Source: an uncultured Candidatus Rokubacteria bacterium (lineage in GTDB: Bacteria > Methylomirabilota > Methylomirabilia > Rokubacteriales > CSP1-6). Taken from it: a stretch of 64,000 nucleotides of DNA. The stretch is taken from NCBI GenBank assembly GCA_963771355.1, contig CAVYTA010000006.1:1792001-1856000 (forward strand), read 5' to 3'. The notes below the pieces were generated by a model that was not told where the DNA came from, made no database searches, and saw only the letters and a list, made by a program, of their open reading frames with translations. Within the stretch, counting starts at the first letter, position 1, and each line of letters opens with the position of its first letter. The translations under genes and the position numbers were made by a program. This document shows, piece by piece, positions 1 to 64,000 of the stretch.

Positions 1-2
1 CC

Positions 3-995
3 AGGATCGCGCGAGAAGGCGACACGGTACCGGGCGTGGGTGCGCTCTCGGGCTTCGGTCGGCACCCTATCCCCGCGCTCAACGAATCCGGCGCGGTGGC
101 CTTTGCCGCCGCCGTCACCGGCGGCAAGACGGTAGAGGGCATCTTCCTCTCCGCCCGGGGCCGCCTCCAGCCGGTGGCGCTCAGCGGCGGGCCGGCTCCG
201 GGCGTGTCGTCGGGCACGCTCTCCGGCGTCGAATCCCCTGCCCTCAACGATCGCGGCGACGTGGCTTTCCTCGCCACGGTGAGACGTGGCCGCGAGACCC
301 TGGAAGCCATTTACGTGCGCGAGGCGGGCGGGAGGCTGCGCAAGGTCGTCGCCCAGGGCGACCCCGCGCCCGCCGGCGGCAGCTTCGCGGGCTTCGGGGC
401 GCCCGTGCTGAACAACAAGGGGGTGGTCGGCTTCGCGGCGGCGGTCGAGGGCAAGGCGGTGCCGGGCGGCATCTTTCTCGTCGAGGGCGGCCAAGTCCGG
501 ATGCTCGTGGGCGCGGGCGACGACACACCCGTCGGCGGCATCTTCTTCAAGTTCTCGGAGCGGTTCAGCCTCAATGACGCGGGCACGGTAGCCTTCAACG
601 CCGTGCTCAAGGACGTACCTTTCGCGGGAGGGCTATTCGCCATCCAGGCGGGTCGGGTGCTCAAGGTCGCCGTGGTCGGCGATACCGCGCCCGGCGGCGG
701 CGCGTTCTCCCACTTCGGGCTCTGGCCCGGCCTCAATGCCCGCGGCAGCCTGGCGTTCGTCGCCTCGGTGGACGGCGGGCCGAGCCCGATGGCCGTGTTC
801 GTGGGGGATCCGGCGCTGGTGGAGCGCATCGCCGGGATCGGTGACGATTTACCGGGCGGCCGCCTCCAGTCCTTCGGCCTCTATCCGCTCGTCGCCATCA
901 ACAATGCGGGAGGTGTGACCTTCGCCACCGCCCCCACCGCCACCGGGGAGGGCGTGGAGGGGATATTCCTGACCGGATCCGACGCGCGTCCCTGA
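3..995 (+). CDS. Beta-propeller-like repeat protein with NxxGxVAF tandem repeats (5' partial)
   Basis: The frame is open from the window start (RIAREGDTVPG...). It has repeated LN(E/D/N)xGxVAF and GDxAPxGG motifs. Confidence 0.7.
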   Translation, partial: RIAREGDTVPGVGALSGFGRHPIPALNESGAVAFAAAVTGGKTVEGIFLSARGRLQPVALSGGPAPGVSSGTLSGVESPALNDRGDVAFLATVRRGRETLEAIYVREAGGRLRKVVAQGDPAPAGGSFAGFGAPVLNNKGVVGFAAAVEGKAVPGGIFLVEGGQVRMLVGAGDDTPVGGIFFKFSERFSLNDAGTVAFNAVLKDVPFAGGLFAIQAGRVLKVAVVGDTAPGGGAFSHFGLWPGLNARGSLAFVASVDGGPSPMAVFVGDPALVERIAGIGDDLPGGRLQSFGLYPLVAINNAGGVTFATAPTATGEGVEGIFLTGSDARP

Positions 996-1007
996 CGAAC
1001 GCGCGCG

Positions 1008-2060
1008 TCAGTTCATGTCGGAGGGCGGATACTCGACGAAGACGTTGGCGGCGGTTATGAGGAGATGCCGCGTGGGGGTGCGCGGCGGCACCGGCTCACC
1101 GCGCAGCATCCGGAGGGCAAGGGGGAGGACGTCATAGCCGTAGCGGTCGAGATAGAACGCCACCGATCCGATCACGATGCTTCCCCGGTTGGTCGGGTCG
1201 ATTTCCTTCTTGTCGGTGATCCCGCCGTGGATGTTCCGGTCCAAGCCATGGCTCGCGATGGCGGCGTCCGAGGCGCGACCCGCCTGCTCGAGCGCGCTCT
1301 TGGCGGCGAGCGCGGTGGCATCGTCCGTCGCCGCCACCAGCACCTTGGCGCCCGGATGCGCGGCGAGATACTTGCCCAGGAGCGCCCCCACTCGCGCGGG
1401 ATTGCCCTGGGTGTCGAGCGTGGCCGGCTTCACGCCGGGCAGCTTCGCGCGAAGTCCCTCCACCACGCCCTGCACCCGCTCGGGCACGCGATCGGCCTTG
1501 GCGTCGATCGGTCCCACGATGACCGCGACCGTCGGCTGGCCCCGCCAGGAGCGCGCGGCGAACTGGCCGAGCGCCTCCCCCGCGATACGTCCCGCGGCGA
1601 CGTTGTCCGCCGTGTACAGCGGCGCCCCCGGCACGGGGTAGTTGACCGCGAGGATGGGGATACCCGCAGCTTTGAGCCGCGCCGCAATGGCGGCGTTGGC
1701 GTCGGAATCCTGGGAATACAGGATGTAGAGGTTCACCTTCCGCGCGACGGCGTCCTCGGCATTGGCTTGCGCCTTCTTCGCGTCTCGCTGGTTGTCGTAG
1801 AAAACAAGGTCCACCGGCAGCCTCCGGGCCGCGAGAACGAAGCCCGATCGGACCTCCACGCCCGTGAAGCCGGTTCCCTCGAGGGTGACGCCGGGCTCCT
1901 CGGTGAGATTGGCGAAGGCGATCGTGTAGCGCCGATCCTGACCGGTGGCGGCGCGCGCGGAGAGGAACGCGGCACCGGCGACCGGCACGCCGAGGAGGGT
2001 CAGACAGAACCGCCGGCGCTCCTCGCGGAGCGCCGGCGCCGAGTTCTGCGTCACGAGCAC
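1008..2060 (-). CDS. Sugar-type ABC transporter periplasmic substrate-binding protein
   Basis: RRRF Tat-like signal; Peripla_BP features (DNxxAGxxAGEAL, ATDDATALAA, GSVAF). Confidence 0.75.
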   Translation of the reverse strand: MLVTQNSAPALREERRRFCLTLLGVPVAGAAFLSARAATGQDRRYTIAFANLTEEPGVTLEGTGFTGVEVRSGFVLAARRLPVDLVFYDNQRDAKKAQANAEDAVARKVNLYILYSQDSDANAAIAARLKAAGIPILAVNYPVPGAPLYTADNVAAGRIAGEALGQFAARSWRGQPTVAVIVGPIDAKADRVPERVQGVVEGLRAKLPGVKPATLDTQGNPARVGALLGKYLAAHPGAKVLVAATDDATALAAKSALEQAGRASDAAIASHGLDRNIHGGITDKKEIDPTNRGSIVIGSVAFYLDRYGYDVLPLALRMLRGEPVPPRTPTRHLLITAANVFVEYPPSDMN

Positions 2061-2069
2061 TCCCCGCGG

Positions 2070-3083
2070 TTAGCGGATGCCCTCGATGGCGACGAAGTTA
2101 CCGGTCATCCCGACGGCCTTGGGCACCGTCATGCTGAAGAAGAACGTGGCCCGGTTCGTCGCCGCCGCCTCGGCGGCAATGAGGTCGGTGCGCACGTTCT
2201 CGATGATGTGGATGCCGTTGTCCGTGAGCAGGATATTGTGAACGATGAAGGCTTCCTTCGGATCCTCGCCGGGGATCACCTCGACGACCCACGTGTCCGC
2301 GCCCACCGCCACGACCTTCTGGGAGACGAGCCACTTGGCCGCCTCCTTGCCGATGCCGGGCGCGGCACCGTTGAAGACGGCGTTCTGCTTCGGGAACTGC
2401 TCGAAGAGGTCGCCCCATCCGGTGTGGATGACGACGATGTCGCCCTCGCGCAGGGTCACGTTGTACATCCGGAGCCCCGCCTGGAGGTCGGCGGGGGTGA
2501 TGAGGGTCCCCCCGTCGAGGCAGGGCTTGCGGCAGGCCGGATTGGTCTTGAGCTTGCCGGCCGCCTGGAAGACCTTCACCATGTCCAGCACCACCCCGCG
2601 GGTCGCGAATGACTTCAGATGCTCGAGACCCAGCTTGGTCATGTTGTTCTGGTTGATGAACTTCCCCATCGCAATCTGATTGAAGTAGCAGTCCTTCCGC
2701 CCGATATGGCCCATCCCGTCCAGGTGGGTTCCCACATGGCTCTGGCTGAGCCAGGTGTCTTCCATGTAGGTGAGCTGGTTCTCGCCGAACGCCCCGCCGG
2801 GGGCCAGGCTGGACGCCGTCAGGATGGTCTTGGTGAAGCGGCTCCCGAAGAGCGGGATTCCGTCCACCAATGGGTAGGACATGACGACGACCTTCCCCTC
2901 CTGGATCTCCGCGGCAGCCGCCTTGGTGACGGCGGGGGTGATGCGGTTGGTCGCGCCGGTCTGGTCATTCGGCCCCCAGGGGGACGGGGGCACCAGGGTC
3001 TTGCAATCGGTCTGCGCGAACGCCAGGGATGCCGAGGTGAGAAGCAGGACGGCGGACGCGCCGAGGACGGATCGAATCCTCAT
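2070..3083 (-). CDS. Cyclase family (kynurenine formamidase-like) metal-dependent hydrolase, secreted
   Basis: HVGTHLDGMGH motif, WGPxDQxG N-terminus, VGADT and IIEN motifs. Signal peptide begins at ATG 3083. Confidence 0.85.
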   Translation of the reverse strand: MRIRSVLGASAVLLLTSASLAFAQTDCKTLVPPSPWGPNDQTGATNRITPAVTKAAAAEIQEGKVVVMSYPLVDGIPLFGSRFTKTILTASSLAPGGAFGENQLTYMEDTWLSQSHVGTHLDGMGHIGRKDCYFNQIAMGKFINQNNMTKLGLEHLKSFATRGVVLDMVKVFQAAGKLKTNPACRKPCLDGGTLITPADLQAGLRMYNVTLREGDIVVIHTGWGDLFEQFPKQNAVFNGAAPGIGKEAAKWLVSQKVVAVGADTWVVEVIPGEDPKEAFIVHNILLTDNGIHIIENVRTDLIAAEAAATNRATFFFSMTVPKAVGMTGNFVAIEGIR

Positions 3084-3189
3084 GCCACAAACCCCTTTCG
3101 GCAATGAAAGGAACCGCACGGCACACGTGTGGGCGGTGCCCGACGCCGGGGATTTTGAGCCGACGTCCCGGCGAAGTCAAGGCCCGCGG

Positions 3190-3558
3190 TCAGCCCTGCC
3201 GGAGGTAGGAATCCCCGCCGGTGAACATGTCCTCGCGCGGTGGCGCGAAGACGTCGATGACCTCGGTGTCCTCGGGGAAAAAGGCCTCGTGGGGCGTATT
3301 GCCGGGGATGACCCCGCAATCGCCCGCGCGGCACACGCGCTTGTCACCGTCGAGGTCGAACTCCATCCGGCCCGAGATCATCCAGAAGATCTGCTCGTGC
3401 GGATGCTGGTGGCGCGCGGCATGCGCCCCCGCCTTCATCTGCCAGAAGACGATCATGCCCTTGTCCCCCACCACGATGCGGCGGGTGATCTTGTCGCCGA
3501 TCTTCTCCTCGGGGAGCTCCTTGAGGTTGACGTAGCCGTGCATCACGGGGACGGACAT
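3190..3558 (-). CDS. Cupin domain protein
   Basis: HQHPHEQ...G...IPGNTPH cupin motifs and the DVFAPPRED tail. Confidence 0.85.
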   Translation of the reverse strand: MSVPVMHGYVNLKELPEEKIGDKITRRIVVGDKGMIVFWQMKAGAHAARHQHPHEQIFWMISGRMEFDLDGDKRVCRAGDCGVIPGNTPHEAFFPEDTEVIDVFAPPREDMFTGGDSYLRQG

Positions 3559-3646
3559 GGTGGGCCTCCTTTTGGGACCGACTCGCGTCGAGGGTGGCTC
3601 GGGCTGCCCAGACCCTAGCCAGCGGCCCCCGGCAAGTCAAGCGGCG

Positions 3647-3676
3647 TTGACCCGCTCCGGGGGCGCATGGGATACT
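3647..3676 (+). promoter_or_regulatory. Putative sigma70-type promoter for the tautomerase operon
   Basis: TTGACC-N18-GATACT upstream of a GGGAGG RBS. A divergent TTGACT lies on the minus strand at 3635-3640. Confidence 0.45.
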
Positions 3677-3710
3677 TTGCGGCGTCCCTACCAAAGCCTC
3701 GGGAGGCGCC

Positions 3711-3896
3711 ATGCCAAACATCACCGTCCAGTGGTACGCCGGCCGCACCGACCAGCAGAAGCGCGAGATCACCCAGGCCATCACGGAGGCGATGGTGAAC
3801 ATCGGCAAGACCACCGCCGACCAGGTCCACATCGTCTTCCAGGACGTGGAGAAGTCCAACTGGGGATACAACGGCAAGCTCGCGAGCGATAAATAG
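3711..3896 (+). CDS. 4-oxalocrotonate tautomerase family protein
   Basis: 61 aa with catalytic N-terminal Pro (MPNITV), GRTxxQK and WGxxG motifs. Confidence 0.9.
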   Translation: MPNITVQWYAGRTDQQKREITQAITEAMVNIGKTTADQVHIVFQDVEKSNWGYNGKLASDK

Positions 3897-3904
3897 GAGC
3901 CACC

Positions 3905-4822
3905 ATGCTCGACCTCAAAGGGATCACACCCGCCACCGTCCTGCCGCTGACGTCCGACGCCCGGATCGACGAGCCCGAGCTGCGCAAGTACATCCGCTGG
4001 ATCGCCGGTCAGGGCATCAAGGCGGTGGCGGTCAACGTGGACACCGGCGAGGGACCGCATCTCTGGCATGACGAGAAGCTGAGCGTCCTCCGCATCTACA
4101 AGGAAGAGCTGGCGGGCCGGGGGATCCCGATCGTGGCCGGGCTCGGCGCCTCCTTCACCGCGCAGGCGGTGAAGTACGCGAAGGAGTACCGCGAGGCCGG
4201 CGCCGACGCCTTCCTGGTCTTCCCCATCACCGCCTATCTCGGCCAGCCCCTCGATCCCGAGGTCCCCTACCGCTATCACCGGGCCATTGCCGACGAGGTC
4301 GGGCTCCCCATGGTCATCTTCACGCTGCAGCCCGCGCTGGGCGGGGTGGCCTTCGACGACGAGACCCTGCTCCGGCTCATCGAGATCCCCCAGGTGGTGG
4401 CCATCAAGGAGGCGCTCTTCGACGCCAAGCGCTTCCGCGAGATCGTGGACGTGGTGCGGCGCGCCCCGCGGCGCATCACCGTGCTCACCGGCAACGACAA
4501 CTTCATCTGGGAGTCCTATCTCCTCGGCGCCGAGGGCGCCCTGCTGGGGGCCTGCGCGGTCACCACCCGGACCCACGTGGAGGTGCACGCGGCGGCCATG
4601 CGCGGCGACTGGGCGGTGGCGCGTGAGAAGGGCGATCGCATCCAGAAGCTGGTGGACGTGGTCTTCGCCGCGCCGGTGCGAGACTATCGCGCGCGCTCCA
4701 AGGAGGTGCTGGTCATGCAGGGCGTGATCCAGCACGCCCACATGCGCGCGCCGCTCTTGCCCATCAGCGCCGACGATCGCGCGCGGCTCAAGCGCGCGCT
4801 CGAGGAGGCCGGGGAGCTTTAG
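3905..4822 (+). CDS. Dihydrodipicolinate synthase family (class I aldolase/dehydratase) protein
   Basis: GxxPA N-terminus, DTGEG, and Schiff-base Lys in VAIKEA. Confidence 0.85.
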   Translation: MLDLKGITPATVLPLTSDARIDEPELRKYIRWIAGQGIKAVAVNVDTGEGPHLWHDEKLSVLRIYKEELAGRGIPIVAGLGASFTAQAVKYAKEYREAGADAFLVFPITAYLGQPLDPEVPYRYHRAIADEVGLPMVIFTLQPALGGVAFDDETLLRLIEIPQVVAIKEALFDAKRFREIVDVVRRAPRRITVLTGNDNFIWESYLLGAEGALLGACAVTTRTHVEVHAAAMRGDWAVAREKGDRIQKLVDVVFAAPVRDYRARSKEVLVMQGVIQHAHMRAPLLPISADDRARLKRALEEAGEL

Positions 4823-4840
4823 CCGGAGCCGCCCCACCAT

Positions 4841-6370
4841 TTGAGCGCGGGCATCGACTACTCGCCCTGGACGGAGCTCCTCGCCGCCATCGTCACCCCC
4901 GACGGCAAGGTGGACTACGAGGTGCTCGCCCCCCGGCGGGATCTTCTCACCCGCTTCGTCGCGGCGCTGGGGGCGGCGAGCCCCGACAGCGCCCCCGAGC
5001 GCTTCCCCACCGACGAGGACGCCCTCGCCTACTGGATCAACGCCTACAACGCCTTCGTGCTGGACGCGGTGATCGAGGAGTATCCGATCCGCTCCGTCTG
5101 GAAGGCCAAGGACGGTCAATTCTTCGAGCGGCCGCGCCACCTGGCGGGCGGACGCGCCGTGAGCCTCAACGACATCGAGCACCGGATCCTGCGCGGGCGC
5201 TTCCGGGAGCCGCGCATCCACTTCGCCATCAACTGCGCCTCCAACGGCTGCCCGCCCATGCGCCCGCACGCCTACGAGCCCGCCGGATTGCGGGAGAACC
5301 TGGATGTCGCCACCCGCCAGTTCCTCGCCAGCGAGTGGAACTGCCGGGTGGACGCCGCGGAAGGCAAGATCTTCGTGTCGCGCATCTTCCGGATGTACGC
5401 GGAGGACTTCGCCGGCGACGCCGACTCCACGGTGGAGTACCGGCGCGGCGTCCTCCGCTTCGTGGCCGAGCACACCGGGCTCGCGCTCTCGGCGCTGGAG
5501 ACCTACGAGCTCGTCTACAACACCTACGACTGGGGCCTCAACGACTCGCACCGCGACCCCCGGCTCCGCCCCATCACCTTCCACGAGAGCGTGGAGGCGT
5601 TCCACGAGGCCGACCCGGGGCTGCGTGAGCTCTTCCTCTACGACGGGAACTTCTGCAACCGGGACTGCTCCTGGTGCACGGTGTTCGGCTCTCCCAAGGG
5701 CTGGCACGTGGACTATAGCGCGCGCCTCCTCGACGCGGTGCTCGCCCACGTGGCGACCGACGGGAACATCAAGTTCTACGGCGGCGAGCCCACCCTGCAC
5801 GCCGAGGGTCTCATCGAGGCCATGCGCTACCTCCGCGCCGGCGGCTTCCGGGGCCTCTTCTCCATCTTCTCCAACGGGGTGAAGGCCCGCACCCTCATCC
5901 GGATGCTCGAGTCGGACCCGCGGACGGAGGCGGTGCTGAACTACTCGATCTACCTCGGGCGCGACGCCCCGCCCCTGCCCGACGGGTCCAAGGCCACTCT
6001 CGAGGAATGGGCGCGCGCCCACCCCATGCGGATGTTCTCCGGCTACAAGGTGCTGTACCGCGTGGGGGCGGGGGTGGACCAGGTCTTCGATCGCGACCGC
6101 GAGAGCGATTACCATGCGCTCTCGGGCTGCGTGCTCTGCTTCCCGGTGCTCAAGTCCACCGGCGAGTTCCACGCCTGTCCCTTCGCGGTCGAGAGCCACG
6201 CTCCCCACTACCGCCTGGGGACGCTGGAGACTCCGCCGGGGGAGGTCTTCGCGAACTACCGGCGGTTCCGGGTCTGGGCCACCTCCGTGCTCGATCCCGC
6301 CGCCCGCGCCCGGGGAATCACGAGCTGCGAGATGTGCCAGCGCCACGTGACGGAGTTGCCGACGTATTGA
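4841..6370 (+). CDS. DUF547 domain fused to a radical SAM domain
   Basis: N-half has [17 protein letters not shown] and [14 protein letters not shown] (DUF547). C-half has CNRDCSWC (CxxxCxxC), FYGGEPTL and FSNG, then CxxC...C...CxxC. TTG start. Confidence 0.8.
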
Positions 6371-7174
6371 TGCTCAACGGGCCCAAGTTCGTGGAGGTCT
6401 CGGACCTGGTGCGGGTGTTTTCCACCCCCGACGGGCCGGTGCGGGCGCTGGACGGCGTGTCCTTCGACGTCCGCCGGGGCGAGTTCCTCTCCATCGTGGG
6501 CCCGTCGGGCTGCGGCAAGAGCACCCTGGCCATGCTCATCGCGGGGCTCCTGCGCCCGACCTCGGGCGTGATCGTGCTGGACGGCCGCGCGGTGGACCGG
6601 CCCCAGACCGATCTCGGCATCGTGTTCCAGAACGCGGTGCTGCTGGCCTGGCGCAGCGCGCTGGACAATGTCCTCCTCCAGCTCGAGATGCGCGGGCTTG
6701 ATCCGACGGAGATACCGGGACCGGGCGCTCGAGCTACTACGGAGCGTGGGGCTGGAGGGCTTCGCGCGCCGGCTCCCTCACGAGCTGTCGGGCGGCATGC
6801 GCCAGCGCGTGGCCATCTGCCGGGCCCTCATCCACGAGCCCCCGCTGCTGCTCATGGACGAGCCCTTCGGCGCGCTGGATGCGCTCACCCGCGACCAGAT
6901 GACGCTCGACATCCAGGGCATCTGCGCGCGCGGCGGCAAGACGGTGCTCTTCATCACGCACTCCATCACCGAGGCGGTGTTCCTGTCGGATCGCGTGATC
7001 GTCATGACGCCGCGGCCGGGCCGCATCGACAGCGTGGTGGAGGTCGAGCTGCCCCGCCCCCGACGGCTGGCCGTGCGCGAGCACCCGGCGTTCGCGGGGT
7101 ACGCCCGCGCGATCCGCGACCGCTTCATGGCCCAGGGCGTCCTGCGCGACATCGAAGAGGCCCCCACGTCATGA
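6370..7174 (+). CDS. NitT/TauT-type ABC transporter ATP-binding protein (frameshifted near 6706)
   Basis: Walker [10 protein letters not shown] lies in one frame; LSGGMRQR and [11 protein letters not shown] lie in the next frame. Apparent single extra base near 6706. Confidence 0.85.
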
Positions 7175-7947
7175 CCTGGCGCGACTGGAGCCCGCCGCTG
7201 GTCACGCTGGTGGCGATGGTGGTGGTCTGGGAGCTCGCAGTGGCTCTCTTCCGTGTGCCCGAGTACATCCTGCCCACGCCGCGCGGGATCGCCGCGGCCA
7301 TGGTCAAGGAATGGCGTTACCTCGCCCTGCACACGTGGATCACCGTCCAGGAAGTGCTGCTGGGATTCGCGATGGCGGTGGCGGTCGGCATCCCCATCGC
7401 CATGGCCATCGTGTACTCCCCGGTGGTCGAGCGTGCGATCTACCCGCTCCTGGTCGGCTCGCAGTCGGTCCCCAAGATCGCCATCGCCCCTCTCCTGATC
7501 TTCTGGGCCGGGCTCGGCCTCTTCCCCAAGGTGCTGGTCGCCTTTCTCATCTCGTTCTTTCCCATCATCATCGACACCGTGGTGGGGCTCCGGTCGGTGG
7601 AGCCCGAGATGCTCCACCTCGCGCGCTCCATGGGGGCCGGGGCGGGGCGCACCTTCCTCAAGATCCGCTTCCCCTCCGCGCTGCCGAACATCTTCGCCGG
7701 GCTCAAGGTGGCGGTGACGCTGGCGGTGGTGGGCGCCATCGTGGGCGAGTTCATCCAGGCCGACCGGGGCCTCGGCTACGCGCTGCTCCAGGCCAATGCG
7801 GTGATGGACACCCGGCTCGGCTTCGCCGCCATCATCGTGCTCTCGGCGGTCGGCATCGCCATGTTCGTGGCCGTGGATCTCATCGAGCGGCGGCTCATCC
7901 CCTGGCACGCGTCTCATCGCTCCGAGCTCGCCGCCGGCACTCTTTAA
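7171..7947 (+). CDS. NitT/TauT-type ABC transporter permease
   Basis: Hydrophobic TM segments; PKIAIAPL and ARSMGA...P motifs; ATGA overlap with the ATPase gene. Confidence 0.88.
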
Positions 7948-7972
7948 CGCAGGAACCCAAGGAGAACCACGT

Positions 7973-8977
7973 ATGTCTCGACGCCCCACGCTCATCGGCG
8001 TCCTCGCCGCCCTCGCCGCCCTCGCCGTGGCCGCCCTGCCCGCGCCGGCCCAGGCCCCCCGCGACAAGGCCACGCTCAAGCTGAACTTCTATGCCTACGG
8101 CGAGCACGCCGCCTTCGCCTACGGACTGGAGAAGGGGATCTACGCGGAGGACGGAATCGAGCTCACCATCGTGGAGGGTGGCGGCTCGGGCAAGGTGGTG
8201 CAGGAGATCGGCATCGGAAGCGAGCGCTTCGGCTACGCGGACGCCACCACCATGGCCAATCTCGTCTCCAAGGGCTTGCCGGTCAAGATGATCGCCAACT
8301 ATGTCCAGACCAGCCCCATGTCCATCATCTTCTTCGCCGAGACCGGCATCAAGTCCCCCAAGGACCTCGAGGGCAAGAAGGTGTCCTTCACCGCCGGCGA
8401 CTCGCTGCACCAGAACTTCCCCGCCCTGATCAAGCTCAACCGGGTGGACAAGTCCAAGGTCCAGGAGGTGCTCCTCGCGCCCGCCGCCAAGCAGACGGCG
8501 GTGATGACGGGCACGGTCGACGCCATGGGTGGCTACTACACCACCCAGGCCGGGGCCATCGAGTCCGAGACCAAGAAGAAGGTGGGCTACATCCGCTACA
8601 CCGACTTCGGCGTGGGCGCGATGACCCAGGGGCTCTTCGTGCACACCAAGTATCTCGGCGAGAAGTCGCTGAATTGCCGCATGGTGCGGGCCACCGGCCG
8701 CGCCTGGCAGGCGGCCATCAAGGACCCCGACGGCGCGGCGGCGGCGCTGCACAAGCTCTTCCCCAAGACCAACAAGGGCCTCACCGACCTGACCAAGAAG
8801 CAGTGGCAGGACTCGGCCGATCTCCTGTATACGAAAGCTTCTCAGGGCAAGACCCCCGGCCTCATGATGAAGGAGGATTGGGACACCCTGCTGGGCCTCG
8901 CCAAGGAGTACGGCGGGCTCGAGCCGGTGAAGGCGCACGTGGACTACTACACGAACGAATTCTTCGACTGCAAGTAA
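7973..8977 (+). CDS. ABC transporter substrate-binding protein, NMT1/THI5-like
   Basis: Signal peptide; KGIYAEDGIEL, EGGGSG and IKSPKDLEGKK motifs. Confidence 0.88.
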   Translation: MSRRPTLIGVLAALAALAVAALPAPAQAPRDKATLKLNFYAYGEHAAFAYGLEKGIYAEDGIELTIVEGGGSGKVVQEIGIGSERFGYADATTMANLVSKGLPVKMIANYVQTSPMSIIFFAETGIKSPKDLEGKKVSFTAGDSLHQNFPALIKLNRVDKSKVQEVLLAPAAKQTAVMTGTVDAMGGYYTTQAGAIESETKKKVGYIRYTDFGVGAMTQGLFVHTKYLGEKSLNCRMVRATGRAWQAAIKDPDGAAAALHKLFPKTNKGLTDLTKKQWQDSADLLYTKASQGKTPGLMMKEDWDTLLGLAKEYGGLEPVKAHVDYYTNEFFDCK

Positions 8978-8985
8978 GGGACCTC

Positions 8986-9975
8986 ATGGCCAAGCTCAGG
9001 ATCGGCTTCATCCCCATCGAGGGGGGACACTACTACCGCGAGGCCCTGGAGGAGGTCGTTCGCGCCGAGGAGCTCGGATTCGACTCGGTGTGGATGGAGG
9101 AGCACCACTCCGTGGTGAACCACTACTGGCCGTCACCCCTGCCGGTGCTGGCGGGCTTCGCCGCCCGCACCAGCAAGATGGTGCTGGGCACCGACATCCT
9201 GGTGGCGCCCTTCTACCATCCCACCCGGCTGGCGGAGGACTGCGCGCTGCTCGACATCATGTCGAACGGGCGCTTCGTCCTCGGCATCGCCATCGGCTAC
9301 AAGCCGGACGAGTTCGCGCTGTATGGCGCCGAGCTGGAAAAGCGCGGCGCCCGCTTCGAGGAGCAGATGGCCATCGTCAAGGGCCTCTGGACCAAGGACC
9401 GGATCACCCACAAGGGCACCTACTATCAGCTCGAGGGCAGCCTCGAGCCGAAACCGATCACGCCGGGCGGGCCGCCGGTGTGGATCGGCGGCTGGGGTGA
9501 CATCACTCTGCGCCGCGCCGCCACCATGGCCGACAACTGGATCCCCGGCCCCACCGGCGAGCTGCCGCGCCTCCTCAAGGGCAAGGCCCAGTTCCTGGCC
9601 AATCGCCAGGCGGCGGGCATCACCGCTTCCCTCGCGGAGTGGCCGCTCACGCGCGACGTCATCATCGCCGACACCGAGAAGCAGGCGCGCGAGCTGGCCG
9701 AGAAGCACATCATGGTGTCGTACCGGAAGGAGTACGCGGGCGGCTGGCGGCACCCCTTCATCGATGCCTCCATCGCCGTCGACCTCGACAAGGTCAAGAA
9801 GGATCGCTTCCTGATCGGCAGTCCCGACCAAGTCATCCGCGACCTCAAGCCCTTCGTGGAGCAGTACGGCATGGACCACCTGATCTGCCGGCTCTTCTTC
9901 CCCGGGATGCCCCACACGCACATCATGCGCGAGCTGGAGCTCCTGGCGAAGGAGGTCATGCCGGCCTTCAAGTGA
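8986..9975 (+). CDS. LLM-class flavin-dependent oxidoreductase
   Basis: AEELGFDSVWMEEHH, HPTRLAED, LDIMSNGR and PPVWIGG motifs. Confidence 0.9.
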   Translation: MAKLRIGFIPIEGGHYYREALEEVVRAEELGFDSVWMEEHHSVVNHYWPSPLPVLAGFAARTSKMVLGTDILVAPFYHPTRLAEDCALLDIMSNGRFVLGIAIGYKPDEFALYGAELEKRGARFEEQMAIVKGLWTKDRITHKGTYYQLEGSLEPKPITPGGPPVWIGGWGDITLRRAATMADNWIPGPTGELPRLLKGKAQFLANRQAAGITASLAEWPLTRDVIIADTEKQARELAEKHIMVSYRKEYAGGWRHPFIDASIAVDLDKVKKDRFLIGSPDQVIRDLKPFVEQYGMDHLICRLFFPGMPHTHIMRELELLAKEVMPAFK

Positions 9976-10673
9976 GCGAGCCCTTCACCGATCCCGCCAC
10001 GGTGGACGGGGAGGCCGTCCCCGCGACGGTGGCCGGCGGCTCCTCCCTCCGCGGTGCGCTCGTGGGGGCGCTCGCGCGCGCGGGCCTCGGGGGCGCGGCG
10101 ATGGCCCTGGCGGCCTGGATCCTCCAGCAATCCGGCTTCGCGCTCGCCACCGGCCACGGATTCCCCGACGCCGCCGCGCGCGTCCTCATGCTCGCGGCGT
10201 ATGGCCTGCTCGGCGCGGCGTGCGGGTTCGTCCATGCGCTGGCGGGCAGCGCGCTGGGCGTGGTCGAGCGCGTCGATCGTGTGCTCCAGACGCGCCTCGA
10301 GCCGCACGTGACGGGGCTCCTCGGCCGCATGTTCCCGGGCACGCCGACCATCACCGTGGACCAGATCGCGACCGCGGTGGATCGGCTCATCGCGCTGGCG
10401 GCGGACCCCTCGCGACCCGGCCTGCCGCGGATGCTGCTCGGCTGGGCGCTCCGGCGGGGAGGCGCGGCGCTGCTTCGCGAGGCGCGGACGCGTGCGGGAT
10501 CGGAAGGGCGGCTGACCCTCGCCGAGGCGTCCGCGCTCCTCCGGGAGCATCTCGTCCGCCTCGCCACCGGCCAGCTCCGCTCGCGGCTGTCCATCGCCCG
10601 CCAGCTCGCCGTCTGGATCTCGGCCCTCGCCGTCCTCGGCCCGGCGGCCTGGCTCGCGCTCCGGAGCCCATGA
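9972..10673 (+). CDS. Hypothetical membrane protein
   Basis: 4-nt overlaps with both neighbours (GTGA upstream, ATGA downstream); about three hydrophobic segments. Confidence 0.6.
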   Translation: MSEPFTDPATVDGEAVPATVAGGSSLRGALVGALARAGLGGAAMALAAWILQQSGFALATGHGFPDAAARVLMLAAYGLLGAACGFVHALAGSALGVVERVDRVLQTRLEPHVTGLLGRMFPGTPTITVDQIATAVDRLIALAADPSRPGLPRMLLGWALRRGGAALLREARTRAGSEGRLTLAEASALLREHLVRLATGQLRSRLSIARQLAVWISALAVLGPAAWLALRSP

Positions 10674-12142
10674 GCGGCCTGCCCCTGGCGCTCAAGTCGG
10701 CTTCCTTCCACGTGCGGAGCCTGCGCACGCGGCTGCCGTTCCGCTACGGCATCGTCACCCTCACCCACTTTCCGCTCCTGCACCTCGCCATCGAGGTGGA
10801 GACGGCGGACGGCCGGCGCGGCCGGGGCTTTGCCGCCGACAACCTGCCCCCGAAGTGGTTCGACAAGGACCCCACCAAGTCGTTCCGTGACAACGTGGAG
10901 GACGAGCTGGCGTCCATCCGCGCCGCCGAGACCGCCTATCTCGACGCCGCGCGCGCGCCGCGCCCCATGTTCGACATCTGGGAGGGCGCGTACCGCGCGT
11001 CGCGCGCGCAGTGCCGCGCGCTCGGCCTCAACGGGCTCACCGCGTCCTTCGGGTCCTCTTTCTTCGAGCGGGCCCTCGCGGACGCCGCCGGACGTCTGGC
11101 CGGCCTCGACGTGGGAGGCATGCTCCGCGCGAATACGCTCGGATTGCGGCCGGAGGCGGTGCATCCGGGCCTCACGCTCGACCATCTCCGGGCCTGGGCG
11201 ATGGCGGCGCCGCCGGAGCACCTCGCGGTGCGCCACACCGTCGGACTCCTCGATCCCATCGTCGCCGCCGACGTACCCGCGGACGGCTGGCTGCGGGATG
11301 GCCTGCCCCAGACGCTCGAGGAGTGCATCCAGCAATATGGGCTCACCCACTTCAAGCTGAAGGTGGGCGGCTCGCTCGACGCGGACCTCGACCGCCTGGG
11401 CGTCATCGCGGCCACCCTCGACCGCCTCGTCCCCGGGGCCTATGTCGTGACCCTCGACGGCAACGAGCAGTACAAGTCCATGGCCGACTTCTCGCGCCTG
11501 GTGGACGCCATGGAGAGGGCGCCCGTGCTGGCCCGGCTCGTGGCCGCCATCGCCTTCATCGAGCAGCCGCTCGACCGCCACATCGCCCTCGATCCGGCCG
11601 CCACCGAGGGGCTGGGGGAGCTGGGCCGGCGCCTGCCCATGCTCATCGACGAGAGCGACGCCGAGCTGGACTCCTTCCCCACCGCGGTGAGGCTCGGCTA
11701 CCGGGGCGTGTCCACCAAGAACTGCAAGGGGATCGTGAAGTCCCTGCTCAACCGCTCCCTGGTGGAGCGGGAGAATCGCGGCCGCGCGCCCTCGACACGG
11801 CTGTTCATGAGCGCGGAAGACCTCACCAACGTGCCGGTGGTGCCGCTGCAGCAGGACCTCGCCACCGTGCGCGCGCTCGGTATCGGCCACGTGGAGCGGA
11901 ACGGACATCACTACGTGCGCGGCCTCGCCCACTGCTCGTCCGCCGAGCGCGCGGAAGCCACGCGGCGTCACCCCGACCTCTACGAGGGCGACGCGCGCGA
12001 GGCGCGCCTCCGGATCGAGGACGGGCGGCTCCGCGTGGGCTCCCTCGCCGTGCCCGGTTACGGGGTGGGCTTCGAGCCGGATCTCGACTCGATGACGCCG
12101 CTGGAGCGCTGGAGCCCGGCGCGCGTGGAGGACCGCGCCTGA
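10670..12142 (+). CDS. Enolase superfamily (mandelate racemase/muconate lactonizing-like) protein
   Basis: KLK motif and metal-ligand motifs DGNE, EQP and DES, plus KNCKG and ERNGHHY. Confidence 0.75.
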   Translation: MSGLPLALKSASFHVRSLRTRLPFRYGIVTLTHFPLLHLAIEVETADGRRGRGFAADNLPPKWFDKDPTKSFRDNVEDELASIRAAETAYLDAARAPRPMFDIWEGAYRASRAQCRALGLNGLTASFGSSFFERALADAAGRLAGLDVGGMLRANTLGLRPEAVHPGLTLDHLRAWAMAAPPEHLAVRHTVGLLDPIVAADVPADGWLRDGLPQTLEECIQQYGLTHFKLKVGGSLDADLDRLGVIAATLDRLVPGAYVVTLDGNEQYKSMADFSRLVDAMERAPVLARLVAAIAFIEQPLDRHIALDPAATEGLGELGRRLPMLIDESDAELDSFPTAVRLGYRGVSTKNCKGIVKSLLNRSLVERENRGRAPSTRLFMSAEDLTNVPVVPLQQDLATVRALGIGHVERNGHHYVRGLAHCSSAERAEATRRHPDLYEGDAREARLRIEDGRLRVGSLAVPGYGVGFEPDLDSMTPLERWSPARVEDRA

Positions 12143-13182
12143 TCTTCTATCGCACCAATCGCTCGTTCGCGTGGAACGCGGCGCATCCGCCCAAGCTGCC
12201 GGCGCGCCCGCGCAAGCGGATCGCCCACCCACCGGTGCCGCTGTTCGGCCGGCGCGTGTCGAGCCCGATCGGGATCGCCGCGGGGCCCCTGCCCAACTCC
12301 AAGTGGATCGAGGCCTACGCGCGTCTCGGCTACGGCCTCTTCACCTACAAGACCGTGCGCAGCACCGCGCGGCTCGCCTACCCGGCGCCGAATCTCCTCT
12401 TCTGCCGGCTCGGCGATCCCGCGGTGGCGGAGGCCAAGGCGCCGCGCAAGACCGATCCCGAGACGGTCACCTGGGCCACCTCGTTCGGGCTGCCCTCGGC
12501 CGAGCCGGACGTGTGGCGCGCCGACGTCAAGCGCGCGCGCGCCAAGCTCGCCCCGGATCAGCTCCTCATCGTGAGTGTGGCCGGCACGCCCCAGCCCGGC
12601 GGCGACGCCGAGCAGCTCGCACGGGACTACGCCACCTGCGCGCGCTGGGCGGCGGAGGCGGGCGCGGACGTGGTGGAGGTGCACCTGGCCTGTCCCAACA
12701 CCGCCGCCGAGCAAGCGCACATGGTCTATGAGGACAAGGAGCTGTCGGGCCTCATCATCGAGCGGGTGCGCCGCGCCACCGGCGGCACGCCGCTGGTCGC
12801 GAAGCTGGGCGCGCTGGCCGGCCCACGCGTGCTCCACGAGCTGGCCACGCGCCTGGCGCCCTGGCTCGACGGCTTCGTCCTCGTCAACGGGCTCCAGCGG
12901 AAAGTGATCAGGCCCGAGGGCACGCCCGCCTTTCCGGGCTCGGGCCGGGACCTGGCCGGCGTGGTGGGGGCCGAGGTCTATGACACCTGCCGCATCCAGG
13001 TGGAGGAGCTGCTCGCCTGGCGCAAGGCCGGCGCCTGGGACCGCGTGGTGTTCGCGGTGGGTGGCCTCACCACCGCCGAGCGCGCGCGCGCCGCGCTGGA
13101 CGCGGGCGCCAATGCCGCGCTGGTGGCCACCGCCGCGCTGTCCGACCCGCTCTTCGCCGCGCGCTTTCCCCCGAAGCGGTAA
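12139..13182 (+). CDS. Dihydroorotate dehydrogenase-like FMN TIM-barrel protein (probable CTG start)
   Basis: SPIGIAAGP, TYKTV, VEVHLACPNT, AKLG and AVGG motifs. The frame opens at a CTG overlapping the upstream TGA. Confidence 0.7.
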   Translation: MIFYRTNRSFAWNAAHPPKLPARPRKRIAHPPVPLFGRRVSSPIGIAAGPLPNSKWIEAYARLGYGLFTYKTVRSTARLAYPAPNLLFCRLGDPAVAEAKAPRKTDPETVTWATSFGLPSAEPDVWRADVKRARAKLAPDQLLIVSVAGTPQPGGDAEQLARDYATCARWAAEAGADVVEVHLACPNTAAEQAHMVYEDKELSGLIIERVRRATGGTPLVAKLGALAGPRVLHELATRLAPWLDGFVLVNGLQRKVIRPEGTPAFPGSGRDLAGVVGAEVYDTCRIQVEELLAWRKAGAWDRVVFAVGGLTTAERARAALDAGANAALVATAALSDPLFAARFPPKR

Positions 13183-13185
13183 GCG

Positions 13186-14623
13186 TCAGCCGCGCGGCGG
13201 CACCACGGACTGGGATGCGGTCGGCCCAGGGCTGGGCCGCCTCGAAGGCCGCCGCCGCGCGCAGCACCGCGGCTTCGCCGCCCCGCTTGCCGACGATCTG
13301 AAGTCCTACCGGCAGACCATCTCCCGTGAAGCCGGCGGGGATGGAAATCGCCGGCAGCCCCAGCACGGAAAACGCGTAGGTCAGGTACGAGCGCTGAAGC
13401 GTCCTGCCCACCGGCTGCCCGTCGATGGCCTGCGCATGCGGCTGCTCGATGGGGAAGGGCGGCGTCGCGGAGGTCGGCGTGATCCAGAGATCGCGCCCGG
13501 CCAGGAACTCGCGCACGCGATTCCAGAGGGCGGAGCGGAGCAGCTCGCCGCGCGCGATGTCGGACGAGGTGAGCGCCAGCCCCTGCTCGGTGTTCTCCAC
13601 GAGACCCGCCTGCAGCACGTCGCGATGCCGGGGCAGCTTCTCGGCATGGCGCGCCACCATGAGCAAGCCGCGCGTGAGCCGCACGATCTCCGGGGCCTCG
13701 CCCATGTCGGGGCAAGCCGCCTCCATCCGCGCCCCTGCCCCGCGGAAGACACCCACCGCCGCCTCGAATACCTCACGCACCTCCCGGTCCACCACGACCA
13801 GCCCGCCGAGGTCCGGCGTCCACGCGATGCGCCAGCCCTTCACGGACGGGGCCCTGAGCGCACGCAGGAACTCGCGCGTGTCCACGGCATACGAGATCGG
13901 CGAGCGCTCGTCGGGGCCCGCCATGACCGACAGCATCAGCGCGGCGTCGGCCACGGTGCGCGCCATGGGGCCTTCCACCGAGTAGGTGTCCCACGCGAGC
14001 ACCGAGGGATGGCGCGGGATGAGCCCGGGGGTGGTGCGAAACCCGACCACGCCGCAGTGGGACGCCGGCCCCCGGAGCGAGCCGCCGAGATCGGTGCCCT
14101 CCGCGATCGGACACATGCCCGTGGCCAGCGCCGCCGCGGAGCCACCGCTCGACCCGCCGGCGGTGCGGGCGAGGTTCCACGGATTGCGCGTGGCCCCGAA
14201 CACCGCGTTCACGGTGTTCGGGCCGAACGCGAACTCCGGCGTATTGGTCTTGCCGAGCACGATGGCCCCCGCCGCCCGCAGCCGCTCCACCACCAGCGCG
14301 TCCGCGTCGGGCACGTGGTCCTTGAACAAGGTGGACCCGTAGGTCGTGAGGATCCCCTTGGTCTGGGTGACGTCCTTGATGCCGACGGGCACGCCGAAGA
14401 GCGGCGGCAGCGGCTTGCCCCGGCGGAGCCCGGCGGTGGCCCGGCGCGCCTCCCGCAGCGCCGCGTCCCGCGCCAGCGTGACGAAGGCGTTCACCTGGGG
14501 ATTCACCGCGTCGATGCGGGCCAGCACCGCCTGCATCACCTCCAGCGGCGAGACGGTGCCGGCGCGGTAGAGGCGGGCCAGCTGTACGGCGGGCGTGAAG
14601 GCGAGATCGCGGGCCGGCGTCAT
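13186..14623 (-). CDS. Amidase signature family protein
   Basis: GVPVGIKD, GKTNTPEF, GGSSGGS and GTDLGGSLR motifs. The true stop is probably at 13186 after a one-base shift; the called ORF runs on to 13067 inside the convergent gene. Confidence 0.88.
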
Positions 14624-15420
14624 TCGAGGATTGTAGGATTTCGCGAGTTCAGCGTCTCGTAGATTTCCAGCGCCAGCCGGCCGAAGGCGGGGTCGGCGCG
14701 CTGGGCCATGGTGCGCGGGCGCGGGAGCGCCACCTCCACCACCCGCGCCACGCGGCCGGGGCGTGGGGTCATCACCACCACGCGGTCGGCGAGGAACACC
14801 GCCTCGGGAATGGAGTGGGTGACGAAGAGGATGGTCTTGCGCTGCTCGCGGGGGCCCGACGCCTCCCCCCACACGCGCAGCAGCTCGAGGTTCATCTCGT
14901 CGCGGGTCATGGCGTCCAGCGCGCCGAAGGGCTCGTCCATGAGGAGGATGGGCGGGTCCAGGATGAGGGCGCGGCAGAGGGAGGCCCGCTGCTGCATGCC
15001 GCCCGAGAGCTCGGCCGGATACTTCTCGGCGAAGTCGGCGAGGCCGGTCGTCCGCAGGAGCTCCAGGGCCCGCGCGCGGTAGTCGTCGCGCCGGCGCCCC
15101 ATGAGATCCACCGGCAGGAGCACGTTGTCCAGGAGCCGGCGCCAGCGGAGCAGCACCGGCGCCTGGAAGACCATGCCGACGGCGGGGAGCGGCGCGACCA
15201 CCTCGCGGCCCTCCACGCGGGCGCGTCCCGCGGTGGGGGGCCGGAGGCCCGCGACGACCCGGAGGAGGGTGGACTTCCCGCAGCCCGACGGGCCGACCAG
15301 CGCCACCAGCTCGCCGCGGCCCACGCCGAACGAGATACCCTGGAGCGCCTCGACGGGGCCGCTCGCCGAGGCGTAGGTCATGCCGACGCCGTCGAGCTCG
15401 ATCAGCACGGCGCGGGACAC
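14620..15420 (-). CDS. NitT/TauT-type ABC transporter ATP-binding protein
   Basis: [28 protein letters not shown] and FVTHS motifs. Confidence 0.9.
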   Translation of the reverse strand: MSRAVLIELDGVGMTYASASGPVEALQGISFGVGRGELVALVGPSGCGKSTLLRVVAGLRPPTAGRARVEGREVVAPLPAVGMVFQAPVLLRWRRLLDNVLLPVDLMGRRRDDYRARALELLRTTGLADFAEKYPAELSGGMQQRASLCRALILDPPILLMDEPFGALDAMTRDEMNLELLRVWGEASGPREQRKTILFVTHSIPEAVFLADRVVVMTPRPGRVARVVEVALPRPRTMAQRADPAFGRLALEIYETLNSRNPTILE

Positions 15421-15443
15421 GCGCCCGCCTGACGCATCCGCGG

Positions 15444-16442
15444 CTAGCGCGTGCTCTTGGGCGGCTCGATCTTGGTCAAGAAGGAGTTGGTGAAGACCTC
15501 GTCGCAGCCCACCTTGCGAGGCATGTCCATGTAGGTGTTGATCAGCTCGACGGTGCGGCACATCTTGGCGCGGTCCATCCAGCCGATCCCGTTCTGAGCG
15601 TAGCGGTCGGTCTTCATGAGCTCGAGCCCCAGCATCATGTTGGGCTCGATGAGGGTGAGGTCGATCTCGGGCACCCGCTTCCGGAAGATCTCCAGCGCGG
15701 CCTTGGGGTTCTCCATCACGTCCCGCCAGCCGCGGTAGGAGGCGTCGAGGAAGTCCTTCAGCACCTTGGGGCGCTCGTTGATTGTCTTCTCGCTGGCCAT
15801 GATGGACATGGAGTAGGTGTCGAAGCCGTACTGGAACCACGGCATGCGGACGAGATTCTCCTTGCCCACCGCCTTCTCCCAGAAGGGCTGCCCGGTGGTG
15901 TAATCGGGCACGGCATCCGCGCGCTTCTCGGACAGCGCCACGAACTTGGCCGCGGGCTCGATGTTGACCCAGGTCACCTTCTTCTCGTCGATGCCGTTGA
16001 TCCGCGCGAAGGCGGGAAAGAGCTGGCGCTGCGAGTCGCCCGGCGGGGCCGCGAGGGTCTTGCCCTCGAGGTCCTTGGGCTTGACGATGCCGGTGTCCTT
16101 GCGGGTCCAGATATTCAGCGGAGTGAGGTCGAAGACCGCGCCCACCACCTTGATCTTGGCGCCCTTGGCCACCAGCGGGATCACCACGCTGGCGTCGGCC
16201 AGGCCCACGTCGGCACGGCCGGTGTCCACCTTGGCGATGGAGTCGCCGGAGCCCTTGGAGTTCTGGAGCTCGACGTCGAGCCCCTTGTCACGGTAGTAGC
16301 CCTTCTCCAGCGCTACCCAGTAGGCGGCGTGGTCGCCGACGGCGAACCAGTTCAGCGCGAACACCACCTTCTGCGGCGCCTGGGCGAAGGCGGGCACGGT
16401 CAGCACGAGGACCAGGAGCGCGGTGAGCACGAGTCGGAGCAT
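15444..16442 (-). CDS. ABC transporter substrate-binding protein, NMT1/THI5-like
   Basis: Signal peptide; LNW...HAAYWVALEKGYY and PKDLEGK motifs; AAGGAG RBS. Confidence 0.88.
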   Translation of the reverse strand: MLRLVLTALLVLVLTVPAFAQAPQKVVFALNWFAVGDHAAYWVALEKGYYRDKGLDVELQNSKGSGDSIAKVDTGRADVGLADASVVIPLVAKGAKIKVVGAVFDLTPLNIWTRKDTGIVKPKDLEGKTLAAPPGDSQRQLFPAFARINGIDEKKVTWVNIEPAAKFVALSEKRADAVPDYTTGQPFWEKAVGKENLVRMPWFQYGFDTYSMSIMASEKTINERPKVLKDFLDASYRGWRDVMENPKAALEIFRKRVPEIDLTLIEPNMMLGLELMKTDRYAQNGIGWMDRAKMCRTVELINTYMDMPRKVGCDEVFTNSFLTKIEPPKSTR

Positions 16443-16465
16443 GGGCTTCTCCTTGCGGTGGCGGT

Positions 16466-17233
16466 TCAGGATGCGTTGCCGGTCTCCGCCCAGGGGGCGA
16501 GCCAGCGCGCGGCGAGGCCGACGGCGCCGTAGACCAGGAGGCCGACGACGGAGATCCAGACGAGAGCGGCGAAGGCCACCGGTGTGTTGAGGTTGGTCTG
16601 GGTGACGACGATCACGCTGCCCAGGCCGGCCTGGGAGGCGACGAACTCGCCCACGATGGCCCCCACCACCGCGGCGGTGGCGGTGATCTTCAGCGCGCTG
16701 AGGATGTACGGAAAGGCGTTCGGGATACGGATCGTGGCGAACACCTTCCACTTGGGCGCCCCGAACACGCGCCCCAGGTCGAGCATGTCCGACTCCACCT
16801 GGGTGAGGCCCACCGCGGTATTGATGACCACCGGGAAGAAGCCGATGAGGGCGCCGATGAGCATGTTGGGGAAGATGCCGTAGCCGAGCCACAGGAGAAA
16901 GAGCGGCGCCACCGCCACCTTCGGCAGCGTGTTGACGAAGACGAGGAAGGGCACCAGCGCGCTGGCCACGGTGGGCGACCACGCGATGGCGGTGCCGAGC
17001 AGCACCCCCACCGCGCCGGCGAGGAGGAAGGCGCCCACGATCTCCACGCTGGTGATCCAGATGTGATGCGCCCACGGGATGCGGAAGTCGACGGCGGCCC
17101 GCAGCACCGCCCACGGCCCCGGGAGGAGATACTCGCGAATCCGGAACACGGACACCGCGAGCTGCCACGCCGCGAGGAGCGAGGCGAAGAGGAGCAGCGA
17201 GGGCAGGTAGCGGCGGAGCGCGGTGGATCGCAT
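16466..17233 (-). CDS. NitT/TauT-type ABC transporter permease
   Basis: PKVAVAPLF and GAIVGEF motifs; several TM helices. Confidence 0.88.
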   Translation of the reverse strand: MRSTALRRYLPSLLLFASLLAAWQLAVSVFRIREYLLPGPWAVLRAAVDFRIPWAHHIWITSVEIVGAFLLAGAVGVLLGTAIAWSPTVASALVPFLVFVNTLPKVAVAPLFLLWLGYGIFPNMLIGALIGFFPVVINTAVGLTQVESDMLDLGRVFGAPKWKVFATIRIPNAFPYILSALKITATAAVVGAIVGEFVASQAGLGSVIVVTQTNLNTPVAFAALVWISVVGLLVYGAVGLAARWLAPWAETGNAS

Positions 17234-17303
17234 GCGCAGGATGGAGGGATTGTCCGGCCGCCGCGCCGGACCTGTCAATGGTGTTTGTGGTACGCTCCGG
17301 CCG

Positions 17304-18296
17304 ATGCGCTGGCTCATCGTCCTGCCCTTCGAGCGGGCCGAGCACATGGGGATGGACCTGCGCGACGAGCTCCGCGCGCTGGGCCACGAGGTCCGGACCT
17401 TCGCGTACCGCCGCGACAATCCGCTGTACAAGAACCGCGGCACCAAGGCCGCCTATCAGCTCTGGATCCTGCGCCGGCTGGAGCGCGCCTGCCTGGACTG
17501 GCGCCCCGCGGTGGTGCTGGTGGTCAAGGGCGGGCCCATCACGCCGGGGGTGATCCGCCGGGTCAAGGCGCGGGTGGACACGCTGTTCGTGAATCTGTTC
17601 CCCGACAACCCACTGTGGATGATTCCCTTCGAGTCCATCGAGGCCTACGACCTCTTCCTCACCAAGGAGCGGTACGCGCTGCGGGCGCTGGAGAGCGTGG
17701 GGTTGCGCAATCTCTACTATCTCCCGCTCTACTGCGTTCCGGAGATCCACCACCCGGTGACGCCCACGCCGGAGCAGGTGCGCGAGCTCCGGGGCACGGT
17801 GGCCTTCGTGGGCAGCCGGTACCCGTATCGCGAGCGCTTCGTGCGCGAGCTGGCCTCGTATCCCCTGCGTCTGTGGGGGAGCGGATGGGACCGCGCGGAG
17901 TCGTCCGAGGTGCGCAACCTGGTCGCGGGCGGCCCGGTCTGGGGCGAGGCCAAGCTGGCGATCTACTGCGGGGCCACGCTGTCGCTCAACCACCATCACC
18001 CGATGAACGACATCGTGGGCGTGAACACGCGCGCCTTCGAGCTGGCCGCCGCCGGCGCCTGCCAGGTGGCGGATCACAAGGATGAGCTCCCCGCCCTCTT
18101 CGCCCCCGGCCACGAGGTGATCACCTACCGCGATCTCCACGAGCTGCGCCGCCACCTCGACTACTACCTGGCCCATCCCGACGAGGCGCGCGAGATCGGC
18201 CAGAACGCGCTCAAGCGCGCGCTGGGCGAGCATACCCTGCGCCATCGCATCGAGGAGATCGTCCACGAGCTGGACCGGCGGTTTGGCGTCCGCTAG
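17304..18296 (+). CDS. CgeB-like glycosyltransferase (GT-B)
   Basis: VAFVGS, LWGSGW, NTRAFE and HTLRHR motifs typical of CgeB/Glyco_trans_1_2. Confidence 0.8.
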   Translation: MRWLIVLPFERAEHMGMDLRDELRALGHEVRTFAYRRDNPLYKNRGTKAAYQLWILRRLERACLDWRPAVVLVVKGGPITPGVIRRVKARVDTLFVNLFPDNPLWMIPFESIEAYDLFLTKERYALRALESVGLRNLYYLPLYCVPEIHHPVTPTPEQVRELRGTVAFVGSRYPYRERFVRELASYPLRLWGSGWDRAESSEVRNLVAGGPVWGEAKLAIYCGATLSLNHHHPMNDIVGVNTRAFELAAAGACQVADHKDELPALFAPGHEVITYRDLHELRRHLDYYLAHPDEAREIGQNALKRALGEHTLRHRIEEIVHELDRRFGVR

Positions 18297-19530
18297 CCTC
18301 GCCACCGGCCTGCGCTGCATCGACTGCGGCGCCGGGCACCCGCTGGGGTACACGCTGCAGTGCGGGGCCTGCGCGGGGCTGCTGGAGCTGACCTACGACA
18401 CCGCGCGGCTCGTCCACGACGGCCGGGCCGTCCTCGCGGGCCGGGGGCTCTGGCGCTACGCCGCCGTCCTTCCCATCGCCGACCCGGCCCATCGCGTCAG
18501 CCTGGGCGAGGGCGGCAGCCCGCTCCTCGACTGTCCGCGGCTGGCGCGCGAGCTGCGCGTGCGGCGGCTCCTGGTGAAGTACGAGGGCTCCAATCCCACC
18601 GGCACCGTGAAGGACCGCTCGTCCGCCACCGCGGTGGGCGCCGCGCTCCAGTTCAACTTCCGTGCGACCTCGGTGGTCTCGAGCGGCAATGCCGGCTCCT
18701 CGGTGGCCGCCTACTCCGCACGCGCGGGCCTGCGGTCCTTGATCTTCGCCTACGAGAAGGCCTCCGCGCCCAAGCTGCTGCACATGGCGGCCGCCGCCAC
18801 CGACCTCGTGATTTACGCCGGCGTGTACGACGACCTCATCGGCCTCTGGGACCGTTTGGTAGAGGAGCGGCACTTCTTCGACTGCGGGGCCTCGCGCAAT
18901 CCCTACAAGCACGAGGGCAAGAAGACCATCGCCTACGAGATCGCGGAGCAGCTGGACTGGAAACCGCCCGACGTCGTGGTGGCGCCGGTGGCGGTGGGGG
19001 AGACCTTCGTCGCCGCCGCGCGGGGCTTCGCGGAGATGGAGCGCGCGGGCTGGATCCCCCGCCGGCCCCGCATGGTCGCCGCTCAGGCGACGCGCGCCAA
19101 CGCCATCTCGAGCGCGTGGCGCGAGAACCGGCCGCTGGCCCCGCTCAAGATCGGCTACACCGTGGCCGAGGGCCTCGCCGCCGGGAATCCCGGGAAGAAG
19201 GGCGCGTGGGTGCTCCGCATTCTCCGGGAAACCGGTGGGGTGGCGGGCGACGCCGAGGACGACGCCATCCTGGCCGCCCAGGCGCGGCTGGCCCGCGTCG
19301 AAGGCATCTGGGCGGGGCCGACCGGCTCGGCGAGCTTCGCCGTGCTCGAGCGGCTCCTGGGCGAGGGCGCCCTCGACCGGGACGCCACCATCTGCGTGAT
19401 CGTCAGCGAGACCGGGCTCAAGACCGAGGCGGCGCCGCCGAGCCGACGCGCCACCGCTTTCGACGCAGCCTCGCTGCGACGGCTGGTCGAGGAGCGCCTC
19501 GGCGACGCCCACTTCGCGTCGCCACGGTGA
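18283..19530 (+). CDS. Threonine synthase-like PLP enzyme
   Basis: N-terminal CxxC..CxxC, SLGEG, NPTGTVKDR (PLP Lys), SSGNAG and EGKKT motifs. Confidence 0.8.
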   Translation: MASASLATGLRCIDCGAGHPLGYTLQCGACAGLLELTYDTARLVHDGRAVLAGRGLWRYAAVLPIADPAHRVSLGEGGSPLLDCPRLARELRVRRLLVKYEGSNPTGTVKDRSSATAVGAALQFNFRATSVVSSGNAGSSVAAYSARAGLRSLIFAYEKASAPKLLHMAAAATDLVIYAGVYDDLIGLWDRLVEERHFFDCGASRNPYKHEGKKTIAYEIAEQLDWKPPDVVVAPVAVGETFVAAARGFAEMERAGWIPRRPRMVAAQATRANAISSAWRENRPLAPLKIGYTVAEGLAAGNPGKKGAWVLRILRETGGVAGDAEDDAILAAQARLARVEGIWAGPTGSASFAVLERLLGEGALDRDATICVIVSETGLKTEAAPPSRRATAFDAASLRRLVEERLGDAHFASPR

Positions 19531-19670
19531 CGCGGTTGGTCGGCCCAGTCTGGCACATTTGACACCCCGCCCTCCGTGCCGACCGGCGGGGCCCGATCGT
19601 GGAGTGACTCGAGTCCAATAAAACAGCGCGTTGCGAGGCTGGGCGTCCGGCGACCGCGAGGGCCACCTCC

Positions 19671-19686
19671 GGGCACATCGCTTGCA
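19671..19686 (+). promoter_or_regulatory. Putative sigma54 (-24/-12) promoter
   Basis: GGGCACATCGCTTGCA fits GG-N10-GC and is close to TGGCACG-N4-TTGC. IHF-like AAACAGCGCGTTG at 19621-19633. Confidence 0.55.
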
Positions 19687-19700
19687 CTTCTCCATCGGTC

Positions 19701-20297
19701 GTGACGCCCACTCGTCTGCTTCTCTCCTTGTCGATGGTGCTGCTCGCGCTCTGGGGCGCCGCGCACGTGGCCGCCGATTCGGTCACCGACCGCCTCCGTC
19801 CAGAGATCGAGCGAGTGCTACAGACCCTCGATGACCCCACGCTCAGGCCCACCGCCAAGGCGTCCGAGCGACGCCAGGCGTTGCGTGAGGTCACCGAGGG
19901 CCTGTTCGACTGGGCGGAGATGGCGCAACGCGCACTGGGCTCGCACTGGGATGCCCGCAACGAGGCGGAGCGCGCAGAGTTCGCGGGGCTGTTCCGCGGG
20001 CTGATCGAGCACGCGTATCTCGCGAAGCTCGAGCGGTACGGCGGCGAGAAGGTCGTCTACGCGGGAGAGTCGGTGGAGGGCGAGCAGGCCACCGTCCGCA
20101 CGCGCGTGCTCACGCGTCAGGGCGAGGAGGTAGCCATCGACTACCGGCTGACCGCCCGGGGCGACCGCTGGCTCATCTACGACGTGGTGGTGGACGGCAT
20201 CAGCATCACCGGCAACTACCGCGCCCAGTTCAACGAAGTCGTGACCAAGTCCTCCTATCAGCAGCTCGTCAAGCGGATCCGCGCTCGCGCGTCCTGA
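19701..20297 (+). CDS. MlaC/Ttg2D family phospholipid-binding periplasmic protein
   Basis: FDWxEMAxRALG, IDYRL, WLIYDVVVDGIS and NYRAQF motifs. Confidence 0.88.
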   Translation: MTPTRLLLSLSMVLLALWGAAHVAADSVTDRLRPEIERVLQTLDDPTLRPTAKASERRQALREVTEGLFDWAEMAQRALGSHWDARNEAERAEFAGLFRGLIEHAYLAKLERYGGEKVVYAGESVEGEQATVRTRVLTRQGEEVAIDYRLTARGDRWLIYDVVVDGISITGNYRAQFNEVVTKSSYQQLVKRIRARAS

Positions 20298-20964
20298 GCC
20301 GGCGCAGCTTGAGCCGGCGCGCCGCCAAGGCGGCCATGCGCGGGTCCCGCTCCACGCCGATCCACTGCCGTCCCTGCCCTGCCGCCAGCAGGGCCACCGA
20401 CCCCGCGCCGAGGAAGGGGTCGAGGACGGCGCCGCGCTTGCGGCTCACCGCCAGCAGGCGCCGGATCACCGCCGGCGGCGTGGCGTCCCAGCGGCTGTCC
20501 GGGTGTGACCACGGCAGCGGCAGCATCCAGGCCAGCGTCACCGAGCGCGGCCGGACCGGATGAGCGCCCACCTTGCGGAAGCGGAGCACGTAGTTGATCC
20601 GGTTGTCCCAGCGCTCGCGCGACCGCACCTGGGCCCAGCAGCCCTTGGCCTGGAGGGTCCAGCCCGCCCGCCGCATCGCGCGCGTGACGAGCCCGTCGAG
20701 GCCGGCCCATTCCCGCCCGTCGTGGCGGTCGCCGATGACGAGCCAGCAATCGCCGTCGGGCTGGAGCACGCGGTGCCACTGCCGGCCGAACTCCTTGGCC
20801 AGGGTCCGCGCCCAGCGCTCCGCGGAGGCGAGACCACGGCCCCGCACCCAGTACGGCGGCGAGGTGATGATCACCGCGACCTCCCCGGTGGCGATGGCCC
20901 CGAGCCGGCGGCCGTCGCCCACGATCAGCCGCCCCCGACCGTCCGCGGACGCGTAGGTGGTCAC
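20269..20964 (-). CDS. Short N4-C/N6-A DNA methyltransferase-like protein (beta class order)
   Basis: TSPPY catalytic motif comes before the VLDPFLGAGS SAM-binding motif and GVE. Confidence 0.7.
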   Translation of the reverse strand: MTTYASADGRGRLIVGDGRRLGAIATGEVAVIITSPPYWVRGRGLASAERWARTLAKEFGRQWHRVLQPDGDCWLVIGDRHDGREWAGLDGLVTRAMRRAGWTLQAKGCWAQVRSRERWDNRINYVLRFRKVGAHPVRPRSVTLAWMLPLPWSHPDSRWDATPPAVIRRLLAVSRKRGAVLDPFLGAGSVALLAAGQGRQWIGVERDPRMAALAARRLKLRRLRTRERGSA

Positions 20965-21734
20965 AGGGGATACGGGATGAACTCTTCCGCGATCTCTACC
21001 TCGCCGTCGAACCGCTGGTGGGCCTCATCGGCGAGGGCAGCAGTGGCCTCGTGATGGGCGGGGTCGATGTGGGTGAGGATGAGGCGGCGCACCCCGGCGC
21101 GCGCCGCGATCTCCCCCGCCTGCCGCGCGGTGGAGTGTACCCCGTGGCGGCGCGCGTCGCCTTCGGCGTACGTCGCCTCGTGAATGAGGGTGTGGGCGCC
21201 CCGGGCGAGCTCCACCACCGCCTCGCAGGGCTCGGTATCCGAGGAATAGACCACCGACGGCGCCCCCGCCGGGTCGACGCGCAGGGCCAGATTCGGCATG
21301 GGGCCATGCGCATTGGGCGAGGCGGTGAGGGTGAAGGGGCCGGAGCGGCCGAGAAGGGCGCGGGGGACCGCCGGCACGGGCTCGAAGACGAGCGGGAACT
21401 GATCGGGCCGGTCGAGGATGCGGAAGACGCGCAGCAGGTCGCGGAGGGGCTCGGCATGCTCCTCTCGGCAGTTGATCGTGAGCGCGGCGGTCCGGCCCAT
21501 GAGCCCGAGCCCGCGGACGAGCGAGGGCAGCCCGTAGGAATGGTCCACGTGGAGGTGGGTCACCAGGACCCGCGTCACGCTCTGGGGGTTCACCGCGGCC
21601 AGCAGCAGCTTCTGGATGGGGCTGCCGCCGCAGTCCACCAGGACCGACTCGTCATCGCCCACGAAGACCAGCGAGGTGTTGTCGCGGCGCAGGGACGGCA
21701 CCGCGCCCGAGGTGCCGAGGAAGGCGAAGTGCAC
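20961..21734 (-). CDS. Ribonuclease Z-like MBL-fold hydrolase
   Basis: FLGTSGAVP, VDCG, THLHVDH, YSSDT, HEATY, HST and LTH motifs. Confidence 0.8.
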   Translation of the reverse strand: MHFAFLGTSGAVPSLRRDNTSLVFVGDDESVLVDCGGSPIQKLLLAAVNPQSVTRVLVTHLHVDHSYGLPSLVRGLGLMGRTAALTINCREEHAEPLRDLLRVFRILDRPDQFPLVFEPVPAVPRALLGRSGPFTLTASPNAHGPMPNLALRVDPAGAPSVVYSSDTEPCEAVVELARGAHTLIHEATYAEGDARRHGVHSTARQAGEIAARAGVRRLILTHIDPAHHEATAALADEAHQRFDGEVEIAEEFIPYPL

Positions 21735-21746
21735 GCGGCGCGCCGA

Positions 21747-22526
21747 TCAGGCGCGGCTGCGCCGGAGCAGGAGTGGGACGCCGATCACAGCCGCCGCTAC
21801 CCCGAGCAGGCTCACCACCTGGGCCACCCGGATGGGGCCGAACATCAGGGGGTCGGTGCGGAGCCCCTCCGTGATGAAACGTCCGACGGAGTAGAGGCCC
21901 AGATAGGTCAAGAAGAGCGCACCTTTCGCATGCTTGAGGCGGTCACGGAAGACGTAGACCAGGAGGAAGAATACGGCGAGGTCCCAGAGCGACTCATACA
22001 GGAACGCGGGGTGGAAAAAATCATCCTGCGCGTACTGGAGGGGGCGGTGCGACGGGGAGATATAGAGCTTCCAGGGCAGCGAGGTGGGGGTGCCGAAGGC
22101 CTCCTCGTTGAAATAGTTCCCCCATCGGCCGATGGCCTGCCCGAGCACGAGGCTGGGGGCGGCGATGTCCAGATAGTCGCGGACGGGCAGCTTGCGCAGG
22201 TAGGCATAGCCGCCGCCCACCAGAACGCCCCCGATGATGCCGCCGTGGATGGCGAGCCCACCCTCCCAGACCGCGATGATCTTGCTCGGGTCCTGCATGT
22301 AGTAATCGAGGTTGAAGAGCACGTAATAGAGGCGGGCGCCCACCAGGGCCCCCAGGAGCCCCAGCTCGGAGGCCTTGAGGAGGTTCTCGGGATCGAGACC
22401 ACGGCGGCGGGCATCACGATAGGCGAGCCAGAGCCCGACCGCCATGGCGAGGGCCATCAGGATGCCGTACCACCGGATGCTCAGCGGGCCGATCTGGATG
22501 GCGACGGGGCCCGGCGAACGGAACAT
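21747..22526 (-). CDS. lgt: Prolipoprotein diacylglyceryl transferase
   Basis: IRWYG, GARLYYV, GGLAIHGG, GRWGNYFNEE and HPAFLYES motifs. Confidence 0.95.
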   Translation of the reverse strand: MFRSPGPVAIQIGPLSIRWYGILMALAMAVGLWLAYRDARRRGLDPENLLKASELGLLGALVGARLYYVLFNLDYYMQDPSKIIAVWEGGLAIHGGIIGGVLVGGGYAYLRKLPVRDYLDIAAPSLVLGQAIGRWGNYFNEEAFGTPTSLPWKLYISPSHRPLQYAQDDFFHPAFLYESLWDLAVFFLLVYVFRDRLKHAKGALFLTYLGLYSVGRFITEGLRTDPLMFGPIRVAQVVSLLGVAAAVIGVPLLLRRSRA

Positions 22527-22535
22527 ATCGGAACT

Positions 22536-22599
22536 CTTATACGGGGGCGCCTCCCTCGCTGTCAATTGTTTGACACTCTTCGGACCCGTTCTGTATCAT
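22536..22599. promoter_or_regulatory. Back-to-back sigma70 promoters for lgt and tolQ
   Basis: Plus strand TTGACA(22570)-N18-TATCAT; minus strand TTGACA(22565)-N18-TATAAG. Confidence 0.6.
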
Positions 22600-22648
22600 C
22601 GAAATCACGCGGTTCCCGCGCGAAGGTCACCTTGAAAAGGAGCCCCTG

Positions 22649-23389
22649 GTGCCAGGCAACAGCAGTCTGAACGCAAGCGTCGTCGAGCTGGTCCTCAACG
22701 CCGGCCCCGTCGCGAAGTTCATCCTCCTCCTGCTCGCCGTCTTCTCGGTGGTCTGCTGGGCGCTCATCGTGGAGAAATGGTGGGAGTTCCGGAAGGTACA
22801 CCGGGAGTCCATGCGCTTCCTCAAGGTGTTCCGCGAGGGGCGCCGGCTCGCCGCCATCTACGTCGGCGCGCGCCGGCACCGCGAGAGCCCGCTCGCCCAG
22901 CTCTACGTGGCGGGTTGCCAGGAGGCGGCCGGGGGCGTGGTCGGGGGCGAGCTGCTCGAGCATGCCCTCGCGGAGGCGGAGGACGGCCTCCCGCCGAGCC
23001 GGCTGGAGGCGGTGGATCGCGCGATGCGGCGCGCCGCTTCCGTCGAAGTGGCGCGAATGGAGCGGTATCTTCCTTTCCTCGCCACCACCGCCAGCGCGGC
23101 GCCGTTCATCGGCCTCTTCGGCACCGTGTGGGGCGTCATGAGCGCCTTTCACGGAATCGGGCAGCAGGGCTCGGCGAGCCTCGCCGTCGTGGCCCCCGGC
23201 ATCTCCGAGGCCCTCATCGCCACCGCGGCCGGCCTGGGCGCCGCCATTCCCGCGGTCATGGGCTATAACTACTTCGTCAACCGGGTGAAGCACTGGGCGG
23301 CGGAGATGGAGGGCTTCACCCTCGATTTCCTCAACCTCCTCTCGCGCCCCGTGCCCAAGACGGTGGCCTCGGCAAAAGATGGCGTTTAG
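22649..23389 (+). CDS. tolQ: Tol-Pal system protein TolQ (MotA/TolQ/ExbB family)
   Basis: APFIGLFGTVWG and PGISEALIATAAGL motifs; first gene of the tol-pal cluster. Confidence 0.9.
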   Translation: MPGNSSLNASVVELVLNAGPVAKFILLLLAVFSVVCWALIVEKWWEFRKVHRESMRFLKVFREGRRLAAIYVGARRHRESPLAQLYVAGCQEAAGGVVGGELLEHALAEAEDGLPPSRLEAVDRAMRRAASVEVARMERYLPFLATTASAAPFIGLFGTVWGVMSAFHGIGQQGSASLAVVAPGISEALIATAAGLGAAIPAVMGYNYFVNRVKHWAAEMEGFTLDFLNLLSRPVPKTVASAKDGV

Positions 23390-23813
23390 ACTCGAGTCCT
23401 CGGGAAGCGGGCGGAGCTCGCGGATCGGCGCCAACCTGTCCGAGATCAACATCATTCCACTCGTGGACGTGATCCTCGTCCTGCTCCTCATCTTCATGCT
23501 CACCGCGCCGCTGATGCATCGTGGGATCGACGTGGCCCTGCCCAAGAGCTCGGCCAAGCCGACCGCGGTGGAGGAACGGCTGGTGCTCACCCTCACCAAG
23601 GAACAGACCATCTATCTCAACGACAAGCCGGTCCCCGTCGCGGGGCTCGAGCCGCGGCTCCGCGAGGCGATCAAGACCCGTACCGACAAGACCATCTACC
23701 TCAAGGCCGATCAGGGGCTCTCGTATGGCTTCGTGGTCGAGACCATGGACCGGATCCGCCGTGCCGGGGTCGAGAAGCTCGGGATGGTCACGGAGCCGGC
23801 GAGGGACCGCTGA
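23379..23813 (+). CDS. tolR: Tol-Pal system protein TolR (ExbD/TolR family)
   Basis: EINIIPLVDVILVLLLIFM and LKAD motifs. Confidence 0.88.
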   Translation: MAFRLESSGSGRSSRIGANLSEINIIPLVDVILVLLLIFMLTAPLMHRGIDVALPKSSAKPTAVEERLVLTLTKEQTIYLNDKPVPVAGLEPRLREAIKTRTDKTIYLKADQGLSYGFVVETMDRIRRAGVEKLGMVTEPARDR

Positions 23814-23842
23814 TCGCAACCAGCGTCGCCCAGGAGTTCCCC

Positions 23843-24688
23843 ATGCCGTCGCCGATGCAGGTGCCTCGCGGCCGGCTCGGGCCTGCGCTGCGCCGCCGGC
23901 GCCTCCCGATGGCGGCGCTCACCGTCTCGGCGGTGGTGCATGTGCTGCTCGCCGGCGGGCTCCTGGTCGCGGTCATCTGGGGCGGCTGGAACGCCCGAAA
24001 GGTATACGTGGTGAATCTCGTGCCGAGCATTTCCGCCGTCGGTGCCCCCACCGCGGTGGCGCCGCGACCGGTGGTGCCGCCGTCGCCGCGCGTTCCGGAG
24101 CCGACGCCGCCGCGTGAGACGCGGCCGCCGGAGCCCGCGAAGGCGCCCAGCCTTCCCGAGGGCCCGCCCTCGAGCGCGGCGCTGCCGCCGAGGGCCCCCG
24201 CCCTGCCGCGCCCCGGCGAGAGGGAGCTCCCGACCCTGGCGCCACCCAGTGAGCGCCGCTCGCTGCCGCCCGCCGCCGCCCGGACGACGGAAACGCCCAG
24301 TGAAGCTCGACCCGCTCCGCCGCCTCCCGCCCCGCCTCCAGGGCAGGTGACCGGCTCGCCCACGGGCACGGGCGTTCGCACCCTGGAGGCCTCGGACTTC
24401 CCGCACGCGTGGTACCTGCGGCAGGTGCTGGCCAAGGTCGAGCGGGAGTGGCAGAAGCAGGCCCAGATCGCCGAGCCGGGCCAGAAGCCGCTGGTGATGG
24501 TCGAGATACAGCGCGACGGCTCGATCGGCATGCCGAAGATCGAGAAGAGCTCCGGGAACGCGTTCTACGATCAGGCCGCCCTGCGCGCGATCATGGACGC
24601 GCGACCCTTCGCACCCCTTCCCGCCGAGTGGGTCCGCCCCTCGCTGCGGGTGATGTTCAGCTTCGACTTCAAGCCGGAGCGCGGATGA
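23843..24688 (+). CDS. TolA/TonB-like protein (TM anchor, Pro-rich linker, TonB_C domain)
   Basis: SxxxH in the TM helix, Pro-rich linker, SSGNAFYDQAALRAI; lies between tolR and tolB. Confidence 0.82.
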   Translation: MPSPMQVPRGRLGPALRRRRLPMAALTVSAVVHVLLAGGLLVAVIWGGWNARKVYVVNLVPSISAVGAPTAVAPRPVVPPSPRVPEPTPPRETRPPEPAKAPSLPEGPPSSAALPPRAPALPRPGERELPTLAPPSERRSLPPAAARTTETPSEARPAPPPPAPPPGQVTGSPTGTGVRTLEASDFPHAWYLRQVLAKVEREWQKQAQIAEPGQKPLVMVEIQRDGSIGMPKIEKSSGNAFYDQAALRAIMDARPFAPLPAEWVRPSLRVMFSFDFKPERG

Positions 24689-26022
24689 GCGCGTCTCGCC
24701 GCCTCGCCGCCGTCGCCGCTCTCCTGCTCGTGGTGGGGGTGAGCCTGGTCGTCTGGCCCCCCGTTCGGCCCGCGCGCTCGCAGGCTCCCGACGTGCTCCT
24801 CAATGTCCTCGGGGGGGGCGCGAAGAAGCTGAACCTCTTCATGCCGGACTTCACCGTGGTGGGCGGCCCCGACCCGGCGGGGCTGTCGCGCTCGCTCGCC
24901 GAAGTGACGGCCGGCGACCTCAAGTTCTCGGCGCTCTTCTCGGTGGTGGGCGGCCAGCCGGCGCTCCCCGCCGCGAACCCGGAGGCGCTCAAGAAGGCCT
25001 GGACGGACGCCGCGGCGGCGGGCGCGCATGCAGCGCTGCACGGCCTCCTCACCCCGCGTGCCGACCGCCTCGAGGGGGAGCTGCGGCTGTACGACCTCAC
25101 CTCGCCCGAGCTGCGCCTCATCGCGACGAAGAAGATCGCGGTGGTACCCGCCGAGGCGCGGCGGCTCGCCCACAAGATGGCCGACGAGGTGGTGCTCCAG
25201 TTCACCGGGGAGCCCGGCGTGGCCGACACCAAGATCGCCTACGTGGCGCCGCGCGACGGCAGCAAGGAGATCGGGGTGATGGACTACGATGGGGCGGGCG
25301 CGGTGCCGCTGACCGCGAACCAGTCCATCAACCTCTCACCGCGCTGGAGCCCGGACGCTCGCTCGCTCGCCTTCACGTCGTACATGCGGGGCTACCCCTA
25401 CCTCTACCGGCTCTTCGCCTTCGAGCGCCGACCGGTGCAGCTCCTGGCCGGCTTCCTCGGCATCAACTCGTCGCCCGCATGGAGCCCGGACGGCAAGCAG
25501 GTGGCGCTGACCTTGTCCAAGGACGGTAATCCCGAGATCTATATCCTGACCCTGGCCACCGGCGCGTTCCGCCGGCTCACCATCCATCCCGGCATCGACA
25601 CCGAGCCCACCTGGTCGCCCACCGGACGGGAGCTCGCCTTCGTATCCGACCGGGCGGGACCGGCGCAGGTCTACGTGATGGACGTGGAAGGCACCAATGT
25701 CCGGCGCCTGACCCAGGCCGGCTTCAACACCCAGCCGAGGTGGTCTCCTAAAGGGGACTCCATCGCCTACACCTCCCGGCAAGGCGCGCATGACATCTGG
25801 ATCGTCGCGCCCGACGGGTCGAACGTGCGGCGTCTCACCACCGGATCCGGTGACAACGAGAGCTCGTCATGGGCCCCGAACGGCCGGCACCTGGCGTTCC
25901 AGTCCACCCGCCAGCGCGGCCCGAGAATTTTCACCATGCTCCCCGACGGCTCCGAGCAGCAGCCGGTGCCCAGCGGGCCCACCGAAGCGGCAAGTCCTGC
26001 ATGGTCGCCGCGCCTTCCGTGA
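24685..26022 (+). CDS. tolB: Tol-Pal beta-propeller protein TolB
   Basis: TolB N-domain (AHKMADE) and repeated PxWSPDG (PD40) repeats. Confidence 0.92.
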   Translation: MSASRRLAAVAALLLVVGVSLVVWPPVRPARSQAPDVLLNVLGGGAKKLNLFMPDFTVVGGPDPAGLSRSLAEVTAGDLKFSALFSVVGGQPALPAANPEALKKAWTDAAAAGAHAALHGLLTPRADRLEGELRLYDLTSPELRLIATKKIAVVPAEARRLAHKMADEVVLQFTGEPGVADTKIAYVAPRDGSKEIGVMDYDGAGAVPLTANQSINLSPRWSPDARSLAFTSYMRGYPYLYRLFAFERRPVQLLAGFLGINSSPAWSPDGKQVALTLSKDGNPEIYILTLATGAFRRLTIHPGIDTEPTWSPTGRELAFVSDRAGPAQVYVMDVEGTNVRRLTQAGFNTQPRWSPKGDSIAYTSRQGAHDIWIVAPDGSNVRRLTTGSGDNESSSWAPNGRHLAFQSTRQRGPRIFTMLPDGSEQQPVPSGPTEAASPAWSPRLP

Positions 26023-26080
26023 TAGGATGACCTCGATTTTCACTCGGATCTTTAGCGTTCCAAAAGGAGGTTTTCACACT

Positions 26081-26691
26081 ATGGCTCAACGACGGGGTTC
26101 TTTGCTTGCGGTCATGCCCCTGCTCCTCTTGACACTGTTCCTCGTGGGCTGCCCCAAGCGCCCCGCCACTCCGGTCGCGTCCGCTCCCGCGCCGACTGGA
26201 TCGGCCATGGCTCCCGCGCCCGGACCGGCCCCGGCACCGGCACCGCCCGCAGCGCCGGGCCCGTCGGCGCTGGCCCCCGCCGCGCCCGCGCCCGGAGGAG
26301 CCGCCACCACCTCCCCCCGGGTACGCCGCCGCGGCCGAGTGAGTTCACCGAGAACACCAATCTCAAGGACGTGTTCTTCGACTTCGACCGGTACGACGTA
26401 CGGGCGGGCGACGCGAAGATCCTCGACGGCAACGCGGCGTGGCTGAAGTCCAGCGACAACAACTTGGTCCTCATCGAGGGACACTGCGACGAGCGCGGTA
26501 CCAACGAGTACAACCTCGCGCTGGGCGAGCGCCGCGCCAAGTCCACGATGAACTACCTCGTGGCCCAGGGCATCCAGGCCAACCGCATCACGATCATCTC
26601 GTATGGCAAGGAGCGCCCGGTCTGCAGCGAGAAGAACGAGAGCTGCTGGCAGAAGAATCGTCGGGCACATTTCCTGGTCAAGGCCCGTTAG
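26081..26691 (+). CDS. pal: Peptidoglycan-associated lipoprotein Pal (frameshift in C run 26313-26318)
   Basis: AAAGGAGG RBS and lipobox LVGC. The OmpA-like domain (FFDFD, EGHCDERG, YNLALGERRA, NRR) is in the next frame; adding one C restores the frame. Confidence 0.9.
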
Positions 26692-26722
26692 CGGCCTCCA
26701 CGCCGGGAAGGAACGACCCGCA

Positions 26723-27580
26723 TTGAAGGCGCGGCACGCGAAGGGGAGCCCCCGGCTCCCCTTCGGTGTCTTGCTCCTCCTCGCCGCGGTGGCGCCGCTC
26801 GCGGGCGGCTGCGCCGACTCCACCGGCGAGGCCCTGCATCAGGACGTCGCCCAGCTCCGGCAGGACCTCAATGCGCTGACCCTCTCGGTGCACCGCGGCC
26901 GCGGCGACACGGAGGCGGTGCTGAACCAGCTCGACCGGCGCGCGCGAGAGGGGAACGCCGAGTCCAGCCGTCAGATGGGCGCGCTGTCCGCGCGCGTCGA
27001 CACGCTGTCCACCGAGCTGACTCGCGTGTCCGCCCGACTGGACGAGCTGTCGCAGCGCATCGAAACCCTGAGCCGTGAGCTCGCCTCGCGCGCGGCTCCG
27101 GCTCCATCGTCCGGAGGCTCGGCGCCGGGAACGGCGGGGGCGCCGCGGAGCTCGGGAGGGCCGACGCCGCAGCAGGCCTATCAGGCGGCCTATCTCGACT
27201 TCAGCAAGGGAAACTACCCGCTGGCGGTGGCGGGATTCCGCGAGTTCGTCCGGCGCTATCCCGACGCCCCGCTCGCGGACCAGGCCCAGTACTGGGTGGG
27301 GGAATCTCTGTTCAGCCAGGCGCGCGCCAGCCTCGCCGCGGGTCAGTCGGACAAGGCCACGCGCGAGCTGGAGCAGGCGGTGCAGGAGTTCCGGCGCGTG
27401 AGCCTGAACTATCCGCGCGGCGACAAGGTGCCGACGGCCCTGTACAAGGAAGCCCTGGCGCTCCTCGAGCTCAAGCAGCCCCGGCTCGCGCAGACACGAC
27501 TGCAGTACCTGCTCGACAATTTCCCGCAGTCGGAGGAAGCTCCCCTCGCGAAGGAGCGCCTCGCCAATCTTGGTGGCTGA
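26723..27580 (+). CDS. cpoB: Tol-Pal protein YbgF/CpoB (coiled coil plus TPR)
   Basis: Lipobox-like AGGC, coiled coil, then TPR motifs YQAAY, AQYWVGE and KVPTALYK; lies downstream of pal. Confidence 0.82.
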   Translation: MKARHAKGSPRLPFGVLLLLAAVAPLAGGCADSTGEALHQDVAQLRQDLNALTLSVHRGRGDTEAVLNQLDRRAREGNAESSRQMGALSARVDTLSTELTRVSARLDELSQRIETLSRELASRAAPAPSSGGSAPGTAGAPRSSGGPTPQQAYQAAYLDFSKGNYPLAVAGFREFVRRYPDAPLADQAQYWVGESLFSQARASLAAGQSDKATRELEQAVQEFRRVSLNYPRGDKVPTALYKEALALLELKQPRLAQTRLQYLLDNFPQSEEAPLAKERLANLGG

Positions 27581-27602
27581 CCGGGACGGCTAGCTGGGCG
27601 GG

Positions 27603-28115
27603 CTAGCGCGAGGCGAAGAGCCAGATCACGGTGACGCCGCGCTCGGCGCCGCGATCGGAATCGGAATAGACCATCACGCTGCCGTCGGGATCCCCGGTGG
27701 CGACGTCCTGCACCATCACCGGTCCCCACGCGGGCAGAAGCTCGCCCTCATCCGCCGGCCAGAAGGAGACGGACAGGAGCGTGACCGTCGCGAGGCCGGT
27801 AGCCAGCGCCAGCCGGGGATGTCCCCAGACCGGCTTCCAGAACGGCAGCCACCAGGGTTCTCGTAGCGGCCGCGCCGGCTCGGTCTCGATGCGTGACCGG
27901 ATGACCGTCCAGAACCCGGACCAGTCCGGCAGCCGGGGCTCGGACGCCACTCCACGCACCTGGGAGCGGAGCGCCGTGAGGCGCTCCATCCGGGCCCGGC
28001 AGGACGCGCAGCCGGTCAGGTGCCGGGCCACGGCCCGCATCGCTCGCGCGGGGAGCGCCACGTCCGCGAACGGCTCGATGCGGGATCGATTCCAGAGACA
28101 GCCCAGCGATGGCAT
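27603..28115 (-). CDS. Putative zinc-binding (zf-HC2) anti-sigma factor
   Basis: C...HLTGCASC (HxxxCxxC) followed by a single TM helix. Confidence 0.7.
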   Translation of the reverse strand: MPSLGCLWNRSRIEPFADVALPARAMRAVARHLTGCASCRARMERLTALRSQVRGVASEPRLPDWSGFWTVIRSRIETEPARPLREPWWLPFWKPVWGHPRLALATGLATVTLLSVSFWPADEGELLPAWGPVMVQDVATGDPDGSVMVYSDSDRGAERGVTVIWLFASR

Positions 28116-28194
28116 CGTGTGCAGTATACCTTGCTGTCTGGGACGGCCCTGGGCCCTTGAATATTCCCGAGCTCACGCCTAAGGTCTGAGAAAG

Positions 28195-28875
28195 ATGGAG
28201 CTCCCCATCGAAATCGAGGTGCCGGACGGGCCGCGCCTCGAGGCCCGGCTGGCCGAGCCTCCCGCCGCCACCGCCGGCCTGGTCCTCTGCCATCCCCACC
28301 CCCTCTATGGCGGAGACATGGACAATCCCGTCATCGTGCGCGCCGCCGAAGTGACGCAGGGCCTGGGGCTCATGACCCTTCGGTTCAATTTCCGCGGGGT
28401 CGGGGCCTCTGGGGGCACCCATGGCGCCGGCAACGCCGAAGAGGATGACGTCCGGGCGGCGCTCGGGCGGGCCCGGGCGGCCCTCCCGGCGAACGCGCCC
28501 CTCGGCCTGCTGGGATATTCCTTCGGGGCCTGGGTCGCCGCCCGCGTCGCCGCGAAGCCCTCCGCGCATGCGCTGCCGCTGTGCCTGGTGGCACCGCCGC
28601 TCAGCATGGTCGACTGGACCACCGTCCCCACGGGGGCCACGCCGCTGCTCATCGTCGCGGGCACGCGCGACCAGTACTGTCCCCTGCCCGACCTCGAGCG
28701 CTTCACCGCGCGGCTACCCGGGGCCCGCACCGCCATCATCGAAGGCGCCGATCACTTCTTCTTCGGGAAGCTTTTTCCGTTGGGGCTGGAGGTGGAACGC
28801 TGGCTACGGGAATGGGCCGGCGGCGGCTCAGCCGCGCTGTCGGGGGAGCCGGGGGGGCGAAGCGGTGCCGGCTGA
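28195..28875 (+). CDS. Alpha/beta hydrolase
   Basis: HPHPLYGG, RFNFRGVG, GYSFG nucleophile and ADHFF motifs. Confidence 0.88.
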   Translation: MELPIEIEVPDGPRLEARLAEPPAATAGLVLCHPHPLYGGDMDNPVIVRAAEVTQGLGLMTLRFNFRGVGASGGTHGAGNAEEDDVRAALGRARAALPANAPLGLLGYSFGAWVAARVAAKPSAHALPLCLVAPPLSMVDWTTVPTGATPLLIVAGTRDQYCPLPDLERFTARLPGARTAIIEGADHFFFGKLFPLGLEVERWLREWAGGGSAALSGEPGGRSGAG

Positions 28876-29427
28876 GAGGATGATGCGGATACCCTCCTCC
28901 ACGCTGAGCCCGGTGGCGAGGGCGTCCTCCCGCGGCACCACCACCACGTCGCCGAGATAGAGATTGTTGGTGGGCACGAACACCGTCACCATCTGCCGCT
29001 TGCCCTCGGGGAGCTCCACGAGGATCTCGGAGGTCACGAAGCCGAACACGTATTCGCCCTTGCGCGGGTGCTCGGCGAGGACGACTTCCTTGAAGGAGCC
29101 GCGCTTCTCGGGTGAGAAGGACGCCAGCAGCTCCTTGACGGTCGGGTAGATGCTGCGGAAGATCGGCACGTGCGAGAGCCCCCGCTCGATCCGGGCGAGG
29201 ATGCGCCGCCCCACCACGTTGGTGGCGATGGTGCCCATCACCAGGATGAGCGCGATGGCGGTGAGGAAGCCGAGGCCGGGGATCCGACGCCCGAAGATCT
29301 GCTGGTATCCGGGAGAAAAGAAGCTGTCGATCGCGTCCCAGAACACGTACAGGAGCCACGCGGTGGCGATGGCGGGGACGGTGACGAAGAAGCCTGTGAT
29401 GAACCGGACTTTCAACCAGTTCTTCAC
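28828..29427 (-). CDS. DUF502 family membrane protein
   Basis: FITG..VP, P..RSIY, VFVPT and EEGIRIILSAG motifs. Confidence 0.82.
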   Translation of the reverse strand: MKNWLKVRFITGFFVTVPAIATAWLLYVFWDAIDSFFSPGYQQIFGRRIPGLGFLTAIALILVMGTIATNVVGRRILARIERGLSHVPIFRSIYPTVKELLASFSPEKRGSFKEVVLAEHPRKGEYVFGFVTSEILVELPEGKRQMVTVFVPTNNLYLGDVVVVPREDALATGLSVEEGIRIILSAGTASPPRLPRQRG

Positions 29428-29447
29428 CGGCCCCTCATAGCGGCCCG

Positions 29448-30203
29448 ATGAAATCACGCGCAACGCGGCAAGTCAAGAAACTGGCGGGAAAGGGGGCTCT
29501 CGTCACCGGCGGCGCCGCGCGCGTGGGACGTGCCATCGCGCTGGCGCTCGCGCGCGAGGGCTCCGATGTGGCGGTGGGCTATCACGCATCATCGGCGGCC
29601 GCGCGCGCCACCGTGGCCGACCTCGAGGCGCTCGGCGTGCGTGCGGTGGCCCTCCGCGCCGATCTCGCGAAGCCCGCCGCCGCGCGCGCGCTGGTGGCCG
29701 CGGCCGCGCGCCGGCTGGGACGGCTCGACGTCCTCGTCAACAATGCCGCCGTCTTCTTCCGCACCCCGCTCGCCGATACGACGCCCGCCCAGTTCGACCG
29801 GCTCATCGCCGTGAACCTGCGCGGGGCCTTCTTCTGCGCTCAGGCGGCGGCGCGCCTCATGCCGGGGGGAGGGCGCATCGTCAATATCGCGGACGTGGGC
29901 GGGGTGCGCGCGTGGCCGGGCTATATCCCCTACGGCATCTCCAAGGCCGGTGTGCTCATGCTCACGCGCGGACTGGCGGTCGCGCTGGCGCCGCGCATCC
30001 AGGTCAACGCGGTGGGGCCGGGCGTGGTGCTCCTGCCCGAACACTTCCCGCGGGAGCGGGCGCGACGGATCCGGGCCCGCATCCCCATGGGTCGCCACGG
30101 CCGCCCCGAGGACGTCGCCGCCGCCGTCTGTTTCTTCGCCACCTGCCCCGACTACATCACCGGCCAGGCGCTGTTCGTGGACGGGGGCGTGCTCGCGGTC
30201 TGA
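29448..30203 (+). CDS. SDR family oxidoreductase (pteridine reductase-like)
   Basis: TGGAARVG, NNAA, YGISK and VNAVGPG motifs. Confidence 0.88.
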   Translation: MKSRATRQVKKLAGKGALVTGGAARVGRAIALALAREGSDVAVGYHASSAAARATVADLEALGVRAVALRADLAKPAAARALVAAAARRLGRLDVLVNNAAVFFRTPLADTTPAQFDRLIAVNLRGAFFCAQAAARLMPGGGRIVNIADVGGVRAWPGYIPYGISKAGVLMLTRGLAVALAPRIQVNAVGPGVVLLPEHFPRERARRIRARIPMGRHGRPEDVAAAVCFFATCPDYITGQALFVDGGVLAV

Positions 30204-31097
30204 TCAGCCGCGCAGCCGCAGCGCGCCCGCGCAGACGGTGACCTCGAAGGGCGAGGCGCCCCAGGGCTCGCCGTCCAGCTGCAGCGGTACCGGCGCGTCG
30301 CTCGTGACCGCCACCGAGCGCGCGCGTTCCCGCGTGACACGCGGATGGCGGAGGTGGCCGCCCCAGTACAGCGTGGGAAGCCAGCAGGTCAGCTCCACGC
30401 GGCTCAGCACCCCCAGCACCACCAGGTCCAGCATTCCGTCGGTGGCATCGGCGCCCGGCGCCACCCGCATGCCGCCGCCGAAACAGGGCCCGTTGGCGAT
30501 GACCACTCCGGTGACCGACCGCGGGCGCGCGGGGGCCCCGTCCACGGACAGGCTCAGCGTCCAGGGTCGATGCGCGCGAAGGCTGGCCGCCACCGCACGG
30601 AGATAGGGCACGGAGCCCCGCCCCGGCGTGGACGCCGCGCGCGCGGCCACCACCGCGTCGAATCCCGCGCCGGCAACGGTCAGGAAGAAGCGCTGGCGGT
30701 TGTCGCGGCGCACGAGGCCCAGATCGCGCCGAGTCTCGCCCCCGTGCACGAGGCGCGCGGCGGCACGGCCGGGATCGCGGGGCAGCCCCAGCGTTCGCGC
30801 CGCATCACGCCCGCGGCCGGTGAGAAGCGCGCCGACGGCGGCGAGCGGGCGGCCGTCCTCGCCGGTGACTCCATTGATGACTTCGTTGAGGGTCCCGTCT
30901 CCGCCCACGGCGACGATCAGCTCCGCGCCCGCCGCCACCGCGGCCGCCGCCAGAACCCGGCCGTCGCCGGGAGCGCGCGTCTGCACGTGATCGCACGGCA
31001 GGCCGAGACGGCGCAGGCGGTCGCGAAGATCCGGCCAGAGACGCGCGGTACGCCCGCCGCCCGCGACGGGATTGACGACGGCGAGCGCGCGCGTCAG
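30204..31097 (-). CDS. Diacylglycerol/lipid kinase family protein (probable CTG start)
   Basis: The N-terminal VVNPVAGGG motif lies upstream of the called start. Also GGDGTLNEV and QLDGE motifs. Confidence 0.85.
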   Translation of the reverse strand: MTRALAVVNPVAGGGRTARLWPDLRDRLRRLGLPCDHVQTRAPGDGRVLAAAAVAAGAELIVAVGGDGTLNEVINGVTGEDGRPLAAVGALLTGRGRDAARTLGLPRDPGRAAARLVHGGETRRDLGLVRRDNRQRFFLTVAGAGFDAVVAARAASTPGRGSVPYLRAVAASLRAHRPWTLSLSVDGAPARPRSVTGVVIANGPCFGGGMRVAPGADATDGMLDLVVLGVLSRVELTCWLPTLYWGGHLRHPRVTRERARSVAVTSDAPVPLQLDGEPWGASPFEVTVCAGALRLRG

Positions 31098-31768
31098 TCG
31101 CGGCCGCCGCCCATCGCGCGGAGGAAATCGGTCATGGACGGAAAGCGCATCATCGGGTTCCCGCGCTTCTCGTCGCCGATGGTGGTGTGGGAGCCGCCGT
31201 AGTTGTGTCCCGGCAGGACCACGGTGGCATCCGGGAGCGCGCCGAGCCGCTGGGTGAGCGACCGGTACATTTCCGACGGATCACTGCCGGGCAGATCGGT
31301 CCGGCCGCACGAGCGAATGAACAGCGTGTCACCGGAGACGAGGCGCCCGTCCACGAGGAAGCACTGGGAGCCGGGCGTGTGGCCGGGAGTATGGATGAAG
31401 GTCAGTGGAACATTGCCCACCGCGAGCGTGTCGCCGCCTTCGACCTTCACGAGATCCGAGCCGAAGCCTCGGAGGAACTCGCGCTCCGCCTTGTGCACGT
31501 GCACCTTGGCGGGGTTCTTCTCGAGGAGCTCCGCCACTCCGGGGATATCGTGGCCGAAGAGGTGGCCGCCGACATGATCTTGATGCGTATGGGTGATGAG
31601 CACGTCGCGGATCCGCATGTCGTCGGCGGCCGCCTCCGCGAGGATGGCGTCGATCTCCCAGGCGGGGTCGACCACCACGCACTCCCGCGTCTCGGGATCG
31701 CCGATCAGGTACACGAAGTTCTGCATGGGCCCGAGCTCGAGCTGCTTGATGTAGACGCCGGTGCTCAT
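31094..31768 (-). CDS. MBL-fold metallo-hydrolase (glyoxalase II/persulfide dioxygenase-like)
   Basis: THTHQDH, TPGHTPG, GDTLF, GRTDL and PGHNY motifs. Confidence 0.88.
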   Translation of the reverse strand: MSTGVYIKQLELGPMQNFVYLIGDPETRECVVVDPAWEIDAILAEAAADDMRIRDVLITHTHQDHVGGHLFGHDIPGVAELLEKNPAKVHVHKAEREFLRGFGSDLVKVEGGDTLAVGNVPLTFIHTPGHTPGSQCFLVDGRLVSGDTLFIRSCGRTDLPGSDPSEMYRSLTQRLGALPDATVVLPGHNYGGSHTTIGDEKRGNPMMRFPSMTDFLRAMGGGRD

Positions 31769-31777
31769 GGCCCCATG

Positions 31778-32326
31778 CTAGCGCAGTTCCAGCACCGCTT
31801 CGAGGAGGCGGCGCGCGGCCGGGCTCGTCCAGTCGTGCCCGCCGACCAGCCGGGCCAGCAGCCGGCCCTGCCGATCCACCACGTAGGCGGTGGGCGGCCC
31901 CCAGACCCCGTAGAGGCGGCCGGTGACGTCCCCGCTCGCGTCCAGGAGCACGGGCGCCACGTAGCCGCGCTCGCGGGCGACGCGCTTCACCAAAGCCGCA
32001 TCCTCGCGGAAGCTCACCAGCAGCACCGCGAGGCCCTTCTTCTCGAGCTCAGCGTAGAGCCGATTGACGGGAGGCAACTCCTCCCGGCAAGTCGTTCACC
32101 AGGTGGCCCAGAAGAAGACGAGGGTGACCTTGCCACGCAAATCGGCCAGCGCCACCGGTCGCCCGTCGAGATCGGGCAGGCTGAACTCCGGCGCGGGCTT
32201 GGGCGGCTCATAGGGCACTGCCTTGAACGACGCCCAGTCGGGCCCGGCGGCGGTTGCCGGCGGGGCGGCGGCCGCAAGGCCCAGCAAGAGGCCGATGATC
32301 AGGCCCCACCGGGGGCCCGACATCAT
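31778..32326 (-). CDS. TlpA-like thioredoxin selenoprotein (UxxC), exported
   Basis: Reads [17 protein letters not shown], with the in-frame TGA at 32096-32098 at the first Cys of the WCxxC motif. Both flanks are TlpA-like. Signal peptide present. Confidence 0.88.
32061..32094 (-). promoter_or_regulatory. Putative bacterial SECIS hairpin of the TlpA-like gene
   Basis: Immediately 3' of the UGA: CGA-c-UUG-c-CGGGAGG[AGUUG]CCUCCCG-u-CAA-UCG. The apical loop starts 16 nt after the UGA. Confidence 0.7.
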
Positions 32327-32874
32327 GCGCCCGAATCCTTGAGCGCCTTGAGCACCTCCTCGGGCTTGAGGAGATCGAGGGCATTGGTCTGGATCTTCAT
32401 GTAGCGGACCACCCCGTCCTTGTCGAGGATGAAGTAGGCGCGCTTCGCGTACCGGAAGATGGGGCTCTTGTCGTCGGTGACGAGGGCGTCGTACGCGGGC
32501 AGCATCTGTCGGCGGAAGTCGGAGAGCAGTAGGTGCTTCGTCTTGTTGGCGTTCGCGAAAGCTTCGAGAGTGGCGGCGTGGTCGGCGCTGACGCCCACGA
32601 CCTGGGCGTTGGCGGCCTCGAAGGCGGGGAGAGTCGCCTCGAAGCCGTTGATCTCCTCCGTTCAGGTCTTGGTGAAGGCCTGGATGAAGGTGTAGAGCAC
32701 CACCGGTCCCTTGCCGAGCAGGTCCGAGAGCTTGACCGTCTTGCCTCCGGGCGCCGCCAGGGTGAAGTCCGGCGCCTTCTGACCGACCTCGAGGGCGGGC
32801 GCGGCGGTGACCAGCCCGAGGACGAGCGCTCCTGCCGCGAGCGAGATGCCGAGCGTGGTGAACACGGACTTCAT
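32323..32874 (-). CDS. Peroxiredoxin (AhpC/TSA-like) selenoprotein, exported
   Basis: [10 protein letters not shown]...QAFTKT-UGA-TEE, with the TGA at 32662-32664 in the peroxidatic TxxC position. The frame continues with GVSAD, LLSD and KRAYFILD. Confidence 0.88.
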
Positions 32875-32933
32875 GTGAACCTCCTGGTGAGCTGCGGGGT
32901 GAAGGAAGCGGCCGTACCCGCTGCCGCGTCCCG

Positions 32934-33509
32934 TCAAGGAACCCAGTAGCCGCTGATCCAGTACGGCTGGTAGTAGCCGCTTTGCACGACCTGGGCCGCG
33001 TGATAGCCCGCCACCCAGACGCCGTCCTTGTCGTAGTACCCCGGCACCCAGACGCTGGTGGCCTGGCCCTGTGGAACCCAGGTATAGGCCCAGTAGCCGG
33101 GGACCCAGTGGCCATAGGAGGGGGACGTGACATACGGGACCGCGAGAGCGGGAGGCGCCCAGAGGAATGGCTTCTGGGCATGCGGCACGTGGTTGAAGGA
33201 CCCGCTGTGGTTGAAGGGCGCGCTGTAGAAGAACCGCGGTTGATGCACGACATTGGGAGGAGTGCTGACCACCGTCGGGGGGGCGGGCCGGAAGTGGGGC
33301 CGGTGATGCCCCGAGGGTCCCGCGCTCCCGCCCGGGGAAGGCGATCCGCCGCCCATCCGCAGCGTCTGAGCCGAGGCCGGCGCCGCGCCCAGGCCCAGGC
33401 TGCCCACCCACAGGGTCGCGAGCAGGGCGAGGGCCGAGAGGGCCATGGTGGTGAATGGGGCGGGCGGGTGAGCGCCTCGGCCTGGCGCGATCGCGATCGG
33501 CTGACTCAT
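32934..33509 (-). CDS. Hypothetical secreted protein with Trp/Tyr-rich WVxGY repeats
   Basis: AAGGAG RBS, hydrophobic signal-like segment, Pro/His-rich linker and repeated WVPGY(W/Y). Confidence 0.65.
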
Positions 33510-33529
33510 CGCGCTCTCCTTCCCCGCGT

Positions 33530-33555
33530 AACGCGGCGGGGGACCGTCAGGTTCC
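33530..33555 (-). promoter_or_regulatory. Putative ECF sigma factor promoter
   Basis: GGAAC-N17-CGTT on the minus strand, about 20 nt upstream of ATG 33509. Confidence 0.55.
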
Positions 33556-33558
33556 CCG

Positions 33559-35331
33559 CTAGCCCGGGATCTCGCCGGGCGCCTTCTGAAGGTCCCGGAT
33601 CAGTCTGGAGTCTACCGCATAGACGGTTGGCGAGGTCTTGAGCTTCACGTAGGTCTGCGGCCCCTCGGACTTGCCCACCAGGAGGCCCGCGATCTCGCCA
33701 CCGTCGGCCTTGAGGAGGGTGACTTCCAGCTCGGGCTTGTCGAGACCGAAGCGCGCCACGTCGTCGCCCTTGGGGGAGACGATGGACTTCCAGCGCAGCG
33801 CCTTGAGCGAGAGGAGGAGATCGGCCACCCGCCGCTCCTTGGTGCCACCGCGCTTGGGCTCCACCACCTGCCAGTCGCTCTCTCCCTTACGCTCGACGAC
33901 GAGGGGGGCACCGCCGGACACCACGCGCGCCCGCTTGACGTCGCTCATCTCGAAGGCGGGGAGGAGGCTCTTGTCGCGGAGGTCGTCGGCCCCACGCGCG
34001 AGGTCGTCGAGGACCTTGCCGTCCACCAGGACCACGGGGCCACGTCCCTCCACCGCCGCCAGCGCGGCGGGTTGCCCGCCGCGCGTCTCTCGCGACGCGG
34101 CCAGGAGGAGGACTTGGGGCTCCTTGGCCCCTTCCTCCCACAATCGCACTGTCACCTCGGGCTTCGGCAGGAGGCGCGGAATGGCCGCCGCGTCCTCGGC
34201 GAGGAATCCACTGGCGCGCAGGTCGCGGATCCTCCACAGCACGCCGTTGACGGCCCCGGTGTCGGCCTTGAGGGCCTCCGGGGCGGTGATCTTCCAGCCG
34301 ATCCCGTCGCGCTCGAGCGTGAGGGGACCGCGCGGCCCCGCGAGCTCCACCCGGCTGACCTTGTCGTACTGATACGCGAGGACCACCTTGTCGCGGAGCA
34401 CGCCCATCGTCTTGGGGACCGCGGCCCAGAGCTCTTCGCCCACCAGCATGACGCCGGGCTCCCCGGAGCGCATCACGTAGACGCCCTTCTTGCCCTTGTC
34501 CTCCCGGCCGAACAGGAGACTTCGCGACGCCCGCTCCTTGTCCTTGCCGATCCACAGGGTGACCGTGGTGGGATGATCGAGGCCGTAAGGCGCCAGCGAC
34601 CGCGGCGCATCCTCCACGAACTCCTTGGCCTTGGCTCCATCGAGCTTCTCGAGGAAGTCGGCCACCACGTCGGGATCGGCGGGCAGGACGCGCGGCTTGG
34701 TGAGGCGCCACTTCCCCGCTTCCGCGCTCTCCAGCGTGAGTGCTTCTCCAGAGAGCTGTAGGTCCACCTGCCCCACCCCCTTGCGGTCGAAGGCGAGCAC
34801 GGTGCGGTCACGCAGCTCGGTCACCGGCTTGGCGAGGTCGCGGGCCACGACCTCGGACAGGGCGACCACCGCCGGCTTGCCCGACTCCTTGGCGAAGAGC
34901 CAGGCGCCGGTCGGGCTCTTGGCGCCCACCAGCAGCGCCAGCGGCGCGCGCCCCTTCACTTCCAGCGTCACCTCGATCTCGGGCGGCGCCAGCCCGAACT
35001 CGTCGAGCTTTCCGGGCGTCGCGGCCACCTCGCGGTCCACCCGCGCGGTGACCAGCGTGGTGACGATGCCGTCGACCGCGCCGCGGTCGGCGCGCGTCTT
35101 CACCGGCTCGAGCAGCTCCCAGCCCGTGTCGGTGCGCCGGATCCGCACCGTCTCCCCCTTGCGCTTGACGGTCAGGGACTCGACATCCTTGGGCTCCACC
35201 TCCCAGAGGCGGCCCTTGACGGAGTCCTTCTTCTCGCGGGCGGGCTCGAGCCAGTAGGTGTCGTAGTAGAAGAAGCCGCCGAGCCCCGCGACGAGGAGGG
35301 CGAGCACGACGAGAGTCTTCCCGCTCATCAT
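33559..35331 (-). CDS. DUF4340 domain-containing protein
   Basis: N-terminal TM and three repeats with W..P..AD, (F/Y)GL..P and LRD(K/R) motifs. Confidence 0.8.
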   Translation of the reverse strand: MMSGKTLVVLALLVAGLGGFFYYDTYWLEPAREKKDSVKGRLWEVEPKDVESLTVKRKGETVRIRRTDTGWELLEPVKTRADRGAVDGIVTTLVTARVDREVAATPGKLDEFGLAPPEIEVTLEVKGRAPLALLVGAKSPTGAWLFAKESGKPAVVALSEVVARDLAKPVTELRDRTVLAFDRKGVGQVDLQLSGEALTLESAEAGKWRLTKPRVLPADPDVVADFLEKLDGAKAKEFVEDAPRSLAPYGLDHPTTVTLWIGKDKERASRSLLFGREDKGKKGVYVMRSGEPGVMLVGEELWAAVPKTMGVLRDKVVLAYQYDKVSRVELAGPRGPLTLERDGIGWKITAPEALKADTGAVNGVLWRIRDLRASGFLAEDAAAIPRLLPKPEVTVRLWEEGAKEPQVLLLAASRETRGGQPAALAAVEGRGPVVLVDGKVLDDLARGADDLRDKSLLPAFEMSDVKRARVVSGGAPLVVERKGESDWQVVEPKRGGTKERRVADLLLSLKALRWKSIVSPKGDDVARFGLDKPELEVTLLKADGGEIAGLLVGKSEGPQTYVKLKTSPTVYAVDSRLIRDLQKAPGEIPG

Positions 35332-35340
35332 CCGGGTCGG

Positions 35341-36995
35341 CTACCTCGAGCGGCGGCGGCGGCCGACGACGGCGAGTATCCCCACGAGGACGACGGCCCC
35401 GGGCAGGATGGCGACCGGGAGCCACAGGACGAGCTCGGCCTGGGGCGGCGACAGCACGATGGGATTCGACTTCGTGTCGCGCGCGCGCACGGAGATCTGG
35501 CTCTCGTCCTCGGCCAGCCACGAGACCACGTTCAGGAAGAAATCGCGGTTGCCCTGGGCGCCCAGGAACTGGTTGGACGCGAGGTTCGCGGTGCCGATCA
35601 CCACCAGGCGCGCCTTGGCGGGCTTCTTGGCGGCGTCGGGGGCGTCGCCGTCCTTGGGAGCGGCGGGGGGGCGGCGGGCGCGGCCGGGGCGCCCGGAGTG
35701 GCGGCCGCCGGCGTGGGCGTCGCCGCGTCCACGATGGCGACGGCGGCCACCGGCAGCGGCCCCGGCTTATCGGATGGGTCGGCCTTGGCCTCACCGCGCT
35801 GCAGCGCGTTCTTGTCCGTCTCTCCCCACGACTGCGCGCTGGTCCGCGCCAGTGCCTGGACGGTGGTGCCCTTGGCGGGGGCCTTGGTCACGTCGACCGA
35901 GCGCGAGAGCGGGAACAAGGTCATGAGCCCGCCCAGGTCCCGCGTGATCGGGTGCGGCTCGTACTGGGTGACCACCGGGACCTCGGGGCCGAGCCCGAAG
36001 GCGCGCCCGATGGGGTTGAGCTCGACCACGAGGTCGTCCCCCACCTCGAACCCGTACCGGGCGAGGTACTTGCGCAGCCCATCGGCCTGGAAGGGCGCGA
36101 GCATGAAGAAGGCCTTGCCTCCCCCGCCGATGAAGCCGTCCAGCGCCGCCAGCTCGGGGGCCAGCAGATCGGTCTTGGGCCCCGCCACGATGATGATGGC
36201 GGCGTCCGCGGGCACGGTGGGGTCGCGCGCGAGGGTGAGCTCCTTCACCTCGTAGTTGGCCTTCTCCATCTGCTCCTTGGCCTGGCTGAACCCGGGACGC
36301 TCGGTATTGGCGGCATCGCTCTCGCCGTGTCCCTTGAGGAGATAGATCACGCGCTTGGCGTCGCGGGTGAGCTTGAGCAGGCCGTTGGTGATGCGCTCCT
36401 CGTCGGCGTCGAGCACTTTCTCGGACTTGGCGGCACCCTTGTCACCCACCTTGTCGCGGCGCTCGAGGATGACGGTGCCGTAGGTGTCCACCCCGTAGCG
36501 CTGGGCGAGGCCGGGCGAGCGATCCGGGTCCTCCATGCGCCACGTGAACTTGCCGTTCGAGTAGGAGGCGTAGAGCTTGAGGAGGTCCTCGGCGGTACGC
36601 CGGCCGGGAGTGTCGCCGCGGAAGAAGGCGATGGCCTCCACTGGACCGGGCAGCGAGCCCAGGACCTTGATGCTCTGCGGCGAGAGGCTCTGGCGGCGGT
36701 TCTCGGTGAGATCCCACCGGGCATTGTGGCGCACGGAGAGCGCGTTGGCGAGGACGGCGACCCCGAGGGCCAGCACGATCAGCACCGCCGCCCCCGCGCC
36801 GTAGCGCGCCGCCCGCCGCCCGGAGGCCGCGCGGAGGGCGCCCGCGTTCAGGACGAGAGAAGTCAGGAGCAGCAGGCCGCCGGCGATGAGCAGCGCCCAC
36901 CGGAAGCGGGTGAGCCAGGGCACCAGGCGCCAGACGGCCAGGGAGCCGACCAGGCACACCAGCGCGGCGGGGAAGACCCAGCGTCGGAGGCTCAC
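35341..36995 (-). CDS. GldG-like ABC-associated membrane protein (frameshift in G run 35665-35671)
   Basis: RWDLT...SLSPQS, GHGE and HPIT motifs. The C-terminal GNRDFFLN..WL and TM helix are in a shifted frame. Confidence 0.82.
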
Positions 36996-36999
36996 CGGA

Positions 37000-37767
37000 C
37001 TATCCCCTCCACCGCTTCGCGTCGAGCGCCCGGAGGGTGAGGAAGAGCGCGAAGGCCGTCACCGTGAGGTAATAGACGATGTCCTTGGTGTCGAGAACAC
37101 CCTTCCCGAAGCTGTCCATGTGCTCGATGATCGAGAGGTACTGCAACACCGTGCGCACCCAGCCTCCCGCCGCGTCCGCGCCCCACCCGATGAGCCAGAA
37201 GCCCAGCAGCGCGCCGAAGGTGGCGGAGCCGGCCACGATCTGGTTCTCGGTGAGCGAGGAGATGAAGACACCCACCGCGAGAAATGCGGCGCCGAGCAGG
37301 AAGAGACCGAGATAGCCGGTGAGGATGGCGCCCCACTCGATGCGCCCGAAGGCGGCCATGAGGCCCGGATAGGTGAGGGTGAGGAGGAGCAGGAGGCCGT
37401 AGACCGCGCCGGCGGCGAGGAACTTGCCCGCCAGCACCTCGCCGTCACGCACCGGATAGGTCAGCAGCAGCTCGATGGTGCCGGATTTCTTCTCCTCGGC
37501 GAAGAGCCGCATGGTGAGCATGGGCATGAAGAAGAGCAGGACCACGCTCATGTTGGAGAAGAGCGGCCGCATGACGTTCTCGGTGGGATTGAGGTTCTGC
37601 GCCGCCCCCGGCTGCATGAACGCGCGCATGGACAGCTCGCTGTAGATGAGGAAGATCTGCGCGAACATCCAGCCCGTCACCAGGAGGAACAGCGCGAGGA
37701 AGGCATACGCCACCGGCGAGCCGAAGTACAACCGCATCTCCTTCTTGAAGATGGGCAGCCAGCGCAT
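37000..37767 (-). CDS. ABC-2 type permease (GldF-like)
   Basis: KE...YFxSPVAY, TMRLFAEEKKSGTIELLLT and TENQIVA motifs. Confidence 0.88.
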   Translation of the reverse strand: MRWLPIFKKEMRLYFGSPVAYAFLALFLLVTGWMFAQIFLIYSELSMRAFMQPGAAQNLNPTENVMRPLFSNMSVVLLFFMPMLTMRLFAEEKKSGTIELLLTYPVRDGEVLAGKFLAAGAVYGLLLLLTLTYPGLMAAFGRIEWGAILTGYLGLFLLGAAFLAVGVFISSLTENQIVAGSATFGALLGFWLIGWGADAAGGWVRTVLQYLSIIEHMDSFGKGVLDTKDIVYYLTVTAFALFLTLRALDAKRWRG

Positions 37768-38768
37768 CAGGCGGTCGCCCCCGGCGCCGGTGCGGCCGAG
37801 GCCCCCAGGTCAGGGACCGCGGCGACCTCGCCGTGCTCCTCGCCGGCGACGACCCGGATGAAGACCTCCTCGAGGCTCATGCCGACCTGATGGAGCTCGA
37901 GCAGGCGCCACCCCCGCGCGGCCACCAGCTGGACCACCTCGCCCCGCACATCGCGCCCCCGCGGCGACTCCACCAGGAACCGCCCGGTGCCGTCCGCCCC
38001 GGAGAGATCCTCCACGCGGAGGATCCCGCCGATGCCGCGGAGGGCCGCTCCCACCGCCTCGCGCGGAGCGCCGATCTCGATCTCGATGCGCGCGGTCGGG
38101 AACACCTGCTCCACGAGCTGCGCCTGAGTGCCCTGGGCCACCACGCGGCCGCGATTGATGATCACCACCCCGTCGCAGACCATCGAGACCTCGGGAAGGA
38201 TGTGGGTCGAGAGGATGACGGTGTGCTGGCCGGCCAGGGACCGGATGAGGGCGCGGATCTCGGCGATCTGCTGCGGGTCGAGGCCGATGGTGGGCTCGTC
38301 GAGGATCAGCACCTCGGGGTCACCCAGCAGCGCCTGGGCCAGGCCCACCCGCTGACGATAGCCCTTGGAGAGCTTGCTGATGAGGCGGCGCTGCATATCG
38401 GTGATGAAGCAGCGGGCCATCACGTCGGCCACCCGCGCCTTGCGCTCGCCACGCGACACGCCCTTGATCTCGGCCACGAACTCCAGATAGGAGCCGACCG
38501 CCAGGTCTCCGTACAGGGGCGCGTGCTCGGGCAGGTACCCGATGCGGCGGCGCACCTCCATGGACTGGGAGAACACGTCGAAGCCCGCCACCCGCGCGCT
38601 ACCGCCCGAGGCCGGCATGAAGCACGAGAGGATTTTCATGGTTGTGGACTTTCCGGCACCATTGGGGCCCAGAAAACCGACGATCTGGCCTTTGTCCACG
38701 TTGAAGGACACGTCCGACACGGCCGTGATGAGGCCATATCGCTTGGTCAGGTGGTCGACTTGGATCAT
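37767..38768 (-). CDS. ABC transporter ATP-binding protein (GldA-like)
   Basis: GPNGAGKST, LSKGYRQR, ILDEPT and STHIL motifs. Confidence 0.9.
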   Translation of the reverse strand: MIQVDHLTKRYGLITAVSDVSFNVDKGQIVGFLGPNGAGKSTTMKILSCFMPASGGSARVAGFDVFSQSMEVRRRIGYLPEHAPLYGDLAVGSYLEFVAEIKGVSRGERKARVADVMARCFITDMQRRLISKLSKGYRQRVGLAQALLGDPEVLILDEPTIGLDPQQIAEIRALIRSLAGQHTVILSTHILPEVSMVCDGVVIINRGRVVAQGTQAQLVEQVFPTARIEIEIGAPREAVGAALRGIGGILRVEDLSGADGTGRFLVESPRGRDVRGEVVQLVAARGWRLLELHQVGMSLEEVFIRVVAGEEHGEVAAVPDLGASAAPAPGATA

Positions 38769-38891
38769 GGGGGGGTTCGTTTGGCTCGCGCGCGACCGCC
38801 AGTATACCATACGGTCCGCGGAGTTCCGGGGGCCCCCTCCTCGCGCTGGCATCAATTCCGCCCTCGTGAGAAAATAGGCACGGTGACGGAG

Positions 38892-41027
38892 ATGACCCGG
38901 ATACTCCGGTCTAGCCTCCGCTCGCGGCTGCTCCTGCTGGTGCTCCTGGCGCTCTTGCCGGCGCTCGTGCTCATCCTCATCACGGCCTGGGAGCAGCGCC
39001 AGCTCGCGGCGGTTGACGCGCAGGAGAGTGCTCTGCGTCTCGCCCGGGTGGCCGCGTCGAACCAGGAGCGGCTGATCGAGGGCGCGCGCTCCCTGCTCAT
39101 CGGACTCGCCCAGATCCCCGCCGCCCCGCCGGGCAAGACCAGCGCCTGCGGCCCCCTGCTCACCGATCTCCGCAATCGCTTCCCGGTCTACGTGAACCTG
39201 AGCACGACCAATGCCGCCGGGGATATCACCTGTAGTGCCGTGCCCCTGCGGTCCCCCGTCAACGTGGCGGACCAGCCCTATTTCCTCCGCGCGCGCGCCA
39301 CCCACGACTTCGTGGTGTCGGGCTACGTGATGGAGCCCGTCACCGGCAGCCCCGCCCTTATCCTCGCCTGGCCCGCGCTGGGGCCCACCGGCGAGGTGCG
39401 CTCGGTGCTCTTTGCCAGCCTGGACCTCGGCTCGATCCACCAGCTCGCCGAGCGCGCGCGCCTGCCGCTCAACTCCTCGTTCGTGGTCACCGACGCCAGC
39501 GGCATCATCCTCGCCGGATACCCGGAATCGGAGCGTCTGGTGGGCCAGCCCATACCGGAGTCGGAGGTGGCTCAGGCCATCCGGGCGCAGCAGAGCGAGG
39601 CCAAGATCACGGTGGAGTCGCTCAACAGCAGCAACGCCCGCCTGTTCGCCTTCACCGCGGTGGGCGGCGTTCCGCCCGCCGACCGGCTGTATGTCTCCGT
39701 GGGGATCTCCCGCGCGGTGGCGTTCACCGAGGCCGACCGCACGCTGCTCCGCAACCTGCTGTCGCTGGGGCTGGTGGGCGCGGTGGCGCTCGGGGTGGCG
39801 GCCATCGTCGGCCACCTGCTCATCATCCGACGGCTGCGCGAGGTGGTCCGGACCGCCGAGCTCGTGCGCGCCGGCGACCTGTCCGCGCGCGCGGAAGTGG
39901 ACGGGACCGACGAGATCGCGGTGATGGGCCGGGCCTTCAACGCCATGGCGGAGCGGCTCTCGGCCATGGTCAAGGCCGAGCAGGAGACGCGCGAGGGCCT
40001 CGCCGAGCGCGTGAACGAGCTCGATCACATCAACCGCCTGGGCGAGCTGCTGCAGGCCTGCTTCACGCTGCCAGAGGCCTACGCGGTGGTCGAGCGCGAG
40101 CTGCGCGAGCTCTTCCGCGGCGAGACGGGCGCGGTGTTCTCCTGCAGCTCCTCGCGCAATCTCATCGAGGCGGTGGCGCGCTGGGGTCCCGGCCCCCAGA
40201 ACAGCGCGGGCGTGTTCGCCATCGAGGAGTGCTGGGCCCTCCGCGGGGGGCGCGCGCACGTGGTGGAGGACATCCGCTCCGGGCCGGTCTGCACGCATCT
40301 GCCCTCGCCCCCGCCCGGCGCCTATCTCTGCACGCCGCTGGTGGCGCAGGGCGACGCCCTCGGCGTGCTCTACGTGGGCTTCCTCGCCCGCGGCCCGCTC
40401 GCCCCGGTACCGCTCACCGAGGCCAAGCGGCGCCTCGCCGCCGCGGTGGGCGAGCAGGTGGCGCTGGGTCTGGCCAACGTGAAGCTCCGCGAGGTGCTGC
40501 GCAGCCAGTCCATCCGCGATTCCCTCACCGGGCTCTTCAACCGCCGGTACATGGAGGAGACGCTGGAGCGTGAGGTGCGCCGCGCCCAGCGCGCGGGCCG
40601 GCCCATGGCCGTGCTCATGCTGGACCTCGACCACTTCAAGCGCCTCAACGACGACTTCGACCACGACGCCGGCGACGCGCTCCTGCGCGAGCTGGGCGCC
40701 CTCCTCATGCGGAACCTGCGGCGCGAGGACGTCGCCTGCCGGTACGGCGGCGAGGAGTTCGTGCTGGTGCTGCCGGAGGCCTCGCTGGCGGACGCGGAGC
40801 GGCGGGCGGAGGAGCTGCGGGATGAGATCAAGCGGCTGCGTGTGTCGGACAAGGGCCGGCTCCTAGGCCCCCTCACCGCCTCCTTCGGGCTGGCCGCCTA
40901 CCCCGAGCACGGCCTTGCCGGTGACGTGCTGCTCCACGCCGCCGACACCGCGCTGTACCGGGCCAAGCGCGAGGGCCGCGACCGCGTGATGGTGGCGGTC
41001 CCGGCCGAGGTCCCGGGCTCGCGGTAG
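38892..41027 (+). CDS. Membrane diguanylate cyclase (Cache-like sensor, HAMP, GAF-like, GGDEF)
   Basis: Two TM helices flank a periplasmic domain. HAMP (DEIxxxGRAFNAM), DSLTGLFNRR, RxxD I-site (RRED) and RYGGEEF. Confidence 0.9.
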   Translation: MTRILRSSLRSRLLLLVLLALLPALVLILITAWEQRQLAAVDAQESALRLARVAASNQERLIEGARSLLIGLAQIPAAPPGKTSACGPLLTDLRNRFPVYVNLSTTNAAGDITCSAVPLRSPVNVADQPYFLRARATHDFVVSGYVMEPVTGSPALILAWPALGPTGEVRSVLFASLDLGSIHQLAERARLPLNSSFVVTDASGIILAGYPESERLVGQPIPESEVAQAIRAQQSEAKITVESLNSSNARLFAFTAVGGVPPADRLYVSVGISRAVAFTEADRTLLRNLLSLGLVGAVALGVAAIVGHLLIIRRLREVVRTAELVRAGDLSARAEVDGTDEIAVMGRAFNAMAERLSAMVKAEQETREGLAERVNELDHINRLGELLQACFTLPEAYAVVERELRELFRGETGAVFSCSSSRNLIEAVARWGPGPQNSAGVFAIEECWALRGGRAHVVEDIRSGPVCTHLPSPPPGAYLCTPLVAQGDALGVLYVGFLARGPLAPVPLTEAKRRLAAAVGEQVALGLANVKLREVLRSQSIRDSLTGLFNRRYMEETLEREVRRAQRAGRPMAVLMLDLDHFKRLNDDFDHDAGDALLRELGALLMRNLRREDVACRYGGEEFVLVLPEASLADAERRAEELRDEIKRLRVSDKGRLLGPLTASFGLAAYPEHGLAGDVLLHAADTALYRAKREGRDRVMVAVPAEVPGSR

Positions 41028-41077
41028 GTTACCCGCGACGGCGCCCCCCTGCGTAGAACAGGCCCCCTCGAGGCCCC

Positions 41078-42751
41078 CTAGAACAGGCCGGTGATGCGGC
41101 CGTCGGGCGTGACGTCCACTCCTTCCGCGTTGGGCTTCCGCGGAAAGCCGGGCATGGTCGTGATGTCGCCCGTGATCGCCACGAGGAAGCCCGCCCCCGC
41201 CGAGACGTAGAAGTCGTTCACCGTGATCTTGAATCCGCGCGGCCGGCCGAGCAGGGTCGGGTCGTCGGAGAGCGACCGCTGGGTCTTGGCCACGCAGACG
41301 GGAAGGCCGCCATAGCCCAGCGCCTCCAGCTCCGCGATCTGCCGCTCCACCCGGCCGGGATAGACCACGCCGTCGGCGCCGTAGATGCGCCGCGCGATGG
41401 TGTCGAGCTTGGCCTTCACCGGCTGATCCAGGGAGTACAGCGGCGTGAAGTCGGAGGGCTCGCGGGCGAGGAGCTCGCGGAGCCCCTTGGCCAGATCCCC
41501 GCCGCCGTCCCCACCCCGCGCGAAGATGTCGGCCACATGCACGCGGACGCCCAGCTTGGCGCAGTGCTCGGCCACCAGCTGGTACTCGCGCTCGGTGTCG
41601 CTCGGATAGCGGTTCAGCCCGACGATGGCGGGCACCTTGAACTGCCGGATGATCTCCACGTGGGCATCGAGGTTGGCGAGCCCGCGCCGGAGCGCGTCCA
41701 GGTTCTCCGGCTCCAGGTCTTTCACCGCCACCCCGCCGTGATACTTCAGCGCCCGGCAGGTGGCGACGATCATGGCCGCGTCCGGGCGCAGCCCCGCCAG
41801 CCGGCACTTGATGTCGAAGAACTTCTCCGCGCCGAGGTCGGTGGCGAAGCCCGCCTCGGTGAGACAGATATCCCCGAGCTTCAGCGCCAGCCGGGTCGCC
41901 ACCACCGAGTTGCAGCCATGCGCGATATTGGCGAAGGGGCCGCCGTGGACCAGCGCGGGCGTGCCCTCCATGGTCTGCACGAGATTGGGGTGGATGGCGT
42001 CACGCAGCAGCGCGGCCATCGCGCCGGTGACGTGGAGGGCGTCCGCGGGCACCGCCTTGCCGTCCCGGGTCAGCGCCACCACCATGCGGCCCAGCCGCTG
42101 CTTGAGATCCGCCAGGCTCTCGGAGAGGCAGAGCACGGCCATGATCTCGGAGGCGGCGGTGATGAGGAAGCCGCCCTCCCGGGGCACCCCGTCCATGCGC
42201 CCGCCCAGCCCCACCACCACCTTCCGCAGCGCGCGGTCGTTGACGTCCAGCGCCCGCTTCCAGAGCACCTGGCGCACGTCGATGCCGAGCGCATTGCCGT
42301 GATGGAGGTGATTGTCCAGCGCGGCGGCCAGGAGATTGTTGGCGGCGGTGATCGCGTGAAAGTCTCCGGTGAAGTGGAGGTTGATCTCGTCCATGGGCAC
42401 GATCTGTGAGCGCCCGCCGCCGGTGCCGCCGCCCTTGAGGCCGAGCGTGGGCCCGATGGACGGCTCGCGCAGCGCGATGACCGGCCGCGCGCCCGCGCTC
42501 CAGAGCGCCTGGCCCAGCCCGATGGTCATGGTGGTCTTGCCGTCTCCCGCCGGGGTGGGCGTGATGGAGGAGACGACCACGAGCTTGCCGTCGGGCCGGG
42601 ACCGGCGCGCCTCCAGCGCGCTCAGGTGGACCTTGGCCTTGGTGTGGCCGTAGGGCAGCCACTCCGACTCGGCGAGACCGAGGTCGGCGGCCACCGCCCG
42701 GATCGGGCGCGGGGGGCTAGGCTCGAACGGCGGGGGGGTCGAGGTCGCCAT
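41078..42751 (-). CDS. fhs: Formate--tetrahydrofolate ligase
   Basis: TPAGDGKTT, KGGGTGGG, LHFTGD, HGGPFANIAHG and MPG..GLF motifs. Confidence 0.96.
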   Translation of the reverse strand: MATSTPPPFEPSPPRPIRAVAADLGLAESEWLPYGHTKAKVHLSALEARRSRPDGKLVVVSSITPTPAGDGKTTMTIGLGQALWSAGARPVIALREPSIGPTLGLKGGGTGGGRSQIVPMDEINLHFTGDFHAITAANNLLAAALDNHLHHGNALGIDVRQVLWKRALDVNDRALRKVVVGLGGRMDGVPREGGFLITAASEIMAVLCLSESLADLKQRLGRMVVALTRDGKAVPADALHVTGAMAALLRDAIHPNLVQTMEGTPALVHGGPFANIAHGCNSVVATRLALKLGDICLTEAGFATDLGAEKFFDIKCRLAGLRPDAAMIVATCRALKYHGGVAVKDLEPENLDALRRGLANLDAHVEIIRQFKVPAIVGLNRYPSDTEREYQLVAEHCAKLGVRVHVADIFARGGDGGGDLAKGLRELLAREPSDFTPLYSLDQPVKAKLDTIARRIYGADGVVYPGRVERQIAELEALGYGGLPVCVAKTQRSLSDDPTLLGRPRGFKITVNDFYVSAGAGFLVAITGDITTMPGFPRKPNAEGVDVTPDGRITGLF

Positions 42752-43139
42752 CGGGCATGATCTCCTTGAGCCAGTCGGGCAGCGCGATCATCTTCTGGGA
42801 CCGGGGGTCCCAGCACGCGTGGCGCGTGTGGCCGTGCGCGACCAGCTCGCGCTTCTCATTGTGGATCTCGTACTTGAAGGTGAAGCTGGCGCGCCGCCGC
42901 TCGCTCACGCGAGAGGTGACGTCGAGGAGATCGTCGAGGAGGGCGGGCCGGGCGTAGTGCACGCAGGCCTCCACCACCGGCATGTGGATGCGCCGATCCA
43001 CCTCGGACATGGGCAGGCCCCGCTCGCGGAGATACTCCACGCGCGCGACCTCGAAGAAAGTGAGGTAGTTGCCGTAGTAGACCACCGACATGGTGTCGGT
43101 GTCCTTGTAGCGCACGCGGATGCTGGTGTGGGACGGCAT
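42717..43139 (-). CDS. YbgC/FadM family acyl-CoA thioesterase
   Basis: RVRYxDTDxxxVVYYGNYLxFFE motif. Confidence 0.88.
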   Translation of the reverse strand: MPSHTSIRVRYKDTDTMSVVYYGNYLTFFEVARVEYLRERGLPMSEVDRRIHMPVVEACVHYARPALLDDLLDVTSRVSERRRASFTFKYEIHNEKRELVAHGHTRHACWDPRSQKMIALPDWLKEIMPDGDLDPPAVRA

Positions 43140-43159
43140 CGAGAGCGGAGGACCGCCGA

Positions 43160-44143
43160 TCAGAGGTACTGGCCGTAGCGGGTCTTCTCCACGACCTCCC
43201 GGATTCGCCGATAGCCGTCCAGCTGCTGGAGGAGATCCTGCGTGGTGACCAGTCCGGCGTCCCGCCCCTCGCCCGCCGCCTGCACCTTCTGCTCCAGCGC
43301 GCGCCGGAACACCTCCGAGATCTCCGCGCCGCTCATCCCCCCCATCGGGGGCAGCAGCGAGCGGTAGTCGATCTCGTCGAAGAGAGGACGCCCGGCCTTG
43401 GCCTCCGCGCGCTCGCGCACGAGCTGGAGGATCTCCTGCTGGGCGGCGCCGTCGGGCAGGGCCACCTCGACCAGGCGGTCCAGGCGGCCGGGCTCCACGA
43501 GGGAGCGATCCACCGAGTCGGTGCGGTTGGTGGAGGCCACCACCAGCATGCGCGCGGACTCGTCGAGCCCGTCGAGCTTCTCGCAGAGCGCGGCCACCAG
43601 GCGCGCGCTGGACTCGCGGGCCTGGGCGGGCGGCAGCAGGTGCTCGAGCGAGAGCGCGTTGGCCTCGTCGAGATAGACCACCGCCTTGCCCTCGGTCTTG
43701 GCGATGTTGATGATCTCCTGGAGCAGCTCACCGGTGTTCGGACCGAACTTCGAGGTGAGGTTCATCATCTTCAGGTGGTAGAAGATGGCGCCCGCGCTGG
43801 TGGCGAGCGCCCGCGCGAGCATGGTCTTGCCGGTCCCCCGCGGGCCGTAGAGCAGGATGCCCCGGGGCGGGCTGATCCCCCACTTCCGATAGAGATCGGG
43901 CTCGGTGAGCGCGGTGGTGAAGCCCCGGATGGCGGCCTTGGCCTGCGGAATCCCGCCGATGTGCTCGAACGGCGTGTCCGGCTTGATCGTCACCACCACC
44001 CGGCCGCTGAGATCGCCGAACTTCTCCCCCAGCTTGGTGAAGACGTCCTCGATGCGGCGCTGGATGGCCCACTGCTGGCCCTCCGGCTCGGGCGTGGAGG
44101 CTCGTCCCGAGGGGCCGGCGTCGCGCGGGAGCTCGTCGGCCAT
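43160..44143 (-). CDS. Single-module classic-clade AAA+ ATPase with C-terminal GQYL
   Basis: IGG, PPRGILLYGPRGTGKT (Walker A), VYLDE (Walker B), TNR...PGRLDR (SRH) and SGAEI; ends RYGQYL*. Confidence 0.88.
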   Translation of the reverse strand: MADELPRDAGPSGRASTPEPEGQQWAIQRRIEDVFTKLGEKFGDLSGRVVVTIKPDTPFEHIGGIPQAKAAIRGFTTALTEPDLYRKWGISPPRGILLYGPRGTGKTMLARALATSAGAIFYHLKMMNLTSKFGPNTGELLQEIINIAKTEGKAVVYLDEANALSLEHLLPPAQARESSARLVAALCEKLDGLDESARMLVVASTNRTDSVDRSLVEPGRLDRLVEVALPDGAAQQEILQLVRERAEAKAGRPLFDEIDYRSLLPPMGGMSGAEISEVFRRALEQKVQAAGEGRDAGLVTTQDLLQQLDGYRRIREVVEKTRYGQYL

Positions 44144-44145
44144 GG

Positions 44146-44682
44146 TCAGATCCTGGGCCCGCTGGGTGGAGGGGACGACGGCGGGCGCTCCGACTTCTCG
44201 AACACCTTGTCCTCGACCAGCACCGGCGCGCCCGCGCGAATGGCCAGGGCGATGGCGTCGGAGGGGCGCGTGTCCAGCGCGAAGCTCTCGCCGCGCGCGG
44301 TGAGGTGGAGCACCGCGTAGTAGATGTCGTCGCGTAGGTCGGTGATCACCACGCGGGTGACGGTCACGTCGAGCCGCCCGAAGAGGGTGAGAAACAGGTC
44401 GTGGGTGAGCGGGCGCGGGGGGGTCCGCTTCGCCAGCGGAAACGCGATCCCGGTGGCCTCGGCGGGCCCGATGGACATTGCGAGGGTGCGTCCGTCGCGA
44501 CGGCCCTCGAGGACCACGGTGGGCACGCCGGTCTGCGGGCTCAACACCACCCCGAGCACCGTGACCTCCTGAGCGCCGGCGGCGCGCGGAGCCGGCGTGT
44601 CACCGTGGCCGCTCACGGCCACGAGCAGCACGCCACCGCCGAGCAGCAAGGCCAGGAACGGCATCCGTCTCGGGTTGGGCAT
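44146..44682 (-). CDS. DUF151 / bifunctional nuclease family protein with signal-like N-terminus
   Basis: IGPAEA, RPLTHDL and RPSDAIALA motifs. Confidence 0.82.
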   Translation of the reverse strand: MPNPRRMPFLALLLGGGVLLVAVSGHGDTPAPRAAGAQEVTVLGVVLSPQTGVPTVVLEGRRDGRTLAMSIGPAEATGIAFPLAKRTPPRPLTHDLFLTLFGRLDVTVTRVVITDLRDDIYYAVLHLTARGESFALDTRPSDAIALAIRAGAPVLVEDKVFEKSERPPSSPPPSGPRI

Positions 44683-44752
44683 GTGCGTCCTCCGCGCCCG
44701 CCGTCCGCGCGAGCGCTCACGCAGTATCGGCCGCGGCCCGGGGCAAGTCAAC

Positions 44753-46017
44753 TCAGCGGTCGGCGGAGAGCTTCGCGGCGGCGGCGCTCTGGGCGGCGCG
44801 CGTGGGGGGCAAGATCTCGGGCACGCGGACCACGCCCGGACCCGGCGCGAGCCGATAGCTCGCGACGATCCCGCCGGACATCACCACCGCGAGCGCGATC
44901 CACATGAAGGAGTAGCCGGCGCCATGCGCGAAGATAGCCGAAGACGACGGCGCCGACCGCATTGCCGAGCAGGCACACCGCACTGAAGATGCCCACCGCG
45001 GTGGCGCGCCGCGCCTCGGGTGTCACGTCCACGAGCAGCGCGGACAGCGCGGGATAGAGAAATCCATGTGCCGCGCCCCCCAGGAGACCGGCGAGGAAGA
45101 TGAACGGCAGCACGGGGACCCGCACCCCGGGCCCCACCGCCCCCGCGAGGAGCGCGAAGATGCACACCGCGGCGGCGAAGATGATCATGCACGGCACGAT
45201 CACGGCGCGGCGGCCCCGCGTGTCGATGAGGTCACCGCCGAAGACGCGCACTGCCACCGCGGAGACGGAGTACGCGGTGTAGAAGAGGCCGAGGCCCGTC
45301 ACGCCGAGCTGCTCGGCAAACGTGGGCACGAAGGTGAACAGCGTCCCGGTGCCCAGGCCGAAGAAGAAGCCGAGCACCATGTGCACGCGGTAGAGCTCCT
45401 CGCAATCCCTCGCGGAGCTCTTCGAGGCCCGGGCCGCCGCCCGGCTCGGGCGGGCGGATCCCCCGCGTGCGCAGGATGATGGTGAACGCCCCGGCGGCCA
45501 GGAGCGCCGCCAGGACGAAGCACCAGCGAAAGCCCGCTTGCCGGATCACGGCCTCGCCGAGGAGCGGGGCCAGCGCGGTGGAGGTGAGACCGGAGAGGCC
45601 GAAGATGCCCAGCGCCCAGCCCCGGCGGTCGATCGGCACCAGATCCACGATGTGGATGTAGCTGGCCACGAAGAAGGCGGAGAAGGCGAGCCCCTGCAGG
45701 GCGCGCAGCACGGCGTGGAGCGGGATGGAATGGCTCAGCAGGAAGCCCACCGCCGAGAGCGCGAGCAGCAGCGCACCCAGGCGCATGAAGAAGCCGCGGC
45801 CGAGGCGATTCACCCACAATCCCACCAAGGGCTGGAACAGGATCCCGGCCAGGCTGTACGCGCCCTGGACGAGGCCCACGTGCGCCTCGTCGCCGCCCAT
45901 TTGCTGGACGTGGATGGGCAAGAGGAGGAAGAGGTTCATGCTCATGAAGAAGAGAAAGTTCATGAGCATGGCCTCGAGGAACGGCCGGCTCACGAGCAGC
46001 GGAACGGCCGAGGTCAC
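44753..46017 (-). CDS. MFS transporter (two frameshifts, near 45402 and near 44931)
   Basis: G...NRLGR, RALQG and RRGWALG in the N-half; D..GRR and GFLYPALSA in the C-half; split over three frames. Confidence 0.78.
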
Positions 46018-46172
46018 GCGCGTTGCGGCGAGGCGGGGCGGGACAGTAGAATGACGGCCGCCATGAGACACGCGAAGTGTAGCACGCGGGCGCGCGCCTG
46101 ATCACCATCGCCGCCGCGCTCGCCGCCGCCGCCACGCTCGGCCCCGACGGGCGCGGGCGTTTCGACGCGCCT

Positions 46173-46952
46173 ATGGTTCTGCAGAGCTGGCCCGGCATCG
46201 TGCACGGCGGCGGGCTCGTCGCCATTCTCGACGCCGCCGCGCGCGCGCTCGGCGCCCGCGACGAGCCGCGGGTGATCGAGGGCCGGCTCACGTCGTCGGT
46301 GCCCGTGGCCACCGCGCTGGTGCTGGAAGGCTCCGCGCGTGCCGAGGGCGCGCTGGTCACCATTCTCCAGGACGGCCAGACCTTGACCTCGGCCTCGGTG
46401 CGGCCCTCGCCGGCGGCGCCGGTGACCGCGCCGCCGGCGCCGGGACCGCGTGACGGGACCACGCTGCCCATGTCCGACGACTGCCTCGCCTGCGGAGCCC
46501 GTAATCCCCTGGGACTCCAGCAGACGCTCCGCTTCGACGCGGACGGCGTCTGGGCGCGCCTGGTGCCTCGCGGGCCCTGGCGGCTGGACGACGGCCGGGT
46601 TCATGCCGCCCTCGCCCCGGTGATCCTCGACGAGGTGGCGTGGTGGCTGGGCGCGCTGGTAATGCGGGAAGGGGGACTGACCAACCGGATCCAGGTGGCG
46701 TTCCACGCCCCCACCCTGCCGGCGACGGGCTCGCTCCTCGCGGCCGGGCGCTTCGCCGATGTCACTCCGGTAGACCGCAAGCGCACCTTCTGGCGGACGA
46801 CCTGCGCGCTCTTCGATGAAGGCGGCCGCACCCTCGCGGAGGCCGTCATCGTCTTTCGCGGCGGGCCGGAGTGGTCGGCGCGACAGATTCCCTACTTCAA
46901 GGCCCGGGCCGATGCCGCGACCTTCGCCCGGATGTTCCCGAACTACAGCTGA
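46173..46952 (+). CDS. Double hotdog-fold (PaaI-like) thioesterase/dehydratase
   Basis: PGIVHGGGLVAILD, CLACGARNPLGL and VH..L..VILDE motifs. The start may lie upstream (CTG 46098). Confidence 0.7.
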   Translation: MVLQSWPGIVHGGGLVAILDAAARALGARDEPRVIEGRLTSSVPVATALVLEGSARAEGALVTILQDGQTLTSASVRPSPAAPVTAPPAPGPRDGTTLPMSDDCLACGARNPLGLQQTLRFDADGVWARLVPRGPWRLDDGRVHAALAPVILDEVAWWLGALVMREGGLTNRIQVAFHAPTLPATGSLLAAGRFADVTPVDRKRTFWRTTCALFDEGGRTLAEAVIVFRGGPEWSARQIPYFKARADAATFARMFPNYS

Positions 46953-47545
46953 GCCGCGGAGCCCTTCGCCTTGAGCCGCTGGACCAGCTCGCCGTAGCCG
47001 GACGTGCGGATCACCTTGTCGAACTGGGTCCGGAAGTTGCCGATCAGGCTCACCCCCTCCACCTGCACGTCGTAGACGCGCCAGCGCCCGTCCCGGTTCA
47101 CGAGCCGGTAATCGATGGGGACTTCCTGACCCTGCCGGGTGATGATGCGCGTGTTCACGACACCGAGGTTACCGTCCACCTTCTCGCCCGTGAAGCGCAC
47201 GGGCTCCCCGTTATAGCGCTCCACCTGGTTCATGTAGGAGCGCTGGATGAGGTTGCGAAACAGGTCCACGAACTCCGCGCGCTCGGCCTCGCTGCGCGGC
47301 TGCCAGTGCACGCCCAGGGAGCGGCTCGCCATCTCGCGCCAGTCGAACGCCGGCTCGGCCACCGACCGGATGGCCTCCTGCCGCCGCGCCGCGTCCAGCC
47401 CGTTCTTGCCCGTTTCCTCGATGACGCTCAGGACACGCTCGAGGTCCCCCTTGAACTGATCGGTGAGCGGACCCGCCCCGACCGTCGGTGCGGCGGCGAG
47501 CCACACCGTCAACAGCGCAGCGACGAGAACTGCGACGCGGCGCAT
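46943..47545 (-). CDS. MlaC/Ttg2D family phospholipid-binding periplasmic protein (second copy)
   Basis: FDWREMASRSLG, IDYRL and WRVYDVQVEGVSLIGNFRTQF motifs. Confidence 0.88.
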   Translation of the reverse strand: MRRVAVLVAALLTVWLAAAPTVGAGPLTDQFKGDLERVLSVIEETGKNGLDAARRQEAIRSVAEPAFDWREMASRSLGVHWQPRSEAERAEFVDLFRNLIQRSYMNQVERYNGEPVRFTGEKVDGNLGVVNTRIITRQGQEVPIDYRLVNRDGRWRVYDVQVEGVSLIGNFRTQFDKVIRTSGYGELVQRLKAKGSAAQL

Positions 47546-47548
47546 GCG

Positions 47549-47905
47549 TCAGTCGAACAGCTTGGTGAAGAAGCTCTTCACCGAGTGCCCGAACGACGAG
47601 GCGCCTTCCTTCACGTGCTGCCAGGAGCTCTTGGCCCCCGGCTCCGCGGCCTTGCCCGCCTCCTTGAACTTCTCACCCGTGTACTTGGCGCCCTCCTCGA
47701 CGGTCTTGCCCACGCCCTTGGCCGTCTCCTCGGCGCCCTTGCCCACCTCACCGTCGCCGATCTTCTTCGCGCCCGTCTCCACCTGCTGGGTCGCGCCCTT
47801 GACCTTGGTATCATCGGCGGCCGGCGCGGGCGACGCCGCGAGTAGGAACGCCGCCAGGGTGGCCGGCGGGATGGCCAGGGACAGGGACCGCATTCGCTTG
47901 CTCAT
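47549..47905 (-). CDS. Small secreted protein with amphipathic Ala/Lys/Glu/Gly repeats
   Basis: AGGAGG RBS, signal peptide, and repeats such as VETGAKK, VEEGAKY and VKEGASS. Confidence 0.7.
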   Translation of the reverse strand: MSKRMRSLSLAIPPATLAAFLLAASPAPAADDTKVKGATQQVETGAKKIGDGEVGKGAEETAKGVGKTVEEGAKYTGEKFKEAGKAAEPGAKSSWQHVKEGASSFGHSVKSFFTKLFD

Positions 47906-47931
47906 GATCAAGCCCTCCTGCGGACAGGAGA

Positions 47932-47965
47932 AGCAAGCGGCGTTCCCACCAGGAAGTGATTGATT
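47932..47965 (-). promoter_or_regulatory. Putative sigma54 promoter with adjacent IHF-like site
   Basis: Minus strand AATCAATCACTTC, then GGGAACGCCGCTTGCT (GG-N10-GC, ACG-N4-TTGC). Confidence 0.55.
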
Positions 47966-48031
47966 TACCAAGGAGTCTCCCCGGTAGGAGAGTCAGCCTG
48001 GTCATGCGGCGAGTAAAAGTTACGCGTCGAC

Positions 48032-48877
48032 TCAGGCAGGGCGGGTGCTTCGCGCCTCGGCGATCCGGACGGACAGGGCCTCCCACACGGCGAGCGGGAT
48101 GGCCGGATCGCCCAGCTGGCTTGCCCGGACGCGCGGCCCGTGGAAATCGGAGCCGCCGGTGGCGACCAGACCGTACTGACGGCAGAGCTCCACGTAGGAG
48201 CCGGTCCTGGCCGCCGAATGCTCGGGGTAGTAGCACTCGATCCCCATGAGGCCGGCCCGCACCAGGCCCGGAATGAGCTCGTCACGCCCGGCGAGCCCCG
48301 GGTGCGCGAAGACGGGCACGCCGCCCGCACGGCGCAGCAGCCGCACCGCATCCTCCGGCGTGAGCTTCTTGCGGGGCACGTGGCCGGGCTTGCCGGCGGC
48401 GAGATAGCGGTCGAAGGCGTCGCGCACGCTCTTCACGTAGCCGCGCTGCACCATGATCTGCGCCACGTGCGGGCGCCCCGCCGAGCCCTCCTTGACGATC
48501 GCGAACACCGCCTCCGGATCGATGGGCAGGCCCAGCGTCGCCAGGCGCTCCGCCATCCGGTACACGCGCTCGCGGCGCTCCGCCCGCTGGGCGCGGCAGA
48601 ATTCCTGGAACCAGGACGCCTCGTAGTCCATGCCGTAGCCGAGGACGTGGATCTCGGCGCCCTCGACGTCGCAGTTGATCTCGATGCCGGGGACGATGAC
48701 GAGCGGCCGGAGCGTCTCCGCCTCCGCCATAGCGTCCGCCAGGCCCTCGGTGGAGTCGTGGTCCGTGACGGCGAGGACGCGCACGCCGCGGCGCGCCGCC
48801 TCGCGGGCCAGCTCCCGCGGCGACAGCGTGCCGTCCGACGCCGTGGTGTGGGAGTGCAGATCCACCGCGCCCGCCAT
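48032..48877 (-). CDS. PHP domain phosphoesterase (TrpH/YciV-like)
   Basis: DLHSHTTASDG, TDHD, GRPH, AHP and GGSDFHG motifs. Confidence 0.9.
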   Translation of the reverse strand: MAGAVDLHSHTTASDGTLSPRELAREAARRGVRVLAVTDHDSTEGLADAMAEAETLRPLVIVPGIEINCDVEGAEIHVLGYGMDYEASWFQEFCRAQRAERRERVYRMAERLATLGLPIDPEAVFAIVKEGSAGRPHVAQIMVQRGYVKSVRDAFDRYLAAGKPGHVPRKKLTPEDAVRLLRRAGGVPVFAHPGLAGRDELIPGLVRAGLMGIECYYPEHSAARTGSYVELCRQYGLVATGGSDFHGPRVRASQLGDPAIPLAVWEALSVRIAEARSTRPA

Positions 48878-48886
48878 GCGTCCGCC

Positions 48887-50389
48887 CTAGCGTCGGCTGC
48901 CGGCGGCCCGGGTGAGGTAGGCGATGAGGGTGCGCACCGTCACGCCGGTACCGCCCTTGGGCCCCAGGGTCCCGTCCCGCTCGGCGTACGCGGTGCCGGC
49001 GATGTCGAGATGCGCCCACGGCACGCCCCCGGTGAACTCACGCATGAAGAGCGCGGCGACGATGGAGCCCGCGCCTCGCTGGCTCGAGATGTTGTTGAGG
49101 TCGGCGATGTCGCTCTTGAGCCCGTCCTTGTAGTCGTCGTGGAGGGGAAGCCGCCACATCCGCTCCCCCGATGCCTGGGACCCCGCGAGGAGACGCTGGG
49201 CGAGGCCGTCCTGGGTCGCGAAGAGGCCGGTCACCTGCTGGCCCAGCGCGATCACCACCGCCCCGGTCAGGGTGGCCATGTCGACCATCTCGTCGGGCTT
49301 GATCTCCTTGGCCGCGTAGGACAGCGCGTCGGCCAGCGTGAGCCGGCCCTCGGCGTCGGTATTCCCGATCTCGATGGTGAGCCCGTTCAGGGCGCGGACG
49401 ATGTCGCCCGGCCGCTGGGCGGTGCCCGACGGCATGTTCTCGGTGGCGGCGATGAGACCGTGGACCTCGACGGGCAGGCGCAGCTTGGGGAGCGCCTGGA
49501 AGAGGCCGAGGACGGCGGCGGCCCCCCCCATGTCGTCCTTCATGCGCAGCATCCCGTCGGCGGACTTGAGATCGAGGCCGCCGGAGTCGAAGGTGATGCC
49601 CTTGCCGATGATCGCCACCTTGCGCCGCGCGCGGCGGCGGGGCGCATAGGTGAGGTGGATGAACTGGGGCGGCTCCTGGCTGCCCTGGGCCACGCCGAGA
49701 AAGGCGCCCATGCCGAGCTTCGCGCACTCCTCGCGGTCCAGCACGCGGACGCGGAGACGGCCGGCCCGCGCGATCTCACGCGCGTGCTCGGCGAGGGAGG
49801 TCGGCGTCACCACGTTGGCGGGCTCGTTGACGAGGTCGCGCGCCAGGGTGGTGGCGGCGGCGCCGATCTCGCCGAGCCGCGCGCCCTCGCGGGCGGCCGC
49901 GCCCTGGCGGGCATCCGGCTCCAGCACGGTCAGGCCGGTGAGCACCTTGGCGCTCTTCTCCTTGAGGTACTTGTCGAACCGGTACGTGCCCAGCAGCGCG
50001 CCCTCCACCGTGGCCTGGGCCCGGGCACGCGCCGGGAGTCCCTCCGCGGCGCAATACATGGCCACGGTGGCGGCGCCGAGGTCGCGGGCGCGCCTCGCCG
50101 CAGTGGCGGCGGCGTTGCGCACCGCATCGGAATCCGCCTCGCGACGCGGTCCCAGTCCCACCACCATCACGCGCGCGGCGGGCAGCTTGCCATTGGTGAA
50201 GAAATAGGAGACCTGACCCGGCTTCCCCTCGAACTTCTCGGCGGCGAGCACTCGCGAGAGGAGTCCGCCCAGCCGTGCGTCCACCGCCGCCAGCTCGGGG
50301 CCGGGCCGCGCTGCGTCGCTGTGGCGTCCCAGCACGAGCACGTCGGCGCGCGCCTCCAGGGGCTTCCGGATCTGGACGGAGACTCTCAT
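48887..50389 (-). CDS. pepA: Leucyl aminopeptidase (M17)
   Basis: GKGITFDSGG, MKDDMGG, NTDAEGRL, ATLTGA and HLDIAG motifs. Confidence 0.93.
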   Translation of the reverse strand: MRVSVQIRKPLEARADVLVLGRHSDAARPGPELAAVDARLGGLLSRVLAAEKFEGKPGQVSYFFTNGKLPAARVMVVGLGPRREADSDAVRNAAATAARRARDLGAATVAMYCAAEGLPARARAQATVEGALLGTYRFDKYLKEKSAKVLTGLTVLEPDARQGAAAREGARLGEIGAAATTLARDLVNEPANVVTPTSLAEHAREIARAGRLRVRVLDREECAKLGMGAFLGVAQGSQEPPQFIHLTYAPRRRARRKVAIIGKGITFDSGGLDLKSADGMLRMKDDMGGAAAVLGLFQALPKLRLPVEVHGLIAATENMPSGTAQRPGDIVRALNGLTIEIGNTDAEGRLTLADALSYAAKEIKPDEMVDMATLTGAVVIALGQQVTGLFATQDGLAQRLLAGSQASGERMWRLPLHDDYKDGLKSDIADLNNISSQRGAGSIVAALFMREFTGGVPWAHLDIAGTAYAERDGTLGPKGGTGVTVRTLIAYLTRAAGSRR

Positions 50390-50877
50390 CGGTCGCCTCT
50401 CCTTTCGCTCGTCGCGCGGGTCGCGACGGCGCGGTGGATCATGTCGGCCAGCCCATCGGTGGTGTCATAGCGCGCGACGTCGGCCACCGGCACCCAGCGC
50501 GCATCGGCGGCATCACTTCCCGCGCAGACGGCGCCGCCCGCCGGCTCCGCGACATAGTCCACGATCACCCAGTGGTACCGGACGCGCGGCGCGCCGCCCG
50601 GAGGGGCCCCACTCGGCCCGGCGGGGTCGCACACGATCCGATCGATCACGCCGCAGACATCGAGCACGCGCACGCTGAGGCCACATTCCTCGGTCACCTC
50701 GCGGCGCACCGCGTCCTCGAGCCGCTCCCCCACGTGCACCAGGCCGCCGGGCAGGCTCCACTTCCCCTGGGAGGGGGGCTGGCCGCGCTGCACCAGCAGC
50801 ACGCGATCGCCGTCGAGCACGACCGCCCCCACGCCCACCCGCGGGGCGTCGGGATACTCGCGCGGCGCCTCGGTCAT
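50386..50877 (-). CDS. NUDIX hydrolase
   Basis: Nudix box GGxxxxGE.......REVxEEcG. Confidence 0.9.
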   Translation of the reverse strand: MTEAPREYPDAPRVGVGAVVLDGDRVLLVQRGQPPSQGKWSLPGGLVHVGERLEDAVRREVTEECGLSVRVLDVCGVIDRIVCDPAGPSGAPPGGAPRVRYHWVIVDYVAEPAGGAVCAGSDAADARWVPVADVARYDTTDGLADMIHRAVATRATSERRGDR

Positions 50878-51692
50878 AGGAGCGTGGCGATGCGGCCGGC
50901 GCGGGTCCAGTCGGCCGAGCCGTACTTGTCCCGCGCGAGCGTGTCGGCCAGGGCGATCTCCGCGGGGGTGAGGCCGCCCGGTCCGAGGGTGAGCCCGTGC
51001 ACGGCGCGGAATCCCTCGGCGAGCGCGGCCACCGTGGCATCGAAAGATGGGCGCCGGCCCAGGACCGTCTCCAGCGTGGTCATGCCCGCGAGGGGATCCC
51101 TCTCGCCGGGAAAGACGCGGCGCAGCCGCGCGGGATCGGCCCCCAGCATCACCGCGCCATGCTGGAGGAAGCCCGTCCCCTGCCGGCGCTGGGCGCTGCC
51201 CACCACCTTGAGCCCGCTCACCTCGAGCTCGTAGGAGCCGGTGCGCGCGAAGCAGAAGGCCGGCATGCTCCGCGGATCGGACGGCTGCACCGGAACCATG
51301 GCCACGGGCGCGCCGAGGGCGCGGAGCCCGGCCTCCAGGGCCCGCCCGATCCAGTGATACGTCTGCAGGAGGTCGTCGGCGCCCGGGAAATCGCCGGCCG
51401 CCGCGCTGACACTGTAGGTGACCTCCAGGTCCGGACCCTCATGGAGGATGGCGCTGCCTCCGGTGGGCCTACGCACCAGACCGATGCCCATGGCGCCGGC
51501 GGCGTCCACGTCCACTCGCCCGTCGAGCCGCTGGCCATAGCCCAGCGAGATGGTGGCGGGATCCCAGGCGAAGAAGCGGAGGCTCGGCGGCGCCTCGCCA
51601 CCGAGACGGGAGAGCAGCAGCGCCTCGTCCAGCGCCATGTTGGCGGCGCCGTCGAGCGGCTCGGTGACGAGCAGCCGGAAGTCGGCGCTCAC
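50874..51692 (-). CDS. Lipoate-protein ligase / octanoyltransferase (LplA/LipM family)
   Basis: [25 protein letters not shown] and LQHG motifs; GTGA overlap with gcvPB. Confidence 0.88.
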
Positions 51693-53161
51693 CCCTGTCC
51701 GGGCGCCCACTTGAGAACGGGCTGGCGCGCGGCAAGCGTCTGGTCGAGTCGCCGTACCGAGGTGGTCACCGGCGCCTCGTGGAGCAGATGGGGATTGGTC
51801 TCCGCCTCGCGCGCGATCTGGATCATGGCGTCGCAGAACTGGTCGAGCGTCTCCTTGGACTCGGTCTCGGTGGGCTCGATCATCAACGCCTCTTCGACGA
51901 TCAACGGGAAGTACGTGGTGGGCGCGTAGAAGCCCAGGTCGAGCAGCCGCTTGGCGATGTCGGTCGCGGAGACGCCGAGCTTCTTCTGGCGTCGCGCCGA
52001 GACCACGCACTCGTGCATGCACGGGCCCGGGGTGGCGCGGTCGTAGTCGCCCTCGAGCCGCCTGAGGATGTAGTTGGCGTTGAGGACCGCGTTCTCCGAG
52101 ACCGCGCGCAGCCCATCCGGGCCCATGGTGCGGATATAGGCGTAGGCGCGCACCAGCATGCCGAAGTTGCCCCAGAAGGCCTGGAGCTTGCCGATGGACT
52201 GGGGCCGGCTCCAGTCCAGCGCGTACCCGGTGTCATCGTCCTTTACCACCACCGGCGTCGGCAGGAAGGGGGCGAGATGCGCCTTGACTCCCACCGGGCC
52301 CGACCCCGGGCCGCCCCCGCCATGCGGCGTGGTGAAGGTCTTGTGCAAGTTGAAGTGGCAGACGTCGAAGCCGAGATCGCCCGGGCGGGTGATGCCGAGG
52401 ATGGCGTTGAAGTTTGCGCCGTCCATGTAGACCTGCACGCCCTTGGCGTGGCACATCTCGGTGATCTGGTGGATCTTGGACTCGAAGAGCCCCAGCGTGT
52501 TCGGCTGGGTGATCATGAAGGCGGCCACGTCCTCGTCGAGATGCCGCTCGAGGTCGGCCAGATCCACCTCGCCCGCCTCGTCCGACTTGAGCTGCACCAC
52601 CTGGTAGCCGGCCAGCGCGGTGGTGGCGGGGTTGGTGCCGTGGGCGGAGTCGGGGATGAGCACCTTGTGGCGCCGCTCGCCGCGCGAGAGATGCCAGGCG
52701 CGGATCATGAGCACGCCCGCGAACTCGCCCTGCGCGCCGGCGGCGGGCTGCAGCGAGACGTGGTCCATGCCCGAGATCTCGGCGAGATCGCGCGCCAGCT
52801 CCCACATGAGCTGGAGCGCGCCCTGGCTGGCCGCCAGCGGCGCCAGCGGGTGCAGCCGCGCGAAGCCCGGCAGCCGCGCCATGTCCTCGTTGATCTTCGG
52901 GTTGTACTTCATGGTGCAGGACCCGAGCGGGTAGAAGTGCGTGTCCACCCCGTAGTTCATCTGGCTGAGGCGCGAGTAGTGGCGGACCACGTCCACCTCG
53001 GACACCTCGGGCAGCGCAGGCGGGGTGGCGCGAACGAACTGCGCGGGCACGAGGCTGCTGGGATCGGCCGACGGCACGTCCAGCGCGGGCAGCGAGTGGG
53101 CGAAGCGGTCCGGAGCGGAGAGCTCGAAGATCAGCTTGTCGTAGGCAGGCCTGGCTTCCAT
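51689..53161 (-). CDS. gcvPB: Glycine dehydrogenase (decarboxylating) subunit 2
   Basis: [19 protein letters not shown] and [15 protein letters not shown] motifs. Confidence 0.95.
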
Positions 53162-53171
53162 GGCGGGCCGC

Positions 53172-54515
53172 TCACGCCACCGCGGCGGCCAGCGCCGCGG
53201 CGTAGGCGTCGATCTCGTCCTTGGTCCGCCGCTCGGTCACCGCGACCAGGAGCACGTTCTTGGCGCCGCGGTCGAAGAGCTTGAGCGGCACGCCCGCGAG
53301 GATGCGGTCCTTGAGGAGGCGCTTGACCACGCGGTCCGGCGCCTTGGGCAGCTCCAGGGCGAACTCCTTGAAGAAGGGCGCGCGGTGGCGCAGCCGGACG
53401 CCGGGGACCCCCGCGAACCGCTCCGCCGCGTAGTGGGCCTTGGCGGTGGCGAGCTCACCCACCCGCCGCAGCCCCTGCTTGCCCATGATCGCGACGTAGA
53501 TCGTCGCCATGAGGGCGCACAGGGCCACGTTGGTGCAGATGTTCGAGGTGGCCTTCTCGCGGCGGATGTGCTGCTCGCGCGTCTGGAGGGTGAGGACATA
53601 GCCGCGGTGGCCGTCGCGGTCCACGGTGGCGCCCACGAGGCGCCCGGGCATGCGGCGCACGAGCTCCGCACGGCAGGCGAAGACGCCCAGGTTCGGGCCG
53701 CCATAGCTGAGCGGCACGCCGAGGCCTTGGCCCTCGCCCACCACGATGTCGGCGCCGAGGGCACCCGGCGGCGTGAGGAAGCCCAGGTTCACCGGGTCCG
53801 CCGCCACCACGAGGAGCGCGCCCTTGGCGTGGGCGATCTCTCCCGCCGCGCGGACGTCCTCGAGGCAGCCGAGGAAGTTGGGGTACTGGACCACCACCGC
53901 CGCGGTGCGCTCCGTCACCGCGCGCCGGAGGATGTCGAGATCGGTGACGCCGTCGGCCAGGGCCACCCGCTTGAGCCGGAGGTCCGGTCCCTCACAGTAG
54001 GTCTCGACCACCTGTCCGTACAGCGGGTTCACGCCTCGGCTGAAGGCGGTCTCATTCCGCCCGGTGACGGCATGGGCCATGAGCACCGCTTCCGCCAGCG
54101 AGGAGGCGCCGTCGTAGATGGACGCGTTGGCGACGTCCATCCCCGTCAGCTCCGCCATCATGGTCTGGTACTCGAAGATGGTGCGGAGCGTGCCCTGGCT
54201 CGCCTCGGGCTGATAGGGCGTATACGCGGTGAAGAACTCGCCTCGGGAGATGAGGTGGTTGATCGGGCTCGGCACGATGTGGTCGTAAGAGCCGGCGCCG
54301 AGAAAGCACGCGTAGTCATCGGCGGAGGCGTCCTTCGCGGCGAGCGCGCGGAGGTGGCGGACGAGGTCCGTCTCCGCCATCGCGGCGGGCAGTCCCAGCG
54401 GGCGGGACAGCCGCGCCTTGGCGGGCACGTTGGAAAGCAGGGCCTCGATGCTGGCCGCGCCGATCCGGCCCAGCATTTCCTTCTGCTGGGCGGGGGTATT
54501 CGAGATATAGCGCAT
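53172..54515 (-). CDS. gcvPA: Glycine dehydrogenase (decarboxylating) subunit 1
   Basis: [13 protein letters not shown] and [17 protein letters not shown] motifs. Confidence 0.95.
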
Positions 54516-54523
54516 GGGGCTCC

Positions 54524-54916
54524 TCAGTGCCCGCCGGCGGCGATGAGCTGCTCGTACTGGGCCGCGCTCAGGAGTGCGTTCGCCTCCGCCGGATTGGCCA
54601 TGCGGATCACCAGCATCCAGCCCTGGCCGTAGGGGTCGCGGTTCACCGTCTCCGGCTTCTTCGGCAGCTCGGCATTGACCTCCACCACTTCGCCGGTGAG
54701 CGGGGCGAAGAGATCCGACACCGCCTTCACCGACTCCACCACCCCGAAGGTCGACATGCTGGTGACCTTGGCGCCCACCTTGGGCAGCTCGACGAACACG
54801 ACGTCGCCGAGCTGCTCCTGGGCGAAGTCGGTGATGCCGATGCGGGCGCGGTCACCCTCGATCTTCGCCCACTCATGCTCTTTCGTGTACTTCAGATCCC
54901 CCGGAACATTGGACAT
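54524..54916 (-). CDS. gcvH: Glycine cleavage system H protein
   Basis: YTKEHEW, GITDFAQ, lipoyl Lys in VESVKA, and DPYGQGW. Confidence 0.95.
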   Translation of the reverse strand: MSNVPGDLKYTKEHEWAKIEGDRARIGITDFAQEQLGDVVFVELPKVGAKVTSMSTFGVVESVKAVSDLFAPLTGEVVEVNAELPKKPETVNRDPYGQGWMLVIRMANPAEANALLSAAQYEQLIAAGGH

Positions 54917-54925
54917 CACGCCCCC

Positions 54926-56041
54926 CTACGACTTCTTGGCCTTGGAAGGAACGAACGGCGTGCGGACGACGCGGGCCCGCTGGCCCACGCCACGGATCTC
55001 GACGTCCCACTCGCTGCCCACGGCGGCGAGGTCCGCGCGCACGTACCCCATGCCGATACCGCGCTCGAGGCTCGGCGAGAACGATCCCGACGTCACCACT
55101 CCGACCTCCGTGCCGTCCTTGAGGATCCGGTAGCCGTGGCGCGCCACCTGACGCTCGACCATCTCGAAGCCGATGAGCTTGCGCGCCACGCCCCGGGCGC
55201 GGAGGGCCTCGATGGCCGCCCGCCCGATGAACTCGCCCTTGGCGGGCTTGACCACCCAGCCGAGGCCGGCCTCGAGCGGGTTGGTGGTCTGGTCGATGTC
55301 GTTGCCGTAGAGCGCGAACTTCATCTCGAGCCGCAGCGTGTCGCGGGCCCCGAGACCGATGGGCCGGATGCCGTCGGGCCGGCCCGCCTCCATGAGGGCG
55401 TGCCAGAGCCGCGCCGCCTCCCCCGCGGGGACATAGAGCTCGAAGCCGTCCTCGCCGGTATAGCCGGTCCGGGAGATGAGGCCGGGCACCCCCGCCACCT
55501 TGCCCGGCGCAAAGTGGTAATAGCGGATCGAGACCACGTCGGTGTCCGCGAGCCGTTGCACCAGCCCTTCGGCCTTCGGGCCCTGCACGGCGAGGAGGGC
55601 CGTCTCCGCGCTCACGTTCTTCCAGCCGGCGCCCGGCTGGTGCTCGGTCACCCAGCGCCAATCCTTGTCGATATTGGACGCGTTCACCGTGAGCATGTAG
55701 CGGTCGCCGGCGAGGCGATAGAGCGTGAGATCGTCCACGATGCCGCCCTCGGGATAGCAGAGCACCGAGTACTGCACCTGGCCCTCGGCGAGCGGGGCGG
55801 CGTCATTGGTGCAAAGGCGCTGCACCGCAGCGAGCGCGGCGGCGCCGGCCACCTCGAACTCGCCCATGTGGCTGATGTCGAAGAGGCCGACGGCGGAGCG
55901 CACCGCCTTGTGCTCCTCGACGATGCCCGCATACTGCACGGGCATGTCCCAGCCGCCGAAGGGCACCATCTTCGCTCCGGCCTTGACGTGGACGTCGTGG
56001 AGCGGCGTGCGCTTGAGCGGGCCGGATTCGTGTGCGGTCAT
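54926..56041 (-). CDS. gcvT: Glycine cleavage system aminomethyltransferase
   Basis: FGGWDMPVQY, FDISHMG, RTGYTGEDGFE and GLGARDTLRLE motifs. Confidence 0.95.
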   Translation of the reverse strand: MTAHESGPLKRTPLHDVHVKAGAKMVPFGGWDMPVQYAGIVEEHKAVRSAVGLFDISHMGEFEVAGAAALAAVQRLCTNDAAPLAEGQVQYSVLCYPEGGIVDDLTLYRLAGDRYMLTVNASNIDKDWRWVTEHQPGAGWKNVSAETALLAVQGPKAEGLVQRLADTDVVSIRYYHFAPGKVAGVPGLISRTGYTGEDGFELYVPAGEAARLWHALMEAGRPDGIRPIGLGARDTLRLEMKFALYGNDIDQTTNPLEAGLGWVVKPAKGEFIGRAAIEALRARGVARKLIGFEMVERQVARHGYRILKDGTEVGVVTSGSFSPSLERGIGMGYVRADLAAVGSEWDVEIRGVGQRARVVRTPFVPSKAKKS

Positions 56042-56093
56042 CGGGAAGCCGGCGTCATCTTAACCGAAGGGCGCAGAGCCCGCAATTGCGGCA

Positions 56094-56429
56094 TCACTCG
56101 AGGAACTGGACCCCGCGGGGCGCGTTCACGTAGATGAGGGTCTCCTCGTCGGCCACCAGGTCGTGCTTGCCGCCGGGCGGCGTCCAGAAGAAGTCGCCGG
56201 TCTTCACCGGCTGCCCGCCGATCCGCGCCCGCCCGCCCAGCACGTACACTTCCTCGCCCCCGGGATGATCGTGCAGCGGCACCCGCGCGCCCTGGGCGAT
56301 GCGCACCAGGAAGGTCGCGCCTCCTTCGGATCCGTGGCTGCGCAGCCCGCAGTACTCGACGCCCGGTGTGGCGGTCGCCTTCCAGCGTTGCCCCTCCACC
56401 GTCCGGTGCACCACCTCATCGGCTTCCAT
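56094..56429 (-). CDS. ChrR-like cupin domain protein
   Basis: PLHDHPGGEEVYVL..G...GD...PPG..H motif; AAAGGAGG RBS. Confidence 0.8.
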   Translation of the reverse strand: MEADEVVHRTVEGQRWKATATPGVEYCGLRSHGSEGGATFLVRIAQGARVPLHDHPGGEEVYVLGGRARIGGQPVKTGDFFWTPPGGKHDLVADEETLIYVNAPRGVQFLE

Positions 56430-56442
56430 GCTGATCCTCCTT

Positions 56443-56500
56443 TGCTCGCGGGCGGCGGGCTCTGCTCGCGGGCGCGGGCTCTGCTCGCCGGCGCGGGCCG
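56443..56500. repeat. Intergenic tandem repeat, three copies of about 19-20 bp
   Basis: TGCTCGCGGGCGGCGGGCTC / TGCTCGCGGGCGCGGGCTC / TGCTCGCCGGCGCGGGCCG. Confidence 0.7.
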
Positions 56501-56504
56501 GACG

Positions 56505-57896
56505 CTACTCGAGTATGCCGCACCAGCGCACGAGAAGCTCGATCAGCCCCTCGATGGCGGCGTGGTACTCGGCCAGCGGCACGAACTCGTCGGGGCGATG
56601 GGCCCGGCCGATGCTACCCGGACCGAATATCGCCGCCGGCATGCCGCCCTGGTTCACGAGGTGGCGGATGTCGCAGCAGAAGGGCCCGCCGCTCGGGGCA
56701 GCGGCGATCCCGGCCGCGCCCAGCGCGACAGCCACCTCGGCGGCGAAGGGCAGCGCAGCGGGCTGGGCCACGCCGTCATCGTGGTGGAGAAAGCGCAGCC
56801 GGGCCGGGTGCGCGGTCAGGAACGGATCGGCGGCGTTCAGCCGCGCCACCGCCGCGCGCATGGCCGCCATCACGTCCGCGATCTCTCCCGAGCCCGGCGC
56901 GAAGTAGGCCGAGCCCCGCAGGGTGGCGGAGAGCGCGGTCACGGTCTCGTAGTGGCCGCCCGTCACCTTGCCCAGCACCAGCGCGAAGGGATTGCCGTCT
57001 CGGTGCAGCGGATGCGCGGGCCGCGCATTGTACTCGCGCTCCACCGCGAGCAGCGCTCCGATGGCGGCGGGTAGCTTCTCCACCGCGCTCACGCCCACCT
57101 GGCGGGTCCCCTGCCAGCGGGCCCCCGGCGAGGTCGGCACCCCCGGCACCTCCAGCTCCCAGTACAAGCCGCCCGGCGCGGTGACGAAGAGCCGGCACTC
57201 GGTCGGCTCGAGGACCAGCGCGGCGTCGGCACGCTGACCACGGGCAACGAGGTCCAACGTGCCGTTGCCGGCATGCTCCTCGTTGACCACGCTCTGGAGG
57301 AGCACGTCGCCCCGGAGCCGGACCCCGGCCTCGGTGAGGCAGGCCAGCGCTTCCACCGCCGCACCCAGCCCGGCCTTCATGTCCGCGGCACCGCGGCCGT
57401 ACAGAAGCCCATCCTCGATGGCCGCGCCGAAGGGATCGCGCGTCCACGCCCCGCGGGGCTCGACGGTGACGGTGTCCACGTGGCCGTTGAGGATGAGCGA
57501 GCGCCCCCCGCCCGTCCCCGTCCGGCGCGCCCAGAGATTGGGACGGCCGCGGTAGTGCAGCACCGTCTCGAGCCCGCTCGCCTGCAGCGACTCGAAGGTG
57601 GGCAGCGCTTCGTAGGGCAGAATGAGATCGTGCTGCCAGTGGGTCGGATACTGGGCTACCGCCGGGAACCTGCGGAAGAGCCGCTCCACGTCCGGCTCAC
57701 CCGTCTCCACCGTCAGCCCGAGGGCGTCGAGGCGCCGCGCCAGATACTCCTGGCCGGGCCCCTCCTCGCCGGTCAGGCTCGGCGTGCGCACGAACCCGGC
57801 CAGGAAGGCGGTTGCCTCCGCGCGCCGGCGGCGGGCCACCGCGCGCGCCGCCGCCGCGGCGGCGGGCCCGGCCGCGCGCGCTACTTGCTGAGCCAC
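56505..57896 (-). CDS. M20 family (ArgE/DapE-like) deacylase
   Basis: LNGHVDTV, GRGAADMK, VNEE, EPT, FGPG and AH..DE motifs. Start uncertain. Confidence 0.85.
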   Translation of the reverse strand: MAQQVARAAGPAAAAAARAVARRRRAEATAFLAGFVRTPSLTGEEGPGQEYLARRLDALGLTVETGEPDVERLFRRFPAVAQYPTHWQHDLILPYEALPTFESLQASGLETVLHYRGRPNLWARRTGTGGGRSLILNGHVDTVTVEPRGAWTRDPFGAAIEDGLLYGRGAADMKAGLGAAVEALACLTEAGVRLRGDVLLQSVVNEEHAGNGTLDLVARGQRADAALVLEPTECRLFVTAPGGLYWELEVPGVPTSPGARWQGTRQVGVSAVEKLPAAIGALLAVEREYNARPAHPLHRDGNPFALVLGKVTGGHYETVTALSATLRGSAYFAPGSGEIADVMAAMRAAVARLNAADPFLTAHPARLRFLHHDDGVAQPAALPFAAEVAVALGAAGIAAAPSGGPFCCDIRHLVNQGGMPAAIFGPGSIGRAHRPDEFVPLAEYHAAIEGLIELLVRWCGILE

Positions 57897-59503
57897 ACCT
57901 GGTCGAAGCTGGAATACAGCGCGATGGGGCCGCGGAAGACGTCCTGGACGCGCCGGTTGTACACGGTGGTGGTGCCCATCTCCATGAGCCAGAGCACGGG
58001 CAGGTCCTCGACCAGGATCTCCTGCACTTTCTTGTATTGCTGGACGCGTATGGCGGGGTTCATCTCGCGCCCCGCCGCCGCGAAGAGGTGGTCCACGGCG
58101 GGATTGTTGTAGCTCATCGAGTTGGTGAACGGCACGCCCTTGAGGATATTGGTCGAGATATAGGTCCGCTCCACCCCGATCGCCGGATCCGCGTAGTTGT
58201 TGCTGAAGGTCGAGGTGAGCTGGAAATCCCAGTCGGTGTAGACGCGCTTGAGCCAGCCCGGCAGATCGGAGGCGCGCGTGGTGACGCGGATGCCGACCTT
58301 ACCCAGCGCCTGCTTGACGTACTCGGCCAGGCGCACCCAGTTCTCGCCGTATGGCAGAAAGTCCTGGGTGAGGTCGAAGCGGACGCCGCCGGCGCCGCGC
58401 TTGAAGCCCGCCTCGTCGAGCAGGCGCTCGGCGGCGGCGGGATCGAAGGGATAGCGCCGCACCGCCGGGTTGTAGAAGGTGGAATTCCCGCTCACGATGG
58501 GCCCGGTGGCGGGCTTCCCCACCCCGAACCAGATGGTGTCCACCACCACCTTCTTGTCGATGGCCTGGGCCAGCGCGCGACGCACCCTCACGTCCGACAG
58601 ATGCTTGTCGCGGAGGTTCAGCTCCAGCCACATCAGCGGGCCCAGCGCCTCGTAGCCGCGGTCGGTGGAGGCCAGATGCGGCAGCTTGACCAGACGCCCG
58701 ATCTCCGCCTCGGGCACCGCGCCGGAGGGCGCCAGATCCACCTCGCCCGTCTCGAGCGCGGCCACCCGCGCGCCGCCATCCGGGATCACCTTGTAGATGA
58801 TGCGGTCGAGATACGGCCGCCCCCGCTTCCAGTAGTCCGGGTTCTTTCCGAGCACCAGATAGCTCCCGCGCGCCCACTCGGTGAGCTTGAAGGGCCCCGT
58901 CCCCACCGGCTGATTGTTGAAGGCGCTCTTCCGGAAGTCGGTCTCGTTCTCGAGGAGATGCCGCGGGAAGATCGGCACCTCGGTGGGCTGGAATACCGAC
59001 AGGAAATGCGCCTGGGGCGCCGAGAGCCGGAAGATCACGGTGTGCTCGTCGGGGGTCTCGATGGCGCGGAGGTCGCGGAAATTGGCGCGCCCGCGCGAGT
59101 GGAGCGGGCGGACGATCCTCTCCACCGAGAACTTCACGTCCGCGCTCGTGAAGGGCTTGCCATCGTGGAACTTCACCCCTCGCTGGAGCTTGAAGGTCCA
59201 GGTGAGACCGTCCGGGGTGACGCTCCAGGACTGGGCGAGCGCGGGCACCGGCTTCATGCCGGTCTCGTAGGCGAGCAGGCTCTCGAAGATCTTGCTCGCC
59301 ACCAGCGCGGTGGGCACCGCGGTGGTGGCAATGGTGGTGAGCGCGGTCGGCTCGGGATGGAAGGAGAGCGTGAGGGTACCCCCCGCGCGGGGGGCCGCCG
59401 CCGGCGTCGGGGCGGCCGGGGCCTGAGCCTCGACTTTCACGGCCGCGGCGAGGACGACGGCGCCCGCGATGAGGAGCGCCGCCGCCCGCACCCTGCCTCT
59501 CAC
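57881..59503 (-). CDS. Peptide/nickel-type ABC substrate-binding protein (family 5)
   Basis: LAQSW..SxDG, VKFHDG..FTSADVKFS and PVGTGPF motifs; GTGA overlap with the upstream gene. Confidence 0.88.
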   Translation of the reverse strand: MRGRVRAAALLIAGAVVLAAAVKVEAQAPAAPTPAAAPRAGGTLTLSFHPEPTALTTIATTAVPTALVASKIFESLLAYETGMKPVPALAQSWSVTPDGLTWTFKLQRGVKFHDGKPFTSADVKFSVERIVRPLHSRGRANFRDLRAIETPDEHTVIFRLSAPQAHFLSVFQPTEVPIFPRHLLENETDFRKSAFNNQPVGTGPFKLTEWARGSYLVLGKNPDYWKRGRPYLDRIIYKVIPDGGARVAALETGEVDLAPSGAVPEAEIGRLVKLPHLASTDRGYEALGPLMWLELNLRDKHLSDVRVRRALAQAIDKKVVVDTIWFGVGKPATGPIVSGNSTFYNPAVRRYPFDPAAAERLLDEAGFKRGAGGVRFDLTQDFLPYGENWVRLAEYVKQALGKVGIRVTTRASDLPGWLKRVYTDWDFQLTSTFSNNYADPAIGVERTYISTNILKGVPFTNSMSYNNPAVDHLFAAAGREMNPAIRVQQYKKVQEILVEDLPVLWLMEMGTTTVYNRRVQDVFRGPIALYSSFDQVWLSK

Positions 59504-60828
59504 GCACGCGCCCCGAGAACCCGCTTCACCGCTTCCACGAATCGGTCCACGTCGGCGTCGGTCATGGCCAGCGAGCAGGCCCCGAGCCCGCGCTGGGAGA
59601 TCAGGAAGCCCTCGTTGATCAAGGCCATGAAAGTCTCCACCGACGCGGTGGGGTCGGCCGGCCGCTGCGAGCGATAGTCGGTGAGCCGCTTCTTGGTGTG
59701 GTGCAGCCAGAAGAGCGAGCCCGTGCCGGTGATCTGGCCGGGATACTTGAGGGACCGCAGTGCCTTCGCGACCCCCGCGCGCAGGCGGTCGCCGAGGGCG
59801 TCGAGCCGCGCATATGCCTCCGGCGTGAGCTGCTCCATGGTGGCTACCCCGCCCGCCATGGTGAGCGGATTGGCGTTGAAGGTGCCGCCGTGATTGATCC
59901 GCCCCTTGCCCCCGCGTGGATCGTAGTAGTTCATCACCTCCGCGCGGCCGCCGAAGGCGCCCACCGCGAGACCGCCCCCGATGATCTTGCCGAGCGTGGT
60001 GAGATCGGGCCGGATGCCGAAGCGCTGCTGCGCGCCGCCGGTCGCCACCCGAAATGAAATCACCTCGTCGAAGATGAGGAGGATGCCGAGCTTCGCGGTG
60101 GCCGCGCGCAGGCCCTCGAGGAAGCCCTCTGCCACCGGGATCATCCCGGCATTGGCGAGCATGGGGTCGATGATGAGGGCGGCCAGATCCCCCGCTTCCT
60201 TCTCGAGAATCTTCACGCAGGCGTCGAGGTCGTTCCAGGGCAGCACCACCACGTGCTTCATCACCGCCGCCGGCACCCCCGCCGACCACGCCACCGACTT
60301 GGGCCGCTTGCGCGAGCCCCCCTGCCCTTCCTCGGTGGACACGCTCACCAGCACCCAGTCGTGGGTGCCGTGATAGGCGCCCTCGAACTTGGCGATCTTC
60401 GACTTTCCGGTGAACGCGCGGGCCACTCGGATGGCGTGCATGGTGGCCTCGGTGCCGGAGTTGGCGAACCGGACGACCTCCATGGTGGGAATACGCCGGG
60501 TGAGGATCTCGGCGAGCCGGATCTCGTGCTCGCTGGGGCCGGGGAAGGACATCCCGTGCACCGCCGCGTCCTGGATGGCCTGGACCACTGCCGGATTGGC
60601 GTGGCCCAGGATCAAGCTCGTGTAGTTGCCGTTGAAGTCCAGCCGCTCGTTCCCGTCCGCGTCCCAGATCCGCGCCCCCGCCCCGCGGGCGATGTAGAAG
60701 GGATATGGATCGAAGAAGGTAGTGGTGCGGCTGTTCCCGCCGGGCATGACGCGCAGCGCGTCCTCGAAGAGCTGGCGGGAGCGGGGCGTCTTGGCCTGAT
60801 AGTCGCGGATGGTGGTCTCGAGCGTCAT
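59500..60828 (-). CDS. Class III aminotransferase (glutamate-1-semialdehyde aminomutase-like)
   Basis: MPGGNSR, NSGTEA, YHG, LIFDEVI, GKIIGGG and GTFNANP motifs. Confidence 0.85.
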   Translation of the reverse strand: MTLETTIRDYQAKTPRSRQLFEDALRVMPGGNSRTTTFFDPYPFYIARGAGARIWDADGNERLDFNGNYTSLILGHANPAVVQAIQDAAVHGMSFPGPSEHEIRLAEILTRRIPTMEVVRFANSGTEATMHAIRVARAFTGKSKIAKFEGAYHGTHDWVLVSVSTEEGQGGSRKRPKSVAWSAGVPAAVMKHVVVLPWNDLDACVKILEKEAGDLAALIIDPMLANAGMIPVAEGFLEGLRAATAKLGILLIFDEVISFRVATGGAQQRFGIRPDLTTLGKIIGGGLAVGAFGGRAEVMNYYDPRGGKGRINHGGTFNANPLTMAGGVATMEQLTPEAYARLDALGDRLRAGVAKALRSLKYPGQITGTGSLFWLHHTKKRLTDYRSQRPADPTASVETFMALINEGFLISQRGLGACSLAMTDADVDRFVEAVKRVLGARA

Positions 60829-60849
60829 AGTGAAGCCTCCATGGTCAGG

Positions 60850-61779
60850 TTAAGCGATCGCGGATTCGAGCGCGGCGCGGCGCGCCGCGAGGACGGCATG
60901 CGCTTCCGCCACCTCCACATGCTTGAAGCGGAGCTTCTGCCCGGGCTTGACCTGCCCGACACGGCCGATGTCGTACGAGCACACGGCGCCGATCTTCGTG
61001 TAGCCCCCGGCGGTTTGCCGGTCCACCAGCAGCACGATGGGCTGCCCGTCCCCGATCACCTGGATCCCGCCCAGCGGGATGCCGTCCGAGATGATGTCGT
61101 GGCCGCGCGCATGCTCGATGCACAGGCCCCGGAAGCGGGCGCCCATCCGGTCCGACTGGGGTAGCATCTCATACGCGCCCTCGAAGAGGGCGGCGATCCC
61201 GGCGGGGGTGAAGCGATCGGCCTGGGGGCCGAGGATGGTGGCGATGTCGGGCTCCCCGCCATGGAGGGGAATGCGCTCGGCGCGCACCCTCCTCTCGCCC
61301 GCCGCCCCGGCCGGCGCACCCAGCGGCAACACGTCGTCTCTTCGGATGGCGCGCCCACTCATGCCGCCGAGGGCGCCGCGGAGATAGGTCGCGCGCGAGC
61401 CGAGGGCGAGCGGCGTGGCGAGGCCGCCGGAGATGGCGAGATAGGCGCGCACGCCGGCCCGCGCGGCTCCGATCTTGAGGACGCCGCCCGCGCGCACCGG
61501 GAACGAGGCCCAGCGGGGCATCTCCGCTCCGTCGAGGGTGACGGGGATCTCGGCGCCGGTGACCGCCACCCAGCGCGCGTCCCCGAACTCCAGCCGCGGG
61601 CCCATGAGCGTGCACTCGAGCCCGGCGGCGCCGTCGGGATTGCCCACGAGCCGATTGGCGAGCACGAAGGCCTCGCGGTCCACCGGTCCCGACGGCGGAA
61701 TGCCGACGCGGAGGTGGCCGGCACGGCCGAGATCCTGGACGGTGGTGAGCGGGCCCGCGTCGAGCACCTTGACGCTCAT
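60850..61779 (-). CDS. pxpC: 5-oxoprolinase subunit C / allophanate hydrolase subunit 2-like protein
   Basis: TVQDLGR, ANRLVGN, SDRMG and DRQTAGGY motifs. Confidence 0.82.
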   Translation of the reverse strand: MSVKVLDAGPLTTVQDLGRAGHLRVGIPPSGPVDREAFVLANRLVGNPDGAAGLECTLMGPRLEFGDARWVAVTGAEIPVTLDGAEMPRWASFPVRAGGVLKIGAARAGVRAYLAISGGLATPLALGSRATYLRGALGGMSGRAIRRDDVLPLGAPAGAAGERRVRAERIPLHGGEPDIATILGPQADRFTPAGIAALFEGAYEMLPQSDRMGARFRGLCIEHARGHDIISDGIPLGGIQVIGDGQPIVLLVDRQTAGGYTKIGAVCSYDIGRVGQVKPGQKLRFKHVEVAEAHAVLAARRAALESAIA

Positions 61780-62507
61780 CGCGCCTCCGTCACCCGCGGC
61801 CGGAAGCGGCCCGCCGCCACCTCGGCCGCGGCCGCGTCGTACTCGGCGCGCTCGACGGGGCGGAAGCGCACCTGATCTCCGGCCCGCAGGAGGATGGGAT
61901 CAGCGGCGGCGGGATCGTACAGTCGCGCCGGCGTGCGGCCGAGCACCCAGAACCCGCCCGGGCTCTCCACCGAGTAGATGCAGCACTGGACGCCGCCGAT
62001 GGCCACGCTGCCCGGCGGTGTCTTGGTGCGCGGGTTGACGAGGCGGGGAATATTGAGCCGCTCGGGCATCCCCGTCATGTAGGGCAGGCCGGGGGTGAAG
62101 CCCACGAAGTAGACGTGGTAGGTGGCGCCGGCGTGCAGCCGCACCATCTCGTCGGGCGCCAGGCCCAGCTTGGCGGCGGCGGCCTCCAGCTCGAACCCGA
62201 GCTCGCCGCCATAGCAGCAGGGCAGCTCCACCGTGCGCGCGGGCGGCAGCACCTCGGGCCGCGCTTCCGCGGCCAGCGCGCGGAGGGTGGCGTTGACCTC
62301 GTCGGCGGCGATGACGGCCGGATCGTAGTAGACGAGCAGCGAGCGGTACGTGGGGAGCGTTTCGGTGATCCCCGGGACCGCCTTCTGCTGGAGCAGGTAT
62401 TCGAGCGCCAGGACCCGCGCATTGACCTCGCGGTTGATCTCGTCGGCCAGCTCCACCGACACGGCGAGGTCGCCGCAGGGCAGGAGGCGCGGCTCGGGAT
62501 AGATCAC
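61776..62507 (-). CDS. pxpB: 5-oxoprolinase subunit B / allophanate hydrolase subunit 1-like protein
   Basis: P.YRSLLV.YD, GFTPGLPY, GSVAIGG and SPGGF..LGRT motifs. Confidence 0.82.
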   Translation of the reverse strand: MIYPEPRLLPCGDLAVSVELADEINREVNARVLALEYLLQQKAVPGITETLPTYRSLLVYYDPAVIAADEVNATLRALAAEARPEVLPPARTVELPCCYGGELGFELEAAAAKLGLAPDEMVRLHAGATYHVYFVGFTPGLPYMTGMPERLNIPRLVNPRTKTPPGSVAIGGVQCCIYSVESPGGFWVLGRTPARLYDPAAADPILLRAGDQVRFRPVERAEYDAAAAEVAAGRFRPRVTEAR

Positions 62508-62522
62508 CCGGGCGGGCCTGCC

Positions 62523-63311
62523 CTAGATCGCCGCCAGCTGGTGGTTCGGCAGGTCGGTGACGAACATGTGGCCGGGGCTGTGGGTGATCATGAACTCCGG
62601 CTTGGAGGCGAGCGCCACCGCCTGAGGCGTCACGCCGCAGGCCCAGAACACCGGGACCTCGCCCGGCTGGATCCCCACGAAATCGCCCCAGTCCGGCCGC
62701 GTCACGTCCTTGATGCCGATGGCGGCGGGATCGCCCACCTGGACCGGCGCGCCGTGGGCATTGGGAAAGCGCGCGGAGGCGGTCACTGCCTTGGAGATCA
62801 TGCTCTGGGGGATCGGGCGCATCGAGACCACCATGGGGCCGTGGAAGCGCCCCGCCGGCCGGCATTCCACGGAGGTCTTCCACATCGCCACGTTCTTGCC
62901 CTGCTCGATGTGGCGCATGGGTATGCCGGCGTCGAGCAGCGCCCACTCGAAGGTGAAGGAGCAGCCGAGGAGGAAGGACACCAGGTCGTCGCGCCAGAAG
63001 GGCGTGATATCGGTGACCTCGTCGGCCATCACGCCGTCCTTGTAGATGCGGTAGCGCGGGAGGTCCGTGCGGAGGTCGGCGCCCGGCGCCACCCCCACCG
63101 GCTCGGGCGAGCCCGCGTCGGTCACCTCGATGAGCGGGCACGGGCGCGGGTTGCGCTGGCAGAAGAGGAGGAAGTCGTAGGCGGCATCCCGGGGCAGGAT
63201 GGCGAGATTGGCCTGGACGAAGCCGGGGGCCAAGCCCGCGGTCACGCCCGTGAGCGCTCCGCGGCGAATATCCGCTCGGATCTCCTTCGGATGGCGCGCG
63301 TCGATCGGCAT
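62523..63311 (-). CDS. D-glutamate cyclase family (DUF1445) putative hydro-lyase
   Basis: QANLAIL, FCQRNPRPCP, LGCSF, VVSMRP, FWACGVTPQ and THSPGHM motifs. Confidence 0.85.
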   Translation of the reverse strand: MPIDARHPKEIRADIRRGALTGVTAGLAPGFVQANLAILPRDAAYDFLLFCQRNPRPCPLIEVTDAGSPEPVGVAPGADLRTDLPRYRIYKDGVMADEVTDITPFWRDDLVSFLLGCSFTFEWALLDAGIPMRHIEQGKNVAMWKTSVECRPAGRFHGPMVVSMRPIPQSMISKAVTASARFPNAHGAPVQVGDPAAIGIKDVTRPDWGDFVGIQPGEVPVFWACGVTPQAVALASKPEFMITHSPGHMFVTDLPNHQLAAI

Positions 63312-63324
63312 GGTGGTCTCCAGC

Positions 63325-64000
63325 CTACTTGAGATGGCCGAGCTTCGGCCAGCAGTCGGGGTTGGCAAGCACGTGCGGCTTCTCGCCGCGCAGCACGCGG
63401 AGCATCTCCTCGGTCACCTGGAGGGCCATCCCCCGCATGGTCTCGCGCGTCACGCCCGCGATGTGCGGCGACACGACGACCTGATCCAGCTGGAGCAGGC
63501 GGTTGTCCGAGGACACCGGCTCCTCCTCGAACACGTCCAGGCCGGCGGCGCGGATCTTTCCACTCTCCAGCCCCGCCAGCAGCGCGGACTCGTCCTGGGT
63601 CTTGCCGCGCGAGGTGTTGATGAAGATGACGCCGGGCTTCATCTGGGCCACCGCGGCGGCGTCGATCATGTGATGCGTTTCCTTGGTGTGCGGCGTGTGG
63701 CAGGTCACCACGTCGGCGGCGCGCAGCACCGAGGCCAGATCCGGCATGGGCTCCACCCCGCGGTTCCGGAGCTCGTCGGCGGATACGTACTTGTCGTAGC
63801 CGATCACCTTCATGCCCAGCGCTCCCGCCGTTTTCGCCACCCGCCGGCCGATATTGCCCACGCCGATGATACCCAGCGTCTTGCCGTCCATCTCCAGGAG
63901 CGACTCCCACCGCCCCTTGCCCCAGTCCGCCTTGCGCGTGCGCTGGTCCACCACCACCGCCTGCTTGGCGCAGGCGAGCATGAGCATGACGGCGTGCTCG
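63325..64000 (-). CDS. D-isomer specific 2-hydroxyacid dehydrogenase (5' partial)
   Basis: GIIGVGNIG, INTSRG, AGLDVFEEEP and SPHIAG motifs. The frame is open to the window end. Confidence 0.88.
   Translation of the reverse strand, partial: EHAVMLMLACAKQAVVVDQRTRKADWGKGRWESLLEMDGKTLGIIGVGNIGRRVAKTAGALGMKVIGYDKYVSADELRNRGVEPMPDLASVLRAADVVTCHTPHTKETHHMIDAAAVAQMKPGVIFINTSRGKTQDESALLAGLESGKIRAAGLDVFEEEPVSSDNRLLQLDQVVVSPHIAGVTRETMRGMALQVTEEMLRVLRGEKPHVLANPDCWPKLGHLK

Follow-up and report, generated by a model that had tools for sequence, protein, structure and literature searches.

Two overlapping genes on the minus strand of the window, by which the whole analysed stretch of DNA (64,000 nucleotides) is meant, almost certainly encode selenoproteins: gene 1 a Prx-fold, BCP/PrxQ-like protein and gene 2 a TlpA/ResA-like protein, both predicted to be exported. 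Gene 1 starts with ATG at 32874 and ends with TGA (32325-32323), its frame being otherwise open past an inner TGA; the product, with this TGA read as U, contains a single U (U71), no Cys, Arg145, and Ile64 at the site of the motif Pro. The ATG of gene 2 (32326-32324) overlaps the stop of gene 1 and is immediately followed by a second ATG; the gene ends with TAG (31780-31778), and its product, also with a single U, has the active site W-A-T-W-U77-T-T-C80. A sequence-only reading of this DNA had described the 4-nt overlap, one in-frame TGA per gene at the catalytic Cys, and family-like sequence beyond each TGA; all three were confirmed at the positions in Table 1, both frames being open over their whole length.

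Table 1. Features of the gene pair (positions in the window)
Feature	Position	Strand	Remarks
Ribosome-binding site AGGAGG, gene 1	32878..32886	-	5' of ATG, seen in sequence
Gene 1, exported (predicted) Prx-fold BCP/PrxQ-like selenoprotein	32323..32874	-	183 aa; PF00578 match
Predicted signal peptide, gene 1	32794..32874	-	residues 1-27; Ala27 invariant in 25 aligned orthologues
In-frame TGA, predicted Sec71	32662..32664	-	peroxidatic-Cys column; context FIQAFTKT-U71-TEE
Candidate SECIS of gene 1	32613..32647	-	long stem from 14 nt 3' of UGA; loop non-canonical
ATGA stop/start overlap	32323..32326	-	4 nt; translational coupling predicted
Gene 2, exported (predicted) TlpA/ResA-like selenoprotein	31778..32326	-	182 aa; PF00578 and PF08534 matches
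In-frame TGA, predicted Sec77	32096..32098	-	first position of CxxC motif
SECIS of gene 2	32064..32090	-	7-bp upper stem; AGUUG loop 16 nt 3' of UGA

The letters at both sites were compared with contigs of other public runs. One contig (X16) spans the TGA of gene 1 and another (X4) that of gene 2, each with 0 differences; as the same letters were found in other runs, an assembly error is excluded, and the TGC or TGT that the sequence-only reading had named as evidence against selenocysteine did not appear. Three RNA runs also gave contigs across both genes, and across the flanks too; such contigs cannot show transcription. In the table 11 ORF list both genes were present only as pieces (C-terminal ORFs of 91 and 99 aa). 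The fragmented annotation that had been foreseen was borne out for gene 1: 99 of the 120 matches listed in a database search were C-terminal fragments of 102-143 aa, those with names being labelled 'peroxiredoxin' or 'redoxin domain-containing protein', and the closest named relatives came from Rokubacteria/Methylomirabilota MAGs, for which reason the genome was treated as Rokubacteriales-type. Many gene 1 orthologues (L019-L024; P0025, P0050, P0097) have GGAGG and an in-frame ATG just 3' of the UGA, at which gene callers begin fragments of 108-109 aa.

Conservation was tallied in 61 genomes (this one and 60 relatives), leaving out weaker matches (below about 58 % identity for gene 1 and about 50 % for gene 2) and keeping two partial ones. 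Gene 1 was found as 47 close copies in 43 of these genomes, with one TGA in 46 copies, the exception being a partial match that starts downstream of the site; gene 2 was found as 50 close copies in 45 genomes, with UGA in 47, the others being one Cys paralogue and two partial matches. A phylum-wide search with a Cys-bearing homologue as query (E <= 1e-50) gave 120 Prx matches in 112 of 251 genomes, 119 of which keep one TGA with both halves conserved; the only match without TGA was the gene of the query itself, present as a second copy alongside a Sec copy in the same genome. These counts come from kin that are not independent and show persistence rather than statistics; with TGA in 46/47 close and 119/120 phylum copies, a chance origin is nevertheless excluded. 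The tallies and alignments A1-A4 include two genomes flagged as unpublished (G016, G030) and the phylum search a third (G135); no conclusion depends on them.

The two genes also stay together. Gene 2 lies directly 3' of gene 1 in 44 of the 47 close Prx copies (40/61 genomes), and an ATGA or GTGA junction in the coupling frame was seen in 30 of the 35 loci examined. Unpaired copies are few (3/47 Prx, 6/50 TlpA), and the three genomes in which the genes are separated retain both. No third gene was conserved beside the pair across the fetched loci, as judged with a GC-frame ORF filter that produced many spurious antisense clusters, so that the conserved unit consists of two genes. Flanking genes differ between genera; an MBL-fold hydrolase, a 191-aa protein and a DUF4340 protein are kept only within the genus, and others within sub-groups. 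In one sub-group (L028, L032, L033, L073, L074, L076, L080, L157) a gene on the same strand lies directly upstream of the pair; from its translation we take it to resemble cobalamin-independent methionine synthase.

In the window itself, the pair is directly preceded by the gene for the 191-aa protein (32934-33509, minus strand), which bears a leader, a Pro-rich middle and repeated W-V-P-G-Y-like units, has no Pfam or NCBIfam match, and keeps its C-terminal part within the genus. Further upstream on the same strand (33559-37767) lies the gene for the DUF4340 protein (Pfam match), preceded by genes that, from their translations, are presumably a GldG-like gene, an ABC permease and an ABC ATPase. 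Downstream, the MBL-fold hydrolase gene (31094-31768, minus strand; best match glyoxalase II, below cut-off) starts 10 nt after gene 2 and is followed by a YegS/DAGK-type kinase gene (30204-30986, minus strand); both are linked to the pair within the genus only. The genes at 23843-27580 (plus strand) were taken from their translations to be TonB/TolA-like, TolB, Pal and CpoB-like, that is, a Tol-Pal cluster, in agreement with a diderm envelope.

The genome (5.5 Mb, about 70 % GC, 99.8 % complete) holds the full selenocysteine machinery, for which the sequence-only reading had proposed a search. All four components scored above their curated cut-offs: selA (555 bits; cut-off 268), selB (367; 242), selD (266; 125) and a tRNA-Sec (selC) with anticodon UCA (69; 47). 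The genes selA, selB and tRNA-Sec(UCA) are clustered within 5 kb on contig C7 and selD is on contig C4. Among the 61 genomes, selA was found in 51; the 10 in which it was not found are incomplete MAGs (67-99 %), seven of which carry the TGA pair. Within this genome, 13 of the 27 AhpC-TSA matches contain a single in-frame TGA, which in most of them falls at the catalytic position (e.g. DTPG-U, WTPG-U, GYW-U-PFC and ASW-U-GC), and the gene pair is therefore one case in a selenoprotein-rich genome; the phylum has been described as rich in selenoproteins before, with 63 predicted genes for them in a single Methylomirabilota MAG, in a 2026 review (PMC13188914).

A published bacterial SECIS model asks for a loop of 3-9 nt whose first two positions contain G, a stem of 4-16 bp and a spacing of 16-37 nt (PMC13188914). 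The hairpin of gene 2 agrees with it. Across 38 orthologues, 90 % of the cells were paired, three pairs had two-sided changes, a result that 0 of 500 shuffles equalled, although relatedness inflates such statistics. The hairpin forces rare codons, and this is evidence separate from the pairing test: the Leu codon in the loop is TTG or TTA in 38/38 orthologues (2.6 % in the long ORFs of this genome), and the next Pro codon is CCT in 37/38 (3.2 %), the lone change being compensated. Gene 1 probably has a non-canonical SECIS. Its hairpin (9 pairs, 91.5 % paired, 26 two-sided changes) beat all slid controls, but two of five pair measures were not above shuffles (118 and 240 of 500), and in this genome there is no G at loop positions 1-2; 9 of 35 orthologues fold another, shorter, canonical-looking hairpin with a UGGAC loop. 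Single-sequence folding did not make either hairpin unusually stable (z -0.9 to -1.6), and they were singled out by the alignments only. The bacterial SECIS search proposed by the sequence-only reading thus gave a fitting, covarying element for gene 2 and a non-canonical loop for gene 1.

Interchange of Cys and TGA, likewise to be looked for according to that reading, was seen through Cys homologues of both genes. Among the matches listed, 21 homologues span most of gene 1 (57-68 % identity); their U column holds Cys in nine (57-65 % identity), Trp in eight and is otherwise altered in four. Several Trp records extend beyond the normal protein end, and Trp in this column is consistent with gene calling under a table in which TGA is Trp. 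For gene 2, a TlpA paralogue with CxxC is 62 % identical (L151). In a quick tree with the catalytic column masked, the nine Cys forms are nested within the Sec forms, a pattern that suggests changes from Sec to Cys. With the machinery, the interchange and the SECIS evidence together supporting selenocysteine at both sites, as had been proposed, we infer with near certainty that SelB and tRNA-Sec read both UGAs as Sec.

The same tree placed the exported Sec-Prx rows in two branches. Sec/Sec pairs make up the main group and also occur, in reversed gene order, in a betaproteobacterium (L089) and in Entotheonellaceae (L090); Sec-Prx with Cys-TlpA, again reversed, was found at L086-L088, L159 and L160, and Cys-Prx with Sec-TlpA at L163. 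The distant reversed pairs (L086-L090; Acidobacteriota, betaproteobacterium, Entotheonellaceae) fall in the same branch with support 97. Mixed Sec/Sec, Sec/Cys and Cys/Sec pairs on one branch indicate that the partnership persists with either residue and that the system is not 'all-selenium'. An all-Cys Prx and TlpA pair from a deltaproteobacterium (L122) was considered as a Cys version and rejected, as the tree sets it apart from this branch, on a long one. The L163 pair (G245:C79) adjoins lower-GC DNA with an RHS-like ORF, and its TlpA is without the conserved Pro of G-P-P-T. Seven Acidobacteriota loci (L091, L099, L101, L102, L103, L119, L127) carry tandem exported Sec-Prx genes of the AFTGG-U or AFTPG-U type, mostly without the motif Pro and on a separate tree branch; no TlpA was found in their fetched flanks.

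Both chains are predicted to be exported. The best 11-residue hydropathy is 2.56 for gene 1 and 2.80 for gene 2, with small residues at the predicted cleavage sites; Ala27 is nearly invariant in gene 2 orthologues as well. Matches to solved structures begin at residues 27-28 (gene 1) and about 43 (gene 2), and the gene 1 model has pLDDT < 50 for residues 1-23. By a rough hydropathy measure that does not tell a cleaved signal from a membrane anchor, all 53 close gene 1 orthologues have a hydrophobic leader in front of the domain (11-residue hydropathy >= 1.9), and of 50 distant relatives with Cys, taken from the fetched loci, 49 have none. The N-terminal signal peptides of the sequence-only reading thus correspond to real hydrophobic leaders, conserved among the orthologues of both genes, their function in export being a prediction from sequence.

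Gene 1 matched PF00578 (AhpC-TSA) with 103.4 bits (cut-off 26), and U71 aligns with the peroxidatic Cys of the BCP/PrxQ structures 2ywn and 2cx3. The AlphaFold model (pLDDT 87.8) had Bcp4 as its best Foldseek match (E 3.5e-16, TM 0.77/0.89). Arg145 is invariant in 25 gene 1 sequences and aligns with the catalytic Arg of 2ywn/2cx3; also invariant, and specific to the family, are D119, R121, R122, M124, P138, R141 and Y142. The PXXXTXXC motif of peroxiredoxins has been called absolutely conserved (PMC3322552), but its Pro is present in 0/53 close orthologues (Ile 52, Val 1), and its Thr, Thr68 here, in 39/53 (Asn 9, Ala 4, Ser 1). With Pro lost and Thr variable, gene 1 falls outside the peroxiredoxins in the strict sense, and no NCBIfam Prx model reached its cut-off (best NF006960, 54.8 bits; cut-off 140). 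Cys-bearing members of the family are also without the motif Pro and often without the Thr, so Sec alone does not simply explain the loss. A downstream Cys is lacking in 53/53 close orthologues, and an outside reductant is therefore needed; leaderless Cys relatives have the Pro in 45/49 and a further Cys in 47/49. The gene 1 product most likely works like a 1-Cys Prx. The peroxide reduction that the sequence-only reading had assigned to it is accordingly still likely, given the Prx fold, the Arg and Thr68, but less secure than claimed, the Prx motif being degenerate.

Gene 2 matched PF00578 (88.7 bits) and PF08534 (Redoxin; 73.9 bits), both above cut-off, and its UxxC aligns with the CxxC of TlpA/ResA structures (3kcm; ResA 4nmu). 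It was classed as TlpA/ResA-like on the combination of a Redoxin/AhpC-TSA domain, the motif W-x-x-W-C/U-x-x-C and an N-terminal export or anchor sequence; its best matches were ResA/DsbE/TlpA, and no NCBIfam TlpA/ResA model reached its cut-off (ResA 83.9, cut-off 170; rhizobial TlpA 78.2, cut-off 230).

No candidate membrane electron donor gene is linked to the pair. Elsewhere in the genome, at a locus distinct from the pair, ccdA was found (C6:1381540-1382289) with a separate Cys TlpA/ResA gene directly upstream (together C6:1381540-1382794), as was a three-domain DsbD-type gene with DsbD_N and DsbD_TM (C6:394556-396895); PF13386 was not found in this genome. The DsbD-type gene, which we take to be of the ScsB class from a motif and from its PrxL-like neighbour, is followed by a gene for a PrxL-like exported redoxin at C6:394023-396895 (L150, L162). 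DsbD_TM was found in 55/61 relatives and, with the query used, a three-domain DsbD/ScsB-type gene in 15/61, which makes CcdA the more general donor candidate; ScsB was rejected as a dedicated general donor. Both the CcdA and DsbD-type candidates are Cys-based. The 'all-selenium relay' of the sequence-only reading was therefore given up, in view of these donors, the resolving Cys80 of the TlpA, and the Sec/Cys and Cys/Sec pairs.

The reading that we favour, by a little over even confidence for the whole chain, is that the exported Sec-Prx reduces peroxide, is recharged by the TlpA, and that a DsbD-family protein in turn returns the TlpA to its reduced form. Its chemical steps were taken from family knowledge. 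Thr68 and the invariant Arg145 would hold Sec71, which would attack ROOH and become a selenenic acid. As the gene 1 product has no resolving Cys, Sec77 of the TlpA would attack this selenenic acid directly, with a transient intermolecular Se-Se bond; Cys80 would then resolve it, leaving an Se-S bond in the TlpA. CcdA or the DsbD/ScsB-type protein encoded elsewhere would re-reduce the TlpA, cytoplasmic thioredoxin supplying the electrons, a step modelled on ScsB -> TlpA -> PprX of Caulobacter (PMC3322552). The middle step, in which the TlpA recharges the Prx-like enzyme as its functional partner, is likely by itself: the recycling that had been proposed at the outset gains support, as a partnership, from the conserved and coupled adjacency, the electron transfer being deduced from gene linkage.

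Two other readings keep both proteins as exported selenoproteins. According to one, which we consider unlikely, they are partners with the TlpA as reductant, and gene 1 is not a peroxidase but acts on another oxidised substrate, such as a protein or small-molecule sulfenic acid, a sulfoxide, a persulfide or a chloramine. The lost Pro (53/53) and a Thr site that is neither Thr nor Ser in 13/53 speak for it, the family-specific invariant residues could shape another binding site, and PrxL, a Prx-like protein without the motif residues for which no peroxidase activity was found, is a precedent (PMC3322552). The top sequence and fold matches of gene 1 are, on the other hand, all peroxiredoxins, and both the Thr kept here and in most orthologues and the invariant catalytic Arg argue for peroxide. 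A selenolate may, moreover, need less activation than a thiolate.

According to the other, which appears improbable, the genes form one operon but work in parallel, with the TlpA reducing other envelope proteins in a ResA/CcmG-like role and small thiols or a different redoxin recycling gene 1. The best matches of gene 2, the unpaired copies and the Acidobacteriota, where related exported Sec-Prx genes form Prx-Prx tandems, are in keeping with this; nor was a clear Prx-TlpA fusion of the gene 1 branch found among the long proteins of 150 listed representatives. One of these proteins (P0169) joins a TlpA-like domain to a different Prx-like domain. The housekeeping role could, however, be filled by the separate Cys TlpA/ResA upstream of ccdA, and the adjacency of the pair survives order reversal and Sec/Cys swaps. 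That the TGAs act as real stops (in pseudogenes or split genes, or through sequencing errors) or mean Trp in this genome, as the fragments that dominate the databases and W at the U column in 8/21 long homologues listed might suggest, is excluded by the TGA conservation and the SECIS data, in agreement with the identical letters in other runs, the overrun of several W records, as a wrong code table would cause, the use of TGA to end gene 1 as a normal stop codon in 36/37 loci, and a genome that encodes both tRNA-Trp(CCA) and tRNA-Sec(UCA).

If the favoured relay is right, the TlpA-to-Prx relay of the envelope, known with Cys in Caulobacter, gains a selenium form that roughly every second sampled genome of a soil phylum has kept, and genes stored in databases as fragments receive a corrected annotation. 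Pairs of Sec/Sec, Sec/Cys and Cys/Sec composition, together with the Thr/Asn/Ala variants, form a ready natural series on the benefit of selenium in an exported relay; the variants also bear on the need for the 'absolutely conserved' Prx motif. The pair brings no new recoding mechanism and no new selenoprotein fold. It is conceivable, if rather doubtful, that gene 1 stands for an undescribed branch of exported, single-Sec, Pro-less and often Thr-less Prx-fold enzymes with a substrate other than or beyond peroxide and with periplasmic inter-protein diselenide turnover, in a module common in an uncultured, abundant phylum of soils and invisible in protein databases.

Both kinds of selenoprotein and, in Cys form, a periplasmic TlpA-to-Prx relay are already known; unusual here is the active site of gene 1, that of a predicted exported, Cys-free, Pro-less Prx-fold selenoenzyme. 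In the open literature no description of the exported pair was found, although the supplementary catalogues (GOS, deep-Sep, BSepDB) may list individual sequences; the main text of BSepDB does not mention the phylum. The operons listed in PMC13188914 and in the GOS paper (PMC2398784) do not include this Prx-TlpA pair, and the terms 'signal peptide' and 'periplasm' are absent from the main text of PMC13188914. Gene 2 resembles the catalogued UxxC selenoproteins ('Prx-like thiol:disulfide oxidoreductase', PF00578; 'Redoxin family protein', PF08534; PMC13188914) in its UxxC and in matching both families above cut-off. Gene 1 shares with the Sec-peroxiredoxin family (PF00578, TxxU; PrxU of Eubacterium acidaminophilum), which both PMC13188914 and PMC2398784 list, the TxxU at the peroxidatic position, the Prx fold and the conserved Arg; it lacks the Pro of the family motif PxxxTxxU (PMC13188914) and scored 36.5 against NF040737 PrxU (cut-off 270).

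In fold, gene 1 is also close to AhpE, a 1-Cys Prx of Mycobacterium tuberculosis (1xxu, 1xvw; TM 0.75/0.88); each has a single catalytic residue and needs an outside reductant, the residue of AhpE being Cys. AhpE is cytoplasmic and is recycled by mycoredoxin/mycothiol. The nearest known system is the Cys-based envelope peroxide-reduction pathway of Caulobacter crescentus, ScsB -> TlpA -> PprX (PMC3322552). Like it, the present system, as predicted from genes alone, has an exported BCP/PrxQ-type Prx, an exported TlpA and a DsbD-family donor, and the DsbD-type gene of this genome adjoins a PrxL-like redoxin gene, as scsB does in Caulobacter. PprX is a 2-Cys protein with an intact PXXXTXXC motif, whereas gene 1 has Sec, no resolving Cys and no Pro; and, unlike in the Caulobacter pathway, the Prx and TlpA genes overlap here, with an ScsB-type gene in only 15/61 relatives.

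What the first reader, a model, noticed from the sequence alone, without database searches (positions are those of the whole stretch)
43160..44143. Minimal AAA+ ATPase ending in GQYL: candidate new 20S proteasome partner
Seen in sequence: a 327-aa protein with one classic-clade AAA module, only about 55 residues before it, and the exact C-terminus ...RYGQYL*. Established: GQYL is the C-terminal docking and gate-opening motif shared by the actinobacterial proteasome activators ARC/Mpa and Bpa/PafE. Mpa is much longer, with a Pup-binding coiled coil and OB domains. This protein has no room for those domains. Pore loop 1 reads SKFGPNT instead of K(Y/F)VGE, and the first SRH arginine is replaced (VEPGR versus LRPGR). 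No prcA/prcB/pup/pafA/dop genes are in the window. Inference: a Pup-independent, possibly non-translocating proteasome cap, gate opener or hetero-ring partner that is distinct from Mpa, Bpa and Cpa.
Basis: partly seen in the sequence, partly recalled or inferred. Interest (0 to 1): 0.82.

Follow-up and report, generated by a model that had tools for sequence, protein, structure and literature searches.

The report
Third GQYL-tailed bacterial proteasome cap candidate
A small ATPase-type protein carried by most genomes of one uncultured bacterial phylum ends in the same four residues that known bacterial activators use to plug into the proteasome, so it likely docks there as an undescribed extra cap, one whose ATP-burning parts look partly worn away in this lineage.

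Summary
Observation confirmed: an intact 327-aa single-AAA protein ending RYGQYL*. The genome has arc-dop-prcB-prcA-pafA about 150 kb away and pup elsewhere. Only this protein and ARC end in GQYL among 28,365 ORFs. The family lies in 159 of 201 Methylomirabilota genomes, and 295 of 296 distinct members end GQYL at a fixed spacing. It is not an arc remnant. It nests among longer, GQYL-less ATPases of Patescibacteria and other bacteria, and 0 of 8 such genomes tested had proteasome subunits. In the window's order the Walker A lysine is kept (70 of 70 loci), the first arginine finger is lost (0 of 70), and Walker B and sensor 1 drift. Best reading: a Pup-independent, weakly or non-hydrolysing cap that likely docks on PrcA (docking about 0.8, mode about 0.5). 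Against it: no linkage to proteasome genes here, no gene-presence association within the phylum, and loss in proteasome-bearing relatives. Binding has never been measured. My literature searches found no description. This scan has noted the same family on at least six other genomes.

The parts
43160..44143 (-). Gene for the 327-aa single-AAA protein with a GQYL tail (P0002)
   Evidence: single copy in the genome; AlphaFold2 model mean pLDDT 91.9
43160..43174 (-). GQYL codons and stop: the presumed 20S docking tail
   Evidence: 295 of 296 distinct family sequences end GQYL
43178..43243 (-). Last helix (residues 301-322), running to one residue before GQYL; no beta-grasp insert
   Evidence: predicted secondary structure; 29 residues from V299 to the end in 295 of 296 sequences
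43475..43534 (-). Sensor 1 and second region of homology (residues 204-223): N206 kept here, first arginine replaced by E217, second arginine R220 kept
43664..43681 (-). Walker B (VVYLDE, residues 155-160), intact in this copy
43733..43753 (-). Pore loop 1 (SKFGPNT, residues 131-137), non-canonical
43823..43846 (-). Walker A (GPRGTGKT, residues 100-107)
44018..44083 (-). Family-specific N-terminal helix (residues 21-42) with near-invariant R29, D33, L38; followed by G43 and G47
44146..44751 (-). Upstream neighbour, bifunctional nuclease domain (PF02577); ORF as listed, true start probably later. Conserved neighbour in the window's order only
   Evidence: beside the gene in 68 of 76 own-order loci and 0 of 17 other-order loci
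42717..43139 (-). Downstream neighbour, YbgC/FadM-type acyl-CoA thioesterase. Conserved neighbour in the window's order only
   Evidence: 68 of 76 and 0 of 17 loci

Best explanation
This intact single-AAA protein ends in GQYL and sits in a genome with a complete Pup-proteasome system, and it likely forms an ATP-binding ring that would plug its tails into the PrcA pockets of the 20S core, likely opening the gate for untagged or already unfolded proteins and competing with ARC while doing little unfolding itself. Shown: the gene, the tail, its conservation and fixed spacing, the proteasome genes and pocket residues, the separate ancestry from ARC, and the pattern of motif decay. Inferred: ring formation (from the fold), docking (from Mpa and Bpa precedent, about 0.8), gate opening and competition with ARC (Bpa precedent), and weak hydrolysis (from motif loss). 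The family likely arose when a GQYL-less single-AAA protein lost its ~240-aa N-domain and gained GQYL behind its old tail. It likely began as an active ATPase, as still seen in other orders of the class.
For: Tail: 120 of 121, 86 of 86 loci down to 44% identity, 120 of 120; 295 of 296 distinct sequences with 29 residues from V299 to the end. The tail is steadier than ARC's own, which is GHYL in 9 of 21 loci. Only ARC and this protein end in GQYL in the genome (0.125 expected). All six Pup-proteasome genes pass NCBIfam cut-offs. PrcA keeps the pocket residues named in PMC9599533 (passages): K52, E119 and D143 in 20 of 20, R26 in 13 of 20 with K in 7. The nearest relatives lack GQYL, and 0 of 3 Patescibacteria and 0 of 5 Chloroflexota-side carriers had proteasome subunit hits. 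Precedent: Bpa was found by a genome search for this tail and competes with Mpa in a tail-dependent way (PMC4254994 passages). Decay in the window's order, 70 loci: K106 70, R220 70, first arginine 0, Walker B E 47 (Q 8, D 15), sensor N 17, all five cis residues 16. PMC10914628 (passages) gives the roles of the matching p97 residues E305, N348 and R359. The model has no beta-grasp insert and its best structural matches are PAN AAA domains.
Against: The gene is not linked to proteasome genes in this genome or its order (no proteasome gene in any own-order locus). Gene presence within the phylum shows no association: both 126, family only 33, prcA only 31, neither 11 of 201, where 124 would be expected by chance. 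Well-assembled relatives have prcA without it (G067, one contig, 100% complete; tail pattern in 2 of 20 genomes of family f7). Two genomes of genus g29 (93% and 100% complete) carry it with no hit for prcA, arc or dop/pafA, though both have pup and Bpa. The tail was gained once, so its match to proteasome presence is a single evolutionary event. This copy keeps Walker A, Walker B, sensor N and a pore-loop F, so it may still hydrolyse ATP. The glutamine is invariant here although it is dispensable for docking in mycobacteria (PMC12288473), so another constraint may act on the tail.
Confidence: 0.5

Rival explanations
1. It is a fully active, Pup-independent unfoldase cap: a PAN-like motor without an N-domain that burns ATP and threads untagged proteins into the 20S core.
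For: This copy keeps K106, T107, D159, E160, N206, R220 and F133. In other orders 7 of 16 loci keep all seven catalytic residues, 14 of 16 keep the five cis residues and 15 of 16 keep a pore tryptophan. The best fold matches are PAN AAA domains.
Against: In the window's order the first arginine finger is absent from 70 of 70 loci, only 16 of 70 keep the five cis residues, 8 carry a natural Walker B E-to-Q (all one genus, so one event), and 17 of 18 loci in families f2-f5 have no pore aromatic.
Confidence: 0.15
2. It is a partner subunit or regulator of ARC: it would enter or stack on the ARC ring, lending exposed GQYL tails or tuning ARC's ATPase cycle, instead of forming its own cap.
For: The nucleotide-binding lysine and second arginine are kept while the rest decays, as expected of a regulatory subunit (inference). 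Mpa's own tail is hidden by a beta-grasp domain and the review PMC12288473 (part 1 of 4 read) concludes that Mpa needs additional factors to expose it. In genus g64, 5 of 16 family loci have an arc copy tail-to-tail beside the gene.
Against: Only 30% identity to ARC over 203 residues and a separate clade. It lacks the OB region that promotes Mpa hexamer assembly (PMC8142254 passage). The arc adjacency is convergent, confined to one sub-lineage and probably one event. No member was found in 251 Actinomycetota genomes, where the docking puzzle was described.
Confidence: 0.15
3. The protein has a role unrelated to the proteasome and the conserved tail serves another partner or a structural purpose.
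For: No linkage and no presence association in the phylum; 33 of 159 carriers have no prcA hit; neighbours are a nuclease-domain gene, a thioesterase and formate-tetrahydrofolate ligase; the whole EKIRYGQYL stretch is conserved, not only the last two residues.
Against: An exact match to the docking tail at the extreme C-terminus, shared in this genome only with ARC. Relatives in genomes without proteasome hits lack it. Of the carriers without prcA that I tested, 4 of 4 have pup and 2 of 5 have arc or a Pup-ligase piece at contig ends, which points to assembly gaps in at least some. The neighbours are absent from 17 of 17 other-order loci.
Confidence: 0.12
4. It docks on the 20S core but acts only as a plug or storage cap that blocks ARC and Bpa without letting substrates through.
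For: Decayed motor motifs with an invariant tail; non-canonical pore loops; it coexists with Bpa in 22 of 23 Bpa-positive genomes, so a second ATP-independent activator may be redundant.
Against: GQYL insertion opens the gate for both Mpa and Bpa by the same helix movement (PMC9599533 passages). Members in other orders keep a motor-like active site.
Confidence: 0.07
5. It is a truncated or frameshifted remnant of an arc gene.
For: Shared GQYL, and a loose likeness of the residues before it in this genome (VEKIINTGQYL in ARC).
Against: A full arc exists elsewhere. Upstream is an intact unrelated gene. The family is conserved at 305-335 aa across a class. Forcing it into one clade with ARC costs 53.8 log-likelihood units, AU p = 0.037.
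Confidence: 0.01

Closest known systems
ARC/Mpa, the Pup-proteasome ATPase (NCBIfam TIGR03689)
   Same: Single classic-clade AAA domain; C-terminal GQYL; same genomes.
   Different: Scores 94.8 bits against a cut-off of 504.75; 30% identity to the genome's own ARC; no Pup-binding coiled coil of ARC length, no OB domains, no beta-grasp insert; separate clade; outside the proteasome operon.
Bpa/PafE, the ATP-independent activator (Pfam PF10759)
   Same: GQYL tail; gene away from the proteasome operon; likely Pup-independent and likely competing with ARC.
   Different: Different fold (AAA instead of a helical dodecamer); no PF10759 match; fixed short spacing before the tail; coexists with Bpa in 22 of 23 Bpa-positive genomes of the phylum.
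PAN, archaeal proteasome-activating nucleotidase (TIGR01242, NF003069)
   Same: Best family score and best structural matches; single AAA with a penultimate tyrosine.
   Different: 154-168 bits against cut-offs of 500; no coiled coil/OB N-domain; not in the PAN clade; catalytic motifs decayed in this order.
Cpa, Cdc48-like protein of actinobacteria (PMC6017811)
   Same: An AAA protein other than ARC proposed to cap the bacterial 20S core.
   Different: Cpa is Cdc48-like and binds without a HbYX tail (passages); this protein has one AAA domain and a GQYL tail.
Unnamed ~480-560-aa single-AAA proteins of Patescibacteria, Chloroflexota and unassigned metagenomes (e.g. P0206, P0398)
   Same: Nearest relatives: one clade with SH-aLRT 99-100; shared lid insertion and last helix.
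   Different: They carry a ~240-aa N-region with no Pfam match, canonical motifs and no GQYL; 16 of 17 in one alignment end in an [ILM]GF motif.

Membership tests
ARC/Mpa (TIGR03689) | Score above the family cut-off | tested here: not met
   94.8 against 504.75 bits; the genome's real ARC scores 743.9
ARC/Mpa (TIGR03689) | N-terminal coiled coil plus two OB domains, and a beta-grasp domain before the tail | tested here: not met
   about 55 residues before the AAA module with one helix; last helix runs to residue 322
ARC/Mpa (TIGR03689) | C-terminal GQYL | tested here: met
ARC/Mpa (TIGR03689) | Groups with ARC in an AAA tree | tested here: not met
   separate clades; joint clade rejected at AU p = 0.037
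Bpa/PafE (PF10759) | BPA domain | tested here: not met
   no match in the protein or in the genome
PAN (TIGR01242, NF003069) | Score above cut-off and coiled-coil/OB N-domain | tested here: not met
   154 and 167.7 against 500 bits
Cdc48/Cpa (TIGR01243) | Two tandem AAA domains and an N-domain | tested here: not met
   one AAA domain; 141.6 against 802.65 bits
Classic-clade AAA ATPases | AAA fold with Walker A, Walker B and sensor 1 | tested here: met
   PF00004 over cut-off; model matches PAN, p97 and FtsH; K106, T107, D159, E160, N206 present
Classic-clade AAA ATPases | Two arginines in the second region of homology and an aromatic-hydrophobic-glycine pore loop | tested here: not met
   E217 for the first arginine; loop reads KFGP
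Bacterial 20S activators (functional class) | Cognate 20S core with intact docking pocket in the genome | tested here: met
   prcA and prcB over cut-off; R26, K52, E119, D143 present
Bacterial 20S activators (functional class) | Ring assembly, tail-dependent binding and gate opening | not testable with these tools
   needs purified proteins

The most novel reading that the evidence does not exclude
A proteasome cap built independently of ARC, PAN and Bpa: an ordinary bacterial ATPase was retargeted to the proteasome by gaining a four-residue tail, then shed its motor step by step, leaving a nucleotide-binding pseudo-ATPase that supplies exposed GQYL tails to ARC or controls which cap sits on the core. 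It would be the kind of docking factor that the Mpa field has been looking for.
Probability: 0.2. Interest if true: 0.88.

Novelty: new variant of a known kind. Interest (0 to 1): 0.72.

Why it matters
Two GQYL-tailed activators are described for bacterial proteasomes, both from actinobacteria (PMC12288473). The family offers a natural series from motor-intact to motor-decayed members with an unchanged tail, which makes it directly testable whether gate opening needs ATP hydrolysis. The same review states that nothing is known about how activator association with the core is regulated; a nucleotide-binding, weakly hydrolysing cap is a concrete candidate for such control. All parts can be expressed in E. 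coli.

Full report
Observation. It passes no NCBIfam cut-off: PAN 167.7 of 500, Cdc48 141.6 of 802.65, ARC 94.8 of 504.75. It is single-copy. The gene upstream is an intact PF02577 ORF whose stop lies 2 nt before the ATG. Named close homologues are Rokubacteria/Methylomirabilota, so I infer that the window belongs to that group.

The proteasome is there. Contig C6 carries arc-dop-prcB-prcA-pafA at 1,678,911-1,685,435, about 150 kb from the gene, and pup (ending GGE) at about 1,379,750. All six pass their NCBIfam cut-offs. There is no Bpa and no UBact over cut-off. Of 28,365 six-frame ORFs of 60 aa or more, two end in GQYL: ARC and this protein; 0.125 would be expected. PrcA keeps R26, K52, E119 and D143, the pocket residues named in PMC9599533 (passages; alignment to an actinobacterial PrcA). 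Across 20 PrcA sequences K52, E119 and D143 are invariant and R26 is K in 7.

The tail is a family trait. 58 of 61 relatives carry the gene. In the phylum sample, 172 of 201 genomes matched at E <= 1e-35; I dropped 13 genomes of genus g60 whose best hits were near 1e-37, taking them for other AAA proteins without fetching them, which leaves 159. GQYL ends 120 of 121 proteins (the other lacks the last residue), 86 of 86 genome loci down to 44% identity and 120 of 120 proteins. After removing duplicates, 295 of 296 end GQYL and have exactly 29 residues from V299 to the end. ARC's own tail is less steady: GHYL in 9 of 21 loci, all outside the window's order. The AlphaFold2 model (pLDDT 91.9) shows an N-terminal helix at 21-42, a normal AAA module and a last helix to residue 322, so the tail is not tucked behind a beta-grasp domain as in Mpa (Mpa from PMC8142254 passages). 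Its best structural matches are PAN AAA domains.

The motor decays in this order. In 70 own-order loci (the window's included) the Walker A lysine and second SRH arginine are kept in 70, the first arginine in 0, Walker A T/S in 59, Walker B glutamate in 47 (Q in 8, all one genus; D in 15), sensor 1 asparagine in 17, and all five cis residues in 16. In 16 other-order loci all seven residues are kept in 7, the five cis residues in 14 and a pore tryptophan in 15. The window's copy keeps the five cis residues and lacks only the first arginine and a normal pore loop. I map E217 to p97 R359 from the alignment to VAT and recalled p97 numbering; PMC10914628 (passages) reports that mutations at E305, N348 and R359 lower p97 activity. 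So nucleotide binding is likely kept and hydrolysis is likely optional in this order.

Ancestry. A profile search of 1.84 billion cluster representatives returned, after the family, single-AAA proteins of 376-561 aa with canonical motifs, an N-region without a Pfam match and no GQYL. In a tree of 70 chosen AAA domains the family is one clade (SH-aLRT 99) inside a clade with these proteins (99), apart from ARC, PAN, FtsH and Cdc48 D1/D2 (77 rows; quick method, no bootstrap). Holding family and ARC together costs 53.8 log-likelihood units, AU p = 0.037, a modest rejection. Sister-type genes were found in 3 of 301 Patescibacteria genomes (one database member is so named) and 7 of 201 genomes of the phylum of a Chloroflexales record. 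None of the 8 loci read ends in GQYL, and 0 of 3 and 0 of 5 of those genomes had proteasome subunit hits. In the alignment the sister tail K/R-[ILM]-G-F falls on the family's K-I-R-Y, with GQYL added behind it. This is one gain, so it is suggestive and not statistical.

Evidence against. No proteasome gene lies in any own-order locus, and the conserved neighbours are confined to this order. Presence of the gene and of prcA is not associated within the phylum: 126 both, 33 family only, 31 prcA only, 11 neither, with 124 expected. Both genes are common and most assemblies are fragmented, so the test is weak. Of family-only genomes, 4 of 4 tested have pup, and of 5 tested G071 and G140 have arc or a Pup-ligase piece at contig ends while G035, G073 and G094 have neither. 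The gene is dispensable: the tail pattern is in 2 of 20 genomes of family f7, where 16 of 18 have prcA. In family f8, 4 of 15 genomes have the full gene, 5 have only its two ends and 6 have nothing. G092 and G087 share an in-frame deletion of the whole AAA core with two metagenome contigs (one identical to G092); G079 and G151 have other, out-of-frame deletions; G076 has the ends on two contig edges. G092, G087 and G079 have no prcA hit, G076 and G151 do. Codon counts for the in-frame short form (7/7, 6/6, 0/4 synonymous/non-synonymous against 8/6 for a full-length pair) cannot tell a mini-protein from a pseudogene.

A partial link. In genus g64, 5 of 16 family loci have the end of an arc gene directly downstream, tail to tail. 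In G154 this is a second, full arc about 94% identical to its operon copy. It is probably one event and the genes are not co-oriented.

Mechanism. The best-supported reading is a Pup-independent cap that docks through GQYL and opens the gate with little motor activity, competing with ARC as Bpa does (PMC4254994 passages). I put docking at about 0.8 and this mode at about 0.5 overall. An active unfoldase, an ARC partner, a plug and a non-proteasome role are the rivals; ring formation, binding and activity were not measured.

Literature. Searches for GQYL with proteasome, Rokubacteria, Methylomirabilis, Methylomirabilota or NC10 with proteasome terms and activator terms listed no paper whose title or abstract start describes such a protein; I saw only the listings for most. 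I read part 1 of 4 and passages of PMC12288473 and passages of PMC9599533, PMC6017811, PMC8142254, PMC10914628 and PMC4254994. The library lacks most subscription papers, and I opened no supplements; gene lists in the supplements of bacterial proteasome surveys could mention the family. Databases label members generically, for example '26S protease regulatory subunit'. The scan's own notes report the same family on at least six other genomes; I had stated my reading before seeing them and do not count them as support.

Unpublished genomes G016, G030, G094, G136 and G175 are inside the tallies, four of the 86 loci, alignment A2, the trees and the codon comparison.

Verdict. A real, strongly conserved, apparently undescribed family, most likely a third GQYL-tailed partner of the bacterial 20S core. 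New variant of a known kind; interest 0.72.

Noticed in passing
L210-L214 (G020, G035, G073, G039, G016) and 18 further genomes: Bpa/PafE homologues over the PF10759 cut-off in 23 of 121 Methylomirabilota genomes; the five read end in GQYL (4) or GHYL (1). PMC4254994 (abstract passage) describes Bpa orthologues as found only in actinobacteria.
   Followed up: partly
L379:1501-1725, L380, L240:5803-6027, L307; remnants in L386 and L387: In family f8 the gene has lost its whole AAA core at least three times while keeping the N-terminal helix and the last helix. One deletion is in frame and leaves a 75-codon frame ending GQYL in three diverged sequences. Mini-protein or pseudogene is undecided.
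   Followed up: partly
L092:2175-3875 (G154); also L093, L096, L289, L362, L363: A second arc copy ending GHYL lies tail to tail with the short AAA gene in part of genus g64.
   Followed up: partly
G000:C6:1379748-1379936 (L039): pup lies about 300 kb from the arc-dop-prcBA-pafA operon in this genome. In other orders it sits before arc or between dop and prcB.
   Followed up: partly
P0206, P0398, L215-L217, L374-L378: An unnamed clade of ~480-560-aa single-AAA proteins with a shared N-region lacking any Pfam match, scattered in Patescibacteria and Chloroflexota-side genomes. Many end in an [ILM]GF motif, which recalls the ClpP-docking IGF loop (recalled, not tested).
   Followed up: partly
L196-L202, L207, L208, L100: Outside the window's order ARC mostly ends in GHYL (9 of 10 loci) and PrcA position 26 is often K instead of R (7 of 9), while the short AAA protein keeps GQYL.
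   Followed up: no
window 44748-46071 (-): An MFS transporter gene appears as two overlapping ORFs in different frames, both with MFS_1 hits; probably a frameshift or sequencing error.
   Followed up: no
P0146 and P0223: Two divergent GQYL-ending members (308 and 309 aa, 41% identical to each other) of unknown taxon; single database labels of Binatia (P0104) and Acidobacteriota (P0374) on typical members may be binning errors.
   Followed up: partly
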